Part shown: positions 1 to 64,000 of the stretch, one piece after another
Layout of the letters: every line of letters begins with the position of its first letter
Position numbering within the stretch: position 1 is the stretch's first letter
NCBI GenBank assembly: GCA_963780185.1
Contig: CAWABA010000006.1
Location: 32,001-96,000 of the forward strand
Length of the DNA stretch: 64,000 nucleotides
Reading direction: 5' to 3'
Source: Candidatus Bathyarchaeota archaeon
GTDB lineage: Archaea; Thermoproteota; Bathyarchaeia; Bathyarchaeales; Bathycorpusculaceae
The notes under the pieces: model-generated
What the model was told of the DNA's origin: nothing
Databases searched by the model: none
Seen by the model: the letters and a program-made list of their open reading frames with translations, nothing else
Program-made: the position numbers and the translations under genes

Positions 1-902
1 ATTATGAGGTAGAACGCCGCCAGTCCCTTCCACCGTCCCCACCTCTTTGCGATTTCCCGCGCCTCATCCGCCTTAATGGATTTTCCGCCACAATAGTAAG
101 TTGAAATAACCCGCCGAATCCCAAGGTCATCCGCAGGCAACATGTCGAGCCGCTGCATCCCCCGAAGCATCGTCAACTCCGCCGTCCAAACCCCAATACC
201 CCGAACAGCATCAAGCTCCCTGATTATTTCCTCGGCATCTTCCCGATTTTTTAAGCACTCAAGATCCAACTTTCCAGCCACAATCAACTCAGCCGATCCA
301 TGGATATACTCGGCTTTGCGCCTGCTTAACCCAACCTGCTGAACCTCATCAACGCTGGCGGCAGCGATTTTCTGCGGCGTCGGGAACACAAAACGGTTTT
401 TGCCGTCGATTATGAGGTAGTCGCCAAATTTCTTTATCAACTTGTCTTCCAACGCGATAGCTACCTTGATTGAGATTTGCTGCTCAATGACTGAGTCAAC
501 AAGCGACTCGAAAACGGTGGCGGTGGTCGGATTCTTCAACCCGTAGAGCTGCTGGGCAATCGAATGCATGACGGGGTCGCCTTTAATTTCGCTGTAGAAG
601 GAGCCCAAGTCAAAATCTAAGTTGAAAATGTACTTGACAATGTCCTTGGCTTTCAGCTTGTCCTGCGCCGTCAAGGGCTCATTTGCCTTCAACTTAACCG
701 TCAATCTGGGCTGCTCAACGTTGCCCGCTGAAGACACCTCAACCAAAACAAGCCAACCGTCCAAGCGAACCGCTTGACTAAAAACCTCGTCTTGGTAGAT
801 TCGGATTTGGGGGTCGCCGTTTCGGAAAATTTGAGCAGTCAAATCAAAATTGAAAGGTGCCTTTGCCTCGAGGTTGAAGCTTCTGTGAAGGTCATTTTGC
901 AA
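1..902 (-). CDS. alkA: DNA-3-methyladenine glycosylase II (AlkA, HhH-GPD family), 3' end runs off the window
   Basis: Not in the ORF track; translated by hand. Gives FESLVDSVIEQQISIKVA, FPTPQKIA, GLSRRKAEYI and the HhH/catalytic-Asp segment VRGIGVWTAELTMLRGMQRLDMLPADDLGIRR, then WGRWKGLAAFYL. The start may be 902, 905 or 908. Confidence 0.9.
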   Translation of the reverse strand, partial: MQNDLHRSFNLEAKAPFNFDLTAQIFRNGDPQIRIYQDEVFSQAVRLDGWLVLVEVSSAGNVEQPRLTVKLKANEPLTAQDKLKAKDIVKYIFNLDFDLGSFYSEIKGDPVMHSIAQQLYGLKNPTTATVFESLVDSVIEQQISIKVAIALEDKLIKKFGDYLIIDGKNRFVFPTPQKIAAASVDEVQQVGLSRRKAEYIHGSAELIVAGKLDLECLKNREDAEEIIRELDAVRGIGVWTAELTMLRGMQRLDMLPADDLGIRRVISTYYCGGKSIKADEAREIAKRWGRWKGLAAFYLI

Positions 903-985
903 CAACACAAACCCAAGCTCTAACAGTTGCTTTTGCTATATTAAAGATTTTTAACCTTAAACCGCCATTGTAAGCAACCGAAGGA

Positions 986-1669
986 ATGATGGCTATGCGT
1001 TTGGTTGTGCGTTTAGGCGGTTCAGTTGTTGCTTCGCCAATTAACGTCGAATTGATGGGCAAATATGCTGACTTGATAAAGGCGGTGAAGGCGCAGGGTC
1101 ACGAGGTCGCTGTGGTTGTCGGCGGCGGCGCCTTGGCACGGGAATTCATCGGCATCGCCAAAGACCTTGGTTTGGACATGACGGGGCAGGATGAACTTGC
1201 CATTTCAGTGTCCCGGCTGTACGCTCAACTCTTCCTCAAACGGCTCGGCGAAGCGGGCTGTAGCAAAGTGGCAATAACGCTTGACGAAGCTGCGCAATGC
1301 CTCGGTGAAGGGAAGGTTGTTGTGATGGGCGGCCTAAAGCCTGGCATCACCACGGACGCCGTTGCCGCGTTGGTTGCTGAGCGTTTAAGCGCTGATTTGC
1401 TGTTGAAAGGCACCGACCAAGAAGGTGTCTACGACAAAGACCCGCGAAAGCACAAAGATGCAGTAAAGCTGGACCGTTTGGGTTTTGACGAGTTTTCAAA
1501 GATTTTTGAGGGAAGCGTTCATCAGGCGGGGATTCACCAAATCATCGATCCCGAAGCCATCAAAGTTCTCAAGCGTCACCGAGTCAAACTCATAGTTGTT
1601 AATGGGTTTAAGCCTGAAAACATTTTGGCTGCAGTCAACGGCGAGAAAGTTGGAACTGTGATTAATTAG
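986..1669 (+). CDS. pyrH: UMP kinase (archaeal type)
   Basis: Motifs RLGGSV, VVVGGGALAR, GGLKPGITTDAVAA, DQEGVYDKDPRK and IIDPEA. Confidence 0.93.
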   Translation: MMAMRLVVRLGGSVVASPINVELMGKYADLIKAVKAQGHEVAVVVGGGALAREFIGIAKDLGLDMTGQDELAISVSRLYAQLFLKRLGEAGCSKVAITLDEAAQCLGEGKVVVMGGLKPGITTDAVAALVAERLSADLLLKGTDQEGVYDKDPRKHKDAVKLDRLGFDEFSKIFEGSVHQAGIHQIIDPEAIKVLKRHRVKLIVVNGFKPENILAAVNGEKVGTVIN

Positions 1670-1715
1670 CTTTTTCACGGTTTCTCGAAGCTTTTTTGGG
1701 GATTTTTGCAACAGA

Positions 1716-1786
1716 TTTAAATATCACTGTTGATATCGCATGTGATATCGAATGTCGATATCGATAATGATATCGCAGGTGATATT
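1716..1786 (+). promoter_or_regulatory. TATA box followed by a phased array of GATATC boxes (putative PadR operator)
   Basis: TTTAAATA at 1716-1723. AATATC/GATATC/GATATT boxes at 1720, 1732, 1744, 1757, 1769 and 1781. SD AGGTGA precedes ATG 1788. Confidence 0.7.
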
Positions 1787-1787
1787 G

Positions 1788-2402
1788 ATGGATAAGGAAG
1801 AAAGAGAAGAAAAGAAACAAATCAGACACGGAATGCGCGAAGAAAAACACATGATGTTCCACAGGCGAAACTGGCTACGCCACAACGCCATGGTACCCAA
1901 AGGTTTCCTTCGCTACCACGTGCTAGAAGCACTAAACGAAAAGCCAATGTCAGGCTCAGAGCTTATGGAGCAAATCGGAAAAAACACAGACGGAACCTGG
2001 AAACCCAGCCCAGGCTCAATCTACCCCCTGCTCGCCTGGCTCCAAGACAACAGCTACGTAAAGGAGCTTCCGACTGAAAACGGGTTCAAACGGTACGAAT
2101 TAACCCAAACAGGCAAAGAATTTTTTGCAGAACAGACAAAAATCAGGGAACAATTCACCCAAAACTCTGGTTTTCTTGCAAGCCCCTTTTTCGATAGAAT
2201 CCTCGGAAATATGCCGGAGGAAAAATCAAATCAAGTCCGTGTTTCAATGAAGCGGCTATTCGTGTCGTCGATTAAGTTGGCTAAGGCTTTAAGGGAAAAC
2301 TATTCTGAGAAAGAGTTAGATGACGCTTTGAAAGCTCTTGACGAAGCATCTGGGAAACTTGACGAAATAAGAGGCAGAGTAAAAGGCGAGAAAAATGAGT
2401 GA
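1788..2402 (+). CDS. PadR-family transcriptional regulator
   Basis: KGFLRYHVLEALNEKPMSGSEL, WKPSPGSIYPLLAWL and YELTQTG. ATG 1788 is preferred because it follows the SD. Confidence 0.9.
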   Translation: MDKEEREEKKQIRHGMREEKHMMFHRRNWLRHNAMVPKGFLRYHVLEALNEKPMSGSELMEQIGKNTDGTWKPSPGSIYPLLAWLQDNSYVKELPTENGFKRYELTQTGKEFFAEQTKIREQFTQNSGFLASPFFDRILGNMPEEKSNQVRVSMKRLFVSSIKLAKALRENYSEKELDDALKALDEASGKLDEIRGRVKGEKNE

Positions 2403-3406
2403 GAATGAAGAAGCCATAACGGTTGAAGGCTTAACCAAAGTCTACAACCACAGCTTAACCGCCGTAGACCACATAAACTTCAGCGTTAAACACGGAGAAA
2501 TCTTTGGTTTTCTGGGACCCAACGGCGCAGGAAAAACCACAACCATCAGAATGCTCATAACAGTTACGAAGCCGACCGAGGGTAAAGCCACGATGCTGGG
2601 CGGCGACATCGCGAAGCAAAGCATGGATGTGCGGGGTGCAATCGGCGTTGTTCCCCAAGAGTACACAGCCGACGAAGACTTGACAGGCTACGAAAACATC
2701 CTTTTGTGCGCTGACCTTTACGGCATTCCACGGTCAGTTTCCAAGAAGCGGGCGATGGATCTTCTCGATCTGGTCGAGTTGACCACTTTCAAAGACAAAC
2801 GAGTTAAAACTTACTCAGGCGGTATGCGTCGAAGATTGGAGTTGGCATGCGGCTTAATCAACCGTCCAAAAGTGCTGTTCCTCGACGAGCCTACATTGGG
2901 TTTAGATGTGCAGACCCGAGCGGCAACATGGAACTACGTCAAAATGCTCAAAAAAGAGTTCGGCATGACCCTGTTTTTGACAACCCACTACCTTGAAGAA
3001 GCCGACGCGCTATGCGACCGCATCGCAATTATTGATCATGGAAAAATCGTTGTTATCGGAAGCCCAACGGAGCTCAAAGACAGCTTCGGCGGAGACATCA
3101 TAACATTATCCATTCAGAAAGACGAAGACATAACCGAGCTAATCAGCAAAATTGAGCATGTCAAAGAAGTCAAAAAGGAAAATGGCGGCTACATCATAAA
3201 ATCGGCAAACGGCGAATTAACCGCACCCTTAATCATTGAAGCTCTAAGAAAAAGCGGTCATGTTGTAACAAAGCTTTCACTTGACAAAACCAACCTTCAA
3301 CGAAGTCTACCTACAGTACACAGGCAAATCGATGCGTGACGCTGAGGAGTCACGGGAAAACGTTATGCAGCAGCGAGTGGCTATGCGGAGGGCTAGAACG
3401 CAATGA
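2395..3406 (+). CDS. ABC exporter ATP-binding subunit (DrrA-like), frameshift near 3' end
   Basis: GPNGAGKT, YSGGMRRR and LFLDEPT. After ~3285 another frame continues KPTFNEVYLQYTGKSMRDAEE to TGA 3406. Confidence 0.9.
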
Positions 3407-4244
3407 GCAACCAAGAAACAAAGTCTCAAAAAGCCGATTCCATGGTCTATGGGCTTTAACTAATCGTGAACTCAAGAAATGGTATCAGCAGCCTTTCGTT
3501 CTCGCAATGGGTATAATTCAGCCGATTCTTTGGCTGGCGTTTGTTGGGCAAAGCAATGAACATAGGCAACATTGTGTCGGGGATTCCGGGGGTTGACCCG
3601 AAAGTTGTAATGATGCATACGTTTGGGACATCTAATTACTTCTCGTTCATGGCTATGAGCATGGTCGCGTTCACCGTGGTCTTTACTACCGCATTCACAG
3701 GCATGTCAGTGGTTTGGGACAAACGCTTAGGCTTCATGAACAAAGTCTTAAGCACGCCCGTGTCGCGTTCATCCATAATACTGTCAAAAGTGCTTTCAGC
3801 CAGCGTTAGAGCAATATTCCAAGCGGGAATCGTAGCCGCAGTGGCTTTCGCATTGGGGCTAACTACAGGAACTAACTTCGCCTGGTACAGCATATTCGGA
3901 GTCTTCGCCATAGTGTTCCTCGTCAGCGTCGGCTTATCATCGCTGTTCACCGCCTTAACCCTTAGAACCACACGAATGGAGATGCCTCAAGCAATCTTCC
4001 AGCTGATAACCCTGCCGTTGATGTTTGCTAGCAGCGCATACTTCCCAATCAACCAGATGCCCGCTGGCTACAAATAATCGCAAGTTGGAACCCAATTTCC
4101 TACACGATTGATGCAGTAAGACGGCTCATGGTGTTCAGCGACGGATTCGGACCCTTGACACTTGACTTTGCCTTCGTCGGAGCCTTCGCAGTCATCGTGA
4201 CCATCATATGCGTGGTTCTTTCATGGCGGTACCTGAACAAATAA
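3403..4244 (+). CDS. ABC-2 type permease (DrrB-like), two frameshifts
   Basis: RELKKW...QPILWL, GMSVVWDKRLGFMNKVLSTPVSR, PLMFASSAYFP and NPISYTIDAVR, spread over ORF pieces 3336-3596, 3541-4077 and a tail to 4244. Confidence 0.85.
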
Positions 4245-4273
4245 ATACCCGCATGGTTTAAGCACGGAAATGC

Positions 4274-4964
4274 ATGTTGAGGAAAAAGACTATGACAACA
4301 CTCGTTGAAGCAATAGACCTAAAGAAAACGTACATGCTTGGAAAAGTCCCCGTTGAAGCAGTCCGCGGCGTAAACATGAAAGTCGAAGCAGGCGACTTCG
4401 TCTCCATCCTTGGTCCCTCAGGCAGCGGCAAATCAACCATGCTGAACCTGATCGGCGCCTTAGACAAACCCACCTCGGGGCAACTGCTGATCGACGGCGT
4501 CGACATCTCTACACTCAACGACAACCAACTCACCGACCTGCGCAAGGCGCATCGGGTTTGTTTTCCAATTCTTCAATTTGATTCCCAGATTAACCGCATT
4601 AGGCAATGTTGAATTGGCGATGTCTATTGCGGATGTGGGTAAGTCTGAGCGAAGACAAAGAGCGGCGGAGCTGCTTGAAACAGTCGGGTTGAAAGATAGG
4701 ATAAACCATAAACCCGCGGAATTAAGCGGTGGACAACAGCAGCGTGTTGCGATTGCCAGAGCGTTGGCGAACAACCCGAAGTTTCTGCTGTTGGATGAGC
4801 CGACTGGGAACATTGATTCTAAAACGGCTGCTGAAGTTGTGGGGTTGCTTAAGAAACTCAATGTTGAAAATCACGTGAGCATCATCATGGTTACTCATGA
4901 CCAGCATCTGGCGAGGGAGGCAAACAGGACTTTGGAGATGTTTGATGGAGCAATTTGTGTCTGA
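4274..4964 (+). CDS. ABC ATP-binding protein (LolD/MacB type), frameshifted
   Basis: GPSGSGKST in the first piece; [23 protein letters not shown] and VTHD in the second. Confidence 0.9.
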
Positions 4965-4979
4965 AGTGGTGAATCAACA

Positions 4980-6317
4980 ATGAAAACATACGACATTTTA
5001 GGTTACTCATTTAGCGCAATAAAACTCCGCAAACTCCGCGCCGCATTAACCACGTTGGGCGTAATCATAGGCATCGCAGCCATCGTTGCTTTGCTCTCAA
5101 TCACCCAAGGCTTGCAAGTAAGCATAACTAACGACCTTAACCGAGGCTTATCAGCAAACACATTGATTGTGGTGCCGGGCAGCAACGCTTTAGGCGCTGT
5201 CGGCGGTGGCGGCGGTGGCGGCGGTTTGGCGGAGGAAGGGCAGCAAGACCAAGGCCGGCAGAATAAACTTCGGCGGTTCAGGGGCTAGCGGTTCAGGTTT
5301 CGCCTTTACGATAATTATACTAGTCAGATTGACGCTTTGTCGCCGTTGATTAATTCTTCGATGGCTGTTGTTGAGCGAGCTGGCTATGTTGACGCTGACG
5401 GCTTGAACAATTCAGCGACATTTTACGGGGTAGATTTCAGCCAGTACGCCCAGCAGTACCCCACCACGTTTGTTGCAGCTTCAGGAACCATCCCCGCTAA
5501 CCCAACCAACAACGACGTAGTTGTGGGCACACGGGTAGTTGACCCCCAAGAAAACGGCACAATTCTCTTCAGCGCAGGCGACAGCGTCGGCATCACATGG
5601 ACAAACGCGACAACACTGCAAATAGTAAACGAAACCTACACTGCGCAGGTTTCAGGCGTGCTTCAGAAGGTCGGCGGCTTCGGTTTCGGCGGACCCTCAG
5701 ACAACGGCGTCTATATGCCTCTTAGCCAGGCGCAGAGCTTTTTTGGGACAAACCAATGTGACTACATAATCGTTCAGCTTAAAGACAGCAGCAACGCGAC
5801 AATCTCAACTGTGTCTAAACTCATAACTGACCACTTCGACGGACAAGTCACCGTCATATCCTCAACCGCCGTACTCAGCCTACTTTCAACCATCTTCGGC
5901 ACCATCCAACTGTTCCTCGGCGGAATAGCCGCCATCTCACTGCTCGTCGCAGGCATAGGCATAATGAACATAATGATTGTCTCGCTCATCGAACGCACCC
6001 GCGAAATCGGCATACTAAAAGCGTTGGGCATGAAAAGCAGAACCGTGCTGTCCATTTTCCTTGGCGAATCAGCAATCATCGGCTTAATCGGCGCGTTGCT
6101 TGGCATACTTTCAGGCTGGATATTAGCAAACATCACCGCGCGGCTGCTCGGTTCAGGGGCATTCGGAGGAACAGGCTTCAAAGTAACCCCGTTGCTGACT
6201 CCCGAAGTGTTCGTTGGCTCTTTAGCGTTCGGCATAGGCATCAGCGTAATATTCGCCCTGTACCCAGCGTGGCGTGCATCTAAACTTAAGCCCGTTGAAG
6301 CTTTAAGGTACGAGTGA
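4980..6317 (+). CDS. MacB/FtsX-family ABC permease, frameshifted in a Gly-rich GGC run
   Basis: RKLRAALTTLGVIIGIAAIV, GIGIMNIMIVSLIERTREIGILKALG and YPAWRASKLKPVEALRYE. Confidence 0.9.
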
Positions 6318-6347
6318 TTATAGCAACTAGCAGAGGCGTTTTGACCT

Positions 6348-6795
6348 GTGAAGCGGTTGTACCCTGACCAGCCAGTCGTAGGCGTCGGCGCAGTCATAAT
6401 CAGAAGACGGCAAAATCGCGCTGATAAAACGGGGAAACGAGCCAGCCAGGGGCAAATGGACGATTCCAGGCGGCTTAGTTGAGCTTGCCGAAAGCCCCGA
6501 GCAGGCGGTTATCCGCGAGACGAAGGAGGAAGACGGGTCTTGACGTTGAAAACCCAGTTCTGATTGACGTGGTCAGCAACGTAGACTATGACGAAGCGGG
6601 CAAAGTAAAGTACCATTACGTCATCATCGAATATCTTGTCCATGTGAAGTCAGGCGACGCCCAAGCTGCAAGCGACGCAGTGGAACTCCAATGGGTACCC
6701 TTCAATCGGTGGAAAATTACAACTTGACTGCTTCTTTTCGGGTTTTCTTTAGAAAAAACAGGGAAAAACTGGAAAAAGCCAGCTCCTATGGTTGA
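6348..6795 (+). CDS. Nudix hydrolase (ADP-ribose pyrophosphatase-like), frameshifted
   Basis: Hand translation gives RLYPDQPVVGVGAVI, KRGNEPARGKWTIPGGLVELAESPEQAVIRETKEE(T)GL (Nudix box), YHYVIIEY and AASDA. Confidence 0.85.
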
Positions 6796-7574
6796 CTGCT
6801 TAGGTGCCGCCTGCGGTTTGCAGGTACTGGGCTATGTAGTATGCGATATCTTGCACTGAGTAATTTTTGCTCTCCAGAGTTATTGTAGCTGTCGGGAAGG
6901 TACGTGTTTGATTGGTGGTTGGGGTTTGTGAACAGAGCCAGCTCCAAATTCAGGTGGGTTTCGGTTCCTGCTTGGTTAGGCCCGAAGGAGGCGCCTGAGC
7001 CGATGTTGACAAAGCCTTGGTTGGGGACGAACTTCGCCATGGGCTGCAACCCGAAATCGAAGTAGAAAGCTGTTGGGAAAACGTCGGTGCCGCCGGATAT
7101 CAACTGGTTTAACGTTGAAGATTGGCTACCATAGGCTTCAATGAAAAAAGTGTAAGTGCTGGGAGTTGTTGTGACGCCCAGAACGTTGAAGCTGCCCGTT
7201 TGCTCCACTGAAACCCAATTGGGGAGTTGACCAATGTTTAGCGGCACTAGCGGAAGGTTGCTGGAGCTCAGAGAGATGTTTTGACCCGGGGCGCTGACGA
7301 CTAAGTTGCCTCCTTGAGTGCTGATAACTATGTTTTCGCCGTTCACGTTTAAAGTCAGGGTTGAATTGGTCAAAGTGATGTTTTCCGATGCTTGGCTGTT
7401 TGTAAAATTAGTTTGCGCTTGTATGGTACTGTTGGAAATGTTAGTTACTACACGGCTATCGGAGTCATTAAAAACGTTGATTGTGATGATGCCTGTTTCT
7501 TCTGCTGCTACAAAACCCGTAACCGCCAAAACAACTACGAGAATAATGGTGATAATAACTAGGCGTCGGCGCAT
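6786..7574 (-). CDS. Membrane-anchored or secreted Asn/Thr/Ser-rich hypothetical protein
   Basis: N-terminal MRRR plus a hydrophobic helix; many N-x-S/T sequons. Confidence 0.65.
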   Translation of the reverse strand: MRRRLVIITIILVVVLAVTGFVAAEETGIITINVFNDSDSRVVTNISNSTIQAQTNFTNSQASENITLTNSTLTLNVNGENIVISTQGGNLVVSAPGQNISLSSSNLPLVPLNIGQLPNWVSVEQTGSFNVLGVTTTPSTYTFFIEAYGSQSSTLNQLISGGTDVFPTAFYFDFGLQPMAKFVPNQGFVNIGSGASFGPNQAGTETHLNLELALFTNPNHQSNTYLPDSYNNSGEQKLLSARYRILHSPVPANRRRHLSSQP

Positions 7575-7657
7575 TTCTCTTATTCCTCAAACGAAGTTGG
7601 CTTTAAACTGCTTAAAAACTTGGTGATATTTAGGCAATTTTGGGGTCGAAGAAGAAT

Positions 7658-9116
7658 TTAGGAGGCACCAAAGAACAGCCGTGTTTCTCCCATTGTCTTG
7701 ATGTCCAAGGCTCGTACGCGGGCTACTATTGGGAAGTCACTTACAACTCTGCCCAGTGTAAGGCAATGATGAGGCGGCAAGTCATGCGCTATATTGACCG
7801 CACTGTTTCCGCGTCTACTCGTGCGGCTCGGCTGACGACGTCGAGGTCGTGTTCGTTGGTGAAGTTGAAGAGGAAGATGTTGTCGGCTTGGCGGTAAATC
7901 GTTTCTTGGATGGTGTCGGGTTGGTTGGTGATGAAGGTGGTGAATATGCCGAAGTGGCGCATGCGGGTCACGATGTCGTCCCAGTAGGTTTCGCGCAGAT
8001 AAAGGTGGGCTTCCTCGGCGAAGAGGAAAACGGCTTTGAGCTTCCAGTTCGACAGGGAATCCACCAGCTTGCCCAAGGCGTATTCGACGACGATTTGGCG
8101 GTCAATGTTTGAAGTGTTTTTGAGGTTGATGACGATGGCGCCGCCTTGGTCCTTGGATTGCAAAAGGCTCTCATCCAGCAACGTTGCTTCGCCAGGGAGT
8201 CGGTGAAGAAACCCGAGTTGGCAAGGGAATGGAAACGGGAAGCTAAAGCGTCGCGTACATGCTGGTTGCAGTTCAAATTTCGAATTTCCTCGCCGAGTTC
8301 CTGCATGTTTAGTTTGCCTTTTTCCTTGAGCATTTTCCAGATTCGGCGGAATTCGCGGGCTGAAGTTCCCGGCAGATGCAGCGCATTCACGAGTATGCCC
8401 ATGACGGTGTTTAGGTGGAGTTGTTCGAGGGCGACTTTGAAGTTTTGCCCAGGCGTTAGGGTGTGGATTTTGTCGTAGTACATGTTTCTTTTGCCGTCGT
8501 TGCTCATGCCGAGGCTGGTGTATTCGCCGTTGAGGTCGAAGATGACGACGGTGGCTTTGTACCCGACCAAATTAACCATCAAGAGCTTGGAGAGGTGGCT
8601 TTTTCCGCAGCCCTTCTTGCCCGTGATAATGTTCAGTGTCCCGTCTATAGCTGACGCGTCAATGGTCAGAAGCGAGGAGTCTTTGGTGCCGCCTAAAATT
8701 ATTGGAAGTTTTCCGTCGACTTTCGCCAGCTTCATCAGCATGGGAATGGAGAGTTTCTTGATGGTGGACTGTGAACGGCTTGGCAACCAACTGCTGCTCG
8801 GACTCAAAGTGTCGTTCTCCAAGGTTGCCCTTATTTTGCAGATTAGTAGGCTGGCGTCTTGGATGTAGGTGATGTGGGGGGCGATTTCCATCGGGTCAAT
8901 GTCTTCGCCCTGCAGGGGTTCGCCTCCGTCGGGCAAGGTACGCAAAAGCTCCTCAAGCACGCCTGGGACAGCGGCGAATTGCACGTCGATGACTTGGGCG
9001 ATTAAAGCTTTGGATGCGTCTTGGTCCTCAACGAGCAGGTAGTCGCCTTTCTCGGCGCTTTCCGTGGGGAAACTGATGATTTGAAGGACGTTGCCTTCTT
9101 TTTTGTAGAGTTTCAT
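7658..9116 (-). CDS. herA: HerA/DUF87-family ATPase, two frameshifts
   Basis: Walker A GKKGCGKS, IFDLNGEY, Walker B FLFAEEAH, RMRHFG and ITNQP. The C-terminus continues in a third frame to TAA at 7658. Confidence 0.8.
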
Positions 9117-10189
9117 GAGTAGATTTCCCCTGAGCCGAAAGGCCCGAAAAGCAGCCGATGCATGTCTGGGCGGTTCACCATTTGGATGCCGTGTTTGCGG
9201 GTGATGAAGTGTTTGATGGCTAAGACTTCGTTAGCGGTGAAGGTGCACAGGATATGGGAGAGCCGCAGGGTTTCAGGGTAGCTTTGTTTGTAGAGGTCGT
9301 TGCCAAGCACTTTCTCAACCGCCCCAACCCTCTGCTCGTCAGCCGTTTCCTTGTCGATGTCTAAGCGGAAAGCAAAATTCGCCTTGTTCAGCCGCGCCAC
9401 ATAAACCTCGCCCAGCAGCATCATCGGCGGCTTAGAATGCAAACCCGTGGTTTCCAGCAGGTACGGCGGCTCATGGTTGGGAAGCTGCTCAGTTATCAAG
9501 ATGCCGTTTGCCCTAAGCGTTGTGGCTTTGGAGAAGGCAAGTACGGTGCTGTTGTTTCTTCTTGCGTAACTGAGGATTTCCCGCAGCCGCTGGGTGGGCG
9601 TGTCGATGGTTCCCGATGTGAGTGAGCCGTCAAAGAGGATTACGCCGTCTTTCACGGTTTTAGCCAGCATCGTCTGCATCCAACGCTCCAGCAGGCTGGC
9701 AAGCCGCATGGGCATCTGGATGATGTTTGGCGCCGAATTGTGCATGCTGCTGTAAGTGGAGCTGAAGTAGGCGTGCTCCAGCGTGTTGAAGACCGCGTTT
9801 TTGTTGTCTTCAGTTATGTGGAAAATGAAGGGGCCCAGCCGCGTGTACTTGTAGCTGTGGTTTTGGCGCCACGTGATTGCTCCCCGCACCGCGACCACGA
9901 TGCCTGTGGAGGTTTCGCCGATTTTGATGGTTGAAGTGTCGACGGCGGCTATGAGAGTTTCCTGGCGGTCTGGCTTCATCTGGATTGGCTCGGCTTTTAG
10001 CTGTATGCTGGAGGGGTATGGGTCGGCTGCGTTTAGTTGCGGGAAGGTGGGGTGGTTCAGCTGGGGGTTTTGGTGCTGGACTTGTCTGAGCGAGTAGAGG
10101 CTTTGCTCTAAAAAGCGCTGTGGGAGGGCTGTGTCGATGTTGGGTTGTGGAAAGTTATATTTGTTAGTAATTGTATATTGTTCAATCAC
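9113..10189 (-). CDS. nurA: NurA-family nuclease
   Basis: AAVDTS, LFDGSL, AFSK, FRLD and YPETLRLSHILC; overlaps the herA start (ATGA). Confidence 0.8.
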   Translation of the reverse strand: MIEQYTITNKYNFPQPNIDTALPQRFLEQSLYSLRQVQHQNPQLNHPTFPQLNAADPYPSSIQLKAEPIQMKPDRQETLIAAVDTSTIKIGETSTGIVVAVRGAITWRQNHSYKYTRLGPFIFHITEDNKNAVFNTLEHAYFSSTYSSMHNSAPNIIQMPMRLASLLERWMQTMLAKTVKDGVILFDGSLTSGTIDTPTQRLREILSYARRNNSTVLAFSKATTLRANGILITEQLPNHEPPYLLETTGLHSKPPMMLLGEVYVARLNKANFAFRLDIDKETADEQRVGAVEKVLGNDLYKQSYPETLRLSHILCTFTANEVLAIKHFITRKHGIQMVNRPDMHRLLFGPFGSGEIYS

Positions 10190-10194
10190 GATGA

Positions 10195-10276
10195 TTCACC
10201 AATATGCAATAGTGTTATTGGTGAAATATTTAAGTATTGTGCATGTGCATCTTGCACAATTCAATATGCAATAGTG
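10195..10276. promoter_or_regulatory. Divergent promoter region with direct and inverted repeats
   Basis: CAATATGCAATAGTG at 10200-10214 and 10262-10276. Inverted repeats TTCACCAATA/TATTGGTGAA (10195-10225) and ATTGTGCA/TGCACAAT (10236-10260). Confidence 0.6.
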
Positions 10277-10693
10277 ACGGACTTGACAGAAAAACAGCAA
10301 AACCCACCAATACGCGTAAAAATGAAAGTCGGCGACATAGAATTCGAAATCGAAGCCCAACCCGACCAAATCCAAACCGCCGTAGACAGAATCCTAGCAA
10401 CCGTCACCGAACGCCTAAAAAACACCAACCTCGCCCAAGTCGCCGAACGCCCAGCCCCCCCACCCAGAGCCGAAACATGCAAAGGCGTCATCCAAAAACT
10501 CTGGGAAGAAAACTGGTTCACCCAGCCCCGAGGCCTAGACGACGTCCACACCGAACTCGCACGCAAAGGCTTCCACTACGACCGAACAGCCGTAGCCCAC
10601 GCACTAGTCGACCTCGTCAAAGACAACATACTCACACGCATCGGCAAGCCCCGACGGTACCAGTACGCACAAAAAAGACCGCCCGCTGCTTAA
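10274..10693 (+). CDS. Small conserved archaeal protein with C-terminal winged helix
   Basis: IRVKMKVGDIEFEIE N-domain, then LWEENWFTQPRGLDDVHTELARKGFHYDRTAVAHALVDLVKDNILTRIGKPRRYQY. Likely GTG start at 10274. Confidence 0.75.
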   Translation: MTDLTEKQQNPPIRVKMKVGDIEFEIEAQPDQIQTAVDRILATVTERLKNTNLAQVAERPAPPPRAETCKGVIQKLWEENWFTQPRGLDDVHTELARKGFHYDRTAVAHALVDLVKDNILTRIGKPRRYQYAQKRPPAA

Positions 10694-10816
10694 GCAAAAA
10701 AGCTCCAAGATTTCTTCCTGCTTAGCAACTCAAAAGAGTTAGCGCACATATCTATTTAATAAGTGACCTATTCATAAATGGAATACAAATAATTCTGTCT
10801 TTAACAGAAAAGCAGG

Positions 10817-12035
10817 TTGCCTTTCGTGGATAAAGGGAAAATCGAGGAGTATCTCAAGAAAGAGCAAGAAATCTTAGCGAGACTAAGTTCTTCGGGAATC
10901 GAGAACCCGCTACAGCTTTACCCCGAGTATAAAGAGTCACTTAAAGGAAATTATTGTAGTTCTCTTGAACCCTACACCAAAATTCATGAGCTTCTGCCTT
11001 ACAGGGAAAACTTGATAGTTCACGTGAATGTTGAACTTAGAAATGAACCTGAATTCAAGTCTTGGTATGGGTTAAGCGTCGATGATCTTCTCGCTCTTAG
11101 AACAGCAGAAATTGATCGTAGTGACGGTCAATCTTCCGAAGACCGCAAAAAGTCTACCTGATTTTCTGGATCCCTTGTTGCAGCGGGGCTTTCCATCATC
11201 CAGGCGCATTGTTGATTACACGTTCTCAGCTGTTCCTCAAGATTCGGAAACGCAAGCCCTGATCGAAGAGATTGTTGATGTGATTTGCGCAAAATCGGTT
11301 AGTTCGGTTGATGGATTCACCGGCGACTCAGAAAGGGCTAGGAGAACTTTTGAAACAGCAGTCAGGCAACTGATTGCTTTGGGTTACCGTCAAGAGGTAT
11401 GTAATGTTAAGGATCTGCTGAAAAACGACAAAATCAGCGAAGTTGTCCGTTTGCTTGAAATTTACCGGTTGTACTATTTAGGGCCAGAATTGTACTCACT
11501 GTCGGGCTATCACACAATATCTTGGCGTGCCATGACGAACAGCAGTCAGACGTATGAAAAGGGGTTAGTCAGTGGGGTCCACCTCTTTTCACCAGCGGGA
11601 GAAGTATTAGCTAAAAAACTCAAAATGTACCAACCTGCCTCTTTCGACGAAGCTTTCGACAGCCGCCATGATTATACCAAGGCAAGGCAGGCACTATTCG
11701 AATTTGAAAGATGTTTGGCGAAGAAAGAAAAGGATGTCTCCTTCGCGGAATCCTCAGCCCTTCTAGAAGACATCGAAAATCAGTTCGATGAACTGATTAA
11801 GAGTTACAGGAAGAAGGCTCGTCTCTTGGAAGCCGTATTCTTGGCTGGCACCATTGCTTCTTCTTTTGTGCCGGGAGGGTTCGCGTTGACGGCAACATTG
11901 GCTGGAGTTAGTTGCTTTGATCCTGCAGCCAAAATCCTGTGCGGCAAAGAGCCAATGCGTGAAGCCGCAAAGGTTTTCACGATTAAGAAGGGGTTAAGGT
12001 CATTTTTTGACATCTCAGACCTCTACAGACAGTAA
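10817..12035 (+). CDS. Hypothetical protein (~405 aa, one frameshift near 11095) with C-terminal hydrophobic hairpin
   Basis: ORFs 10817-11161 and 11082-12035 join as VDDLLAL/LEQQKLIVV. No recognisable motif. Confidence 0.6.
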
Positions 12036-12062
12036 ATCCGATCTGTTGAGTGTTGGCGAGTA

Positions 12063-12222
12063 ATAAATAGCAATTCAGCCCAAAGCAGACTTCATACAAG
12101 TTACCGATTTAGTCCGTTTAACCCCGTTGTTCGTATTTTGATGTGTTTACGACGCTGCCTAGGGTTGAGGTTGTTGCGGATAGGGGTTTGAGTTTTGACA
12201 GCATGCGTGACGTGTTTTTGCA
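12063..12222 (+). pseudogene. Degenerate copy of the promoter and 5' end of the downstream DinB-family gene
   Basis: ATACAAGTTACCGATTTAGTCCGTT...GAGGTTGTTGCGGATAGGGGTTTGAGTTTTGACAGCATGCGTGACGTGTTTTTGCA aligns with ~12400-12567; start codon lost (ATA) and internal deletion. Confidence 0.75.
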
Positions 12223-12428
12223 GAGTGCAGATATCAACAAACGTTTTGTCCAGAATAATGAGGCCCTTCACTAAGACCCAAAAACTGAATTTTCGCTAAC
12301 CTACAGTCTTAACGAAACTTATTTGTGTTTGAGGTTCAAAATATGGGGTATATGCCCCAAGAATCGGACTCTGTTGCTTTGAATTTAGCCCTTAAGTTTT
12401 AAATATCAATTGGCACATACGCAGTCCC

Positions 12429-12950
12429 ATGCAAGTTGCCGATTTGATCCGTTACAACCACATTGTGCGTGGGCTCTATTTTGATGCGTTGGCGAAGTTG
12501 CCTTGGTCTGAAGTTGTTGCAGACAAGGGTTTGAGTTTCGATTCGATGCGCGATGTCTTTTTGCATTTGACGTTGGTTGAGGACCGCTGGGTCAGCTTCA
12601 TCATTCCCGGTCGCCTCGAACAGTGGGTTAACCCAGATTTCAACTTGTTCACGGATATGGAGTCGCTCAAGCGGTATGCGGATGAGGTGCGGGGTAGAAC
12701 CGAAGCCTACCTGTGCAAGCTTTCAGGTAAAGAGCTCAGCAGGCAAGTGACCGTTTACTGGGGCGAAAAACCCACCGATATTCCCGTTGAAAAAGGCTTA
12801 ACCCACATGGTAATCGAGGACATGATTCATTATGGCGAGTTGTCGGCGGCGCTGTGGCAGATGGGTTTGGAGGCGCCTTACATGGGGTTTTGGAGGTTCG
12901 GCATTTCCGAGCCTACCAGCGCAAGCTACGAAACTAAGAAGCCGACCTAA
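12429..12950 (+). CDS. DinB/YfiT-family protein
   Basis: SMRDVFLHLTLVEDRW and HMVIEDMIHYGELSAALWQMG, with the His triad. Confidence 0.85.
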   Translation: MQVADLIRYNHIVRGLYFDALAKLPWSEVVADKGLSFDSMRDVFLHLTLVEDRWVSFIIPGRLEQWVNPDFNLFTDMESLKRYADEVRGRTEAYLCKLSGKELSRQVTVYWGEKPTDIPVEKGLTHMVIEDMIHYGELSAALWQMGLEAPYMGFWRFGISEPTSASYETKKPT

Positions 12951-13158
12951 ACGTCGAAGCTTTAATTTTTAAAGTGTATCGACGAATTGTTTCGTCTTTC
13001 CGTAGAGGCAGTTGACCCCTATAGCCCGTGTTGCACGCAAACGCAAGCTAGCCGATGGCTTTCAGCCGAAGATTTGGGTGTCATGCGAGCCAGCTAAGGT
13101 TTATAGATGGTTTTGCCATTTCTTTGAGTGTAATCTTTTAGGTTAAATTTAGGCGGAG

Positions 13159-13608
13159 GTGATTTTTTTGGCGGATATTGTTGATACTGCCATGGCTTCA
13201 GACATGTTCAAAACTCTAGTCGCAGCTATAAAAGCCGCAGGACTCGTTGACACACTTAAGGGTCCAGGTCCATTCACGGTTTTTGCGCCCACTGACGCCG
13301 CGTTCGCGAAGTTGCCTAACGGCGCGCTTGACATGCTGCTTAAGGATACGGCGAAGCTGAAGGACGTTTTGATGTTCCACGTTGCTGAAGGAAAGATTAT
13401 GGCTGCAGACTTAGCTAAGCATGAGTATTTGCAGGCTCTCAACGGAGGCGAACTGCGGATTGACGCGAAAATGTGGCATCTGCATCGAAACATGAAGGTT
13501 AACGGGGCAAACATCATCAGACCCGACTTAGTGGTGGATAACGGCGTTTGCCACGCGATAGATGCGGTTTTGATGCCGAAGATGGCAATGGTGGAGAAAC
13601 CAATGTAA
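13159..13608 (+). CDS. Fasciclin (FAS1) domain protein, no signal peptide
   Basis: FKTLVAAIKAAGLVDTLKGPGPFTVFAPTDAAFAKLP and NGVCHAIDAVLMP. Confidence 0.92.
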   Translation: MIFLADIVDTAMASDMFKTLVAAIKAAGLVDTLKGPGPFTVFAPTDAAFAKLPNGALDMLLKDTAKLKDVLMFHVAEGKIMAADLAKHEYLQALNGGELRIDAKMWHLHRNMKVNGANIIRPDLVVDNGVCHAIDAVLMPKMAMVEKPM

Positions 13609-13758
13609 AGCGAATTCCGCCGTTCTTGCGGAAACCTTATTTTTTTATAAGAAGACCGTTTTTTAAATTTGGTTTTTGCAATTATTTTTGACCAAGCCCT
13701 TTGCCGAGTAGGTTTTCATTAATTCCAGAGCATGAAAAGAAGGCTGTTGTCTGAGGGC

Positions 13759-13926
13759 TTATTTGGGTTTAGGGCTGCTTGTTTTTGCTTTTTGAGTTGC
13801 CGCAACTGGTTTCATGGGTGTGCCGCAGCAAACTATCTTGCACGGTTCGCAGCCGCATGGTTCATCGACCATTAGTATTAGTCCGCAGTCTTCACATTGG
13901 TATTTGTCGCCTTTTTTATTTGCCAA
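13759..13926 (-). CDS. 55-aa Cys-rich desulforedoxin-like metal-binding protein (missed by the ORF track)
   Basis: MANKKGDKYQCEDCGLILMVDEPCGCEPCKIVCCGTPMKPVAATQKAKTSSPKPK; TTG start with SD AGGTGG upstream. Confidence 0.8.
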   Translation of the reverse strand: MANKKGDKYQCEDCGLILMVDEPCGCEPCKIVCCGTPMKPVAATQKAKTSSPKPK

Positions 13927-14029
13927 AATACCACCTGCCTAAAAAATCGCTACATAACAATGGCATTTCCATTCATATAAGAATATCCAAAAATGCACCA
14001 AACAAAGAGTCAAAATAAAATGAAATCGT

Positions 14030-14248
14030 TTATTTTTCTTTCTTCTTGTATGCTTGCCAAATACCCACGATTACCAAAATAATGCCTGGAACTGAGAAAA
14101 CCCAATAGCCTGTTTCATTATATCCAATTGTGTGGATGGGCCCCCCTGTCGAATTCCCATAAATCGGATTTTGAGATACGACATAATAACCTAAAAGAAT
14201 CAACCAAACACCAATAACAAAAAGCAGAAGAGCATATTGTTTAAACAT
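14030..14248 (-). CDS. Small two-TM membrane protein
   Basis: Two hydrophobic segments and a basic C-terminal tail. Confidence 0.55.
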   Translation of the reverse strand: MFKQYALLLFVIGVWLILLGYYVVSQNPIYGNSTGGPIHTIGYNETGYWVFSVPGIILVIVGIWQAYKKKEK

Positions 14249-14399
14249 TTTGTGGGATCCCTTAGTCTTCTCTCGTATGCTATCGGTCAGAATTTAAAAC
14301 TTTGGAAGACCGTATTGCCTGCTAACTTAACAGTATCCCAAAAATGTTACCTGTATGTCGCCGTTGTCGGGTTTGCAAAAGTCTCCGAGTGGTCTTGGG

Positions 14400-14678
14400 T
14401 TAGAGTTGTTTGATTTCGCCGAAGCCGTCGCAATCTGGGCAAACCTGCCCGTTGATGGCTATGCGGTAGTCTTTGCCTCTGCCTGAGCATGTGGGGCATT
14501 TTTCTGCGTATCCTTCTGGAAACAGACGCCAGCCTGTTCCTCGGCATTTTAGGCATGCTACGCCGATGTCTGAGTTGCTTGTGTCTCTGCCTGATCCGAA
14601 GCAGATTTTGCATTTGACTCGTCTGTAGCTGATTTGCCTTGAGGGAGATGACTCTAATTGTGTTTTCATCTGGCTCAC
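14400..14678 (-). CDS. Stand-alone DnaJ-type zinc-finger protein
   Basis: Four CxxCxGxG repeats: CKICFGSG, CLKCRGTG, CPTCSGRG and CPDCDGFG. Confidence 0.8.
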   Translation of the reverse strand: MSQMKTQLESSPSRQISYRRVKCKICFGSGRDTSNSDIGVACLKCRGTGWRLFPEGYAEKCPTCSGRGKDYRIAINGQVCPDCDGFGEIKQL

Positions 14679-14760
14679 CAGAAAGGGTGAAGTTAGCGCC
14701 TTTTGGTATTAAAAATTTGTTGCTTTCCAATTTTGATTCTCAATCAACCATTTTGGCGTT

Positions 14761-15180
14761 TTAAAGTTTTTCTTTAATTTTGCTTGCCATTTCGTCAAGT
14801 TTGGCTCTTTCAACCTTAACGAGGTCGCCGAAACGCGGCAGCTTTTGCCCTTCAAACCTCGGAACGATGTGCACGTGCAGATGGAAGATGTCTTGGCCTG
14901 CGGCTTTACCGTTTTGCTGAATAATGCTTATGCCGTCGGCATGCGTGGCTTCTTTGACGGGCGCCGAAATTTTTTTGGTTGCGATGTAAACTTGGCTAAG
15001 CAGATTGTCGGGGATGTCGAAGATGTCGACGTAGTGTGCTTTAGGTATCACGAGGGTGTGTCCCACGGTTAAGGGTCTTATGTCGAGGAAAGCCATCACC
15101 ACCTCGTCTTCGTAAACTATGCTGGCTTGTGCTGTCTTGTTGGCTATTTTGCAGAAAATGCATGATTCGTCAAACGTCAA
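14761..15180 (-). CDS. HIT-family hydrolase
   Basis: CIFCKI, GHTLVIPKAH and the triad HLHVHIVPR. Confidence 0.93.
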   Translation of the reverse strand: MTFDESCIFCKIANKTAQASIVYEDEVVMAFLDIRPLTVGHTLVIPKAHYVDIFDIPDNLLSQVYIATKKISAPVKEATHADGISIIQQNGKAAGQDIFHLHVHIVPRFEGQKLPRFGDLVKVERAKLDEMASKIKEKL

Positions 15181-15351
15181 ACCCGAAGCCGCCTCTACAT
15201 TTTACTTTGTCGCATCAACGCATTAAGTTTACCTCAGAGCTTTTTTTCGCATCAACTGCTAACTTGCTGGGCGTGAAAATCTTTCATTGGGAGGATAACA
15301 GTTTATATGCGAAGAAAACTCATGATTATTCGACAGTAGAGGTTTATTGAA

Positions 15352-15639
15352 ATGAGCAAACTAGAAGATCAAGTTCGTGAAGAAGTTGGCAAAGTGCAAG
15401 ACCCCGAAACTGGGCAAAGCTTCGCTGAAATGGAGATGATCCAAAGCGTCAAAGAAACCGCGCCCGGCGAATTCACCGTAGAATTTGTTCCGACAAGCCC
15501 ATTCTGCCCGATCGCTTTCAAGCTTGCCGCTGACATAAAAGCCGCCGCAAAATCTGTCCCAGGCGTAACCAAAGCCCTTGTTTACTGCCGTGGACACGCG
15601 ATGGAGCAGCAGATAAACGAAATGACCAACAAACAGTAA
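15352..15639 (+). CDS. DUF59/MIP18 (SufT-like) Fe-S assembly protein
   Basis: DPETG and PTSPFCPIA. Confidence 0.85.
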   Translation: MSKLEDQVREEVGKVQDPETGQSFAEMEMIQSVKETAPGEFTVEFVPTSPFCPIAFKLAADIKAAAKSVPGVTKALVYCRGHAMEQQINEMTNKQ

Positions 15640-15681
15640 AAATCTTTTTTTCGATTTCTTTTTTCCAATTTTTAAATTGCA

Positions 15682-16452
15682 CTATTTCATTTTTGTGAAC
15701 GCCCAAGTGCCGACGACAACCATTAATCCGTCAAACAACGCGACCACGCCCAGGTCAACCCATAGCCCTTGAACCTGAAAAGGCACCCACGCAGCACCCA
15801 AAGTAACGTGTCTTAATGCGTCTATGCCGTAGGTCAACGGGTTCCAAACGGCGATATCAGAGAGCCAACTGGGAAGTCCACCGCCTTTAAGCAGGAACAA
15901 TGCGCCGCTTAGAAAGAACAGCGGCAAGTTCACGAAGGTTTGTATGGCGCCGAAGCCCTCAAGGTTGCCCATGAAGCTTGCAATCGTTAATCCGATGCTT
16001 ACCAAGCCAAAAGTGACCAGCAACATCACAGGCAATGCGTAGAGGACCGTTATGGGGTTTATTGGGATGCCGATGGCTAAGCCGATGGCGAAAACAATTA
16101 TGCCCTGCATGAACGCGTCTGTGCTGTCTCCAACCATTTTTCCCAGAAAAATTGTCAGTCTGGAGACGGGTGCAACCAAGGTTTCTTTCATGAAGCCGAA
16201 TTCTTTGTCCCAGATGACGTTTATGCCCATGAACATGGCTGTGAAAAGCAGCGTCTGACCGACTATGCCTGGAAGCAGAACTTCCTGGTAGTTTAAGCCT
16301 GGCGGCAACACGATTCGCGCGGCGAAGGCGGCTCCAAAGATTATAAGCCACAGCAGAGGCTGAACGAAGCTGGTTACAAGCCTGGTTCTGTCGCGGATGA
16401 AGCGTTTGATTTCTCGGAGCCAAAGACTGTAGAAGCCTCGGGTTTCACTCAC
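15682..16452 (-). CDS. ABC-2 type permease
   Basis: REIKRF, DKEFGFMKETLVAPVSR, PLFFLSGALF and NPLTYGIDALR. Confidence 0.92.
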   Translation of the reverse strand: MSETRGFYSLWLREIKRFIRDRTRLVTSFVQPLLWLIIFGAAFAARIVLPPGLNYQEVLLPGIVGQTLLFTAMFMGINVIWDKEFGFMKETLVAPVSRLTIFLGKMVGDSTDAFMQGIIVFAIGLAIGIPINPITVLYALPVMLLVTFGLVSIGLTIASFMGNLEGFGAIQTFVNLPLFFLSGALFLLKGGGLPSWLSDIAVWNPLTYGIDALRHVTLGAAWVPFQVQGLWVDLGVVALFDGLMVVVGTWAFTKMK

Positions 16453-17438
16453 CTTATTGCTCTCCTGCGGGCTGCTGCGGCTCCATGCAGCTCTTTGCTT
16501 GTGTCTTCACGGATGTTTCTGCCTGTGTAATGCAGGAAGACATCTTCAAGGTTAGGTTCACGCAGCAGTAAAGATTCAACGTAGATGTTGTTTTGGGTTG
16601 CCAACTCCATGATTCGGGGCATCACAGTTTTGCCGTTGCGCACAGTTATTTCCAAAGCACCGTCAACGATTTTCTTGTTACTTAACCCTAACCATTTAGT
16701 TACAAGTTCGGATAGCTCGTCAATTTTGTTTGTTTTTATTACGACAACGTCGCCTTCCAACGTGTCTTTAAGCTTAGGCGGTGAATCTAAGATGACGATT
16801 TTGCCGTGGTCCATGATGCCGATGCGGTCGGAAAGCCTATCCGCTTCATCCATGTAGTGAGTAGTTAAAACCACGGTGATGTCGTGAGCCCTCTTTAGCT
16901 CCAAAATGTACTTCCATATGTGGTCCCTTGTCTGCGGGTCTAACCCGACGGTGGGCTCATCCAGAAACAGCACTTTGGGGTAATGAATCAAGCCGCGTCC
17001 CAACTCAAGCCTCCGCCTCATCCCACCCGAGTAGGTACGCATTAAATCGTCGGCTCTGTCGTCAAGTTCTATGAGTTTTAGGATGCGGTCTATGCGTTCT
17101 TTCTGCTCCGAGGGTGGAACACCGTACATGTTTGCATGTATGTACAGGTTTTCTCTTCCTGTTAAGCGGTCGTCGATGCTTGGATCCTGAAAAACAATGC
17201 CGATTGATCTGCGAACTTTATTTGCTTCTTTAACGATGTCGAAGCCGTTAATCGTCGCGGTGCCAGACGTCGGCTTAAGAATGGTGCAAAGCATCGATAT
17301 GGTTGTTGTTTTACCTGCCCCGTTTGGCCCCAGCAACCCGAAGATTTCCCCAGACTCAACCGTTATGTTGAGGTCATCCACTGCCTTAAAAGAATTGTAC
17401 GCTTTTGTTAAGTGGCGAGTTTCAATGACATGGGTCAT
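16449..17438 (-). CDS. ABC exporter ATP-binding subunit (DrrA-like)
   Basis: GPNGAGKT, YSGGMRRRLE, LDEPT and PNLEDVFLHYTG. Confidence 0.93.
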   Translation of the reverse strand: MTHVIETRHLTKAYNSFKAVDDLNITVESGEIFGLLGPNGAGKTTTISMLCTILKPTSGTATINGFDIVKEANKVRRSIGIVFQDPSIDDRLTGRENLYIHANMYGVPPSEQKERIDRILKLIELDDRADDLMRTYSGGMRRRLELGRGLIHYPKVLFLDEPTVGLDPQTRDHIWKYILELKRAHDITVVLTTHYMDEADRLSDRIGIMDHGKIVILDSPPKLKDTLEGDVVVIKTNKIDELSELVTKWLGLSNKKIVDGALEITVRNGKTVMPRIMELATQNNIYVESLLLREPNLEDVFLHYTGRNIREDTSKELHGAAAARRRAIR

Positions 17439-17693
17439 TTTTCGGTTTCTCTTTCAGCAATTGGGACACAGGCGGGATTTAAGCTTATTTCATTAAAACA
17501 TTAAGAACTTCAGTATACATGGAAAGACTGGCAGATCGATTTATCTTCCATGGCTTTGCGATTTCTGAAAAACAGAAAAATTGCTCATCTTGAACTTGAT
17601 ATATCTAAGGGGGATAAATAATGGAATTTTGCTTATTTTTTAGTTTATAGTAAGAATAACGTTTAGACAACATTTATTACAGTTAGCGCTTGC

Positions 17694-20600
17694 ATGTTTG
17701 CGAAAGGGAAAGGAGAGAGTGATGCATTTATGAACAAGAGAGTATCATCCGTTTCTTTAGTTTTAATCTTTTTAACTATCCTGTTGGTTTCCACATTCGT
17801 TGGAACATTAAATGTTGTTAAAGCAGATGTGCCGCAGCAATCTAGCGTGTCTGTTTCCTGTTCACCTAGCCAATCTACCCTCGGCTCAAGTTTCACATGT
17901 ACTGCCACGGTTTCAGGGTCAAATCCTACAGGCTCGATATCTTGGAGTACCAGCAACAGGTTTACAGGCGTATTTGGTTCCATACATACAACTTTGATCT
18001 CTGGGTCTGCGTCAGTCACTTATTATGATACTGCCCCAGGCTTAGCCACCATTACTGCGCTTTATAGTGGCGATGCAGCCAATGAGCCCAGCATCGGTAG
18101 GAGCAGTTTGATGATTTACAATTCATTATCGGATGATTTTACGGCTGATTCTGGGTTGAATACTCTTCTTTGGCATGTCGGAGCGACAGGAGATTGGTTA
18201 TCGCCAGAGGGTCCTGCTGCACCTGAAAGTCCAAATTTGAGTTTTTCCAGTTCTGGCATGGGCATGAATATTGGAACTGGTAAAATTGCAGGGATTCAAA
18301 GTGTGAATTCGTTTTCTGGTCCGTTCACGCTTCAAGCTTCAGTGACGGCCACAGCAAGCTACGGGGATCCTTTTGCTCTGTGGATTTCTACTGCCGATGG
18401 GAATCACGGTGTGGGTATTGATGGTGAGTTAGGTGATAATGGTCAACCAGTAGGTGTAGATGGGTATTATGCTGAGCCGTTGTCGAATGGTCAATACTTG
18501 GTGAATAGAGGGTTGCTTGGTATTTGGTTGGGTGCTGATTCAGGTTCAAATTGGTGGACCGTGCAGAATAATCTGATGCTTTCTGCGCCTCAACTAAACA
18601 CTGTTTACCAATTGAGCATAAGTGTGGATTCAAGTGGTACTGCCTCTCTCGAGGTTAGTTCAGGCGGGAAAATCTTGGGGCTGGCTTCAGCTCAAGTGGG
18701 CACGGGTCCATTCTACATTTCACTCATGACGGAAGAAGACTTGCCCGGTATGCCTGACACATCTGTAGGGTCTGATCAGGCGTATTGGCAAAATGTGTCT
18801 CTTCAGACGACGACTCCAGCTTCACCTTCTGCCAGTCCAACTTCTGTTTCTTTTTCCTCTAACCCTGTTTCAGTTGGTGCTCCTGAGATTTGTACTGCTA
18901 AGGTTTCAGGGACAAATCCTACAGGCTCAATAACGTGGAGCTCAAGTAGCAGCACTGGTTGGTTCAGTTTCGCTTCAACTTCATTGTCGTCTGGAACTGC
19001 GTCAACAGTCTACACTGATACAAACACAGGCATCGTTACTATCACGGCAACTTACAGCGGCGATGGCACTCATCTATCAAGCAGCGGTAGCAACATTTTG
19101 GGGATATCTAATGGGCTATTTGATAATTTTACTACTGATTCGTCTCTGAATCCTTTTCTTTGGGAAGTTAATGGACCTGTCGGACTTAAAGTAGCAGACG
19201 CTTGGCAATCGCAAGATGGTGGAAACCCTGTTACGGTTGTTGATCCGACTTTGAGTTTTTCCAGTTCAAATGGCATGAGCGTAAGCGGCGTAAGCAATTA
19301 TTATCAAATTTCAACGATTCAAAGTGTGCAGTCGTTTTCAGGTCCCTTTACGCTGCAAGCTTCCGCGAAGGCAGCAGCAAGCCATGACAATCCTTTTGCC
19401 TTGTGGATCTGTACTGCTGACGGAAATCACGGTGTAGGCATTGACGGCAACTTGGGTGTACATAACGGGTGGTACGGTATATGGGAAAGTCGCGATACTG
19501 GCAAAGGCTGGTCAGTAGAGAATTCTACGCTGTATTCTTCGCCTCAGCCGGACACGATTTATCAATTGAGCATAAGTGTGGATGGAAGTGGCACTGCCTC
19601 TCTTACGGTACGTTCGGGTGGACAAGTCTTGGGGAGCGCTTCAGTCCAAGTCGGTACGGGTCCATTCTACATTCAACTCATTCAGGCTCGAAGGCTACCC
19701 AACCACATCTGCAGGGTCGAATCAGGGGTATTGGCAAAGCGTGTCTCTTCAGACGGTAACTTCACCCCCCACTTTAACTCCGATTGACGTTTCTTTTTCA
19801 TCTAACCCTGTCTTAGTCGGTTCGGCTGTTACTTGCACTGCAACAGTGTTGGGGTCTACTCCGACGGGTTCCATAACATGGAGCACAAGCAGCAGCACAG
19901 GCACTTTCAGTTCCGTTTCGACGCCTTTGTCGTCTGGAACTGCGTCAACAGCCTACACTGACACAAACGCAGGCACAGTAACTATCACAGCAACTTACAG
20001 CGGCGATGCAGACAATGCTCCCAGCAGCGGCAGCGCTACTCTATTTCTTACTCAAACTACAACCGTGACAACTGCGCTTTCTCCAGACACTATTGATTTA
20101 GGCTCTTCTGTCGCTGACACCGCAACTGTGAGTGCATCCACAGGCGGCGGTTCAGCTACGGGCTTCGCTAATTTCTATGTCTTAACAGGCGGTACGTGGA
20201 TTAATCTTGGAAGCACATTTCTGAATGCTGGTTCCAGCACAATCGGGTATACTCCTCAAGCTTCTGGCACCTACTACCTAATGGCTCTCTACATAGGAGA
20301 CTCGACTATCGCCAGTTCATCAAGTGTCGCCGAAACTTTAACGGTGAATCCTGCCCTTGACGCTTGGATTTCTAACACCCCTGGCGATTTGGAGGTTGGG
20401 CAATCTGGACAGTTTATAGCTGCAGTTACTGGAGGTTCAGGCACCTACAGTTATCAATGGTACGTTAACGGCGCTCCTGTTTCAGGTGCTACCAGTCAAA
20501 CTTTCAATTATGCACCCCAAACCGCAGACGTTGGTCCAGCCAACATTAACGCCGTAGTCACTGACAGCCTCGGCATATCCGCTAACACTGGCCTCTCGTA

Positions 20601-22986
20601 CTTCACAGTAAATCCTGCCCCAACAGTAAGTATCACGCCTGCCACCGTCAACATTGACGCCGGTCAACCGCAAACATTCACTGCAACCATTACAGGCGGC
20701 GATGCACCCTTCTCTTACCTTTGGTTCTTGAACGGGCACTCTGTTCCCATCGCCACAGGTGCGACATGGACTTTCACTCCGAACACCTCTGGATCCGACA
20801 GTGTATATGTCCAAGTAACCGATGCTGCCGCCGTCACATTCGACTCTAACGTTGCCACCGTTAACGCCGCTGCTGTTGGCGATTGGACTATGTTCCACAG
20901 TGACACTGGACACAGTGGTTCTTCAAGCTCAACCGGACCTACCACCAGCAATCTTCTCTGGAGTTACCCAACTGGCGGTGCTGTGTATTCTTCTCCTGCC
21001 ATTGTTAACGGAGTTGTCTATGTGGGTTCAGACGACGGGAACGTGTATGCTTTGAACGCTTATACAGGCAATCAACTTTGGGAGTTCTTTGCGTTTGGCG
21101 CGGTGGATTCCTCTCCAACTGTTGTTGACGGAGTAGTCTACGTGGGTTCAGGCGACGGCAACGTCTATGCTTTGAACAGTGCAACTGGCAGCCTGATTTG
21201 GCATTCCCCAATAGGCTCACCAATCGATTCTTCGCCTACAGTGGCCAACGGCTTGGTCTATGTGGCTTCAGAGAATTGCTATGTGTACGCTTTGAACGCT
21301 GCAAACGGTGCCCAAATATGGAGCTACCAAACATGGGGCTCGGTATCCTCTTCTCCTGCTGTTGCCAACGGCGTAGTCTACATAGGCTCAGATGATGGTA
21401 ACGTGTATGCGCTGGACGCTACAACTGGTGCGCTGGATTGGTCTTTTTCAACATACGCGGTATCTGGTGGTCCGGTGGTTTCGTCTCCTGTTGTTGTTAA
21501 CGGTGTGGTGTATGTTGGGTCGGAAGACGGTTACGTCTACGCGTTAGATGCTTTGACAGGCAACCTAAACTGGAGCTTTTCAACATATTCACTAAGTGGA
21601 AGTGGGGGTCAGGTGACTTCGTCTCCTGCTGTTGCTAACGGCGTGGTTTATTTTGGCTGTAATGATAACAACGTTTATGCTCTGGACGCGACGACAGGTC
21701 TCCCGATATGGAAATGCACTACCAACGGCGCAGTGGAGTCTTCTCCTGCTGTTGCCAACGGCGTAGTCTACGTAGGCTCAGACGATGGCAACGTGTATGC
21801 TTTCAATGCTGCAAACGGTGTATTAATTTGGAGTAATTGGTTTGACTCAGCTGCTGTGCGTTCCTCACCGGCAATATCTAATGGTGCACTATACGTTGGG
21901 TCAGACGACGGAAATGTTTACGCTTTTGGCCAGTTTCTCATCCTCTCAACTCCTGCAATAAACGGTCTACAAGTTGACTTCAACGCTGCTGTAAGCTCAG
22001 ATTTCGGTTATGTTCAGTGGAGCTTTGGCGACGGCTCCGGAGCCAGCGTAGGCTCTTCGTACAGTCATACCTATGGCTCCGATGGAAGCTACACCGTGAC
22101 GGCTACCGCCTTCTATACTGACGGGTCATCTTTGTCAGCCTCTATGGTGGTGAATGTTTGGGCGGGCGAATTATCAGGCGGCAAACAACTCACCTTAAAC
22201 GCTGGCAGCGGCGGCTCAGTATCCTACAGCTCAAACGTAGGCTCAGGCACAATCCCCGCAGGCGGATCCACAACGCTCTACCTAGCAGCCGGCGACTCCG
22301 TATCGCTGACAGAAACCCCCAGTTCCGGTCACACCTTCACCTCTTGGACAACTTCAGGCGCCAGCAACCCAACACCAACCTCACAAAGCATCAGCCTCAC
22401 AATAAACCAAGATGCAACTGCTACTGCAACATTTGCGGCTGCCCCAACTGCTCACTCTGTTATGCCCGTAACTGGCGGCTCTGCAACGGTAGATCAATCA
22501 ACGACGACAGGTACCAGCGTGACTGTCTCTGGGCCTTCTTTGTCAGATGGCACAAAATTGGACGTTACCTCTGTCTACTACGGTAGTCAACAGCCGTCGG
22601 GAACAGGCGCAATATCGGTTAGCGGTGCAGTCTTCTATGATGTCAATGTAGTGAGAGATGACGGTGCTGCCTTAGGCTCAGACGTTTATGTGACTGTGAG
22701 CTTTACCGGCGCAGGCTTCTCAAGTTCAAGCGTTATCATGTACTGGAGTAGCGGCAGTTGGGTCCCAGTTGCCACAACATTCACTGCCCCCGACACCGTC
22801 ACAGGCACAATTCCCGCATCAGCCCTAGGCGGAACACCCTGTCTAGTTGGAAATCTAAATGTGTTTTCTGCGCCTGAGTACCCAATCGGTGCCTTAGCTG
22901 CTGTAGCTGCTTGCTTTGTAGCTTTCGCAGCGACCCTTAAACTCAAAAAATCTCCACCCCACACAAACAACAAACGCGTCGCTTAA
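17694..22986 (+). CDS. Large modular surface protein (~1750 aa): Ig-like and lectin-like repeats, PQQ-type beta-propeller, PKD domain, PEF-CTERM-like anchor; frameshift near 19685
   Basis: N-terminal signal peptide. Repeats of SSPAVANGVVYVGSDDGNVYAL, a PKD segment WSFGDGS...SHTY...YTVT, and a C-terminal APEYP + TM + KLKK. ORFs 17694-19787 and 19576-22986 join in the second lectin-like repeat. Confidence 0.85.
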
Positions 22987-23181
22987 ACTCCATTTTCCCC
23001 TTTTCCCAGCGCATCTTTTTTCAACCTTTTTTGGTATTCTTAACCGTAATAGCCAAGCGAGTTAGGACGGCGCTCTTAATGCCCGTTCTTCTAGTCAATA
23101 AAAATAGTTTTTTTCTATGGTTTACGATTCGGTTTCCGTAACATTAAATTTTTACTATAGCTATTACTAGACTGGTGATTT

Positions 23182-23622
23182 TTGTTGCCAGAAATGAATT
23201 TTGAAGGAACTGCTAGTTGGAAAGGCGGAACCGAATGTTCGCTTTCAGTGAAAGGCAAAGAACTCGTTGTTGTCAGTCCACCCCCGATGTTCGGAGGAAA
23301 AGAAGGGTACTGCGTGCCAGAAGACATCTTCGCAGCGGCTTTAGCATCATGCATCAACACGCTGTTTATGCTGATTGCCAAAAACAGCCAACTGGGAATG
23401 AAGAGTTTGGATACCAAAGCTACAGTTAAGATGAACATTGAAGGCATGGAGAAGCTCATCTTCACCGACGTGCACTTCCAGATGAACGTCGGCTTGCAAA
23501 CAGACAATGAACGCGAACGCAAAAAAGCCAACACGGTCTACGGGATGGCGCAGAAGATTTGCCCGATAAGGCAGTCCTGGGGCGAAGCGGTTCCAATAAG
23601 CTTCGAACTTAACTTCAAATAA
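23182..23622 (+). CDS. OsmC/Ohr-family protein
   Basis: PPMFGG, PEDIFAAALASC and AQKICPI. Confidence 0.88.
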   Translation: MLPEMNFEGTASWKGGTECSLSVKGKELVVVSPPPMFGGKEGYCVPEDIFAAALASCINTLFMLIAKNSQLGMKSLDTKATVKMNIEGMEKLIFTDVHFQMNVGLQTDNERERKKANTVYGMAQKICPIRQSWGEAVPISFELNFK

Positions 23623-23724
23623 AAACCTACGTCAGAAGAACCAAATTTTCCTTCCCTCATCCCTTTTTTGTCGTTCTCCGTTTTTTATCCAAAAAATATT
23701 TGAAGTCAATAGGCCTATTACCAG

Positions 23725-24405
23725 TTGGTGTTCATGAGAAGAACGGCGTTAATCATCTTATTCGCCGTGGCACTTTCTGCAGCGTTAACCATAAGCGTCT
23801 TTTCCTTGCCCTATTTCCAAAACGCACAGACACATTCTGCCCCTCTAATGCAAACCCCACCTGCAAACACTACCCAGCTAACGCCTACCCCCACGCCTGC
23901 ACCGACCCCGACGCCCACTGCAACGCCTGCTTTGACTCCAACACCAACCACGACACCGACACCTACTCCGCCAACCGCTACGCAGGTTACCGCGGTCAAT
24001 GGCAGTTTCCAGCTTACAATGTCTATTCAAAAAACTGTTTTCAGCGTCGGCGAGCCAGTTAACGTGACACTTACGCTCACAAACATCAGCAACCAAAATG
24101 TTACCATATCGGTTGATATGTGGCTGCTGGATTTTGTCGTGAGCAACAGCACAAACAACTTAATTTACCAACATACAAATGACGGAGCCATGGCGCAGTG
24201 GGTAATGCTAAAAACGCTTCAACCGGGTGAAAACGTAACCGATAGTTACGCTTGGTCTCAGAGATACAGCGGCCCAAACCCGGGACCAGCAGTTTCACCT
24301 GGAACATACTACATCGCCGGCAAGAGCCCAGGCATCGGCGACCTCGACACAGGTTATCTGCTGCAGACAACTCCACTTGAAATCATGATAGTCAACAATG
24401 GGTAA
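23725..24405 (+). CDS. Membrane-anchored protein with Pro/Thr linker and Ig-like (BsuPI-like) domain
   Basis: N-terminal TM, (TP)n linker, then GEPVNVTLTLTN...LQPGE...W...PGTYYI. Confidence 0.7.
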   Translation: MVFMRRTALIILFAVALSAALTISVFSLPYFQNAQTHSAPLMQTPPANTTQLTPTPTPAPTPTPTATPALTPTPTTTPTPTPPTATQVTAVNGSFQLTMSIQKTVFSVGEPVNVTLTLTNISNQNVTISVDMWLLDFVVSNSTNNLIYQHTNDGAMAQWVMLKTLQPGENVTDSYAWSQRYSGPNPGPAVSPGTYYIAGKSPGIGDLDTGYLLQTTPLEIMIVNNG

Positions 24406-24496
24406 GTAAAAAACGGCTTTAAACCCGATTCCGCGGCGATTTAGAGGCGTTTTTTTGTGGGTAAGTTTGGAAAAGCCTAAATACTAGGAGCGCCAT

Positions 24497-24534
24497 GCTT
24501 ACTGTGTAAGCTTCATAATGCTTACGCGGTGAGG
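24497..24534 (+). promoter_or_regulatory. Tandem palindromic operator upstream of HTH regulator
   Basis: GCTTACTGTGTAAGC (24497-24511) and the imperfect copy GCTTACGCGGTGAGG (24520-24534), just before ATG 24540. Confidence 0.55.
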
Positions 24535-24539
24535 GAAAA

Positions 24540-25016
24540 ATGACACTTAGCCTCGGATACCTAACGCCTAAACAAAAAACCATCTGGGACCTAAAAAGCC
24601 GCGGACTCCAAGAAGCACATATCGCAAGAGAACTCAACGTAACCCGCCAAACCGTACACAAAGCCATAGACACCGCCAACCTCAAAATCGGCGAAGCACT
24701 GGAGGAAACCGCGAAAATAAACAAGATTGAAATCCAAAACCTGGACGCTGCCAAAGGGTTCCTGCTCGGCTACAGCAGTCACTTCAAAACTCAGGCGTTC
24801 ATAACTTTTTCCGCAAAAAACGGCGTCCAAGTCTGGTACAAACACGAAGGCAACTGCCAAAAATGCAGCCGAATAACCGAATGCCGAAATGCCCTGCTGT
24901 CGGAAGCAAAAGACCGCAACTTCCTTATCCTCGACGAGACAAACAAAATTTTGCCCTCGAAACTTGCAGACGCATTGTTTGCAAAAATAGTTGGCGATAA
25001 GAATGAGAATGCGTAG
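24540..25016 (+). CDS. HTH transcriptional regulator (sigma70-r4-like HTH) with C-terminal His/Cys cluster
   Basis: LTPKQKTIWDL...EAHIARELNVTRQTVHKAI and WYKHEGNCQKCSRITEC. Confidence 0.8.
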   Translation: MTLSLGYLTPKQKTIWDLKSRGLQEAHIARELNVTRQTVHKAIDTANLKIGEALEETAKINKIEIQNLDAAKGFLLGYSSHFKTQAFITFSAKNGVQVWYKHEGNCQKCSRITECRNALLSEAKDRNFLILDETNKILPSKLADALFAKIVGDKNENA

Positions 25017-25965
25017 GAGATTTGAAGATTTTAAGAATTGGTGCCCTCAGCCACCTGAGCGTTTACCAATTAAACTGAATAGCTATACCGTTCCAATTGC
25101 TGTTGCGCTTACTGCCGCTTTAGTTTTTGGTATGTTCTTCTCGTTGCCTTCTCAACAACTCGCAGCTAACCAGCCTTTGCCCAAATTATCCGACATAACG
25201 TCATCTACATACAACTCTTCCCAGACGTCCCCGTTGCCGACTTCTACGCCGACTGCAACTTCATCCTCTCAAAGCAATAATTCGTCGCAGGTTGGCTATT
25301 GGACTCTTAACATTACAACCACAAACGACGACCCCAATTCGGTGACGCCTAACGGAATAGTCCAAGTGCCTATGAATCAATCAGGCATAACTGTGACTGA
25401 CGATGGAAGTGTCGGTTTCGTTTTTTTGGCTTGGGTGTTTGACAATCAAACGTATACTTGTCAATCACCTACAATATTCATTCCGACGCAACAGGTGAAT
25501 AGTTCGCACACACTTGTGGCATTGTTTATGGGGTCTCCCGTGGCCCTACCCGTAATGTATTTTTTCACTATCTCTCCTCAAAACATCAATGTTTCGCAAG
25601 GTAACGCGCAACAAATAACTCTCACCTTTAAATCAGTAACTTCGTCAGAATTAGAAGTCCCCATAGAAAACCTCACAGTGGTCGGCTACACAAGCGACCT
25701 AAACTACAACTTCAACGGAAATTCGTCTGGATGGAGTACCTCAGCTCAAGACGCAGTTTTCACGTATTCTTTTAGCCTAAGCCAACTAATTCTGCAACCG
25801 TACGCATCTAACTCGACTGTTCTGACAATTAACTTGGCAGACGACGCTCCATCAGGGAGCTACTCAATAGAAATCATGTTGGGCAACGAAATCTTCCTAA
25901 CTGCATATAGTCCAGGTTCTATATGTTATGATTCGAATAATTCGATGGTAATGGATGTCACTTAA
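24991..25965 (+). CDS. Single-pass membrane protein with cytoplasmic WCP motif and extracellular Ser/Thr-rich, Ig-like region
   Basis: MRRRFEDFKNWCPQPP, TM VPIAVALTAALVFGMFFSL; overlaps the regulator stop. Confidence 0.7.
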   Translation: MAIRMRMRRRFEDFKNWCPQPPERLPIKLNSYTVPIAVALTAALVFGMFFSLPSQQLAANQPLPKLSDITSSTYNSSQTSPLPTSTPTATSSSQSNNSSQVGYWTLNITTTNDDPNSVTPNGIVQVPMNQSGITVTDDGSVGFVFLAWVFDNQTYTCQSPTIFIPTQQVNSSHTLVALFMGSPVALPVMYFFTISPQNINVSQGNAQQITLTFKSVTSSELEVPIENLTVVGYTSDLNYNFNGNSSGWSTSAQDAVFTYSFSLSQLILQPYASNSTVLTINLADDAPSGSYSIEIMLGNEIFLTAYSPGSICYDSNNSMVMDVT

Positions 25966-26005
25966 CCGCATCACCACTCGGATGCGCATTATCCTTAAAT
26001 ACTGA

Positions 26006-26818
26006 TTGCTTTTTACTGTTGCAACAACTGGGGCACAGTTAAGCATGTACACTTCGAACGCTGTTGAGCTAAGAGACGTAACAAAACGCTACAACGAAAT
26101 CGTGGCGGTAAACAACCTTACCCTGTCAATCGGGCAGGGCGAAATCTTCGGGTTGCTGGGACCCAACGGCTCAGGAAAATCCACGACTCTAAAGATGCTG
26201 CTGGGTTTGGTTGCACCTAATCAGGGAAGCGTCACCGTTTTAGGGTTAGATGTTACCAAGGACCCTGTGGGAGTTAAGGCTCTTACAGGCTACGTTCCTG
26301 AATCAGCCAACATCTACGAGTTCCTAACAGGCATAGAATATTTGGATTTTATCGCCGACGTCTACAGTGTGCCACCTGCAGAGAAGAAGCAGCGGATAAC
26401 CGAGTACCTCAAAGCTCTCCAACTGGAAGGTCGAGAAGGCGACATGATAAACAGTTACTCGGACGGCATGAAAAAGAAAATCAGCCTAATCTCAGCTTTC
26501 ATTCATAAACCCAAGTTGCTGCTGCTTGACGAGCCGCTGAACGCGTTGGATCCCCGTTCAGCAAGGATCGTTAAGGATTTTCTGCACGAACTCAAGGGGC
26601 AAGGCGTAACCACCATCATGACAACGCATGTGCTTGAAATAGCGGAGGCGATATGCGACCGCATCGGCATCATGTATCAGGGGCAGCTTCTGGCTCTTGG
26701 CAACATGGATGAGCTCAGGAAAACGGCAAGTATGCCGCATTCAGGTTTGGAGGATGTTTTCCTCAAGTTGACGGGTACGGAAGATTTGAGAGCTGTCGTT
26801 GAGGAACTAATGAAATGA
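26006..26818 (+). CDS. ABC transporter ATP-binding protein
   Basis: GPNGSGKST, YSDGMKKK, LLDEP and LEDVFLKLTG. Confidence 0.92.
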   Translation: MLFTVATTGAQLSMYTSNAVELRDVTKRYNEIVAVNNLTLSIGQGEIFGLLGPNGSGKSTTLKMLLGLVAPNQGSVTVLGLDVTKDPVGVKALTGYVPESANIYEFLTGIEYLDFIADVYSVPPAEKKQRITEYLKALQLEGREGDMINSYSDGMKKKISLISAFIHKPKLLLLDEPLNALDPRSARIVKDFLHELKGQGVTTIMTTHVLEIAEAICDRIGIMYQGQLLALGNMDELRKTASMPHSGLEDVFLKLTGTEDLRAVVEELMK

Positions 26819-28491
26819 ACTGGCGAAACGTTCTCTACCTGCTTCGTGTTGAACGAAAGTCAGGCAGGCTAATTCGGGGAATAAAAGCTACTCGGTACAG
26901 AGAAAACAAGATCATCGCCTACTGGCCCTACTGGGTGGCAGCGATAATAGGTATAATCGGCGGTTTTGGGGCAAACGTCATTGCTTCATCTGTCTATTCA
27001 ACAGGGGTTCCTAAGGGTTTACAGCCTTTAAGCGTTGAATCGCTTAGTTTCTTCTCGGTGCTGCCGACTCTTGTTTTAGGCATAAGCATCGTGTTTTCGC
27101 TGTTTCAGCAGATCCAGTTGGCAGGGAAGGCGTCGAGCCAAGTGATGTATTGGCTGCCGGTAACGTGGGAGGAACATACTTTGGCTTCAATCTTGGCTAG
27201 CTTGCTAGGATTGCCAGCGGCAATTGTCGCAGGGCTAAGCACGGGGCTACTTGTCTTTTCAGCATACAACGGGATAGTTCTGCAGGCTTTGTTGACAATT
27301 GTGGTTTTGTTTGCCTCAGCGTTTCTGGCTAGTTCGTTGACGGAAATCGTGAGGATTTTGCAGGTGCGTTCCACAGGAGCCGTCTACAAATCAAGTGGAA
27401 AAGCAGCCATCTGGGTAAGGTTCGTTAGTACGCTTCTGTACCTTGCCATATTTTACCTGATCTACTTTTATGTCATCAATCAAACTGGCACTTTTATCGC
27501 CGCGTTAACTGCCGTTCAAAACACTGCGTGGTACGTACCGTTTGTTTGGTTGCCGCTGATACTCTCCTACATAACCCGAGGCATGATTTTGCAGGGTCTC
27601 CTGTTCACAGCCCTATCAGCCGCCCTCATTGCAGGCTTGTATTACCTTGCTGTCGAGTTAAACAAGCGGTTCGGACTCTACGAGCCGCCGGCGATTACAC
27701 TGCAGAAAGGCGGAGTTTACTCGGTGAAAACTGGGCTTTTGGGGCGACTTGGATTTTCCAGCGTTGAGGCAGCGTTGATCCGAAAGGATTTAAGAGCCTT
27801 CACTCGACGCCAAGAACTGTTGTCCATTTACATTTTCCCAATAATCATAGTTATCGTTGGAATCTTCAATTCCTTAGGCATAAGTAACGGCGGCACATCA
27901 GCTTCAGCTAACCCGTTCTGGGTGGGATACATGTTTTTGGTGCCTGCCAGCACCATGGCTATTTGGCTAGGGCAAATTATGATCGGCGAGGAAGGACAAG
28001 TTATTTGGCGGATATCGTCCTCTCCAATTTCAGGCAAGAATCTTGTTAGAAGCAAGTATTTCTTCATTATTCTGTTTTCAGTGATTGTATTGGCCATTAC
28101 TTCGGCTATCGGTGTGGGATTCTATCATGCGACATTGCGAAAGACAATAGTTGCCATCGTTGAATCTTTCCTCATGGTTTTGCCTGTAGCTGCAGTGTCG
28201 CTGCAAATCGGCTTAAAGTACCCTGATTTTTCGTCAACCAGGCGGGCAAGGATGGTGCGTCAAGAATGGTCGCTGATCGGCTTCATCCTATGTGCAGTCG
28301 TTGCGGCAGGAGTAATTGCTCCTGTTCTTGTCCCCTACGGCATAGGCTTGTTCACGAACTCTTCAGTAAGCAATTTGACTTATGCCATCGGCGTCGCCAT
28401 AAGCGCAGCAATCTCGGCAGTCCTCACCGTTATCTTCTATCGAATCAACGTTGGCAGCGCAAAGGAGCTTCTCCGCAAAGGCGACAATTAA
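26815..28491 (+). CDS. Large multi-TM ABC-2 family permease
   Basis: Roughly a dozen hydrophobic segments with duplicated halves (LPVT..., RKDLRAFTR, SSPISG); coupled to the ATPase by ATGA overlap. Confidence 0.85.
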   Translation: MNWRNVLYLLRVERKSGRLIRGIKATRYRENKIIAYWPYWVAAIIGIIGGFGANVIASSVYSTGVPKGLQPLSVESLSFFSVLPTLVLGISIVFSLFQQIQLAGKASSQVMYWLPVTWEEHTLASILASLLGLPAAIVAGLSTGLLVFSAYNGIVLQALLTIVVLFASAFLASSLTEIVRILQVRSTGAVYKSSGKAAIWVRFVSTLLYLAIFYLIYFYVINQTGTFIAALTAVQNTAWYVPFVWLPLILSYITRGMILQGLLFTALSAALIAGLYYLAVELNKRFGLYEPPAITLQKGGVYSVKTGLLGRLGFSSVEAALIRKDLRAFTRRQELLSIYIFPIIIVIVGIFNSLGISNGGTSASANPFWVGYMFLVPASTMAIWLGQIMIGEEGQVIWRISSSPISGKNLVRSKYFFIILFSVIVLAITSAIGVGFYHATLRKTIVAIVESFLMVLPVAAVSLQIGLKYPDFSSTRRARMVRQEWSLIGFILCAVVAAGVIAPVLVPYGIGLFTNSSVSNLTYAIGVAISAAISAVLTVIFYRINVGSAKELLRKGDN

Positions 28492-28589
28492 AAGAAAACC
28501 ACCTGTGCGGCGGCATTCGGGTGTTGTAAGGCTTAATATTGGGCTATGCTTAAATGCTATCAACGAGCAAACGTTAACTTGTTTGGTGA

Positions 28590-28784
28590 GTGGGCGTGGG
28601 TAACGAAGGGAAAGGAACGATATTCAAGCGGAAAGACGACAGGTACCTGCTTTATCTACCTGTACGCGTGGTTGACGACAGCATGTTCCCGTTGAAATGC
28701 GAAACTTCGATGCCTGTCAAAGTAAGTTTCAGCCCAAGCGACGGCAAACTAATCGTGGAGAAATGGCAAGAGCAAAAAAGCTGA
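28590..28784 (+). CDS. Small AbrB/SpoVT-like protein
   Basis: RYLLYLPVRVVDDSMFPLK...VKVSF...KLIVEK. Confidence 0.55.
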   Translation: MGVGNEGKGTIFKRKDDRYLLYLPVRVVDDSMFPLKCETSMPVKVSFSPSDGKLIVEKWQEQKS

Positions 28785-28843
28785 AAGCCTGCTCCGCAAC
28801 TCTTTATTTATCTGTTTTGCCAATTCTTTTTTAGTGAGGTTTT

Positions 28844-29207
28844 ATGGCAGATTTAGCCGTTAGGAGTTCAGCGTTTGACTCTGGCAAGCCCATTCCGCGA
28901 AAATACACCTGCGACGGACAAGACATCAACCTGCCGTTGACCATTGAAGGCATCCCGAAGGAAGCAAAAACCCTGGTTTTAGTCATAGACGACCCTGACG
29001 CGCCAAGCGGCATATTCGACCACTGGATCGTCTGGGGACATCCCTGCGTCAACAAACAAAATTGCTGAGAACTCGGTGCCTGATATGGAGGGATTAAACG
29101 GTGCGAGACAGACGGGCTACATGGGTCCATGTCCGCCTTCAGGCACGCACAGGTACTTCTTCAAGGTTTACGCTTTAGACACCGAACTCGGCTTAGGCAT
29201 AGGCTAA
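28844..29207 (+). pseudogene. YbhB/YbcL (PEBP) family protein, frameshifted and C-terminally truncated
   Basis: IPRKYTCDGQDINLPL, DDPDAPSGIFDHW, YMGPCPPSGTHRYFFKVYALD, then an early stop at 29205-29207. Confidence 0.75.
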
Positions 29208-30219
29208 AGGCTACACCAATCTCTTGGTCATAGGCTCTCCTCGGTTGACGTTTAATAGGACGGCTTTGGATGAGTCCTGCAGCTACCTTGACAAGGCGGG
29301 AATGAACTTTATCGTTTTAATCACCAGCTACCCCATGTACAACGGCACCAACGGTTACCCTGGAAACGACACGGTTTTTGACTGGATGGGCAACGCTACG
29401 CTGCGGTATCCTCGTCATCTGTTGGGTTTTTACAGGTATGATGAGCCGGGCGGAAACCAATTGGATGACGCAAGGTTTCAGCTTATCCACAACGCCACTA
29501 GCTCCGCCGAAGCATCTGACGAGTACGTTTACAACTTGGGCGGCATCGTGCATTTTTACGCTTCCATCGGCGACAGAACTGCGGAGCCAACGGCTAGAAT
29601 CTTCACTTCGGACTATGGGCTTTACTGGTTTGATTACGCGTCAGGGTACAGCACGGTTTTCGGTGAGTTTGTGGGGAACCAAAGCAGACAAACCACAATT
29701 GCGTTGGAGAGAGGGGCAGCTCAATCCTTCAATCGCCAGTGGGGAATCATAATTACGTGGAAGTATGACCAGCAGCCCTACCTTGAATCCCCCGACGAAA
29801 TGTACAGTGACCTGTCGCTGGCTTACAGCGCCGGAGCCACCTACGAGGTAGTTTTCAGCTACCCCAACGCCACCGTTCCCGGCTCATACGGCACATTGAC
29901 CCCTGATGACCTTAAGACTCTGCAAACGTTCTGGACCGCAGTCCACACGGACCCTGACCAGTTCGGGTCAAACCCGGCTGAGGCAGCTTATGTTGTCCCT
30001 GCAAACTTCGGGTTCGCCTTCCGCAGCGCCACGGACACAATCTGGGGCTTATTCCCAGCCAGCAACGACTCCTTCACGGCGAAAATTTGGAGCGACACCC
30101 AACTCCTCCTATCAAGGTACAACGGAAAATTGAACATTATTTTCTACAACCAAACGTTGATCCAGCCAACTCTCAACCAATACGCCCAAATCTACTACTA
30201 CAACCAGACCGTCACGTGA
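29208..30219 (+). CDS. Extracellular hypothetical protein (TIM-barrel/glycosidase-like), N-terminus apparently missing
   Basis: Begins abruptly at YTNLLVIGS; contains GFYRYDEPGGNQLD, FTSDYGLYWFDY and WGIIITWKY; many sequons but no signal peptide. Confidence 0.6.
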
Positions 30220-30295
30220 TTTCCGCTGGTGTTCCAGTTTACGGGTAAAGCCTTTAAACGTAAACGTAACATTTAAGCAACCTGTCGATTGGTTC

Positions 30296-33200
30296 ATGGG
30301 AGTTGGGGGCATCTGCAGGTTGGCTGAGAAAAAGCGTGTTGAAGCTGAATCCACAGAGGATTTGCCTTCTCTTGACGCATCGGGCATCGCCGAGTACATC
30401 CGCTTCGACTGTTGCCCACGCTTTTTCAAACTCCGCTTCGAAGAGAAAGATGAGAAAAAAAATCCTTGGCCTGAAGCCTTCCACAAACCCTTAAGCCCCC
30501 TGCTTTTCACCGCTGGCAAGCAGCTGGAGGAAAAAACGGTTCAGGAACTCAAGTCTAAAGCAGCCGACTACAAAGACTTCACATGCTACGACCCTAAACA
30601 GCAAAAAGAGCGGTGGCCCATCGAGTGGCAAAAATCGCGCCAATCAATAATGGACGTTCTTGGAGACGCTGTTTCAGCCAAAGAAGAAGCAGATTACAAA
30701 CCTGTTTTGATTTATCAAGCGCCTGTAATGGGTCACATCGGCTTGTGGGATGTAAAAGGCATCGCCGACCTAATCAGCGTCTGGCCAAGCAGAACCGGCA
30801 AAGTTAAAGTCCGCATTTTCGAAATCAAATCGTCATGGAAAGAGCAGACGGCGCACCGCATCCAAGTGGCAATCTACGTGCAACTGTTAACTGCAGCTAT
30901 AGGCGAGCTTGCATCCAAGGTCGATTTTGAAGGCGGAGTAATAAACAAAGAATCGGACTTAGAGAATCTTGCGCCAGAGAGCCTGCCTTCTTTTCGTCTT
31001 GACCCCTTAATCCAGGATGTTCAAAGGCTCCTAAGCGTAAACGGGGAGCTTTTCAGAATCCACAAAAAAAACCTCTGCGACGTGGAGTATCAGCTTTCTT
31101 GGCGATGTGACAACTGCGGCTACAACGAATGCTGTGTGGTTCGAGCAGTCGAGAAAGAAAGCGTTGCGCTGCTTAATTTGACTCGGGGCGAGCAGAAGGC
31201 GCTGCGGCTGCATGGGATTTTGCTGCTGGAAGACCTTGCCAAGTTGAAGGCTGTACCCAGGCAAGAGGAGCAAAAACCATACAACTTCAAGGAGATTCGC
31301 GCCTTAGACCCGCAGAACGTGCAGTCCCTGTCCGCTGACCCAATCATCGGCGGCAAGCTTGACAGGCTAATTCAGAGAGCCCAATTCATGCTTTTTGGAA
31401 TCCGTCCCACAAGCCCCTACGCAAACAAAGTTAGGTCGATGCCTTGGCTAACTGGGACAGGCTACGGAACCTTGCCTGAAGACAGCCCGCAGGAAGGCGC
31501 CGACAGTGCACTTCTCTTCAAACCTGACGGCATGATACGCGTCTACTTTCACATTCAATGGGACTATTTGGTAAACATCATTTCAATGATTACCGCCCGC
31601 GTCAGCTGCACACGATACCGCGGCGAACCCATCAGCATCTCCAAAATCGTCAAAGCAATTCCCAAGGAGCAGAAAGACTGCGTAGACGAAGAGCGTAGCT
31701 TGCTGCAGGCGTTCTTCACAGCCTTAACCGAAGCCGTCAACAAAATCGCGGTTGACGTCGGCAGCCCAGATGAAGCCCCCATCCACCTCTACTTCTACAC
31801 ACGCCAAGAACGCGACCACCTAATGGACGCGGTACGACGACATTCTTCTCTAGTGACCGCCTGCGCGGTCCGAGACCTCCTCGGCTTGAGGCAGGCAATT
31901 GACCAGCCCATGTTTTCAATAGTGCAAGACGAAATTTTGCTGAGGAAGGCGGTTGGCTACACGAGCACGGGGCTTTTGCCGGTTCTTAAGCAATCAAGCT
32001 ACTTCAGCAGCAACCAATGGGTAATCAACCGCAAAGACGGCTCACAGCTTGACCTACGCCGCGTCTTCTACGACGGCTTCTTCAACTTTGACATGCCGTA
32101 CACAAAAAACCCCGACGACACCATGGCATTTCTTATAGGACCCGACCTCAGACACAAAGAAGGGTACTATCCAGCCCGCGCCCGCTTCGGAAACCAAATT
32201 CCCATCGAATATCTGTGGGCTGCGAAAGGGCGACTTGACAGCAACCAGGAGAAAGCCCAAGCAAGAATCATGGTGGAGCGGCGCATGTGGTGCGACTTCC
32301 CCCATAACACTCGGAGAATCAGCGACGAAGACTTAACGCTTCTCGGAATGCAGATTTGCATGGCGCTGGAGCATGTTGAGCGGTCTCTAAACATACGGAA
32401 CCGTCGATTAGGCAAGAAACCGATTCCCGTGCCGCAAATTCCCAAGTTCACGCTGGGCAAGGCAACGCTGAAGAGCAGTTGCAGCGAGTTTTTGGATTTA
32501 GAATACTTCGCGAAACGCCAAGAACTCTACCAACATTACTCTTTGCTTCCAACCCAGCGTGTCGCGACGGGCAGGTCAGTGATTTTTGAATGCACAAGCG
32601 CTGAAGAATTGGACCGCGACTTCATCGTCAGAGGCAAAGTAATCTATGAAAGCCTCGGGTTACCCAAATCCGAATGCCTCATCAACGCCTGCCGAATCAA
32701 AGGCTCAGACGAATCAGGCTCAGGCGACTGGATGGTTGCCACGGAAATCAAGAAGAACGAGCAGGGACAGTTTGAGGAAATACAGAAGAAGTCTCCTTCG
32801 CAGCTGGAAAAATCCGCGCTTGTAATTATCGACAAAGTTAACCTGCGCAAAATGGAAATAGCCATTAAAGTGCTCAGTTGGCCCAGCGGGAAAACCCGGC
32901 AGTACCGAACGTGGCACAGCCTCCCAACCACCGACAAGACGAATGCGAAAGACGGCAAACAACAGGTTTTCGAGGCAGGACGAATCTACATTTTGGATGA
33001 GATGGCAGACGACATCATTTCTGAGCGGGCAAAAAAATGCTTAGACCACACCGACGACAACCAGCTGTACTGTTTGCTGGAAGGCTTCTTGGCAGGCACA
33101 AACAAACCCTCCGACCGCACCCCGCTGGCGAGGGATTCCGCGAAGCCTTTCTTGCGTTGGGCTAACGACAGAAGGTTGCCTCCTAAACCCGAGCAGAACC

Positions 33201-34655
33201 GTTTTATCGAGCGGGTTTTCAGCAAAGAGCAGGTTGTTATGCTTCAGGGTCCCCCTGGCACAGGCAAAACCGAAACTCTACAGTTGGCAGTGCTAACTCA
33301 CATTGCTGCTCACAAAGCCTCAGGTAACTGCCGCGTGTTAATGGTTGCACCCACCCACAAGGCAATCCACGAATTTGTCAACAAACTGGCGAAGACCTGG
33401 CAAAGCTACTGCGTGGAAGGCGGCAAAGATTTGGCTAACTTGAGGATTTACAGGGTCGTGAACAGCGAGTTTTCGTCTGGGAAAGCGGTTGACGGTATCA
33501 CATACGTGAACTACAATGAGGATGAAGAGGTTGTCACCGAACTCAAGGGTGCCCTCTCCAGCCAGGGCAGGCTGGTTCATGACGCTGGCGACGATTTTCC
33601 TCTGGTTTTGTGTGTCACGCCGCCGGGGTTGTATGGTCTTATGAAGAAGATCGGCGGTAAAGAGCCGTCTTGGGATGAAGGCTACTTTGACCTGCTTGTG
33701 GTCGACGAGGCAAGCATGATGAGGCTTCCAGAACTGATTCTTTCAGGCGCATTTGTCCACAAAACCGCCCAGATTTTGGTCGCGGGCGACCATCGGCAAC
33801 TGCCTCCGATTCAAGCGCACAACTGGGAAAAAGAGGATCGACGAACCATTGAGGAAATGGCTTCTTTTCTGTCAGCTATGGATTTTCTGCGTTTACTCCG
33901 CCAAGAAGACTTGGGCTTGGAACACATCAAATCAAAGCATAAAGCCGACATACCAACCGAGCGGCTCAGCGAAACCCACCGATGCCACCGAGTTGTTGCG
34001 CAGTTCCTGCGGGACTGGGTGTACAATAAGGACGGGATCGATTTTCGTTCAGACCAAACCCAGACTCTTCACGGCTCCGTCGCTTCAACTGACGGTTTGA
34101 GGGTGGTTTTGGAGCCTGAAAACGTTTTTGTGCTGGTCGTTCACGATGAAGAGGAAAGTTTTCAGTCAAACACGGTTGAGGCTCAAATCGTTAATGCGTT
34201 GGTTCGAGCCGTGAAACCCGAACTGTGTAGGCGTTGTTACTCCGCATAATGCTCAACGGGGCGTCGTCAAGAATCTGCTGGTTGGCGGCTACGAGAACCT
34301 GCGGGTTGACACGGTGGAGCGGTATCAAGGCGGCGAAGCAGACTTCATAATCATATCGTCAACGGTGAGCGACCCCGACTACGTGCGCATCGAAAGCGAC
34401 TTCCTACTTAACCTAAACCGCGTAAACGTCGCCATCTCCCGAATGAAACAGAAACTCGTCATCATCGCCAGCCGATCAATCTTCGAATTCATGCCGCAGG
34501 ACGCAAAAAACTACGACAAAGCGCTCCTGTGGAAGGGCATAGCGCAAACCGTCGGATTCACAGCCAACGGCAAACCCAAATGGCGGGGAACGTTGAGCGA
34601 GTTTTTGGGAAAATCAGCGCAAGAAGTTGAAATCCAAGTTTACACAGCCCAATAA
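30296..34655 (+). CDS. Fusion of RecB/Cas4-like PD-(D/E)XK nuclease and SF1 (DNA2/NAM7/UPF1-like) helicase, ~1440 aa, frameshift near 34220
   Basis: CCPRF, GIADLI...FEIKSS, QVAIY and CDNCGYNECC in the nuclease part. QGPPGTGKT, VDEAS, GDHRQLPP, TVERYQGGEAD and NRVNVAISR in the helicase part. Confidence 0.88.
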
Positions 34656-34867
34656 CTTACAAAAAATATTGGAGTCTATTGTTTAGGTGTTCCTTAAAAG
34701 GGTCTGTTAACTCTTCGGCTCTTAAGAGTATTTGGGAAAGGTCTGTTAACCAGAGGCACTTTTAACAAGGCGAAAAACACCTGCAGATTTAGACTTGCCT
34801 TGTTGTTCAAAAGAAGAAAAAAACGAAAAACTTAAAACTGAATTGACTCAGATAAAACTGAGTAAAA

Positions 34868-35179
34868 ATGACAGTCTTAGGAAGAGACACAAGTTCGGAT
34901 GGCTTTGAGATTACTATTTATGATTATGGAGGGATGAAAGAGCCGAAGTCATTTCTGACCATGAGAATAACGAATTTCAAAATAACTGAGGACTGGACTA
35001 TCTATATTCCTAATTCACTTAACTATGAAGCAGTCGCAAAAGAAATTGTAGATGTATTAAAGTTTGAATTAAAGAAAACATTAAAAACTATCGGTAAAAA
35101 AACATCAGTCACCTCTGTTAATATAAACGGGCAAATATTTGAAGTTAAACGTCGTTCAGTAAATTTTGCGATACGATGA
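34868..35179 (+). CDS. AT-rich hypothetical protein
   Basis: Open 103-aa ORF with an ATGA overlap to the next gene. Confidence 0.5.
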   Translation: MTVLGRDTSSDGFEITIYDYGGMKEPKSFLTMRITNFKITEDWTIYIPNSLNYEAVAKEIVDVLKFELKKTLKTIGKKTSVTSVNINGQIFEVKRRSVNFAIR

Positions 35180-35851
35180 TGGTAAGCTTCATGGGGATTG
35201 TGGTAAAAAAATTTTCCTTTAATGTTTTGGACCTTCCCAGAGGTTCTAAGGGACATATCGGCGAGTTCATTGCACAATATCTCTTTGAAAGAAATATCGG
35301 CGAAATTACGAAGGATTTCAGGCTTATTAATATGACCAGCGGAGACGGTTTTTATCTGCAAGTGGGTTGTGTTAACTATGAATTTCGAATGTTTCAACAT
35401 TATAAAAGTGACCAAACCGAGCGAGCACAAACTCTTTTAGCTCAAATAATTAAGGAAAGATACAGGACGATTGTGGAACGGCTAGGCACAAATCCTTTTT
35501 CCGTTGAAGACTTCAAATTTTTAGAAGAAAGAGTTGTAGCGCATGGTAAACGAGTTGTAACCGGTGATGGCGAAATTTTTAATGTTCCCTATGATGATGG
35601 AACTCCGAATAGGAGAGGTCCTCCTGCTTTTGACTACTGCGGTGTTGAAGTAAAGACGGGGCAAAAGGTGTTGGTTGATGTAAAAAACAGAATGGCACGA
35701 CAAGCTGCCAGAGGGAGAACTAGAATTTACATCTTCACCGAATGAACTACAGATAACTAAAGACGCTCAGAAGTTAGGCTTTAAGGTTTACCACATTCAA
35801 ATACTTCTTTCCACAACATGGCAGGTTGCCGTTAACATTATACAACTATAG
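35176..35851 (+). CDS. PD-(D/E)XK nuclease-like protein (DUF3883/NOV-C-like), frameshift in an A-run near 35685
   Basis: KGHIGEFIAQY, FDYCG and LVDVK; the alternative frame continues TEW...FTSSPNELQITKDAQKLGFKVYHI to TAG 35851. Confidence 0.6.
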
Positions 35852-36165
35852 GGTCTTTGAGCCCGCGCTATTTGCATAGACCTTGAGTTAGCATTCATGT
35901 GAGTTTCTTCTTAAAAGATTTGGGTAAGATTGCTGTTACAACCCTTTTTTGTTTTTATTATCCTATTTTATTCTAACACTCTGTTTTAATTCGCATTTCG
36001 TATTCTTATTCTGTTATTATGCCTTTCTCAATGAGCAAAGTCAACTAAGCAACAAACCTGTTATTGTAATTGTTTTTGCTGATGGGGGGAGAGAGTATGA
36101 GTGAGTGTAAGATTGAAAGTAGTAGTCGTTAGTAGGTAGTTCGTAGTCGTGTTTTGGGTTTGGGG

Positions 36166-36193
36166 ATTTGGATCATCTAGAAAACCTCTACGG
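36166..36193 (+). repeat. Dispersed repeat copy 1 (ATTTGGATCATCTAGAAAACC + core)
   Basis: 21 bp identical to 52553-52573. Confidence 0.8.
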
Positions 36194-36306
36194 GTAGTTG
36201 GACGAAAAAAGAAAATTTAGATCTATTATTGTTGATGAAGGAGTATTTTCTTCTTTTCTGAAATCTTAATGTCTATTGAAACAAAAGAAAGAAAGATTGG
36301 AAGGGT

Positions 36307-38362
36307 TTAGTTTAGGTTTACTTCTGCGATTTGCGTCAGGTCGCTTAGGTTGGTCAGTTTGACTTCGCTGTTTGCGATCGTGTACAGTGTGTTGCCGATG
36401 TAGAGTGCGCGTGTTATTGGTCATTTTGGTTGTCGTATGTAGTAGAAGCCTGAGTTTTCGTTTATGAATCCGTCGTTGCCAAGCATCGTCGCGTTGAGGT
36501 TCGTCACTGTGCCTCTAAGTGTGAATCCGCTTGTGGAGTCAACTTTGAAGACGTATGCTCCCTGCCACATTTCTGAGTTCATAATGATTGCTGGCGGGCT
36601 AACCACAGGCGTAGATCCTGTGAAGACCTACTTTGGCGGGCACTGGAACTGTGGAGTTGTTGGATTCTGTGTAGGTTTGTATCATAGTTTTTATTGAAAC
36701 GGGGATGACTAAGAGCTGCTTCTCCAGGCTGAAGAGGAACGCGTGTGGGTCGTTTTGGGCGGTTGACGAGGTGTAGTTGCCTGCGACGACGTAGTTTGCT
36801 ACTTCCGTTGGGTTGTTTATGTTTGAGACGTCGAAGAGCGAGAGCTTAAGGTTGATGTTTTCGTTTCCGTTGACGATAGTGGTTTGCGACCCTACTCCGA
36901 TAACGTGGTTTGCGTCATACGGGTAAAGGTAGCTTGAGTAACCTGGGATTTTCAGTTCGCCAGCAACTCTGGGTGCCTGCGGGTTGCTGAGGTCAATTAC
37001 GAAGAACGGGTCAGTTTGATGGAACGTTACAAGGTAGCATGTGTCGCCTATGAAGCGGGCGGCATAGATGTTTTCTCCTGGCGCCATGTTTTCCAGTTTG
37101 CCGACAATGGTCATATTCATGTTGAGCACGTAAAGGTTGTTTTGCTGGTTTTGATTGAACGAATGAACCCGAGCTTGTGGTGGTTGCCACTCTAAAGTAG
37201 CCGTTGTATTCATCCATGGAGTATTGGTTGATGATGTAGCCTGGCACTGAACCTTTGGCTTGGAAGGTTAGGTTTTGCCCGCTGATTCCTACTCGGTAGA
37301 TTGCTGTGTCTTGGCCGTTTCGGGGCAGGTTATGTACATGTTGTTTTGCGAAACGTACATGTTGCTTGTGCCGCCCATCATGATAGTCATGTTTGAAGGC
37401 GCCTGAGAAGCGTCTGACAGGTTCAGGCCGACAAAGGTGGTGTAGGTGAAGTAGGTGTTGTTTAGGTCAGTGTAGTAGATGCTTGGAGGCATAATGGTGG
37501 AGGATATAGCGTTGTTGTAGACGGTTGGCAAAACAACGTGTGCCGTTGTATAGGTTTGCGGGTTGGCTGATAACAACGTAAACTTCGTTGCCTATCATTC
37601 TGGAGTCAAAGTAGCTGCCGCTCATCGTATAATTGTATGCCAGAATTGGCGATGCCTTGTTCGTCACATCAAAAATGTAGACAAAGCTTGAAACCCCATA
37701 ATTAGCGTACCCAGGGTAATAGGGCAGTTTGAACCACCCGCAATCATAACCATCGGGTAAACAATCATGTTGGCGTAGTTGCTTCCCACAACCACCAAGG
37801 TATTGCCGTTTTGGCTCAGGTACATGCCAGCCAAACTGGTGTTGTTGCCCAAAGCAATCTTTGAAACCACCGCTGGGTCCTGCGGATTAGCGTTTACAAT
37901 GTAAACGTTATTTTGGGATTGCGCAGCCCAATCCTGATTTATCGTGTAGAGGTATTGCCCGTCAGTTTTAACTGTGTCAGCTTCATCTACCCCTGCAACT
38001 TGAACGTTGGTTGTCGAGTAACTGATATTGGTTTCCGCTGGAAGTCCCCGTGGTTGACGCGGCTGCTGGCGCAAGCGCATTTGTCGGGCTTGCACGTTTC
38101 GTACTGTGTAGTATTGGGAATCTAAGGGTCCGCCTGTGAAGTTGCTGGCGGCGTTGGCGTTAGCTGCAAGGAAATTTTTCATTTCAGTGATGGAGCTGAA
38201 GACTTTCAGGGGCGAAACATTTGCGGTTGAAACGAGCACTGTTGTTGGGTTGCTAATGGTGTAGATTGCCGAAACCAGTACGATGGCTGAGAGTATTGCG
38301 ATTAATGCGTAGATTCTTGTTTTCTTCTTTATTTCTTTTTGAACCATACTTTTTATCTCCAT
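36307..38362 (-). CDS. Secreted beta-propeller domain protein (Beta_propel family), several frameshifts
   Basis: YSTTNVQVAGVDEADTVKTDG, SRMIG, NQYSMDEYNGYFRVATT, GENIYAARFIGD, VTFHQTDPFFVIDL and GELKIPGYSSYL. Confidence 0.88.
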
Positions 38363-38421
38363 TATAGGTATATTGGCGCTTGTTATTTGATGCTAAGCAC
38401 GCGAACAGCCTGTTCTAAATG

Positions 38422-38865
38422 TTAGAATGGGCGCATGTTCCATACTCGATAAGCCTCATACCAGAAGATGGTGCAGACGATTGCTCCGAACGAAAGTATG
38501 AACAGGTTGTTGCGGGTGAAACCGTCGAACAGAACCGCGACGTAGAGAGCGAGAAACACGGTTGAGAACAGGGCGTAGAAGAAGTATCTTGGGAAAAGCA
38601 GCCTGCCCAACTTGACAAAGTGGCGAACCACGCCGATTTTTACTTCACCAACCAGCAGGTAGCGACCGCTAACCTCCTCTTTCTGCACCAAACCCAACTC
38701 ACGCAGCTGCTCCAAATGATGAAACGCGATGCTGGGACTGCTAAAATGAAGGGCACGCTGAACTTCGCGGACGCCTGCCGGCGCTGCCGTTTTTAAGCAA
38801 AAACCAGTAAACTTGCCATGCTTTGCCTCGTAACGAGTACTCAAGCTCGGTTCCATCGCTTCCAT
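38422..38865 (-). CDS. Membrane-bound winged-HTH transcriptional regulator
   Basis: GVREVQRALHFSSPSIAFHHLEQLRELGLVQK followed by two C-terminal TM helices. Confidence 0.8.
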   Translation of the reverse strand: MEAMEPSLSTRYEAKHGKFTGFCLKTAAPAGVREVQRALHFSSPSIAFHHLEQLRELGLVQKEEVSGRYLLVGEVKIGVVRHFVKLGRLLFPRYFFYALFSTVFLALYVAVLFDGFTRNNLFILSFGAIVCTIFWYEAYRVWNMRPF

Positions 38866-39037
38866 TCAATCAGCTGAACCTCAACGGGAACATACAGGGA
38901 GTGGCATATAAGTCCAAGCATTAGAACAGAACAGCAACGACTCTTTTTGAAAGAGGAGCAAGTGAATTAAAGTTTAGAACACTCCTTTGTTCTTGCCAGC
39001 CGAATTTCCTGCTCCAAGCAGGCTTAAATTTTCTGTT

Positions 39038-39598
39038 TTAGGCAATTAAGGCTGGGAGAAGTTCATCTGGAATAAAGCTGTCGTTCGAGCTTCCCTCGTA
39101 AAAGTACAGTTGGCGGTAAGAAACGTCCCAAGGTTGGCCTCTCTGCGCATCCACTACTCTAAATACGCCTTGGCTTGTTTGCAGTGAAAGCGAAATAATG
39201 AATCTTGTGCTGTTGACTATTGTGAAGTGGGCCTCGACATTTTTTTCTTGGTGCCCGCCGAGAGTAAACGCAAATTTAGCTGCTGAATTGCCGACCTGCT
39301 GATAGGGCATCGGGGTATCCGTCGAGAAGGAAGCACCGTTGAAAGTGACGGTGATTTCGAAGGTTGCGGGCATGAAGCCGCTGTTTTTGCAGCCGATGGG
39401 GATAAAACAGCCATTTACTGACGCATTGGTCGCGTAGTTGATGGTTACCCAGTTACCGGCGACCTTTTGATATTTGTAGTTTGTATCAATCCAGAAATCT
39501 ACATCCGGCATTATGAATAACCAAAAAATGGAGCTTCCCGCCACGGTGGCAATCAAGATGATGGCTGCCGCCAATAAAGCCGCCCGCCTCTTTTTCAT
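39038..39598 (-). CDS. Membrane-anchored hypothetical protein
   Basis: MKKRR plus a TM helix, then a beta-rich domain with sequons. Confidence 0.65.
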   Translation of the reverse strand: MKKRRAALLAAAIILIATVAGSSIFWLFIMPDVDFWIDTNYKYQKVAGNWVTINYATNASVNGCFIPIGCKNSGFMPATFEITVTFNGASFSTDTPMPYQQVGNSAAKFAFTLGGHQEKNVEAHFTIVNSTRFIISLSLQTSQGVFRVVDAQRGQPWDVSYRQLYFYEGSSNDSFIPDELLPALIA

Positions 39599-40008
39599 GC
39601 CTTTTCCTCAACGTTTCCCCTATGGGGTTCGCTGTTCACTTAAATCTAATGTTTAGAACAACTGATGCACCAAACCCGTCCGTGCAAAACATCTTTGCCC
39701 AAAGCCAACCCATTTGAAGCAAGGTTTTGTCTTTTCAGGTTTAATGTCCCGCTGTGCTGTATAGGACGCGGTTGCCGCATTTCTGGCATTCATAATAGAT
39801 TATTATTTTTTGGCTGTTGCGTACAGGCTTCATTTTCTCGTAACAATCTGGGCAAAGAATTTTTCGGTTGGCAGGCTTAGGGTTCATAAAATCTAACCTG
39901 TTCGCAGTCGATATAACTTTTACCTAAAAAAGCCTTTTTTTTATCTAAAACAAACAAAGAAAAAAGATAGAATGGGGGGAGGAGGGAAGAACCGCTTTGT
40001 TGCGTTCT

Positions 40009-40662
40009 TTAAGTTTGGGTTTTGTTGGCTGTTTGGCCCGTGGGCATTCCTGGGGGTAGGTCTGGGAAGTTTTGGCTGACTCTTTGTTCTGCGACGGTTG
40101 CTGCTTCAGATAGGATTTTTGCTGCGTCTTCGTTTACGTTCTCGAAGTTCAGTGACATTCCGCTGCTTGTTCCTGCTTCAAACATTAAGCCGCTTAGCAT
40201 GTCGCCGATGCTGCCGAGTTCGCCTTCTGCTTCAGGCAAAACACCGCCAAGTCCAGTGCTGACACTGCGCAATACGCCTATGCATGGCCCCAAAGTTGCG
40301 ACGACGTCGCCCAGTTCCGAGACAGTTTTTATGCGTAGCGAAATTTGGTCGAGTGCAAGCCTTGCGTTCATGATGATTTTTCCCATCTTGCGTATTTCAG
40401 CCAATTCGGTTGCGTAGATGTTGGCGTGGGGTGTGTCGTGGTGTGTGTATGCATCGACTAGTTTGGCGAATAATGCTCTGTCTTTCTGTGTGAAGCGGTC
40501 GTTTGCTTGGTCAAGCTTGGCGATTTGCATGTCTAATTTTCTAACAGCCATGTCCAATGCGGGTTTCAGCGGCGGGGGTGGTGTAATTGTGTTTTTTATG
40601 GTTGTGCCGAATGATTCTCCTTCTTTTTTCTGTTCCCATTTCTTAGCGAAATTTTCAGACAT
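40009..40662 (-). CDS. ESCRT-III / Snf7 (CdvB-paralogue) protein
   Basis: QIAKLDQANDRFTQKDRALFAKLV, ANIYATELAEIRK, LDQISLRIKTVSELGDVVATLGP, EDAAKILSEAATVAEQ and C-terminal FPDLP. Confidence 0.88.
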   Translation of the reverse strand: MSENFAKKWEQKKEGESFGTTIKNTITPPPPLKPALDMAVRKLDMQIAKLDQANDRFTQKDRALFAKLVDAYTHHDTPHANIYATELAEIRKMGKIIMNARLALDQISLRIKTVSELGDVVATLGPCIGVLRSVSTGLGGVLPEAEGELGSIGDMLSGLMFEAGTSSGMSLNFENVNEDAAKILSEAATVAEQRVSQNFPDLPPGMPTGQTANKTQT

Positions 40663-40940
40663 GTTAACATCCTTCGTTGTGTTTCATGCAGCGGAAGCCG
40701 CTTTTAATTGTTTTTAACATGCGCATATATATGTAGAAAGAAAAAACGGTTTTTTTGGCGAATTTCTAAACTGCGCCTCGCTAAAGTAGAGTAATTTGCA
40801 ACTTTTAGGCAGACAGCTTTGCATCTTGCAGGTTTTTTGCTATCCTTAAGATTGGTTTTGCGGTAATTACTTTGGGAAATCGGGTTTGGGAAACATTAAA
40901 ATGATATATGGCGTCCTATCTTAGCATGCGTTAGCTTACG

Positions 40941-42246
40941 GTGAACTGCTTGAGTGACAATTACGCACCTTTAGTCGGGGACAATTACGCTCCTGAAAAA
41001 ATCCGTGTAATCATACCTGTCGGCGGAAAAGCAACGAGGCTGCTGCCGTTGACGGCTGAAACAAGCAAAGCCTGCCTGCGTTTGCTTAACAGGCCGCTGG
41101 TTGAGTTTTCGCTTCTGTCGCTGGCAAACCAGGGCATACGCAACTTTATCTTCGGCGTGAAAGGCTACACGAACTACCGCGACCTCTACGACTACTTCGA
41201 GTCAGGCTACGGATTCAGCGCACGCTACAACATCAAACCGCGAATCCACATTAAATATCAGCCTAACGTGGACGATTTAGGAAGCGCAGACTCCGCCAGA
41301 ATAAACATGGATTACTATGAGCTCAGCAACCCCGTTTTTGCAGTTCAGGGCGACAACATCTTCGACGTTAACCTGAAAAGTCTCATTGACTTCCACAGGG
41401 AAAAATGCTCCACCCTAACCATCGTCCTGCGCGAGGTCGACAACGTCGAAGGCTTGGGCATAGCTGACATTGACAAGACACGGCCGCATTTGCCGCTTCG
41501 TCGAAAAACCCAAACCGAAAGACGCACCCAGCAACCTAGCCAACACGGGACTGTACGTGCTTTCGCCCGAAGTGAAGAAGATCTTCAAGGAGAAGGGCAT
41601 CCAACAAATCGTCAAGGAGAAAAACCGTTTAGACTTCGGTTATGACTTCATTCCCTACGTTATCGAGACCGGACGCCCAGTTTACGGCTACACGCTGAAA
41701 GGCAACTGGTTCGACGTGGGCACACCCAAAAGCTACTTGGACGCCATGAAGAAGCTGCTGTACGGCGGCTTCCCCGCCATAAGCGATTTCGGAGGACGCT
41801 TAGATGACGGAAGCCTCGTATGGGTACAGGGCGAAAGCGGCGACTCAACAAAGCGCAGGCAAGAAATCATCCAGAAGATCAAGCAGAAGAAAATCACCCT
41901 TGAAGGCGCGGTCTTGATCGGCAGGCACTGCGAAATCGACGACGGCGCAAGAATCGTTGATAGCTGCATCGACAACTTCACCAGAATAGGCAAGAACGCT
42001 TTGGTGGTTAACTCATCCATTATGGACAGGGTAATCGTGGGCGAACACGCTGAAGTCTACGACAGCATCGTGGGAAGGCACGTAGTTATCCACTCGAGCC
42101 AGCGTTGCCAAACCAAAATCTCAGGCGTCTCCGTCATAGCCGACGACGTCACGCTGGAAGAAGGCTGCAGCATCGTAGCCTCAAAAATCTACCCACACCA
42201 AACAATAAGGGGCGAATTCCAGAACCAAACAATAATAGCGAATTAA
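40941..42246 (+). CDS. Sugar-phosphate nucleotidyltransferase (NDP-sugar synthase) with left-handed beta-helix, frameshift near 41480
   Basis: PVGGKATRLLPLT, QGDN, FVEKP, NTGLY, WFDVGTP and a hexapeptide-like tail. Confidence 0.88.
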
Positions 42247-42333
42247 TCTCCCTGCCCTAACTTTCTTCTCAACGGTGCACACTGATAGGTAATCTTATTA
42301 GGTGATCCGAACAGTGTGTTATTGGTAACCTTT

Positions 42334-42576
42334 ATGAGTGAACAAGTCAAGGTGCTCCAAAAGGGCAAAATTACAATCCCCGCGAACGTCAGGCAAAAAC
42401 TCGCCATAAAGGAAGGCGACTGTTTGAAATTGGAAATAATAAATAACAGGCTGGTCATATTGCCCCCGAACACTGTTCCTAACCCAACCGAAGCACTCAG
42501 GAGTTTAGGCAAAGGAACGAAAAAACAGGGGTCATATAAAGCAACAATTGTTAGCGGCCTCAGCGGCAGGTATTGA
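42334..42576 (+). CDS. vapB: AbrB/MazE-type antitoxin (VapB)
   Basis: KGKITIPANVRQKLAIKEGDCL; lies directly before a PIN toxin. Confidence 0.8.
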   Translation: MSEQVKVLQKGKITIPANVRQKLAIKEGDCLKLEIINNRLVILPPNTVPNPTEALRSLGKGTKKQGSYKATIVSGLSGRY

Positions 42577-42601
42577 GGAAAAGCTATCGAGGGCCAAGTA
42601 G

Positions 42602-43000
42602 ATGCGGTTCGTGGACGCAAACGTCTTCATTTATCAGTTTATTCAATCGCCTAAAGTCGATTTCGAAATTTCTGGAAAGATTCTTGACAGAATTGAAGGC
42701 GGAGAACCCACAGTTACGAGCCTGCCAGTTATTCAGGAAGTTGTCAAATGGTTAGAATACAATCAAAGACGAAAAGAAGTAAGAGCGTTCCTTGTGGTCA
42801 TCAACTCATACTTTTCAATGACGAAAATTGCCATGTCTTGGAACGATGTCATTTCATCCTCGGAAAGCATTGACAGAAGCCAAATTGGGTTCGTTGATTC
42901 TACGACTCTACAAGTGATGAAGCAACATAAGATTAGTGAAATTTACTCCAATGACAAAGATTTTGACAGAGTGGATTGGGTTAAGCGGATTTGGAAGTAA
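42602..43000 (+). CDS. vapC: VapC PIN-domain toxin
   Basis: FVDANVF, VIQEV, FVDS and YSNDKDFDRV. Confidence 0.9.
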   Translation: MRFVDANVFIYQFIQSPKVDFEISGKILDRIEGGEPTVTSLPVIQEVVKWLEYNQRRKEVRAFLVVINSYFSMTKIAMSWNDVISSSESIDRSQIGFVDSTTLQVMKQHKISEIYSNDKDFDRVDWVKRIWK

Positions 43001-43012
43001 ATTCGCAGAAGT

Positions 43013-43567
43013 TTAGGCTTTGAACCATTTGAAAATCAGGTACTGCACTTTTTCCGCGGCTAAATCGGGAACTGCGATTATGAAGCGTTTTCGCACGGTT
43101 GTGGCTAATCGTCCTGCTTTGACGATTTCAGTGGCTGACATGTCTGAGCCTGCCCTCTTGACAGAAACCATGTAGGGAGCATGTTCAACGCCTGGACCAT
43201 ACTTGTAGACGGCGAAGTCGCAGCCGAATTTGATACCTGGCGTAACAATTAAGCCGCTGCTGCGAAGGTCACGGTAAACCGCGTATTTCTCCTCAAACTC
43301 ATCGTATAACTGCTTAACTTTCTGCTTCAATTTCTTGGGGCCGACGCTTTCCTGCTCTGCTCCTTCGTAGATGGCTATTTTCTTGTTTTCTAAAAGATAG
43401 AGGCCTTCCATCAAATCCAGAATGAGCGGTGCGTCGAACTCGGGGATTTTCGGTTTAGGGATGCCGAGGGGTTTGCCGAAGTATCCTGCTTTGTAGAGTT
43501 GGGCGCCTTCTTTTGAATCCCATACAACTAAGAAGTTTTCGATGAGTTCAACTTTTATTTTAGGCAT
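43013..43567 (-). CDS. endA: tRNA-intron endonuclease, catalytic subunit
   Basis: LILDLMEGLYL, VYRDLR, PGIKFGCDFAVYKYGPGVEHAPY and GRLATTVRK (Tyr/His/Lys triad). Confidence 0.93.
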   Translation of the reverse strand: MPKIKVELIENFLVVWDSKEGAQLYKAGYFGKPLGIPKPKIPEFDAPLILDLMEGLYLLENKKIAIYEGAEQESVGPKKLKQKVKQLYDEFEEKYAVYRDLRSSGLIVTPGIKFGCDFAVYKYGPGVEHAPYMVSVKRAGSDMSATEIVKAGRLATTVRKRFIIAVPDLAAEKVQYLIFKWFKA

Positions 43568-43581
43568 CGCATTCGGCTCTT

Positions 43582-44241
43582 CTACATGATGAACGAAATC
43601 ATTCTTGCGGCGTCGGCTGCGTCTTCGGCTTTGTCAGCGGAGTTTTCCAGCAGTTGAAGGATGTCTCTTAGCAGCAGAAGCACGGGGACGTCAAGTTTGC
43701 CGTTGAGCACTTTTATGGTTAACGCCCTGTACTGGTCGTCAACTATGCGCTCCGCGATTTCTACGTCTTTGGCTTTTTCAAGGGTTTTCTGCGAGCCGTA
43801 GTTTAGAACCATCATTGTTTCCCTAAGCTTAAGGACGCTGTCTAGGACGGCTGATGACAGTTTAAGCAGGTCTTTTTTTACGTCGGAGGAGAGGCTCCAG
43901 TTATGCTCCATGATTTCCACGAGGTAGTATGCGATGCCTTCGCTGAAGTCGGCTATTTCGCTTGATAAATTGGTGAACCTTAAGAAGTCTTCGCGGGCAA
44001 TCAAGATGGCGCCTATTTCAGACAGTTCTTGAGAGACCATACGTCTTGCTTTAACAACTTCTTCCTCACCTGTTCTGATTTCAGTAAAAAGCCTGCGGAC
44101 ACCGTCTTTGTCGCCGCTTGCAAAGCACTCTACAAGCTGAGGGATTTTTCTTGAGACATCAACTACTTTTCGTAAGTTATCTTGGCAAGCATTCAATGCC
44201 CGTCTCTTTACGCGTTCTTCTGTTTCTGAAGGAAGTACCAA
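43582..44241 (-). CDS. DUF47/PhoU-like helical protein
   Basis: REDFLRF...IADFSEG, ERIVDDQYR and LENSADKAEDAAD. Confidence 0.8.
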   Translation of the reverse strand: MVLPSETEERVKRRALNACQDNLRKVVDVSRKIPQLVECFASGDKDGVRRLFTEIRTGEEEVVKARRMVSQELSEIGAILIAREDFLRFTNLSSEIADFSEGIAYYLVEIMEHNWSLSSDVKKDLLKLSSAVLDSVLKLRETMMVLNYGSQKTLEKAKDVEIAERIVDDQYRALTIKVLNGKLDVPVLLLLRDILQLLENSADKAEDAADAARMISFIM

Positions 44242-44314
44242 CGTTTCGCCCCGCCAATAATTGTCCCGAATTTACGATGTAAGTAATTCTGTGTCCATTA
44301 AAAAAGGTAGCTGA

Positions 44315-46091
44315 TTAACTTTCGATTGCGGTGCCTAAATCTTTGAAGTTTATTTTTCCTTGGAAGTAGCAGTGAAGAAGTTCAGGCAAATCTTTAATTG
44401 CCGTCCGCACCTGCAGCCAACTATCTCTATCCCTCACAGTCACGGTTTCTTTCTCCAAAGTTTCGTAGTCGATGGTTATTCCCAGCTGCACACCTGCCTC
44501 GTCTGCCCTCGCGTAGCGTCTGCCGATGGAGCCTGCCTCATCTAAATCCGTCATGAAACCCTCGTTCGCCAGCAGCCTCTGCACTTGAACTGCTTTCGTG
44601 TCCAAGCCATCTTTGCTCATCAACGGGTAAACGCCAACCTGAATCGGCGCAATGGTCCTTGGAAAACTCATGACAACCCTGTCTTCTTTTATGCCGTACG
44701 CATACTCCAACGCGACATAGAAGAGTCTGTCTGAGCCGAAGCTGGGTTCCACCACGTGCGGTATGAATCGTGTGCCGCGGACAATGGTTTTTTGAACTGC
44801 CGATGTCGACTTGGTCAGGTTTGATTTCGTAGTTTTCAACCGCGAAGAAACCTTGATTCTTCATGGCGTCGGCTACTTCCTGAGCGGGAGCGTTAGCGAG
44901 TAGGGCGGCGACTTTTGCGGCTTCTCCCTTGTAGACGGGACCAAGCTTTGCCATTATGGGTTTGACAACAAGCATTTCCTTCTCTACGGGGTTAGCGTAT
45001 TCTTTGTAGACGGTCATGTCTACGCCGCTTGCTTGCATGTGGCATTTTAAATCGTAGTCTGTTCGGTAAGCGTGACCTGAGACTTCTACCCAACCCCAAC
45101 GGTCAACGAGCACTTCCTGGTCGAAGCTTTGGCTTGAATAATGGGCTTTTTCCCAATTTAATTTTTCAATGAACCGCTGCTTCTCCGCTGGAACCCCAAG
45201 GTCCACCAAGAGCTTTTTCGCCATCGCCATGAAGAACGCTTGCCACTCGCTGCGGATTACTTTGCGGTCAAGTGCCTCCCGAACCGTCATGTTCGTGGTG
45301 TCTTCGCATTCTTTGAGTCTGGTTTCGCAGAGCAGAATAGGCAACACTTCGTTTTCTACTTCTGAAAGCCTATAGCACGCTGGCTCTTCAGGGTCAAAGA
45401 AAAACTCTAAGTCTGAAATAGTGAATTCCCTAAGCCTAATCAATCCCTGTCGGGGCGAAATCTCGTTGCGCAGTGCGTGACCAATATTTATGACGCCGAA
45501 GGGAAGCTTTTCCCGTGCGCCAGTGTAGAGGCGGTTGAATTCGACGAAGATGTTCTGTGCAGCTTCAGGTCTTCCGTAACCGACGGAACCCGAGTATGGG
45601 CCGATGGTGGTTTCGAACATGGTTAAGTAACGTTGGGGTTCGCCGAATTTGCCGCTGCAATCGGGGCAAACTATCTCGTGGCGCTCGATTTCTTTTTTGA
45701 TTTCGTCTAAATTCATTTTTTCTGCTTCTGCGGAGCTTATGCCTTTTTCTTCCAGCAGATGGTCAGCTCGGAAACGGGTATGACAGTTTTGGCACTCAAC
45801 CATCGGCTCTTTGAAGTGGTCCACGTGACCTGAGGCTTCAAAAACTTTCGCTGGTGCAATAATGGATGACTCCATTTCGTAAATGCCAATTTTCTTGACG
45901 AAAAGCTCTCTAAGCTTGGCTTCAACATTCTGTTTCAGTCTGGCGCCTAGCGGTCCGTAGGTTACGAAGCCGCCGCTTCCGCCGTAAATTTCGAAGGATG
46001 GCCAGAAAAATCCTCTGCGACGTGCCAACTCGTTGATGGCTGTGAATTTGTCGCATTCTGGTTTTGAACATTTAACTTCGTCTTTGCTCAA
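44315..46091 (-). CDS. glyS: Glycine--tRNA ligase (archaeal/eukaryal alpha2 type), frameshift near 44790
   Basis: RRGFFWPSFEIYGG, ASGHVDHF, RPEAAQ, RNEISPRQGLIRLREF, PHVVEPSFGSDR and GSIGRRYARADE. Confidence 0.95.
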
Positions 46092-46299
46092 CTGTCTTTA
46101 CCTTTTTTTAGCTATTGTAGCAAGTAGATTAAAAGGTTACTAGCAGTTAACCTTGGTTATTCAAGCGATAGACTGGAGAATTTCTGAAAACTTTAGTCAA
46201 GCTTCTCTAAACCGAATTAGCATATGAACTCATGATATGGAGTTTTGAGTTTAATTGCAAGTCCACAAACTAAATTAGCCACTGATAGCTTTACATTGA

Positions 46300-48201
46300 T
46301 TGTGCCGCTACGGCGATTTAGACCAACTTCCAAGGGGCGATTTGAAAATGGCTCCTACATATGACCGCATACTTATTTTGCAGGTTGACGATGACTTGTC
46401 CATCATAGATTTTTCGAAGCAGATTTTAATGGATATGGGTAGCTTCGATGTTGACCATGCATGTTGTGTTGATGAAGCTTTCAAAAAACTGGCAATTAGA
46501 CATTATGATGTTGTTGTTTCTGACTATGAACTGCCACAGAAAGATGGACTGCAATTCCTAAAGGAGTTGCGTGAACAAAAAAACGAAACCCCTTTCATAT
46601 TATTTACTGGGAAAGGCAGAGAAGAAGTAGCCATAAAAGCGCTAAACCTTGGTGCTGACGGCTACGTAAACAAACAAGGCACCCCCGAAATAATCTACGG
46701 CGAACTATCACATACCATAAGACAAGTAGTTGAACACAATAAGACAAAAAAAGAGTTGCGAGAACGAGATATCCGATTGGCGAAGCTGGCTTCTCAAATA
46801 CCCGGAATGCTATACCAATTGATGAGGCGACCTGATGGCACATACTGCGTACCTTACGCCTCTGCTGCCATACGTAACCTTTTTGGTTGTTCACCACAAG
46901 ATGTGCGCGAGGACTTTTCCCCAATTGTCCGAGTAATAGTCTCTGAAGATTTGGATCGCGTAGTTCGTTCCATTGATCATTCTGCTATGCACATGACGAT
47001 TTGGCAATGTGAGTTTCGCGTGCAACTTCCTGGTCAGCAAATCCATTGGATATGGGGACAGTCTACACCGGAGAGACTGGGCGATGGCAGCATTATCTGG
47101 AATGGCTACAATACAGACATTAGTGAACGCAAAAAAATTGAAGAGGCACTGAAAATGGCTGCAAATATTTTTGATTTAGATACAGACTTGATTTTTGTTC
47201 ATGATACAGAAGGAGACATTGTCAACTTCAACGAGGCAGCTTACACGTTGGGCGGCTATACCATGGACGAAATGGCAAAAATGAATGTTCGCGACTTAAA
47301 TGCACCTGACTCTGCTGCTCTATTTGAGTCTGTGGTCAAGCTGTTGCTTGAGACAGGCAGCGCAGTTTACGACTCTATTTATGTACGCAAAGACAAAACC
47401 TTGTTGCCGACAGAAATCCATGCCCGCACATTTGATTCGGAAGGAAAAAAACTAATCCTTAGCGTAGCCAGAGACATCACTGAACGCAAAAAAGCTGAAG
47501 AAAAATTGAACCAGATGATGGATCAATTGGTGTTGGTTAATGAAAAACTGGGGGTTGTGGGCGAAATGACTAGGCATGATGCTCGCAACAAGCTTTCAGC
47601 GGTGACTGGATATTCGTATTTGATCAAGAAGAAACATGCGGATCAAGCAGATATTCTTGAGGGACTTGGAAAAATGGAGCAGGCTGTTAAGGAAATTTCG
47701 AACATTTTTGACTTCGCCAAAATGTACGAGCAGATAGGCGTGGAAGAACTAACTTACATCGATGTTGAAGAGACACTAAACGATGCGGTAGCCCTCTTTT
47801 CGGGGCCTATTCCAAAAGTAATAAATGAATGCCAAGGATTAATGGTTCTTTCAGATTCTTTTCTGAGGCAGATGTTCTTCAATTTGATTGAAGACACGAG
47901 AAAATACGGCAGAAAGACCACGACAATACGGGTATATTTTGAGAAAGCTGAGTCAGGTAAGTTGCAGCTTATTTACACAGACGATGGTGTCGGCATTTCT
48001 GCGGAGAATAAACCGAGGCTTTTCACAGAGGGATACAGCACCGGAGGCAGCACAGGCTTCGGTTTGTTTTTAATAAAAAAGATGACCGAAATTTATGGCT
48101 GGAACATTCAAGAAACTGGAGAACCTGAAAAAGGCGCGAAATTCACTATAACTATCCCCAAAATAAACAAAAATGGAAAAGAAGGGTACAAAATTGAGTA
48201 A
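46300..48201 (+). CDS. Cytoplasmic hybrid sensor kinase REC-PAS-PAS-HisKA-HATPase
   Basis: VDDD/VSDYELP/FTGKG (REC); DISERKK and RDITERKK (PAC); RHDARNKL (H-box); DDGVGI and GTGFGLFL. Confidence 0.9.
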   Translation: MCRYGDLDQLPRGDLKMAPTYDRILILQVDDDLSIIDFSKQILMDMGSFDVDHACCVDEAFKKLAIRHYDVVVSDYELPQKDGLQFLKELREQKNETPFILFTGKGREEVAIKALNLGADGYVNKQGTPEIIYGELSHTIRQVVEHNKTKKELRERDIRLAKLASQIPGMLYQLMRRPDGTYCVPYASAAIRNLFGCSPQDVREDFSPIVRVIVSEDLDRVVRSIDHSAMHMTIWQCEFRVQLPGQQIHWIWGQSTPERLGDGSIIWNGYNTDISERKKIEEALKMAANIFDLDTDLIFVHDTEGDIVNFNEAAYTLGGYTMDEMAKMNVRDLNAPDSAALFESVVKLLLETGSAVYDSIYVRKDKTLLPTEIHARTFDSEGKKLILSVARDITERKKAEEKLNQMMDQLVLVNEKLGVVGEMTRHDARNKLSAVTGYSYLIKKKHADQADILEGLGKMEQAVKEISNIFDFAKMYEQIGVEELTYIDVEETLNDAVALFSGPIPKVINECQGLMVLSDSFLRQMFFNLIEDTRKYGRKTTTIRVYFEKAESGKLQLIYTDDGVGISAENKPRLFTEGYSTGGSTGFGLFLIKKMTEIYGWNIQETGEPEKGAKFTITIPKINKNGKEGYKIE

Positions 48202-48329
48202 CGAAATAATTCCTAAAAGCGAGCGAGATCGCATTTTATTCTCAATTGGTCTTCCTATTTCGCTAAAGAATTATTATTTTGTTTTGTCATTATTTTGCTG
48301 TAACCAAAAGACTGGAAAGAGGGTTTTAA

Positions 48330-49346
48330 TTGCCAAATAACGTGCTTATTGTTGATGATGATGCAGAAGTAAGAACTTTGCTCACTTCAATTCTGAAAGA
48401 TGAAGGATATTCAGTTGACGCTGTGGAAAATGGCCAAAACGCTGTCGAAACCTGCAAGAAATTGCAATTTGACGCTGCCCTTATAGATATCGACCTGCCG
48501 GATATGAAAGGAATTCAACTGCTTAGCATACTGAAAAAGATTCAGCCTAGCATGGTCAAAATAATCATCACAGGTCACCCTTCAATTGAAAACGCTGTGA
48601 AAGCAGTTAACGAAAAAGCCGACGGATATTTATTGAAGCCTTTCGATGCAGTCGAATTGCTGGAAACAATAAAAGAACTCATTGCAGAGAAAAATAAAGA
48701 GACCAGTAGGATGAACATTCTTTTCATGGGTGCGCACCCTGATGATGTTGAACTTGGATGCGGTGGCACATTAATCAAGCATGTACAAAACGGCAATAAA
48801 GTGTATGTCTTGGTTTTTACGGATGGCGAAGAAGGAAAAGGCGGAAATTGTGGATTGGACAGAATTCAGGAAAGCACTCAAGCTCTTACATATGCAGGTG
48901 TACCGTTAACTAATATAAAATTTTTACATTTTCCAGATACGGGCTTGTGGCAGGAACGACAAAAAGTAATGAACGCAATAACCGATGTCTGCGAAGAATT
49001 TCAAATACAAATCGTCTACACACATTCTAACAAGGCGTATCATCAAGATCATGTAACTATCTACGACGAGACTATGAGAGGCGCCAAGAAAGCAACGGGC
49101 ATACTGGCTTACGAAACTCATGGGGGTATGAATCCCTTCTTTTCACCCACATTCTTTGTTGATATAGGCGATGTTATAGATAAAAAAATCGCGATGCTTA
49201 AGTTTCATCAGTCACAAATTTCCAAAAACTACCTTAATGTTGAATCCGTTATAGCCCTTGCACAATTTAGATCCTCGCAATCCGAAGAATTTCATTACGC
49301 AGAAGCCTTCGAAGTAATCAAAATGAGCGCGCAGTGGGGATGGTAG
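48330..49346 (+). CDS. Response-regulator receiver domain fused to PIG-L/LmbE de-N-acetylase
   Basis: REC motifs VDDD, DIDLPD, IITG and LLKP. PIG-L motifs GAHPDDVELGCGGT, HQDH, HQSQ and AEAF. Confidence 0.85.
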   Translation: MPNNVLIVDDDAEVRTLLTSILKDEGYSVDAVENGQNAVETCKKLQFDAALIDIDLPDMKGIQLLSILKKIQPSMVKIIITGHPSIENAVKAVNEKADGYLLKPFDAVELLETIKELIAEKNKETSRMNILFMGAHPDDVELGCGGTLIKHVQNGNKVYVLVFTDGEEGKGGNCGLDRIQESTQALTYAGVPLTNIKFLHFPDTGLWQERQKVMNAITDVCEEFQIQIVYTHSNKAYHQDHVTIYDETMRGAKKATGILAYETHGGMNPFFSPTFFVDIGDVIDKKIAMLKFHQSQISKNYLNVESVIALAQFRSSQSEEFHYAEAFEVIKMSAQWGW

Positions 49347-49350
49347 CAAA

Positions 49351-50301
49351 ATGAAGATCTTGGTTACCGGCGCGGGGGGACCCGCAGGTGTGTGCACAAT
49401 AAAAGCTTTGAAGAAAACGCATTTTGTTGTGGCTGTTGATGTGGATAACCTTGCTTCTGGCTTATATCTTGCAAAACACGCACACATAGTTCCTCCTGCA
49501 AACGACAAAGAATTCCTCTCCAAGACTTTAGAAGTGTGCCGTAAAGAAAAAATTTCTTTGGTTATTCCAACAGTCAGCGAAGAATTGATACATTTTTCAA
49601 AAAACATCGAACTTTTCGAGCAGGAAAACATCCGAGTTGCTGTTTCAAACCCAAAATCTATTGAAATCGCAAATAACAAACTGAATACCTATAACTTTTT
49701 TAAGGGTGAACCTTACTGCCCAGAAGTATTCTCCGTTCTGAATGCAAGATTCCCATGCGTGGTTAAACCGGTTAACTCAAGAGGTTCTCGCGGATTCTAT
49801 ATTTGCGATAACAAGGCTGCTTTGGAGGTAGCATTACAGAAAAACGGAAGAGAATATCAAGAATCCATTGTTATGGAATACTTGAAAGGGGATGAGTACT
49901 CCGTTTACGGGTTATCGGATTTGAAGGGTCAACCATTGGTTTCAGTTGCAAATAAGAGAATTAGAGCTGTAGGCGAATCAAAAATAGCGAAAACCGTTTT
50001 AAACCTCGAAATCAGCAAATTAGCAAATAAAATTGCACAGAAGCTAAATTTAGTTGGACCGTGGAATGTGCAACTAATGGGTTTTGAGGGTTCGTTCAAA
50101 CTTGTTGAAGTTAACCCGAGGGTTGCCGGTTCCTTGTCGTTGGTTATTGCGTCTGGTCTGAACTACATCGATTTAGTGATAAAAGTTTTCACTGGAGAAA
50201 AAATCTGTAACGATGAGCTCAAGTACACTCCTGACATCATAATGACTAGGTACAACGAGGAAATATTTCTAAAATCTGACGCGGTTATCCCTCTTGTTTG
50301 A
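49351..50301 (+). CDS. ATP-grasp protein (CarB-like amide ligase)
   Basis: ILVTGAGGPAG, VVKPVNSRGSRG, MEYLKGDEYSV, NVQ and EVNPRVAG. Confidence 0.88.
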   Translation: MKILVTGAGGPAGVCTIKALKKTHFVVAVDVDNLASGLYLAKHAHIVPPANDKEFLSKTLEVCRKEKISLVIPTVSEELIHFSKNIELFEQENIRVAVSNPKSIEIANNKLNTYNFFKGEPYCPEVFSVLNARFPCVVKPVNSRGSRGFYICDNKAALEVALQKNGREYQESIVMEYLKGDEYSVYGLSDLKGQPLVSVANKRIRAVGESKIAKTVLNLEISKLANKIAQKLNLVGPWNVQLMGFEGSFKLVEVNPRVAGSLSLVIASGLNYIDLVIKVFTGEKICNDELKYTPDIIMTRYNEEIFLKSDAVIPLV

Positions 50302-51736
50302 CATAATCATAAACTCATTGTTATTTTTAGGTTACATAGTAATCATCCTTTTGTTATTTTTAATGTGTTTAGCACCTTTGAATAAGCTAAGGTACAGAAA
50401 TTTCAAGCCTGATAAGTCGTATGAACCAACGTTTTCATTAATAGTGCCTGCTCACAACGAAGAAGATGTAATAGCAAGGACAATAGAACAGTTTCTAAAA
50501 ACAGATTACCCGTCAGATAAAAAAGAAATTATAGTAGTAAACGACGGTTCAAAAGATAGGACTCAGGAAATCGTACAAAAATACGCATCAAAAATTATAG
50601 ATTCAGATACTGGTAACATTCAAATGGCGAATTCTAATTTTAAAAATGTCATACTAGTTAATCGAAAAGTGGGCGGGAAGGGGAAAGCTTACGTTGTGAA
50701 TGATGGAAGAAAATATTCGTGTGGAGAAATACTGTTTTTTATAGATGCTGATGTTCAGCTTACTGAAAATGTTTTCAGCATTGCCGCCGGACATTTTAGT
50801 AACGGAAAAGTTGGGGCTGTCGCTGGATATGTCGAAGTTTCCGAGAAAAAGGCGATATTGAATAAATTCGTTGACTTCGAATCCGCAACGGCTCAAAAAA
50901 TCACGAGGCGAGGATTTGATACAATAGGCGTTCATTACATCATACCTGGCGGCTGTGCTATCTTCCGAAAAGAAGTTGTAGACCAGGTTGGAGGTTATCA
51001 ACACGATACCCTGGCTGAAGACACTGATATCACTTGGAGAATTGCAACTGAAACAAAAGTAGACATTCATTTTGACCCTTCTATAGTTGTCATAGCTGAT
51101 GAACCAACAACATTTATGGGCTTATGGAATCAGAGGGTCAGGTGGGCAAGAGGAAATATTAGCGTCACACTTAAGCATAAAAATAAAATAGGTAAACGAA
51201 GATTTGGAAAAGCTGCAACCATCGGATACCCCTTTTGGCTAGCTATCGTAGCTGCGCCCCTTGCTTTCATTTTCACATCGTTGGGCTTGATTCTTGGAAT
51301 TTTATTAAACGTCAATATGACATTAATTTCAACATTAGGCAGATTTGTACCATTTGCGTTCTTGGGCACTTTAATTGGCGGCATAGCTGTAAACAAGGGC
51401 AAATCATGGTTTGGTGGGTTCATGTCTCCCGGCGTGCCCCTTTTAATTGCTTTGTTTTCTAATTTATTTTATTCTGATGGCATCAAAGGATTATTGACTA
51501 CTTTTGGTTATGCTTCCTACGCAAGCCTTGTTGGCCTTTTGTTTGTTTTCTGGATTTTTTTATCTGTGCCGGGCACTTGGCTTTCATTGAGGATATCAAA
51601 GAAGCATCCGAAGTTGGCTGATTTTCTGCAACTTGGGCTTTTCGGCTATTGGATACTGCTAATCTCAAGTGTTTTATATGGCTATTTTAAGGAGCTAAGA
51701 AGAGAGGACATGGTATGGATAAGGACTGAAAGGTGA
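50294..51736 (+). CDS. Processive GT2 glycosyltransferase (PgaC/IcaA/BcsA-like)
   Basis: PAHNEE, VNDGSKD, FIDAD, AEDTD, QRVRWARG and C-terminal TM helices. Confidence 0.9.
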   Translation: MFDIIINSLLFLGYIVIILLLFLMCLAPLNKLRYRNFKPDKSYEPTFSLIVPAHNEEDVIARTIEQFLKTDYPSDKKEIIVVNDGSKDRTQEIVQKYASKIIDSDTGNIQMANSNFKNVILVNRKVGGKGKAYVVNDGRKYSCGEILFFIDADVQLTENVFSIAAGHFSNGKVGAVAGYVEVSEKKAILNKFVDFESATAQKITRRGFDTIGVHYIIPGGCAIFRKEVVDQVGGYQHDTLAEDTDITWRIATETKVDIHFDPSIVVIADEPTTFMGLWNQRVRWARGNISVTLKHKNKIGKRRFGKAATIGYPFWLAIVAAPLAFIFTSLGLILGILLNVNMTLISTLGRFVPFAFLGTLIGGIAVNKGKSWFGGFMSPGVPLLIALFSNLFYSDGIKGLLTTFGYASYASLVGLLFVFWIFLSVPGTWLSLRISKKHPKLADFLQLGLFGYWILLISSVLYGYFKELRREDMVWIRTER

Positions 51737-51740
51737 CCAA

Positions 51741-52307
51741 ATGGACGATTATCATATCCACACCAAAGTTACGGATGGCAAGGCTGCTCCTGAGGACATT
51801 ATAAAGATGGCAAAGTTGCTTAATGTAAAAACGATTGCGTTTACTGAGCACATTTCGAAGAATCCTACTTATGACTGGTTTGCCTTCAAAGAAGAAATAA
51901 CCACCCTTAACCATGCTGGAGTAGAGGTGCTGGTTGGTGTAGAAGCAAAGGTCTTGAATGAAGCTGGCGACCTAAATGTGAACGATGACGTGATGCGGTC
52001 AGCTGACATAGTACTGGGTGCATGCCACGGCGAGGGCAAAGTAGAATGGCTTCTAAAATCCACGTGCGATATTATAGCACACCCTCAGATAGATCATGCC
52101 AACATCGAAAAATTCATAAATTGTAAGAAAACTTTGGAAATTAACTCAAAACACAGGCTTCCCTTTGATATCTTAGACAAGTTAATTGTAGATACAAAGA
52201 ACGTTTTCTCATTCGGGTCAGATACACATAGTATCGAAGATTTTGTTGCTGCCCAAAACTATTTTGCGAACATAATAAAGAGATACCCTAAAATTAACCT
52301 TGTTTGA
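51741..52307 (+). CDS. PHP-domain phosphoesterase
   Basis: DYHIHT...DG, FTEH, GVEAK, IAHP, EIN and GSDTH. Confidence 0.85.
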   Translation: MDDYHIHTKVTDGKAAPEDIIKMAKLLNVKTIAFTEHISKNPTYDWFAFKEEITTLNHAGVEVLVGVEAKVLNEAGDLNVNDDVMRSADIVLGACHGEGKVEWLLKSTCDIIAHPQIDHANIEKFINCKKTLEINSKHRLPFDILDKLIVDTKNVFSFGSDTHSIEDFVAAQNYFANIIKRYPKINLV

Positions 52308-52552
52308 CGCCATTTTTCGATGTTTTCCCTACAAACTCACTAATTTCACATTGAAAAAACACCCCTAAGCATGTTGAAAAGCGCCATTTCCACATAGAAA
52401 GTGCGGGTAGCAAATGTATGTTGAAGTATGTTGTTTCATAGTTGGTGCCTATTAGGTGCATCTAGTTGACCGGGAGGGTGAGGTTGCATTCAAACGCAAA
52501 CGGGGTCGGATGCTGTTTTTATGTGTCTATTTGGCTCATCTTAGATGTCCCT

Positions 52553-52580
52553 ATTTGGATCATCTAGAAAACCGTAGAGG
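52553..52580 (+). repeat. Dispersed repeat copy 2
   Basis: 21 bp identical to 36166-36186; preceded by an imperfect tandem copy CTATTTGGCTCATCTTAGA. Confidence 0.8.
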
Positions 52581-52714
52581 GGCCGGGTACAAAAAAGGAA
52601 AACCGTACAGCCAGAGATATCCATTTTTTCGAAGTCATAAACCCTTTAATTTGTTCCGTGGAAACGCTTAAAACCATCTAATCGTATTTAGCGGTTGAAC
52701 AGGAGAAATGTGTT

Positions 52715-54091
52715 TTGGGTTCGTCAGATAAGCGTAAACCGACAGTGGATGAGTTGCTTGCGAAAGCCAAGAGACCCGCTCAGCTTTCTTCGCCGATGCA
52801 TAGGTTCTACGAGGGGAAAATGCAGGTTATCCCAAAATGCGCTATTCGAAGCGTCGACGACTTCGCCATCTGGTACACGCCGGGCGTAGCGGCGCCATGC
52901 AGGGAAATCCAAGCAGACCCAGACAAATCCTTTGAATTAACCAACCGATGGAACTCCGTTGCTGTGGTTTCAGACGGAACCCGCGTTTTAGGCTTAGGAG
53001 ACATCGGACCTGAAGCCGCGTTGCCTGTGATGGAGGGAAAAGCACTCATATTCAAGTATCTGGGCGGGGTGGACGCGTTTCCGATTTGCCTAAGAACTAA
53101 GGATCCTGATGAAATAGTGAAGATTTGCAAGGCTTTAGAGCCGTCTTTCGGCGGCATCAACCTTGAAGATATTGAAAAACCCAAATGCTTCCACGTTCTT
53201 GAAAGCGCCTCCGAGCAACTCAATATTCCCGTGTGGCATGACGATCAACAGGGCACCGCCACGGTGATTTTGGCAGGGTTAATGAACGCCTTCAAGATTG
53301 TAGGCAAGAAACCGCAGGAGAGCCTAATCACGCTGGTAGGGTCAGGTGCAGCCAACATCCGTACGGCTTACGTGCTTATGAAGTGGGGAGTTAAACCCGG
53401 CAACATAATTCTAGCCGACAGCAAAGGCGTCGTAGACAAGAGCCGAAAAGACATTACAAAAGAAGAAGACCCATGGAAATACGATGTGACCCAGAAAACC
53501 AACGCGGAAGGAAGAGTAGGCGGCATAGAGGAAGCATTCAAAGGCGTCGACGCAGTTGTCGCAGCCTCAAAACCGGGACCAGGCACAATCAAGAAAGAAT
53601 GGGTCAAATCTATGGCTCAAAACGCAATAATCTTTGCCTGCGCGAACCCGATACCTGAAATTTGGCCTTGGGAAGCCGAGGAAGCAGGAGCCCGAATTGT
53701 AGCCACAGGCAGAAGCGACTTCCCAAACCAAGTCAACAACAGCTTAGGGTTCCCAGCCATCTTTAGAGGCGTGTTGGATGTGCGAGCAAGAGGCGTGACG
53801 GACAGCATGTGCATCGCAGCCGCAAAGGAACTCGCAAGCTACGCTGAAGAGCGGGGCATGAGCGAAACGGATATTTTGCCGAAGATGGATGAGTGGGAAG
53901 TTTTCCCGCGGGAAGCCGTTGCATGCGCCCTTAAATCGATCGAGGACGGCGTTGCAAGAATTAAGCCGTCAAGGCAGGAACTGTTTGACCGCGCCACAGC
54001 CATAATCCAAAACGCTCGGCAATCAACAGAGCTGCTGATGAAACACGGTTTAATCAAGCAGCCGCCAGACGAAAGCAAACTCGTCAAATAG
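52715..54091 (+). CDS. NAD(P)-dependent malic enzyme
   Basis: YTPGVA, DGTRVLGLGDIG, VMEGKA, INLEDI, HDDQQGT, ANPIPEI and TGRSDFPNQVNN. Confidence 0.95.
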   Translation: MGSSDKRKPTVDELLAKAKRPAQLSSPMHRFYEGKMQVIPKCAIRSVDDFAIWYTPGVAAPCREIQADPDKSFELTNRWNSVAVVSDGTRVLGLGDIGPEAALPVMEGKALIFKYLGGVDAFPICLRTKDPDEIVKICKALEPSFGGINLEDIEKPKCFHVLESASEQLNIPVWHDDQQGTATVILAGLMNAFKIVGKKPQESLITLVGSGAANIRTAYVLMKWGVKPGNIILADSKGVVDKSRKDITKEEDPWKYDVTQKTNAEGRVGGIEEAFKGVDAVVAASKPGPGTIKKEWVKSMAQNAIIFACANPIPEIWPWEAEEAGARIVATGRSDFPNQVNNSLGFPAIFRGVLDVRARGVTDSMCIAAAKELASYAEERGMSETDILPKMDEWEVFPREAVACALKSIEDGVARIKPSRQELFDRATAIIQNARQSTELLMKHGLIKQPPDESKLVK

Positions 54092-54418
54092 CGTCGATCC
54101 CGGTTTTCCAGGCGAAAAATCAGTCGCCCTGCTTGCCGAGCAGCAGGAGAAATCCAATCCCCTCAAACCGATTGGCGCTTAAAAAACGCAGCGCCCTTAA
54201 GCCGCCCATATCCGACAATAACTTCAACATGGAGTCAACATGCAAAGTCGCAACCCGCCCATCCCAAAGTCGCAACGCAAAAGCAGAAGCCAAGCCTAAA
54301 CCAAAAAAGCAACCCAAAACACAAAAAACCACCCGCGAAAGTCGCAACTTAAAAAATAAACCAAAAATCAAACAATAATGCAGAAAAGAAACTGCTTTGA
54401 ACAAAAAAATAAAAAAAT

Positions 54419-54688
54419 TTATAGAGGAGTTATTCTCACGATGTTTCTTTTTTCAAGTCTTCGCAGAGCATCCAAGCATTCGTCTTTTTTTTCGCCAGTG
54501 ATGTTGAGGCTAAGCATTATTTCTTTAACAGAGACTTCAGTTTTGCCGAAATTCTCATGGCGCTTGTGAAGATGTTGCACGATGGATTTTTCAAGCTTGC
54601 CGCATCGCCAAGTACTATTGCGGATCAAAACAACGATGGTTCGGACAAGTGTCTGCTCGTTAGACTTTCTTCCTCGAGGCTCTCCCAC
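54419..54688 (-). CDS. Small basic hypothetical protein (possible winged helix)
   Basis: 89-aa ORF with GGTGA-type SD; ends VKEIMLSLNI...LDALRRLEKRNIVRI. Confidence 0.6.
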   Translation of the reverse strand: MGEPRGRKSNEQTLVRTIVVLIRNSTWRCGKLEKSIVQHLHKRHENFGKTEVSVKEIMLSLNITGEKKDECLDALRRLEKRNIVRITPL

Positions 54689-54773
54689 TCACTCACCGCC
54701 ACATACACCGCATCAAGATATTTAACCATATCTAGAAACGGCTGAACGCTAATTTGAGGCTGAACGGCACCTT

Positions 54774-55223
54774 CTAGAGCGTTTTTTTCAGAAACAACCC
54801 GTGTTTATTGCCGTAATATTTTTCCAGTTTAGCAATTTTTTTGTAGCCGCTGTTTTGGTAGAGCTTTATTGCAGCGGCGTTGTCTTCTCGGACCTCCAGA
54901 TGGCTTTCGCTTACTCCTTTTTCCTTCAGAATTTTCTCTACTTCCCTCAGCATTTGGCTGCCGATTCCCTTTCGCCTGTAAGATGGCGCAACATTAAGCG
55001 TGACTATGTGTCCGAAGGGCGCGTCGTTTTCGATCTCAACCTGCGAAATTATGAACCCTGCAATCTCGCTGTCAGCTTTAGCAACCAAACCTATGGAATT
55101 GTAGTCGGTAAGCAGGTAGGCTAATTGCCGTTTCGTGAAGGCTTCTTGGTCAAAGCATTGATTCTCGATTTCGCAGAGTTTATCCAGCAACCGAATAGAA
55201 GCGGTTTCAATTTTAATATTCAT
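54774..55223 (-). CDS. rimI: RimI/Ard1-type GNAT N-acetyltransferase
   Basis: GHIVTLNVAPSYRRKGIG, LEVREDNAAAIKLY and KYY. Confidence 0.88.
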   Translation of the reverse strand: MNIKIETASIRLLDKLCEIENQCFDQEAFTKRQLAYLLTDYNSIGLVAKADSEIAGFIISQVEIENDAPFGHIVTLNVAPSYRRKGIGSQMLREVEKILKEKGVSESHLEVREDNAAAIKLYQNSGYKKIAKLEKYYGNKHGLFLKKTL

Positions 55224-55242
55224 TTATTTGTCTTAGGAACTA

Positions 55243-56322
55243 TTAGGGTACAGGGTCGATTTTAATTTTTTCCGTATTCACGGCAGTTGTTAACGCGGGT
55301 TTTAGCTCAAGCCATTGCTGCGCTCCAAAGCCTATGATGAAAAATATCCAGAGGGTGATGATTCTTGTGAGTATGGTGGCTGTGGCAGCCATTGCTCCTG
55401 GGATGCCCATCGAAATGTAAAGTGTCGTCATTACTGCCTCGGGAAGCCCAACTTCAAAAGGTATGCCCACAGGAATCGATTTGACAGCTAAGAATATGGC
55501 TGAAGTGACAATAATTATGCTTATTGAAACCGGGTAATCCAGCGATTGAAAAACAAGATACGGGATGGCTAGGCTGAAAAACCAGGAAATAAGCAAGTAG
55601 GACAACGAAAAAGCTATAGCTCTGGGGTTATGACGGAACTCCTTCATTGAATCGTGAAAATGATCTGTAATCTCGATGCCTTCTTCTTTCAATTTTTCCA
55701 GCTTTATTTTTCCTCTACTGATTTTCCGTGCAAAACCCGTTACCCAATTAATCCCTTTTAAGGTCCATTCCCGCTTCAACGACAAAATTCCCATCAGAAC
55801 AAGTATCCCAACGATTACAACCGCGACGAAAATGATCAGATTAAAAACAACGGGATTAACGTTGCCTCCGAAAGTAAGCAACACTAACCCTGCGACTAAT
55901 GCAACAGCGTTTATGGCGGTGCCGAGGAACCTGTGAGTGTAAAGTGACGCAACAACTTTGCCGAATGAGCCGCATCCGTCCCTTGTAAGCAAATATGTTC
56001 GGGTAACCTCTCCGCTGATGGATTGCGCTGGAACAATCGTATCAACATACATGCCGTACCAAACATAGAGGTAAGCACGAACCAAACTCATCTTGATGGA
56101 AAGATGATTAGTCAAAACCTTCCACGAAACCGTGAAAAACAAAACCTGAAACAAACCGAAAACGATGGCAACTGAGTAAATTAACGGGTCAGCTTTTTTT
56201 GCCGTGGCAAAAATGCCGAAAATGTCCACTTTGAACAGATAAATATAAAGGAAAAAACCAAATAACCCCAACAGAGGAAAAATCACCGTTTTCCACGTAA
56301 ACTTCATCTTGGGAAGTTGCAT
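55243..56322 (-). CDS. Lysylphosphatidylglycerol-synthase TM / AglD2-like flippase family protein
   Basis: Multi-TM; VPAQSISGE...R, PFEVGLPE and LTRIITLW. Confidence 0.8.
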   Translation of the reverse strand: MQLPKMKFTWKTVIFPLLGLFGFFLYIYLFKVDIFGIFATAKKADPLIYSVAIVFGLFQVLFFTVSWKVLTNHLSIKMSLVRAYLYVWYGMYVDTIVPAQSISGEVTRTYLLTRDGCGSFGKVVASLYTHRFLGTAINAVALVAGLVLLTFGGNVNPVVFNLIIFVAVVIVGILVLMGILSLKREWTLKGINWVTGFARKISRGKIKLEKLKEEGIEITDHFHDSMKEFRHNPRAIAFSLSYLLISWFFSLAIPYLVFQSLDYPVSISIIIVTSAIFLAVKSIPVGIPFEVGLPEAVMTTLYISMGIPGAMAATATILTRIITLWIFFIIGFGAQQWLELKPALTTAVNTEKIKIDPVP

Positions 56323-56589
56323 TTGGCTTTTTGCACCTGAAGTAAACGGTGAAATGTGGAGCTAGGAATATATTCTTTGCCCAAATCCAAGCTGATATTT
56401 TTTCGAGTTACCCCGCGCTGAGCTTGACGGTGCAATTTGAAAAGTCGTGGCTTCAGATTTAGCCTTTAAGCTTCTTTTAAGGCTTAAAGCAAGATTTCGT
56501 AGAAATACTTCATGCTGCCAGCAGTGCAACAAAAGAATAAAAAAGCAAAAAAGAGTTAGATTGTTTTTTCAACACATCGAAAGCTTAGT

Positions 56590-57160
56590 TTAGTATCTCG
56601 GTCTGTAACCGCCGCCACCGGCTCCGCCGCCGCGACGATCCCGATTGTTTCTGTCTCTTCCGCCGCCATAACCGCCTGCCACCGTATCCTCCGCCGCCTC
56701 TACCGCCGCCGTATCCGCCTCTTCCGCCGCCGCCTCTGAATGGTCTGCGTTCTTGCTCGTATGCTTTGCTTGACACATTGTTTTCTGTGTTTACTTCAAC
56801 GGTCAATGGTTCCTTTGCTGGCTCAAGCTTGCCGTATTTGCCGATGTTCAGGCGGATGTTGCCTTTGAAAAGAGTAACATAGCCGTTTTCCACGCGTAAA
56901 GTGTCGCCTTCGTTTACTTTGTCGATGTTGTCATCCCAAAGTGTCAGGTACACAACGCCCGTTTCGTCACCGACCAGCGCGTCGCTCACCTTATGTGGCG
57001 AGCCGTCTCTGCCCATTGGAATTTCTCTGATTTCAGTCTTAGATACAACTTTGGCCGTAACGTTAACCGCTTTAGATTGTGGGGTTAAGTCGCCGACTTT
57101 AGCTTCTACTGGTGTCTTTTTGTTTTCGAAAAAACCTTCAACAGCCAATTGGTTCAACAT
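56590..57160 (-). CDS. ssb: Single-OB-fold ssDNA-binding protein with Gly/Arg-rich tail (frameshift in tail)
   Basis: KVGDLTP, VNVTAKVV, LVGDETG, LTLWD, NGYVTLFKGNIRLNIGKYG. Tail RGGGGRGGYGGGRGG.../GYGGGRDRNNRDRRGGGAGGGGYRPRY. Confidence 0.88.
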
Positions 57161-57570
57161 CCATATATTTTGGTTCTAAGACAAAACTACAAGCTCTCTA
57201 CACTTAAGTTTTTCGCTTCACCAATTCCCAACCAACCCCAAAAATTTTACCACCCATTTCCAATACACTTCCAAGCACCACCTTCACCCATGAAAACCTC
57301 GGCTCTCACGTCAACAAGGCAGAACACAGCTTTCTTTGTAAAACTAAAGGAAAATCACTAAAGACAAAGTATGTGCGACTACCCAATTGGATGTTTAGTC
57401 CAGCTTTATCGGGTGATTCAACTTGTCCCCTCTGAAGAGACGTCCAGTGTCAAATAAGGGAAAAAATGCTCGCTGAAATATTGAAATTTAAGCATTTGAT
57501 TAAATATTTTTTTATTATTGAACATTGTTTTAGGTGAACTGTATTGTTGTTGTACGTATATGCCTAGTCC

Positions 57571-57578
57571 TTATATAT
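57571..57578 (+). promoter_or_regulatory. Putative TATA box for the peptide transcript
   Basis: TTATATAT about 190 nt upstream of the peptide ATG. Confidence 0.45.
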
Positions 57579-57765
57579 TACAAGTTACGATATGCTATAT
57601 CAAAGCAGGGGATCAACGCCAACGTCACCACCCAAACTGCCGCTGGCGTAACATTTGCAACATAGATTGACAGGGAATAACTGCTCAGTTGGGTCAGTGT
57701 ATCTATGAAACTCCCAATTGGAAGAACCCAAACAATAATCGGTTAACTCGGGAAGAGGTGATGCA

Positions 57766-57822
57766 ATGAGCAAGAAAGCTATCAGAGCCAAAGGCAACAT
57801 ATACTGGGGCGGATGGGGTTAA
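57766..57822 (+). CDS. 18-aa putative precursor peptide MSKKAIRAKGNIYWGGWG (ComX-like, Trp-containing)
   Basis: SD GAGGTGA at 57755-57761, ATG 57766, TAA 57820-57822, then a T-tract; immediately upstream of a ComQ-like prenyltransferase. Confidence 0.7.
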   Translation: MSKKAIRAKGNIYWGGWG

Positions 57823-57839
57823 TTTTCCCAACCGAACCA

Positions 57840-57860
57840 TTTTTCTTTTTTTCTTTTTTT
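57840..57860 (+). terminator. Oligo-T archaeal terminator after the peptide ORF
   Basis: TTTTTCTTTTTTTCTTTTTTT. Confidence 0.6.
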
Positions 57861-57906
57861 AGAAAAAACCTAAATTCGATAAACATCAAAAGGAAAGCGT
57901 ATTGAT

Positions 57907-58902
57907 ATGACTTACAACTCACTAACCGACCATGCTTTAGATATAATTCGCCTTCATGGGAAACAGGTTTTGGATCAGGCTTGCCGAAAAATCCTTGAGT
58001 CTGACTACGGCGACGAAGCATTAAACGCCGCCATGAAGTATTATGCTCAGTCAACTCTTCAAAATGTCCTGCCGATTTTTCCCACCCTGATACATGTTTC
58101 CTGCGCTGCCGTAGGCGGCAACCCAGAAAAAACAAAATCTTTAGCCACTCCGATGATGCTAATTACCGCTTCAGGCGACATCCACGACGACATCATTGAC
58201 AAATCAAAACGGAAACTTCGAAGAAAAACGGTTTTCGGCAAATACGGAAAAGAAATGGCTATTCTTGTAGGAGACACCTTCTTAATCGAGGGAGTCACGC
58301 TTCTAAACAACGTCTGCGGCGACTTGCTGAGTGAGCAGAGAAAAACTATTTTCGATTTGGTAGAGAAATCAATGTTCGAAAGCATTAAAGCAGAGTTGGT
58401 TGAAACCCGATTGTGGAAGACGCCAGAAGTGACGCCTCAGGAGTATTTTGAAGTCCTCAAAATGAAAGGGAGCGTGGCTGAACTTCAATGCAGAGTAGGT
58501 GGAATAGTTGGGTGCGCCAACGGGAACGCTCTTTCTGAAATAGCGCGTTATGGCAGAGTAATTGGCATTTTGTCATCGGTGAAGGATGAATTTATGGATA
58601 TGAACAACTTTCCCGAGCTTAAACACCGCCTCAAACATGAATTGCCGCCCTACCCAGTCATTTACGCACGTCAAAACAAACTGTTAAGAAAAAAAATAGA
58701 TCCACTTATCAACAGGAAGGAGCCACTGAAAAAGAATCTTCAACTCATGGCTGATTTAGTCCTAAATTCCAAGGAAATTCAAAAGTTGAAGGCTGAGCTG
58801 GCGGAGTTGGGACAAAAGGAACTCAAAGAGAATTCTCTTTTGAAGGCTGAAAAAGGGAACGAGGCAGCGATTTTGCTTCAAGCCTTAGCTTGCGAAATGT
58901 AG
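57907..58902 (+). CDS. Divergent polyprenyl-synthetase-fold protein, candidate ComQ-like peptide prenyltransferase
   Basis: First Asp-rich motif DIHDDIID intact; RRG replaced (KRKLRRKT); AILVGD present; KT replaced by KG; second motif degenerate (KDEFMD). Confidence 0.75.
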   Translation: MTYNSLTDHALDIIRLHGKQVLDQACRKILESDYGDEALNAAMKYYAQSTLQNVLPIFPTLIHVSCAAVGGNPEKTKSLATPMMLITASGDIHDDIIDKSKRKLRRKTVFGKYGKEMAILVGDTFLIEGVTLLNNVCGDLLSEQRKTIFDLVEKSMFESIKAELVETRLWKTPEVTPQEYFEVLKMKGSVAELQCRVGGIVGCANGNALSEIARYGRVIGILSSVKDEFMDMNNFPELKHRLKHELPPYPVIYARQNKLLRKKIDPLINRKEPLKKNLQLMADLVLNSKEIQKLKAELAELGQKELKENSLLKAEKGNEAAILLQALACEM

Positions 58903-59081
58903 CCTAGACGCCTGAGTTTGCTTTTGGACAGGTTCGCTCGTCGACTTTTTGTTTTCCGCCCTTTTTCTTCCTCCACTGGATTGAACCTGTTGACTGGATT
59001 CAAAATATGGATTCAAACCTTAAATTTTGGCTTCTTAAAACTTAACTATTTTTTCACAGTACAACCGTTCCATGGATACCG

Positions 59082-60452
59082 ATGCCACTTAGCGGATTTA
59101 ACGTGAAGCTCGGTTCAGAGTCAAAGGATCTGTTAGTGGGCACTTTTCTGGTGGCAAATGCTTTTGTTTGGTATCTGAGTGCTTTTAGGTTTTTGTGGGG
59201 CGACTTCGCTGGCAATTCGTTGTTGGCGGTAATTTCCGTTAACGTTGTGTGTCTAATAATTACCGCTTTCTTTGTGACATTGCTAATGAATCGGTTCAAG
59301 CAGCGCCTAGTTTTTTTGAAATATTGGATTCTTGCGGGAATATTGCTCTCAGTGTCTTATGCATTTCTGGATTTTACTAATATTCTAAGCTCCATTATTG
59401 CATCGGGTTTTCTAGGGTTTTATTTTGGGGTAGGTATGCCCATCTGCATGGGGTATTTCGCTGCAACCAGCAAGTCTGAAAATCGGGGTAAGTCAGGCGC
59501 GATAATAATTCTCATGATAGGCTTTGGCTTTCCAATCCTTACTACCATCGGAGGTTCACAGAACCTTGTAATAGCTACCGCGTTAACGGCATGGCGATTT
59601 TTGGCTTTGGGCAGCTTATTTGTTTTTAAGCCCCTCGATAGAACGGCGGAGACTAAAAACGCGGTTTCTTATCGTTCGGTTATTGGAAACAAAACTTTCC
59701 TGTTGTATCTTGTTCCCTGGTTTATGTTTGTTCTCATAAATGAATTGGCGATGCAAATCAATGCGGATTACTTCAGCAAATTGTCCCAAGCCTTTTCCAA
59801 CAACTATTTAATTATAGAAAATGTTCTTTCAGGAATTTCCGCGGTTGTCTGTGGCTTTTTGGCTGACAAGAAGGGGAGAAAACGGATTGCTTTATTCGGT
59901 TTTGCACTTTTGGGTATAGGATATGCCGCTCTTGGTCTCTTCAACTCGGGCAATGTTGCAGGCAATGTTGCTTCGATTGCGGCTTGGTTTTACGTTTGTG
60001 CAGATGGAATAGCTTGGGGTGCTTTTGCCATGCTTTTCTTAGTTACAATTTGGGGGGACATAGCGCATGAGCGGAATAGTGAGAAATATTATTTCGTCGG
60101 TGTCCTTCCGTACTTAATTTCTAATTTGGCAGGTCACATGATGGGGTCGGTTATTTCAAAAAACATCTTGGACGACTCAGTTGGTACCGTTTTCTCTTTT
60201 GCAAGCTTCTTCCTATTCATCGCCATCTTGCCGCTGGCTTATGCCCCTGAAACCTTGTCTGAGAAAATCATGAGCAGGCTGGACATCAGCGACTACGTCG
60301 CCAAGGCTCTTGAAAAAGTCAAGAAGGAGGATTCGAGAAAACCGCAGGTACAAGCGGCGGCAGAGGAAAACGAAGAAAGTCAAGAACGGTCTTTAGGCTC
60401 ATCGCTGGAAGACGCTGAAGCAAAGAAACTGGCGGAAAAATACTACTATTGA
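59082..60452 (+). CDS. MFS-like 12-TM transporter with charged C-terminal tail
   Basis: ENRGKSGA, motif-A-like GFLADKKGRKR and APETL; about 12 hydrophobic helices. Confidence 0.8.
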   Translation: MPLSGFNVKLGSESKDLLVGTFLVANAFVWYLSAFRFLWGDFAGNSLLAVISVNVVCLIITAFFVTLLMNRFKQRLVFLKYWILAGILLSVSYAFLDFTNILSSIIASGFLGFYFGVGMPICMGYFAATSKSENRGKSGAIIILMIGFGFPILTTIGGSQNLVIATALTAWRFLALGSLFVFKPLDRTAETKNAVSYRSVIGNKTFLLYLVPWFMFVLINELAMQINADYFSKLSQAFSNNYLIIENVLSGISAVVCGFLADKKGRKRIALFGFALLGIGYAALGLFNSGNVAGNVASIAAWFYVCADGIAWGAFAMLFLVTIWGDIAHERNSEKYYFVGVLPYLISNLAGHMMGSVISKNILDDSVGTVFSFASFFLFIAILPLAYAPETLSEKIMSRLDISDYVAKALEKVKKEDSRKPQVQAAAEENEESQERSLGSSLEDAEAKKLAEKYYY

Positions 60453-60728
60453 ATCGCGGCTTGGTTTGGTTGGTTTCTACCTTTTTGTTGGTTTTGACCC
60501 TTGCGTTTTTGTGCAATGGTACCCAATAGGAGGGCAAACCATATACGGATTCAATATACACTTCCCATATACAGCCTATAGAAACTTGGCAAAAGCATTT
60601 GGTTATTTGGGCTTTTATTCTAAAGTTACGCGTGTTTAAAGAATTTAGGAGTCTAAAACAAAATATGAGCAAACAGCCTGCAATAGCTTTTTTAGTTATC
60701 GCTTTTAATTTATTTCGCTGATGCGTTT

Positions 60729-61763
60729 ATGTCTGAAGATATTTGGGTTCCAATGGATGGAGACACCTTTGTCACTAAAGACGGCTTCATCCTTAACACC
60801 TTCGGCTACGAACATCCCGACGACCGCGTATTCGCGTTCCTAAAGTACATTCCCGCCCAGTACAGGGAACTCTTCAATGTGGAAATGCTGGAACGCACCT
60901 GGAAGTTCGGCGGCAATCAGCTTTTCAGGGCTGAAAAACTCTACACGGCAAAGAATTATCAGACCTTCATCGAGGCGTTCCGCAAAAACTTCCCCGACTA
61001 CCTCTACTTCTGCCCCTTCCGCAACAAAGAACTAATCACCGCGCCGTTTGACCGCATAGAGCAGGTTTTTGTTCCCAAAGACCGATTGGTTTGGCTGACG
61101 AACCTGCCGAAACGCGACAAACTGCAGCAGATGGCGCTTGACCTCATCAATTTAATCTCTAAAGAATCAGGCGTCGACCTATGCGACCTTGGGAATTCAC
61201 GGCTCAATTGCCCTGCAGATGCATGCGCCCGAATCCGACATCGACTTTGTCGTTTACGGCACCGAAAACTTCCGCCAAGTTGAAGAAGCAATCGCGCGGC
61301 TTGTTAATGCTGGAAAACTCACCTACATCGTGGGCAACCGCATTGAAGCCGCAAGAAAATTCCAAGGAAGGTACCAAGGAAAAATCTTCATGTACAACGC
61401 CACCAAAAAACCTGAGCAAATCAAGGAAAAATATGGCGCTTACCGCTACGTCCCGCTTGACCCAGTAAGATTTGAAGCCACCGTCAGCGACGACACGGAA
61501 ACCATGTATCGTCCCGCAGATATACGGGATTTCGGGTTACAAGCCTTTGGATGACCAGTCTGAACTTGAATTAGACAAGATACCTCTCGCAAGTTGTTTC
61601 AAACATTGGGCTTTACCGAAACGTTGCAAGGTGCGGCAGCACAATCAGGGTTTCTGGCAAACTTGAACGGGTCGAATCTACAACTTCGAGCGAGGTTCAT
61701 TATCAGGTGGTTGTTGGAACAGCTACGTCAGAGGAAGAATACATTTGGCCAGTAATAGCGTAG
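60729..61763 (+). CDS. Pol-beta superfamily nucleotidyltransferase (COG1665-like) paralogue 1, frameshifted
   Basis: [54 protein letters not shown] and a C-terminal GKLERV...QVVVGT. Confidence 0.8.
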
Positions 61764-62824
61764 CGCTGCGGGACCGCGACGCCATCGAAACCGCTGAAGG
61801 CTTAATCTTCCGTGTCTTCGGCTACTCGCATCCGCCAGCCGCCTACATCTGCGACGCCGAGTATGCTTCATCAAAAATTTTCCAGTCAAAAGACCCCCGA
61901 GCGCCGCGAGAAGGCAAAGGGCAGCTTTACTTTAAATTCTACAACGACGAAGGCATGAAACTCGTCTACAAAAAGTACCCGCAGTACCAAGTTTTCCACG
62001 AAATGCTCGGGCTAAACCTTGTCGGAGTAAAAAACGGCGACATCGCCGAAGCCAGAAAACCCGAGGTGCGACTGCAAAAGCTGCTTGACGCGGGTCCAAC
62101 AGATGAGTTGTTGGCAGCTATGGAGCGGGTCCTTATGATATCGCTCAATAATTCAGGGTTGAAAACGGAGAATTTCGGTGTCTTCGGCTCCATGCTGCAT
62201 GGATTTCATCACCCCAAATTTTCAGATATCGACCTGATAGTTTACGGCAAAAAAGAGAACGCCAAAATGCGACGAAACACTCCAAGCCCTGTACGCTGAT
62301 GCCCAGTCTGGTTTTCATAACGAGTTCGAGTCTGACAAAGCCATGGAGGGTAAGGATTGGCGTTTCCAAAACTTTACCGTTGAAGACTTCGTTTGGCATC
62401 AACGCAGAAAACAGATTTACGGGTTATACGATGACAAAGCAAGCGGGCGAACCATTAAAGCCGAGTTTGAACCTGTGAAGGCTTGGAGCGAAATCAAATC
62501 AGAATACGATCCGCGGACGTGCATAACACAGCAGGGGCTGGGTTAAACTTAAAGCGCGCATAACAGCCGACGACGAGGCGCCGTTTATTCCGTCGATCTA
62601 TGGCATTGAGCCTCTGGAGGTTATCAGCGGTCCAAAGGAAGCGTTCGAGGTGCACGAGGGTTTTCTCTTTCATGGAGGAGTTCCGTCAGCAGGCACAAAA
62701 AGACGAAGAAGTCTTGGTTGAAGGGAATCTTGAAGAAGTTATGTCGCCAACTGAACAATTCCACCAGGTCACATTGACTTATTGCCCACGCTACTACGAA
62801 CAAGTCCTCAAAGTGCAGCATTAA
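61745..62824 (+). CDS. Nucleotidyltransferase (COG1665-like) paralogue 2, frameshifted
   Basis: RDRDAIETAEGLIFRVFGYSHP, GVFGSMLHGFHHPKFSDIDLIVYG and VEGNLEEV. Confidence 0.8.
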
Positions 62825-63840
62825 ATACGCGAGAGAACCATGTAGTCTGACGGTTTGTTCCCAAGGATTAAGCGGTAATGTTCGGTGCCTGTTTTGTTGT
62901 CTGTGACCAATTCAACTTTTCCCTGAGCCTCAATCGTCTCGCCGTTTTCTGCTTGTTCACAGAATCTGCCGCGGAATGAAACAATCTCATCTATTGACGG
63001 CAAGTTGGGTCCTTCAACAATTTGAGTGTCTTGCAGCTTGTAGGAGCAGGGCGTGAAAAGCGAGTCTGCTCCGTCAGCTATTTTGGCAACTATTTTTGCG
63101 TAGCCGCTGTTTTTGAAGCATACGTCTCCGTATTGCTCGCTGATTTCGCGCCAATCCTTCACGAAGCGGATGAAGTAGTCTGTGCCCATGAACTTGCCTT
63201 GGAACGCCTTGCGGCTTTCGACCAAAACGAAATCTTCGAAGCTCATCTGAGTATCCTTCGAACGGAAATCGAAAAGCTCCTGCAGCTCCCCCTCCGTATA
63301 AGCCTTGAACCCTGAATGCTCATCCTCACGAAGCCTTTTGAGAGCAGCGTAAGCGTTTCTGCAGTTTTCCACGCCGTAAACAAGGGGGTCGATGTCTGAC
63401 TTCTCCGTTGTTAACCCAGCCATTATCGAGCCTGAAATGCCTATGCTGCTCCATGGGATGCCTGCTTCTTTTTTGAGGGTTTCCGCCAGCTGCAAGGCTT
63501 TGCTTTCTAAAACGGTGAGGTCTTTGGAGGTGCGTAGTGCCCAGAGTTTTTCTTCAGGCTTGTAGTGCTCAGCCACCTGATCAACAGGAACTTCACACAT
63601 AGTCTCGCCCATTACGGCGTCAAAAACGATGAGGTCAGGGTAATTTTCCTGCAGGTACTTGAATCGGTCGCCCAGACTGTACACTTTGCCGTAAAGGCTG
63701 TCTTTGCCCTGCCGTGTGCCCTGAGGCGAAGGAATGAACCGTGGAAAAGCAACGATTTTTCCCGCTGGATGCGTTAAGCCTTTAACGTCAAAAACCACGC
63801 CGCTTTTCGTTTTGATTAAGTCGCCTTCACGTGCCCTCAC
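62821..63840 (-). CDS. Nucleotidyltransferase (COG1665-like) paralogue 3
   Basis: REGDLIKTKSGVVFDVKGLTHP, GISGSIMAGLTTEKSDIDPLVYG and SFRGRFCEQA...GKVELV. Confidence 0.85.
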   Translation of the reverse strand: MRAREGDLIKTKSGVVFDVKGLTHPAGKIVAFPRFIPSPQGTRQGKDSLYGKVYSLGDRFKYLQENYPDLIVFDAVMGETMCEVPVDQVAEHYKPEEKLWALRTSKDLTVLESKALQLAETLKKEAGIPWSSIGISGSIMAGLTTEKSDIDPLVYGVENCRNAYAALKRLREDEHSGFKAYTEGELQELFDFRSKDTQMSFEDFVLVESRKAFQGKFMGTDYFIRFVKDWREISEQYGDVCFKNSGYAKIVAKIADGADSLFTPCSYKLQDTQIVEGPNLPSIDEIVSFRGRFCEQAENGETIEAQGKVELVTDNKTGTEHYRLILGNKPSDYMVLSRI

Positions 63841-63901
63841 ATGAACCCCTGCTTTTATTTTCTAATAAGTTTAATAAACCTTCTTTGCGCCAATTAAGTC
63901 G

Positions 63902-64000
63902 ATGCATCCAATGAAGAACTGCGAAAAGGCTCAACACGTCTCCAAATGCCTGCAGCTGGCGGTTTTGCTTGAAGTTAGCGCCGAAAAACCAGGCAACGTC
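63902..64000 (+). CDS. citG: CitG/MdcB-like triphosphoribosyl-dephospho-CoA synthase family, N-terminus only
   Basis: MHPMKNCEKAQHVSKCLQLAVLLEVSAEKPGNV matches the family LEV...KPGNV motif; truncated by the window end. Confidence 0.7.
   Translation, partial: MHPMKNCEKAQHVSKCLQLAVLLEVSAEKPGNV

Follow-up and report, generated by a model that had tools for sequence, protein, structure and literature searches.

The 18-codon open reading frame (ORF) at positions 57766 to 57822 of the window, the whole 64,000-nucleotide stretch of Candidatus Bathyarchaeota archaeon DNA analyzed here, is a real, conserved gene. Its family encodes basic peptides of 13 to 21 residues with a Gly/aromatic end, and the gene is followed on the same strand by genes for an enzyme with the isoprenyl diphosphate synthase (IDS) fold and for an MFS-like membrane protein. 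Judged from these sequences, the product is probably a peptide carrying a lipid, a type described to date from bacteria only. The features of the locus are as follows.

57612 to 57698, forward strand: remnant of a decayed S1 (trypsin-like) secreted serine protease gene, its last ~29 codons, found with tblastn
57755 to 57761, forward strand: Shine-Dalgarno (SD)-like GAGGTGA, 4 nt upstream of the small-ORF ATG
57766 to 57822 (including the stop codon), forward strand: unannotated 18-codon candidate precursor or substrate peptide gene, product MSKKAIRAKGNIYWGGWG
57840 to 57860, forward strand: T-rich run resembling an archaeal terminator, from direct reading
57869 to 57886, forward strand: A/T-rich TATA-like box ~21 to 38 nt before the enzyme ATG, from alignment with relatives
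57907 to 58902, forward strand: 331-aa trans-IDS-fold enzyme, candidate Trp/peptide prenyltransferase, from Pfam PF00348, motifs, and fold
59082 to 60452, forward strand: 456-aa MFS-like membrane protein, candidate exporter, with 12 hydrophobic segments and a subthreshold MFS_1 match

Direct reading places the ATG of the small ORF at 57766 and its TAA at 57820 to 57822, and it upheld the first-pass annotation, which had described 18 codons with GAGGTGA 4 nt upstream and Trp residues at positions −2 and −5 counted from the C terminus; conservation supports the ORF and its SD as well. An SD-like core (GGTGA, GAGGT, or GGAGG) lies 3 to 12 nt 5′ of the start in 25 of the 26 listed family members and is conserved in the alignment of the relatives' upstream regions. 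We searched the window's genome (G000) for a 16S rRNA 3′ end that would supply the anti-SD sequence and obtained no match, so the argument for an SD is made from the conserved GGAGGTGA-type motif by itself. When the 2.75-Mb genome was scanned for SD-led short ORFs having at least three Lys or Arg residues and ending G-W-x(0-2), seven ORFs matched, of which only the window ORF had the basic motif together with an ATG start and GAGGTGA. Searching this genome with a family profile likewise recovered the window ORF at an E value of 1.1e-5, the next match having an E value of 0.57. When 285 small intergenic SD-led ORFs taken from 79 related loci were clustered without bias, a single large cluster emerged, and it was the family of the window peptide (22 loci). 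The family also varies as coding sequence does. The Gly before the Trp is encoded by GGC, GGT, and GGA 10, 9, and 7 times, respectively, across an alignment of 26 peptides (alignment A3), which is synonymous variation; all indels are in frame, and TAA is the stop codon in 26 of the 26 listed ORFs. Rfam at a permissive threshold (maximum E value of 1) returned no RNA family between 56000 and 61000, ARAGORN run over the window returned no tRNA, and an RNA gene was dropped as a reading because both searches were empty.

Homologous ORFs of 13 to 21 codons are present at 31 of the 79 related Bathyarchaeia loci. At 27 of the 79 enzyme-anchored loci the peptide gene lies upstream of the enzyme gene on the same strand, and at 4 further loci the arrangement is inverted, with the protease, peptide, and MFS genes divergent from the enzyme gene. 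The encoded peptides share a basic N-terminal half (K-[KR]-x-I-[RK]-[AG]-K) and a C terminus in which Trp is the last or next-to-last residue, usually with Gly before it. This Trp is invariant and the preceding Gly at least 90% conserved in the A3 alignment, Lys is conserved along with Trp across the aligned peptides, and the segment between the two conserved ends is variable. Peptides of types A and C end in Trp, type B has one residue after it, and the subclade of the window peptide ends in GGWG.

A peptide-anchored profile search found the family in 26 of 401 genomes of the order, in single copy in all except one genome. The IDS-like gene starts 72 to 218 nt downstream in 24 of the 27 matches (the remaining three comprise two at contig ends and one with an internal stop), so that every assessable match (24 of 24) has an IDS-like gene next to it. 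The association occurs in 2 of the 117 genera sampled and is largely vertical. In a tree of the enzymes, all 27 rows labeled as peptide bearing, labels that predate the finding of type C peptides on the opposite strand, fall in one 36-row clade (SH-aLRT 100), and peptide types A, B, and C each occupy a subclade of their own. We dropped the statement that no peptide exists outside one clade once the type C peptides had been found. A conserved upstream “ORF” of the L005-group homologues was also rejected, being a reverse-strand reading of a divergently oriented LeuRS gene. The first-pass annotation had proposed scanning upstream of homologues of 57907 to 58902 in archaeal metagenome-assembled genomes for conserved, covarying precursors; the scan yielded conserved SD-led ORFs with Trp in their C-terminal part, and the tree showed peptide type following enzyme clade. 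No peptide was found in 8 assessable members of the peptide-bearing enzyme clade, and 48 of the 79 related loci carry the IDS-like/MFS-like pair without any peptide. These 48 loci imply that the basic activity of the enzyme family needs no adjacent peptide and, together with the 8 clade members, that its ancestral acceptor was something else or is encoded elsewhere.

The enzyme gene begins 84 nt after the stop codon of the small ORF. Its product scores 65 bits on Pfam polyprenyl_synt (PF00348; cutoff, 27 bits), compared with 208 bits for the canonical geranylgeranyl diphosphate synthase (GGPPS) that the genome encodes elsewhere (G000:C4:114052-114819), and no NCBIfam model reached its cutoff, the best synthase model giving 79 bits where 468 are required. 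The AF2 model (pLDDT, 95.9) had as its best Foldseek matches GGPPS and long-chain IDS structures, with TM scores of 0.72 to 0.82 (1wy0, 0.82), and Ord1 matched at 0.73 to 0.75. Sequence search of the PDB also ranked 1wy0 first (63 bits) and Ord1 second (48.8 bits; E = 6e-12), a PDB profile search gave 131 bits for archaeal GGPPS and 87 for Ord1, and the only ESM Atlas matches were Bathyarchaeial “polyprenyl synthetase” clusters. The first Asp-rich motif (FARM) is intact (D94 D95 I I D98), and D91, H93, D94, D95, D98, S100, and K103 are invariant across 74 family sequences; residues 88 to 90 ahead of the motif are small, and K103, K187, and R241 are conserved. The GGKRxRP basic loop of synthases binds isopentenyl diphosphate (IPP). 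The GKRxR loop is absent from the window enzyme, which reads NVLPIFP where the GGPPS of the same genome reads GGKRWRP, and the family consensus there is free of Lys and Arg. Also absent is the second motif (SARM), DDxxD: the window enzyme has SSVKDEFMD compared with FQMQDDILD in the GGPPS, and the family motif is x-[DE/AS]-E-F-x-D (xExxD), the glutamine of FQ being missing. Ser224 aligns with Q216 of Ord1 and D227-E228 with its D219-D220; across the family, column 224 holds T/I/L or T/A/I and column 223 holds S/M/A. Peptide-linked enzymes are best told apart from the others by columns in the former IPP loop, where they have an L-P-[IV]-F-P insertion. Thus, the enzyme looks like a non-elongating prenyltransferase, and the earlier description of a degenerate IDS-fold enzyme agrees with the PF00348 match, the lost IPP site, and the xExxD motif. 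Cofolding of enzyme and peptide gave ipSAE values (mark, 0.32) of 0.02 and 0.17, which weigh neither way, since an 18-residue partner lies outside the calibration of that score.

The third gene encodes a protein with 12 hydrophobic 19-mers and a charged cytoplasmic tail of ~60 aa ending AKKLAEKYYY. It scores 30.8 bits on MFS_1, just below the 33.4-bit cutoff, and its homologue at locus L063 scores 45.9 bits, above it. As a co-oriented MFS-like gene, it had been noted in the first-pass annotation, and it turned out to be a constant partner of the enzyme gene: an MFS homologue is present at 73 of the 79 related loci, downstream on the same strand in 70, and the two genes are coduplicated in G000.

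Relatives of the locus hold more genes. An intact S1 protease gene directly precedes the peptide gene in relatives; a protease gene is present at 23 loci, with the peptide directly behind it in all 23 and in both arrangements, and 8 peptide loci have no protease match. With nine intact protease homologues as tblastn queries against a 900-nt target, we found the remnant in the window at 38 to 46% identity over 27 to 29 residues with two in-frame stops (E = 2e-5 to 8e-4); the same remnant is present at L034, and G000 has no other S1 protease homologue at an E value of ≤1e-4. A radical-SAM (rSAM)/SPASM gene comes after the MFS gene at 50 of the 79 loci, 15 of them among the 27 peptide loci; it scores 298 bits on TIGR04084, and PapB and other peptide maturases supply the next-best models. 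It is present at 35 of the 48 peptide-less loci and absent from 8 peptide loci having at least 3 kb of downstream sequence. The only TIGR04084 gene of G000 lies ~60 kb from the window locus, beside a paralogous pair, and we found no mention of TIGR04084 in PMC papers and preprints. Some loci have an extra IDS/MFS pair ahead of the peptide, and in the window the peptide, enzyme, and MFS genes stand apart from LeuRS and rSAM genes, the protease having been deleted; the link between peptide and enzyme survives such rearrangement. The ancestral cluster is thus one of S1 protease, peptide, IDS-like, MFS-like, and often rSAM/SPASM genes, of which the window holds a reduced version. The three-gene cluster originally described is what the window contains, and it understates the ancestral one.

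Archaeal RNA polymerase terminates at oligo-T, and the T-rich run at 57840 to 57860, which has a counterpart after the stop codon in aligned relatives, may serve as a terminator. The A/T-rich box at 57869 to 57886 lines up with the TTAATTTACAAATA box that clade A relatives conserve and would be a promoter. No SD precedes the enzyme gene, whose transcript is probably leaderless and made from a promoter of its own. Since the peptide gene lies 35 to 42 nt behind the protease gene in intact clusters and is separated from the enzyme gene by the T run and the promoter-like box, its tightest transcriptional link may be with the protease gene.

Trans-IDS-like peptide prenyltransferases characterized so far all target Trp, and ComQ keeps the FARM and lacks the SARM, according to two publications (PMC13290415, PMC10853753). 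The enzyme family described here has the pattern that they give for Trp prenyltransferases, a kept FARM with a degenerate second motif (PMC10853753, PMC13290415), and it is accompanied by an adjacent small gene with a conserved near-C-terminal Trp (26 aligned peptides; adjacency in 24 of 27 matches). A Gln before the second motif is common to ComQ, PalQ, ChrPC, and Ord1 according to a 2026 review, which includes an Ord1 Q216A mutant and treats ComQ, PalQ, and ChrPC, the IDS-like enzymes that prenylate Trp, as bacterial (PMC13290415). This Gln, associated with Trp recognition, is Ser224 in the window enzyme. The closest functional analogue would be PalQ of Paenibacillus alvei rather than ComQ: PalQ is also an IDS-fold enzyme whose gene lies next to that of a short precursor (PalX) with a conserved C-terminal Trp, as in peptides of types A and C, and homologues of both enzymes are named automatically only as generic terpene or isoprenoid synthases. 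The same two publications state that PalQ needs its Trp at the C terminus and that an internal Trp becomes accessible when flanked by Gly (PMC13290415, PMC10853753); Gly flanks like those in PalQ-tolerated variants occur here. PalX differs in having an NHLP leader of ~70 residues and a histidine kinase neighbor, where here the whole peptide has 13 to 21 residues; the present system differs further in its MFS-like, S1 protease, and rSAM/SPASM neighbors, in Ser224, in its archaeal host, and in the single Gly that follows the Trp of the window peptide.

The system had first been proposed to be ComQ/ComX-like. The likeness to the Bacillus pair lies in an IDS homologue with the first Asp-rich motif kept and the second improper, next to a small gene with a near-C-terminal Trp; ComX is prenylated on Trp by ComQ and exported, steps that here would be analogous. 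ComX precursors have ~55 aa, with a leader that is cleaved, whereas the peptides here have no long leader, and the comQXPA operon includes a two-component sensor, whereas no kinase or regulator was seen at the window locus. Because the Gln is absent and the sequence is nearer to archaeal GGPPS than to Ord1, the enzyme may work like ComQ but does not appear to be a member of the ComQ family (IPR033965), a placement made by sequence comparison with GGPPS and Ord1 and by description for ComQ. Ord1, a Trp farnesyltransferase (PDB 9v4g-j), and the P domain of ChrPC share the fold and the indole acceptor; Ord1 acts on free tryptophan and has Q216 and D219-D220 for S224 and D227-E228. Archaeal GGPPS (1wy0 and the gene at G000:C4) shares the first Asp-rich motif and the helical bundle and is the best match in both sequence and fold; it differs from the window enzyme in having GGKRxRP, FQ, and DDxxD, and pairing with an MFS-like gene sets the window enzyme apart.

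We therefore propose, with roughly even confidence for and against, that this is a leaderless RiPP-like system of Bathyarchaeia that prenylates the terminal Trp, working like PalQ and ComQ and of independent origin. The first Asp-rich motif, with K103, K187, and R241, would bind an allylic prenyl diphosphate, and the enzyme, having no IPP site, would not elongate a chain but would prenylate the indole ring of the terminal Trp. The donor would probably be long (C15 to C20), since residues 88 to 90 are small and GGPP is the abundant archaeal donor, and the MFS-like protein would export or flip the lipopeptide. In relatives, the secreted S1 protease, seemingly cotranscribed with the peptide, might conceivably trim the basic N-terminal half outside the cell, and the rSAM/SPASM enzyme might add a further modification. 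The window lineage would have lost the protease and kept peptide, enzyme, and transporter, and what it makes would be a Trp-prenylated peptide, cationic or trimmed, with a role as signal or membrane-active agent. Against this proposal stand Ser224 in place of the bacterial Gln, the lack of a long leader such as those of ComX and PalX, the 48 of 79 loci at which family members have no peptide, the 8 peptide-less members of the peptide-bearing clade, the possibly closer transcriptional tie of the peptide gene to the protease gene, and the largely vertical nature of the peptide-enzyme association. A bolder version, in which the product is a geranylgeranyl- or farnesyl-Trp lipopeptide from a leaderless gene, the enzyme arose from archaeal GGPPS independently of ComQ and PalQ, the peptide, a candidate cell-cell signal, is the first prenylated RiPP from archaea, and the whole IDS-like/MFS-like family (232 relatives in the genome-contig collection) consists of peptide or protein prenyltransferase-exporter pairs with other acceptors, we regard as unlikely.

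A smaller chance than that of the main proposal attaches to a peptide that is real and is modified by the rSAM/SPASM enzyme (for example, by a Lys-Trp or other Trp cross-link of the streptide type) or serves the S1 protease as substrate or regulator, the IDS-like and MFS-like proteins making and exporting an unrelated isoprenoid. The frequent rSAM/SPASM gene with its peptide maturase-like runners-up, the position of the peptide behind the protease at all 23 protease loci, the commonness of the IDS/MFS/rSAM trio without a peptide, and the conserved Lys and Trp all favor it, as does the likeness of a short Lys/Trp precursor near an rSAM/SPASM gene to streptide-type cross-linked RiPPs. However, in the window lineage an intact and conserved peptide persists in a genome with no protease homologue and with its only TIGR04084 gene ~60 kb off beside a paralogous pair, 8 assessable peptide loci likewise have no rSAM gene and 8 no protease match, and the peptide has an IDS-like gene next to it in all 24 assessable matches. 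An N-terminal peptide-recognition domain is expected in RiPP rSAM enzymes, but the TIGR04084 proteins start at their CxxxCxxC core and have none.

Improbable, in our view, is a regulatory leader or upstream ORF, or a basic microprotein that regulates the MFS-like transporter or the enzyme with no covalent modification. Such an ORF would be short, SD led, and followed by a T run and then the enzyme gene, as this one is, the enzyme family works without the peptide in most genomes, and bacteria do have small transporter-regulating proteins. Conservation of amino acids at both ends of the peptide, together with synonymous variation, argues instead for a functional peptide product, a C-terminal or penultimate Trp with Gly flanks is the signature of known Trp prenyltransferase substrates, and type C peptides precede the MFS gene rather than the enzyme gene. 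The promoter-like box of the enzyme gene leaves little for attenuation to act on, and Trp codon attenuation was rejected on this ground and on that of peptide-level conservation. Hardly credible is a chance ORF beside an ordinary chain-elongating geranylgeranyl or polyprenyl diphosphate synthase. The enzyme does exceed the PF00348 cutoff, and its homologues bear the automatic names “geranylgeranyl pyrophosphate synthase,” “heptaprenyl diphosphate synthase,” and “polyprenyl synthetase family protein,” but the genome has its canonical GGPPS elsewhere, the IPP loop and DDxxD are missing, and the NCBIfam synthase score is far below its cutoff; for the ORF, chance is already contradicted by a family at 31 loci and in 26 genomes with coding signatures.

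Our search of 8.1 million PMC papers and 0.36 million preprints found no archaeal case of a Trp-prenylated peptide system, in line with the first-pass annotation, which knew of no characterized archaeal example. The window peptide gene is itself a clear example of a conserved gene of fewer than 20 codons, below the 20-aa minimum of some tools. If the terminal Trp is indeed prenylated, the locus would correct a family now automatically named GGPP or heptaprenyl synthase, would show that GGPPS was recruited convergently for prenylating indole in an enzyme that does without the Gln of its bacterial counterparts, and would provide an extremely small, leaderless substrate-enzyme pair of interest for peptide lipidation biocatalysis. 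It would also extend peptide prenylation, and possibly pheromone-type signaling, to an abundant uncultured class of archaea.

The 18-codon ORF, the gene with an isoprenyl-diphosphate-synthase (IDS) fold just 3′ of it, and the co-oriented MFS-like gene behind that were all claimed in the first-pass annotation, and each was borne out: the start, the stop, and the GAGGTGA sequence are where it had placed them, the AF2 model of the enzyme has a trans-IDS fold (pLDDT 95.9, confident), and a homologue of the MFS-like protein, itself just below the cut-off, scores 45.9 bits.

Features of the small-ORF locus in the window
57612-57698, + strand: remnant of the C terminus of a secreted S1 protease, 29 codons with two in-frame stops, directly 5′ of the peptide gene
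57755-57761, + strand: SD-like GAGGTGA, 4 nt 5′ of the small ORF ATG
57766-57822, + strand: small ORF, ATG at 57766, TAA at 57820-57822; translation read from the sequence, MSKKAIRAKGNIYWGGWG
57907-58902, + strand: IDS-like enzyme, 331 aa, beginning 84 nt after the small ORF; only 65 bits against Pfam polyprenyl_synt
59082-60452, + strand: MFS-like protein, 456 aa, 30.8 bits, 12 hydrophobic segments, charged tail

We looked upstream of enzyme homologues in related contigs (Bathyarchaeia or Bathyarchaeota MAGs), the check that had been proposed for the small ORF, and found homologous short ORFs on the same strand, 59 to 231 nt 5′ of the enzyme gene, at 27 of 79 loci (genome_contigs). On the strength of these related sequences, we take the small ORF to be a genuine gene. 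It is the sole such ORF in a scan of its genome (2.75 Mb, 93% complete, with the window at C6:32001-96000; profile E=1.1e-5, runner-up E=0.57), and searches for Rfam families and tRNAs found none at the locus. An SD-like core precedes 25 of the 26 peptide ORFs listed, and all 26 end in TAA. Type A peptides follow the consensus M-N-x-K-R-A-I-K-A-K-x3-[WF]-G-G-W, with a C-terminal Trp, and type B peptides follow (M)-N-K-K-I-I-R-[AG]-K-P-x3-G-W-[YHILMVW]; the window peptide and three close relatives end in ...Y-W-G-G-W-G. Met1 and the Trp occur in every one of 26 aligned peptides, and conservation of the Gly before the Trp is at least 90%. Because that Gly is encoded variously by GGC, GGT, and GGA (10, 9, and 7 times), conservation acts on the amino acid.

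When 285 intergenic small ORFs with an SD, taken from the 79 loci, were clustered without bias, a single large cluster emerged, the peptide, with members at 22 loci. The clustering also brought to light a type C (...K-P-x-P-T-S-V-G-M-W-W and M-A-K-R-A-V-R-A-K-G-G-V-x-P-T-V-V-x-V-W-W), which lies on the opposite strand at four additional loci and raises the peptide total to 31 of 79. The usual upstream neighbour, at 31 of 79 loci (L005, L006, L009, L014, L016, L021, L023, and many of L046-L112), is a divergent leucyl-tRNA-synthetase-like gene, and a conserved “small ORF” 5′ of the L005-group enzymes was rejected as the opposite-strand translation of this gene.

Since the enzyme-anchored sample was incapable of showing exclusivity, we also ran a peptide profile against 401 genomes of the order (E<=0.001). 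Matches occurred in 26 genomes of one family only, in 2 of 117 genera (19 of 88 and 6 of 23 species), a range that is a lower bound because the profile was built without type C. Each genome had a single copy, with the exception of one that had a second match. An IDS-like gene starts 72 to 218 nt 3′ of the peptide, on the same strand, in 24 of the 27 matches; two of the other three lie at contig ends, and the third is interrupted by an in-frame TAG and has no neighbours. The weak second match (G001:C3:87903-87953, L144; MSSKRNVR*LPMWAGWY...), with an in-frame TAG and with IDS-like, MFS-like, and protease neighbours absent, is perhaps either a degraded copy or a match by chance.

The fuller cluster in relatives consists of LeuRS (minus strand), an S1/trypsin-like protease that bears a hydrophobic anchor at its N terminus, the peptide, the IDS-like enzyme, the MFS-like protein, and an rSAM/SPASM protein, and the window cluster is a reduced version of it. 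The protease lies upstream on the same strand at 19 of the 79 loci, every one of them with the peptide, and on the opposite strand at 4, all of type C; eight peptide loci have no protease match. In intact clusters, 35 to 42 nt separate the protease stop from the peptide gene, which is followed by a T-run, a conserved TATA-like box, and then the SD-less enzyme gene. A search of the window's genome found no intact protease homologue. The rSAM gene is present at 50 of 79 loci (15 of 27 with the peptide and 35 of 48 without) and absent from 8 peptide loci with at least 3 kb of downstream sequence. An MFS-like gene lies 3′ of the enzyme at 70 of 79 loci and on either strand at 73; of the six loci that lack it, five are truncated and one is of type C. 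The three-gene cluster of the first-pass annotation (peptide, IDS-like enzyme, and MFS-like protein) stands as the minimal invariant set, which stays together through at least three rearrangements (window type, inverted type C, and extra-pair loci), but relatives also have the protease and often the rSAM/SPASM gene.

At L069:2965-3985, L039:4207-5458, and L087:4303-5498, the gene for the enzyme (L069) or the MFS-like protein (L039, L087, and L069) is in two ORFs, the result of a frameshift or of an indel in the assembly, with the peptide ORF intact. The MFS-like proteins of the window (60270-60452) and of L035-L112 share a conserved cytoplasmic tail, which may be a docking motif; it reads ...A[KR]KLAEKYY* at about 33 of 73 loci, with AKKLAEKYYY* as the window version, and ...EKAKKIKEKY[ATG]* at others. 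Three paralogous nucleotidyltransferase-domain genes lie farther along the window, at 60729-61757 (+), 61745-62546 (+), and 62821-63840 (-). Set against an intact 334-aa homologue (L035:5610-6614), the first runs through frames 3/1/2/3, i.e., three frameshifts, which are either decay or assembly indel errors; the second also seems split, and the third is intact.

The enzyme and MFS-like genes are duplicated as a pair. The second pair in the genome (locus L033/L113; C6:25958-26953 and 27153-28460) encodes an IDS-like protein of 331 aa, 32% identical to the enzyme, and an MFS-like protein of 435 aa, and no small peptide ORF was found upstream of it. Just after it comes the genome's sole TIGR04084 radical-SAM/SPASM gene (C6:28497-29612, 317 bits); the whole, C6:25958-29612, lies about 2 to 6 kb before the window's first base. 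The IDS-like, MFS-like, and rSAM trio is widespread in Bathyarchaeia.

The genome has a canonical GGPPS elsewhere (C4:114052, 208 bits) besides the two divergent IDS paralogues, each of about 65 bits. The best structural match to the enzyme model is Pyrococcus horikoshii GGPPS (1wy0, TM 0.82); the Trp farnesyltransferase Ord1 gives TM 0.73-0.75 and is the second-best PDB sequence match (E=6e-12). Residues D91, H93, D94, D95, D98, S100, K103, T108, E237, and R241 are invariant among 74 family members, so the allylic-diphosphate site (FARM) is retained. Where the GGPPS has GGKRWRP ... FQMQDDILD, the family lacks the basic loop and the FQ and has x-E-F-x-D in place of DDxxD; the window enzyme reads NVLPIFP and SSVKDEFMD. 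GKRxR binds IPP, and because it is missing, the enzyme is unlikely to be an elongating synthase. Residues 88 to 90, which precede the FARM, are A/S/G and, in view of how chain length is determined, suggest space for long donors.

A quick maximum-likelihood tree had 81 rows (78 loci, the window, the paralogue, and a GGPPS outgroup), L069 being excluded because its enzyme is frameshifted. The 27 rows labelled peptide-bearing at that stage, when type C enzymes were entered as “no peptide,” all fall within one 36-row clade (SH-aLRT 100), where type A and type B enzymes fall into distinct subclades (support 99 and 90). This clade has nine rows with no peptide; one has just 45 nt of upstream sequence, and in the others LeuRS sits right beside the enzyme or a search for candidate ORFs found none. 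The four enzymes of type C group in a clade of their own (99) outside it. What best sets peptide-linked enzymes apart from the rest is a group of alignment columns in the former IPP loop, where two residues are inserted (L-P-[IV]-F-P); this signal is confounded by descent and absent from type C enzymes.

We give about an even chance to the reading that a leaderless peptide is prenylated on Trp and then exported, which is favoured because the three genes stay together and the literature on trans-IDS-like peptide prenyltransferases agrees with it. Against it, most members of the enzyme family have no peptide, a Gln reported for Trp prenyltransferases is missing (Ser224 in the window enzyme), and where clusters are intact, it may be the protease with which the peptide is most closely linked in transcription. 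The main rival, that the peptide is an rSAM/SPASM substrate or belongs with the protease, is appreciably less probable and is weakened by peptide loci without either gene, the window's genome included. That the small ORF is a regulatory micro-protein or uORF seems improbable. An ordinary synthase beside a chance ORF is least credible by far. GGPP synthase and heptaprenyl synthase are the names that homologues receive in public pipelines. No NCBIfam synthase model came near its cut-off for the enzyme.

Trp is the target of all characterised trans-IDS-like peptide prenyltransferases, ComQ retains the FARM and is missing the SARM, and PalQ needs a C-terminal Trp but can use an internal one with Gly flanks (PMC13290415, PMC10853753); the Gln is reported in PMC13290415. 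Because that Gln is absent and the nearest sequences to the window enzyme are archaeal GGPPSs, the system does not, as judged by its sequence, qualify as a PalQ/ComQ member, and the ComQ/ComX-like label survives as a probable likeness in working, not as membership. Our literature searches found no archaeal counterpart, in agreement with the first-pass annotation, and no mention of TIGR04084. As proposed by analogy, the Bathyarchaeia system would share its way of working with PalQ and ComQ: the IDS-like enzyme would prenylate the Trp of the leaderless peptide, and the prenylated product would then be exported.
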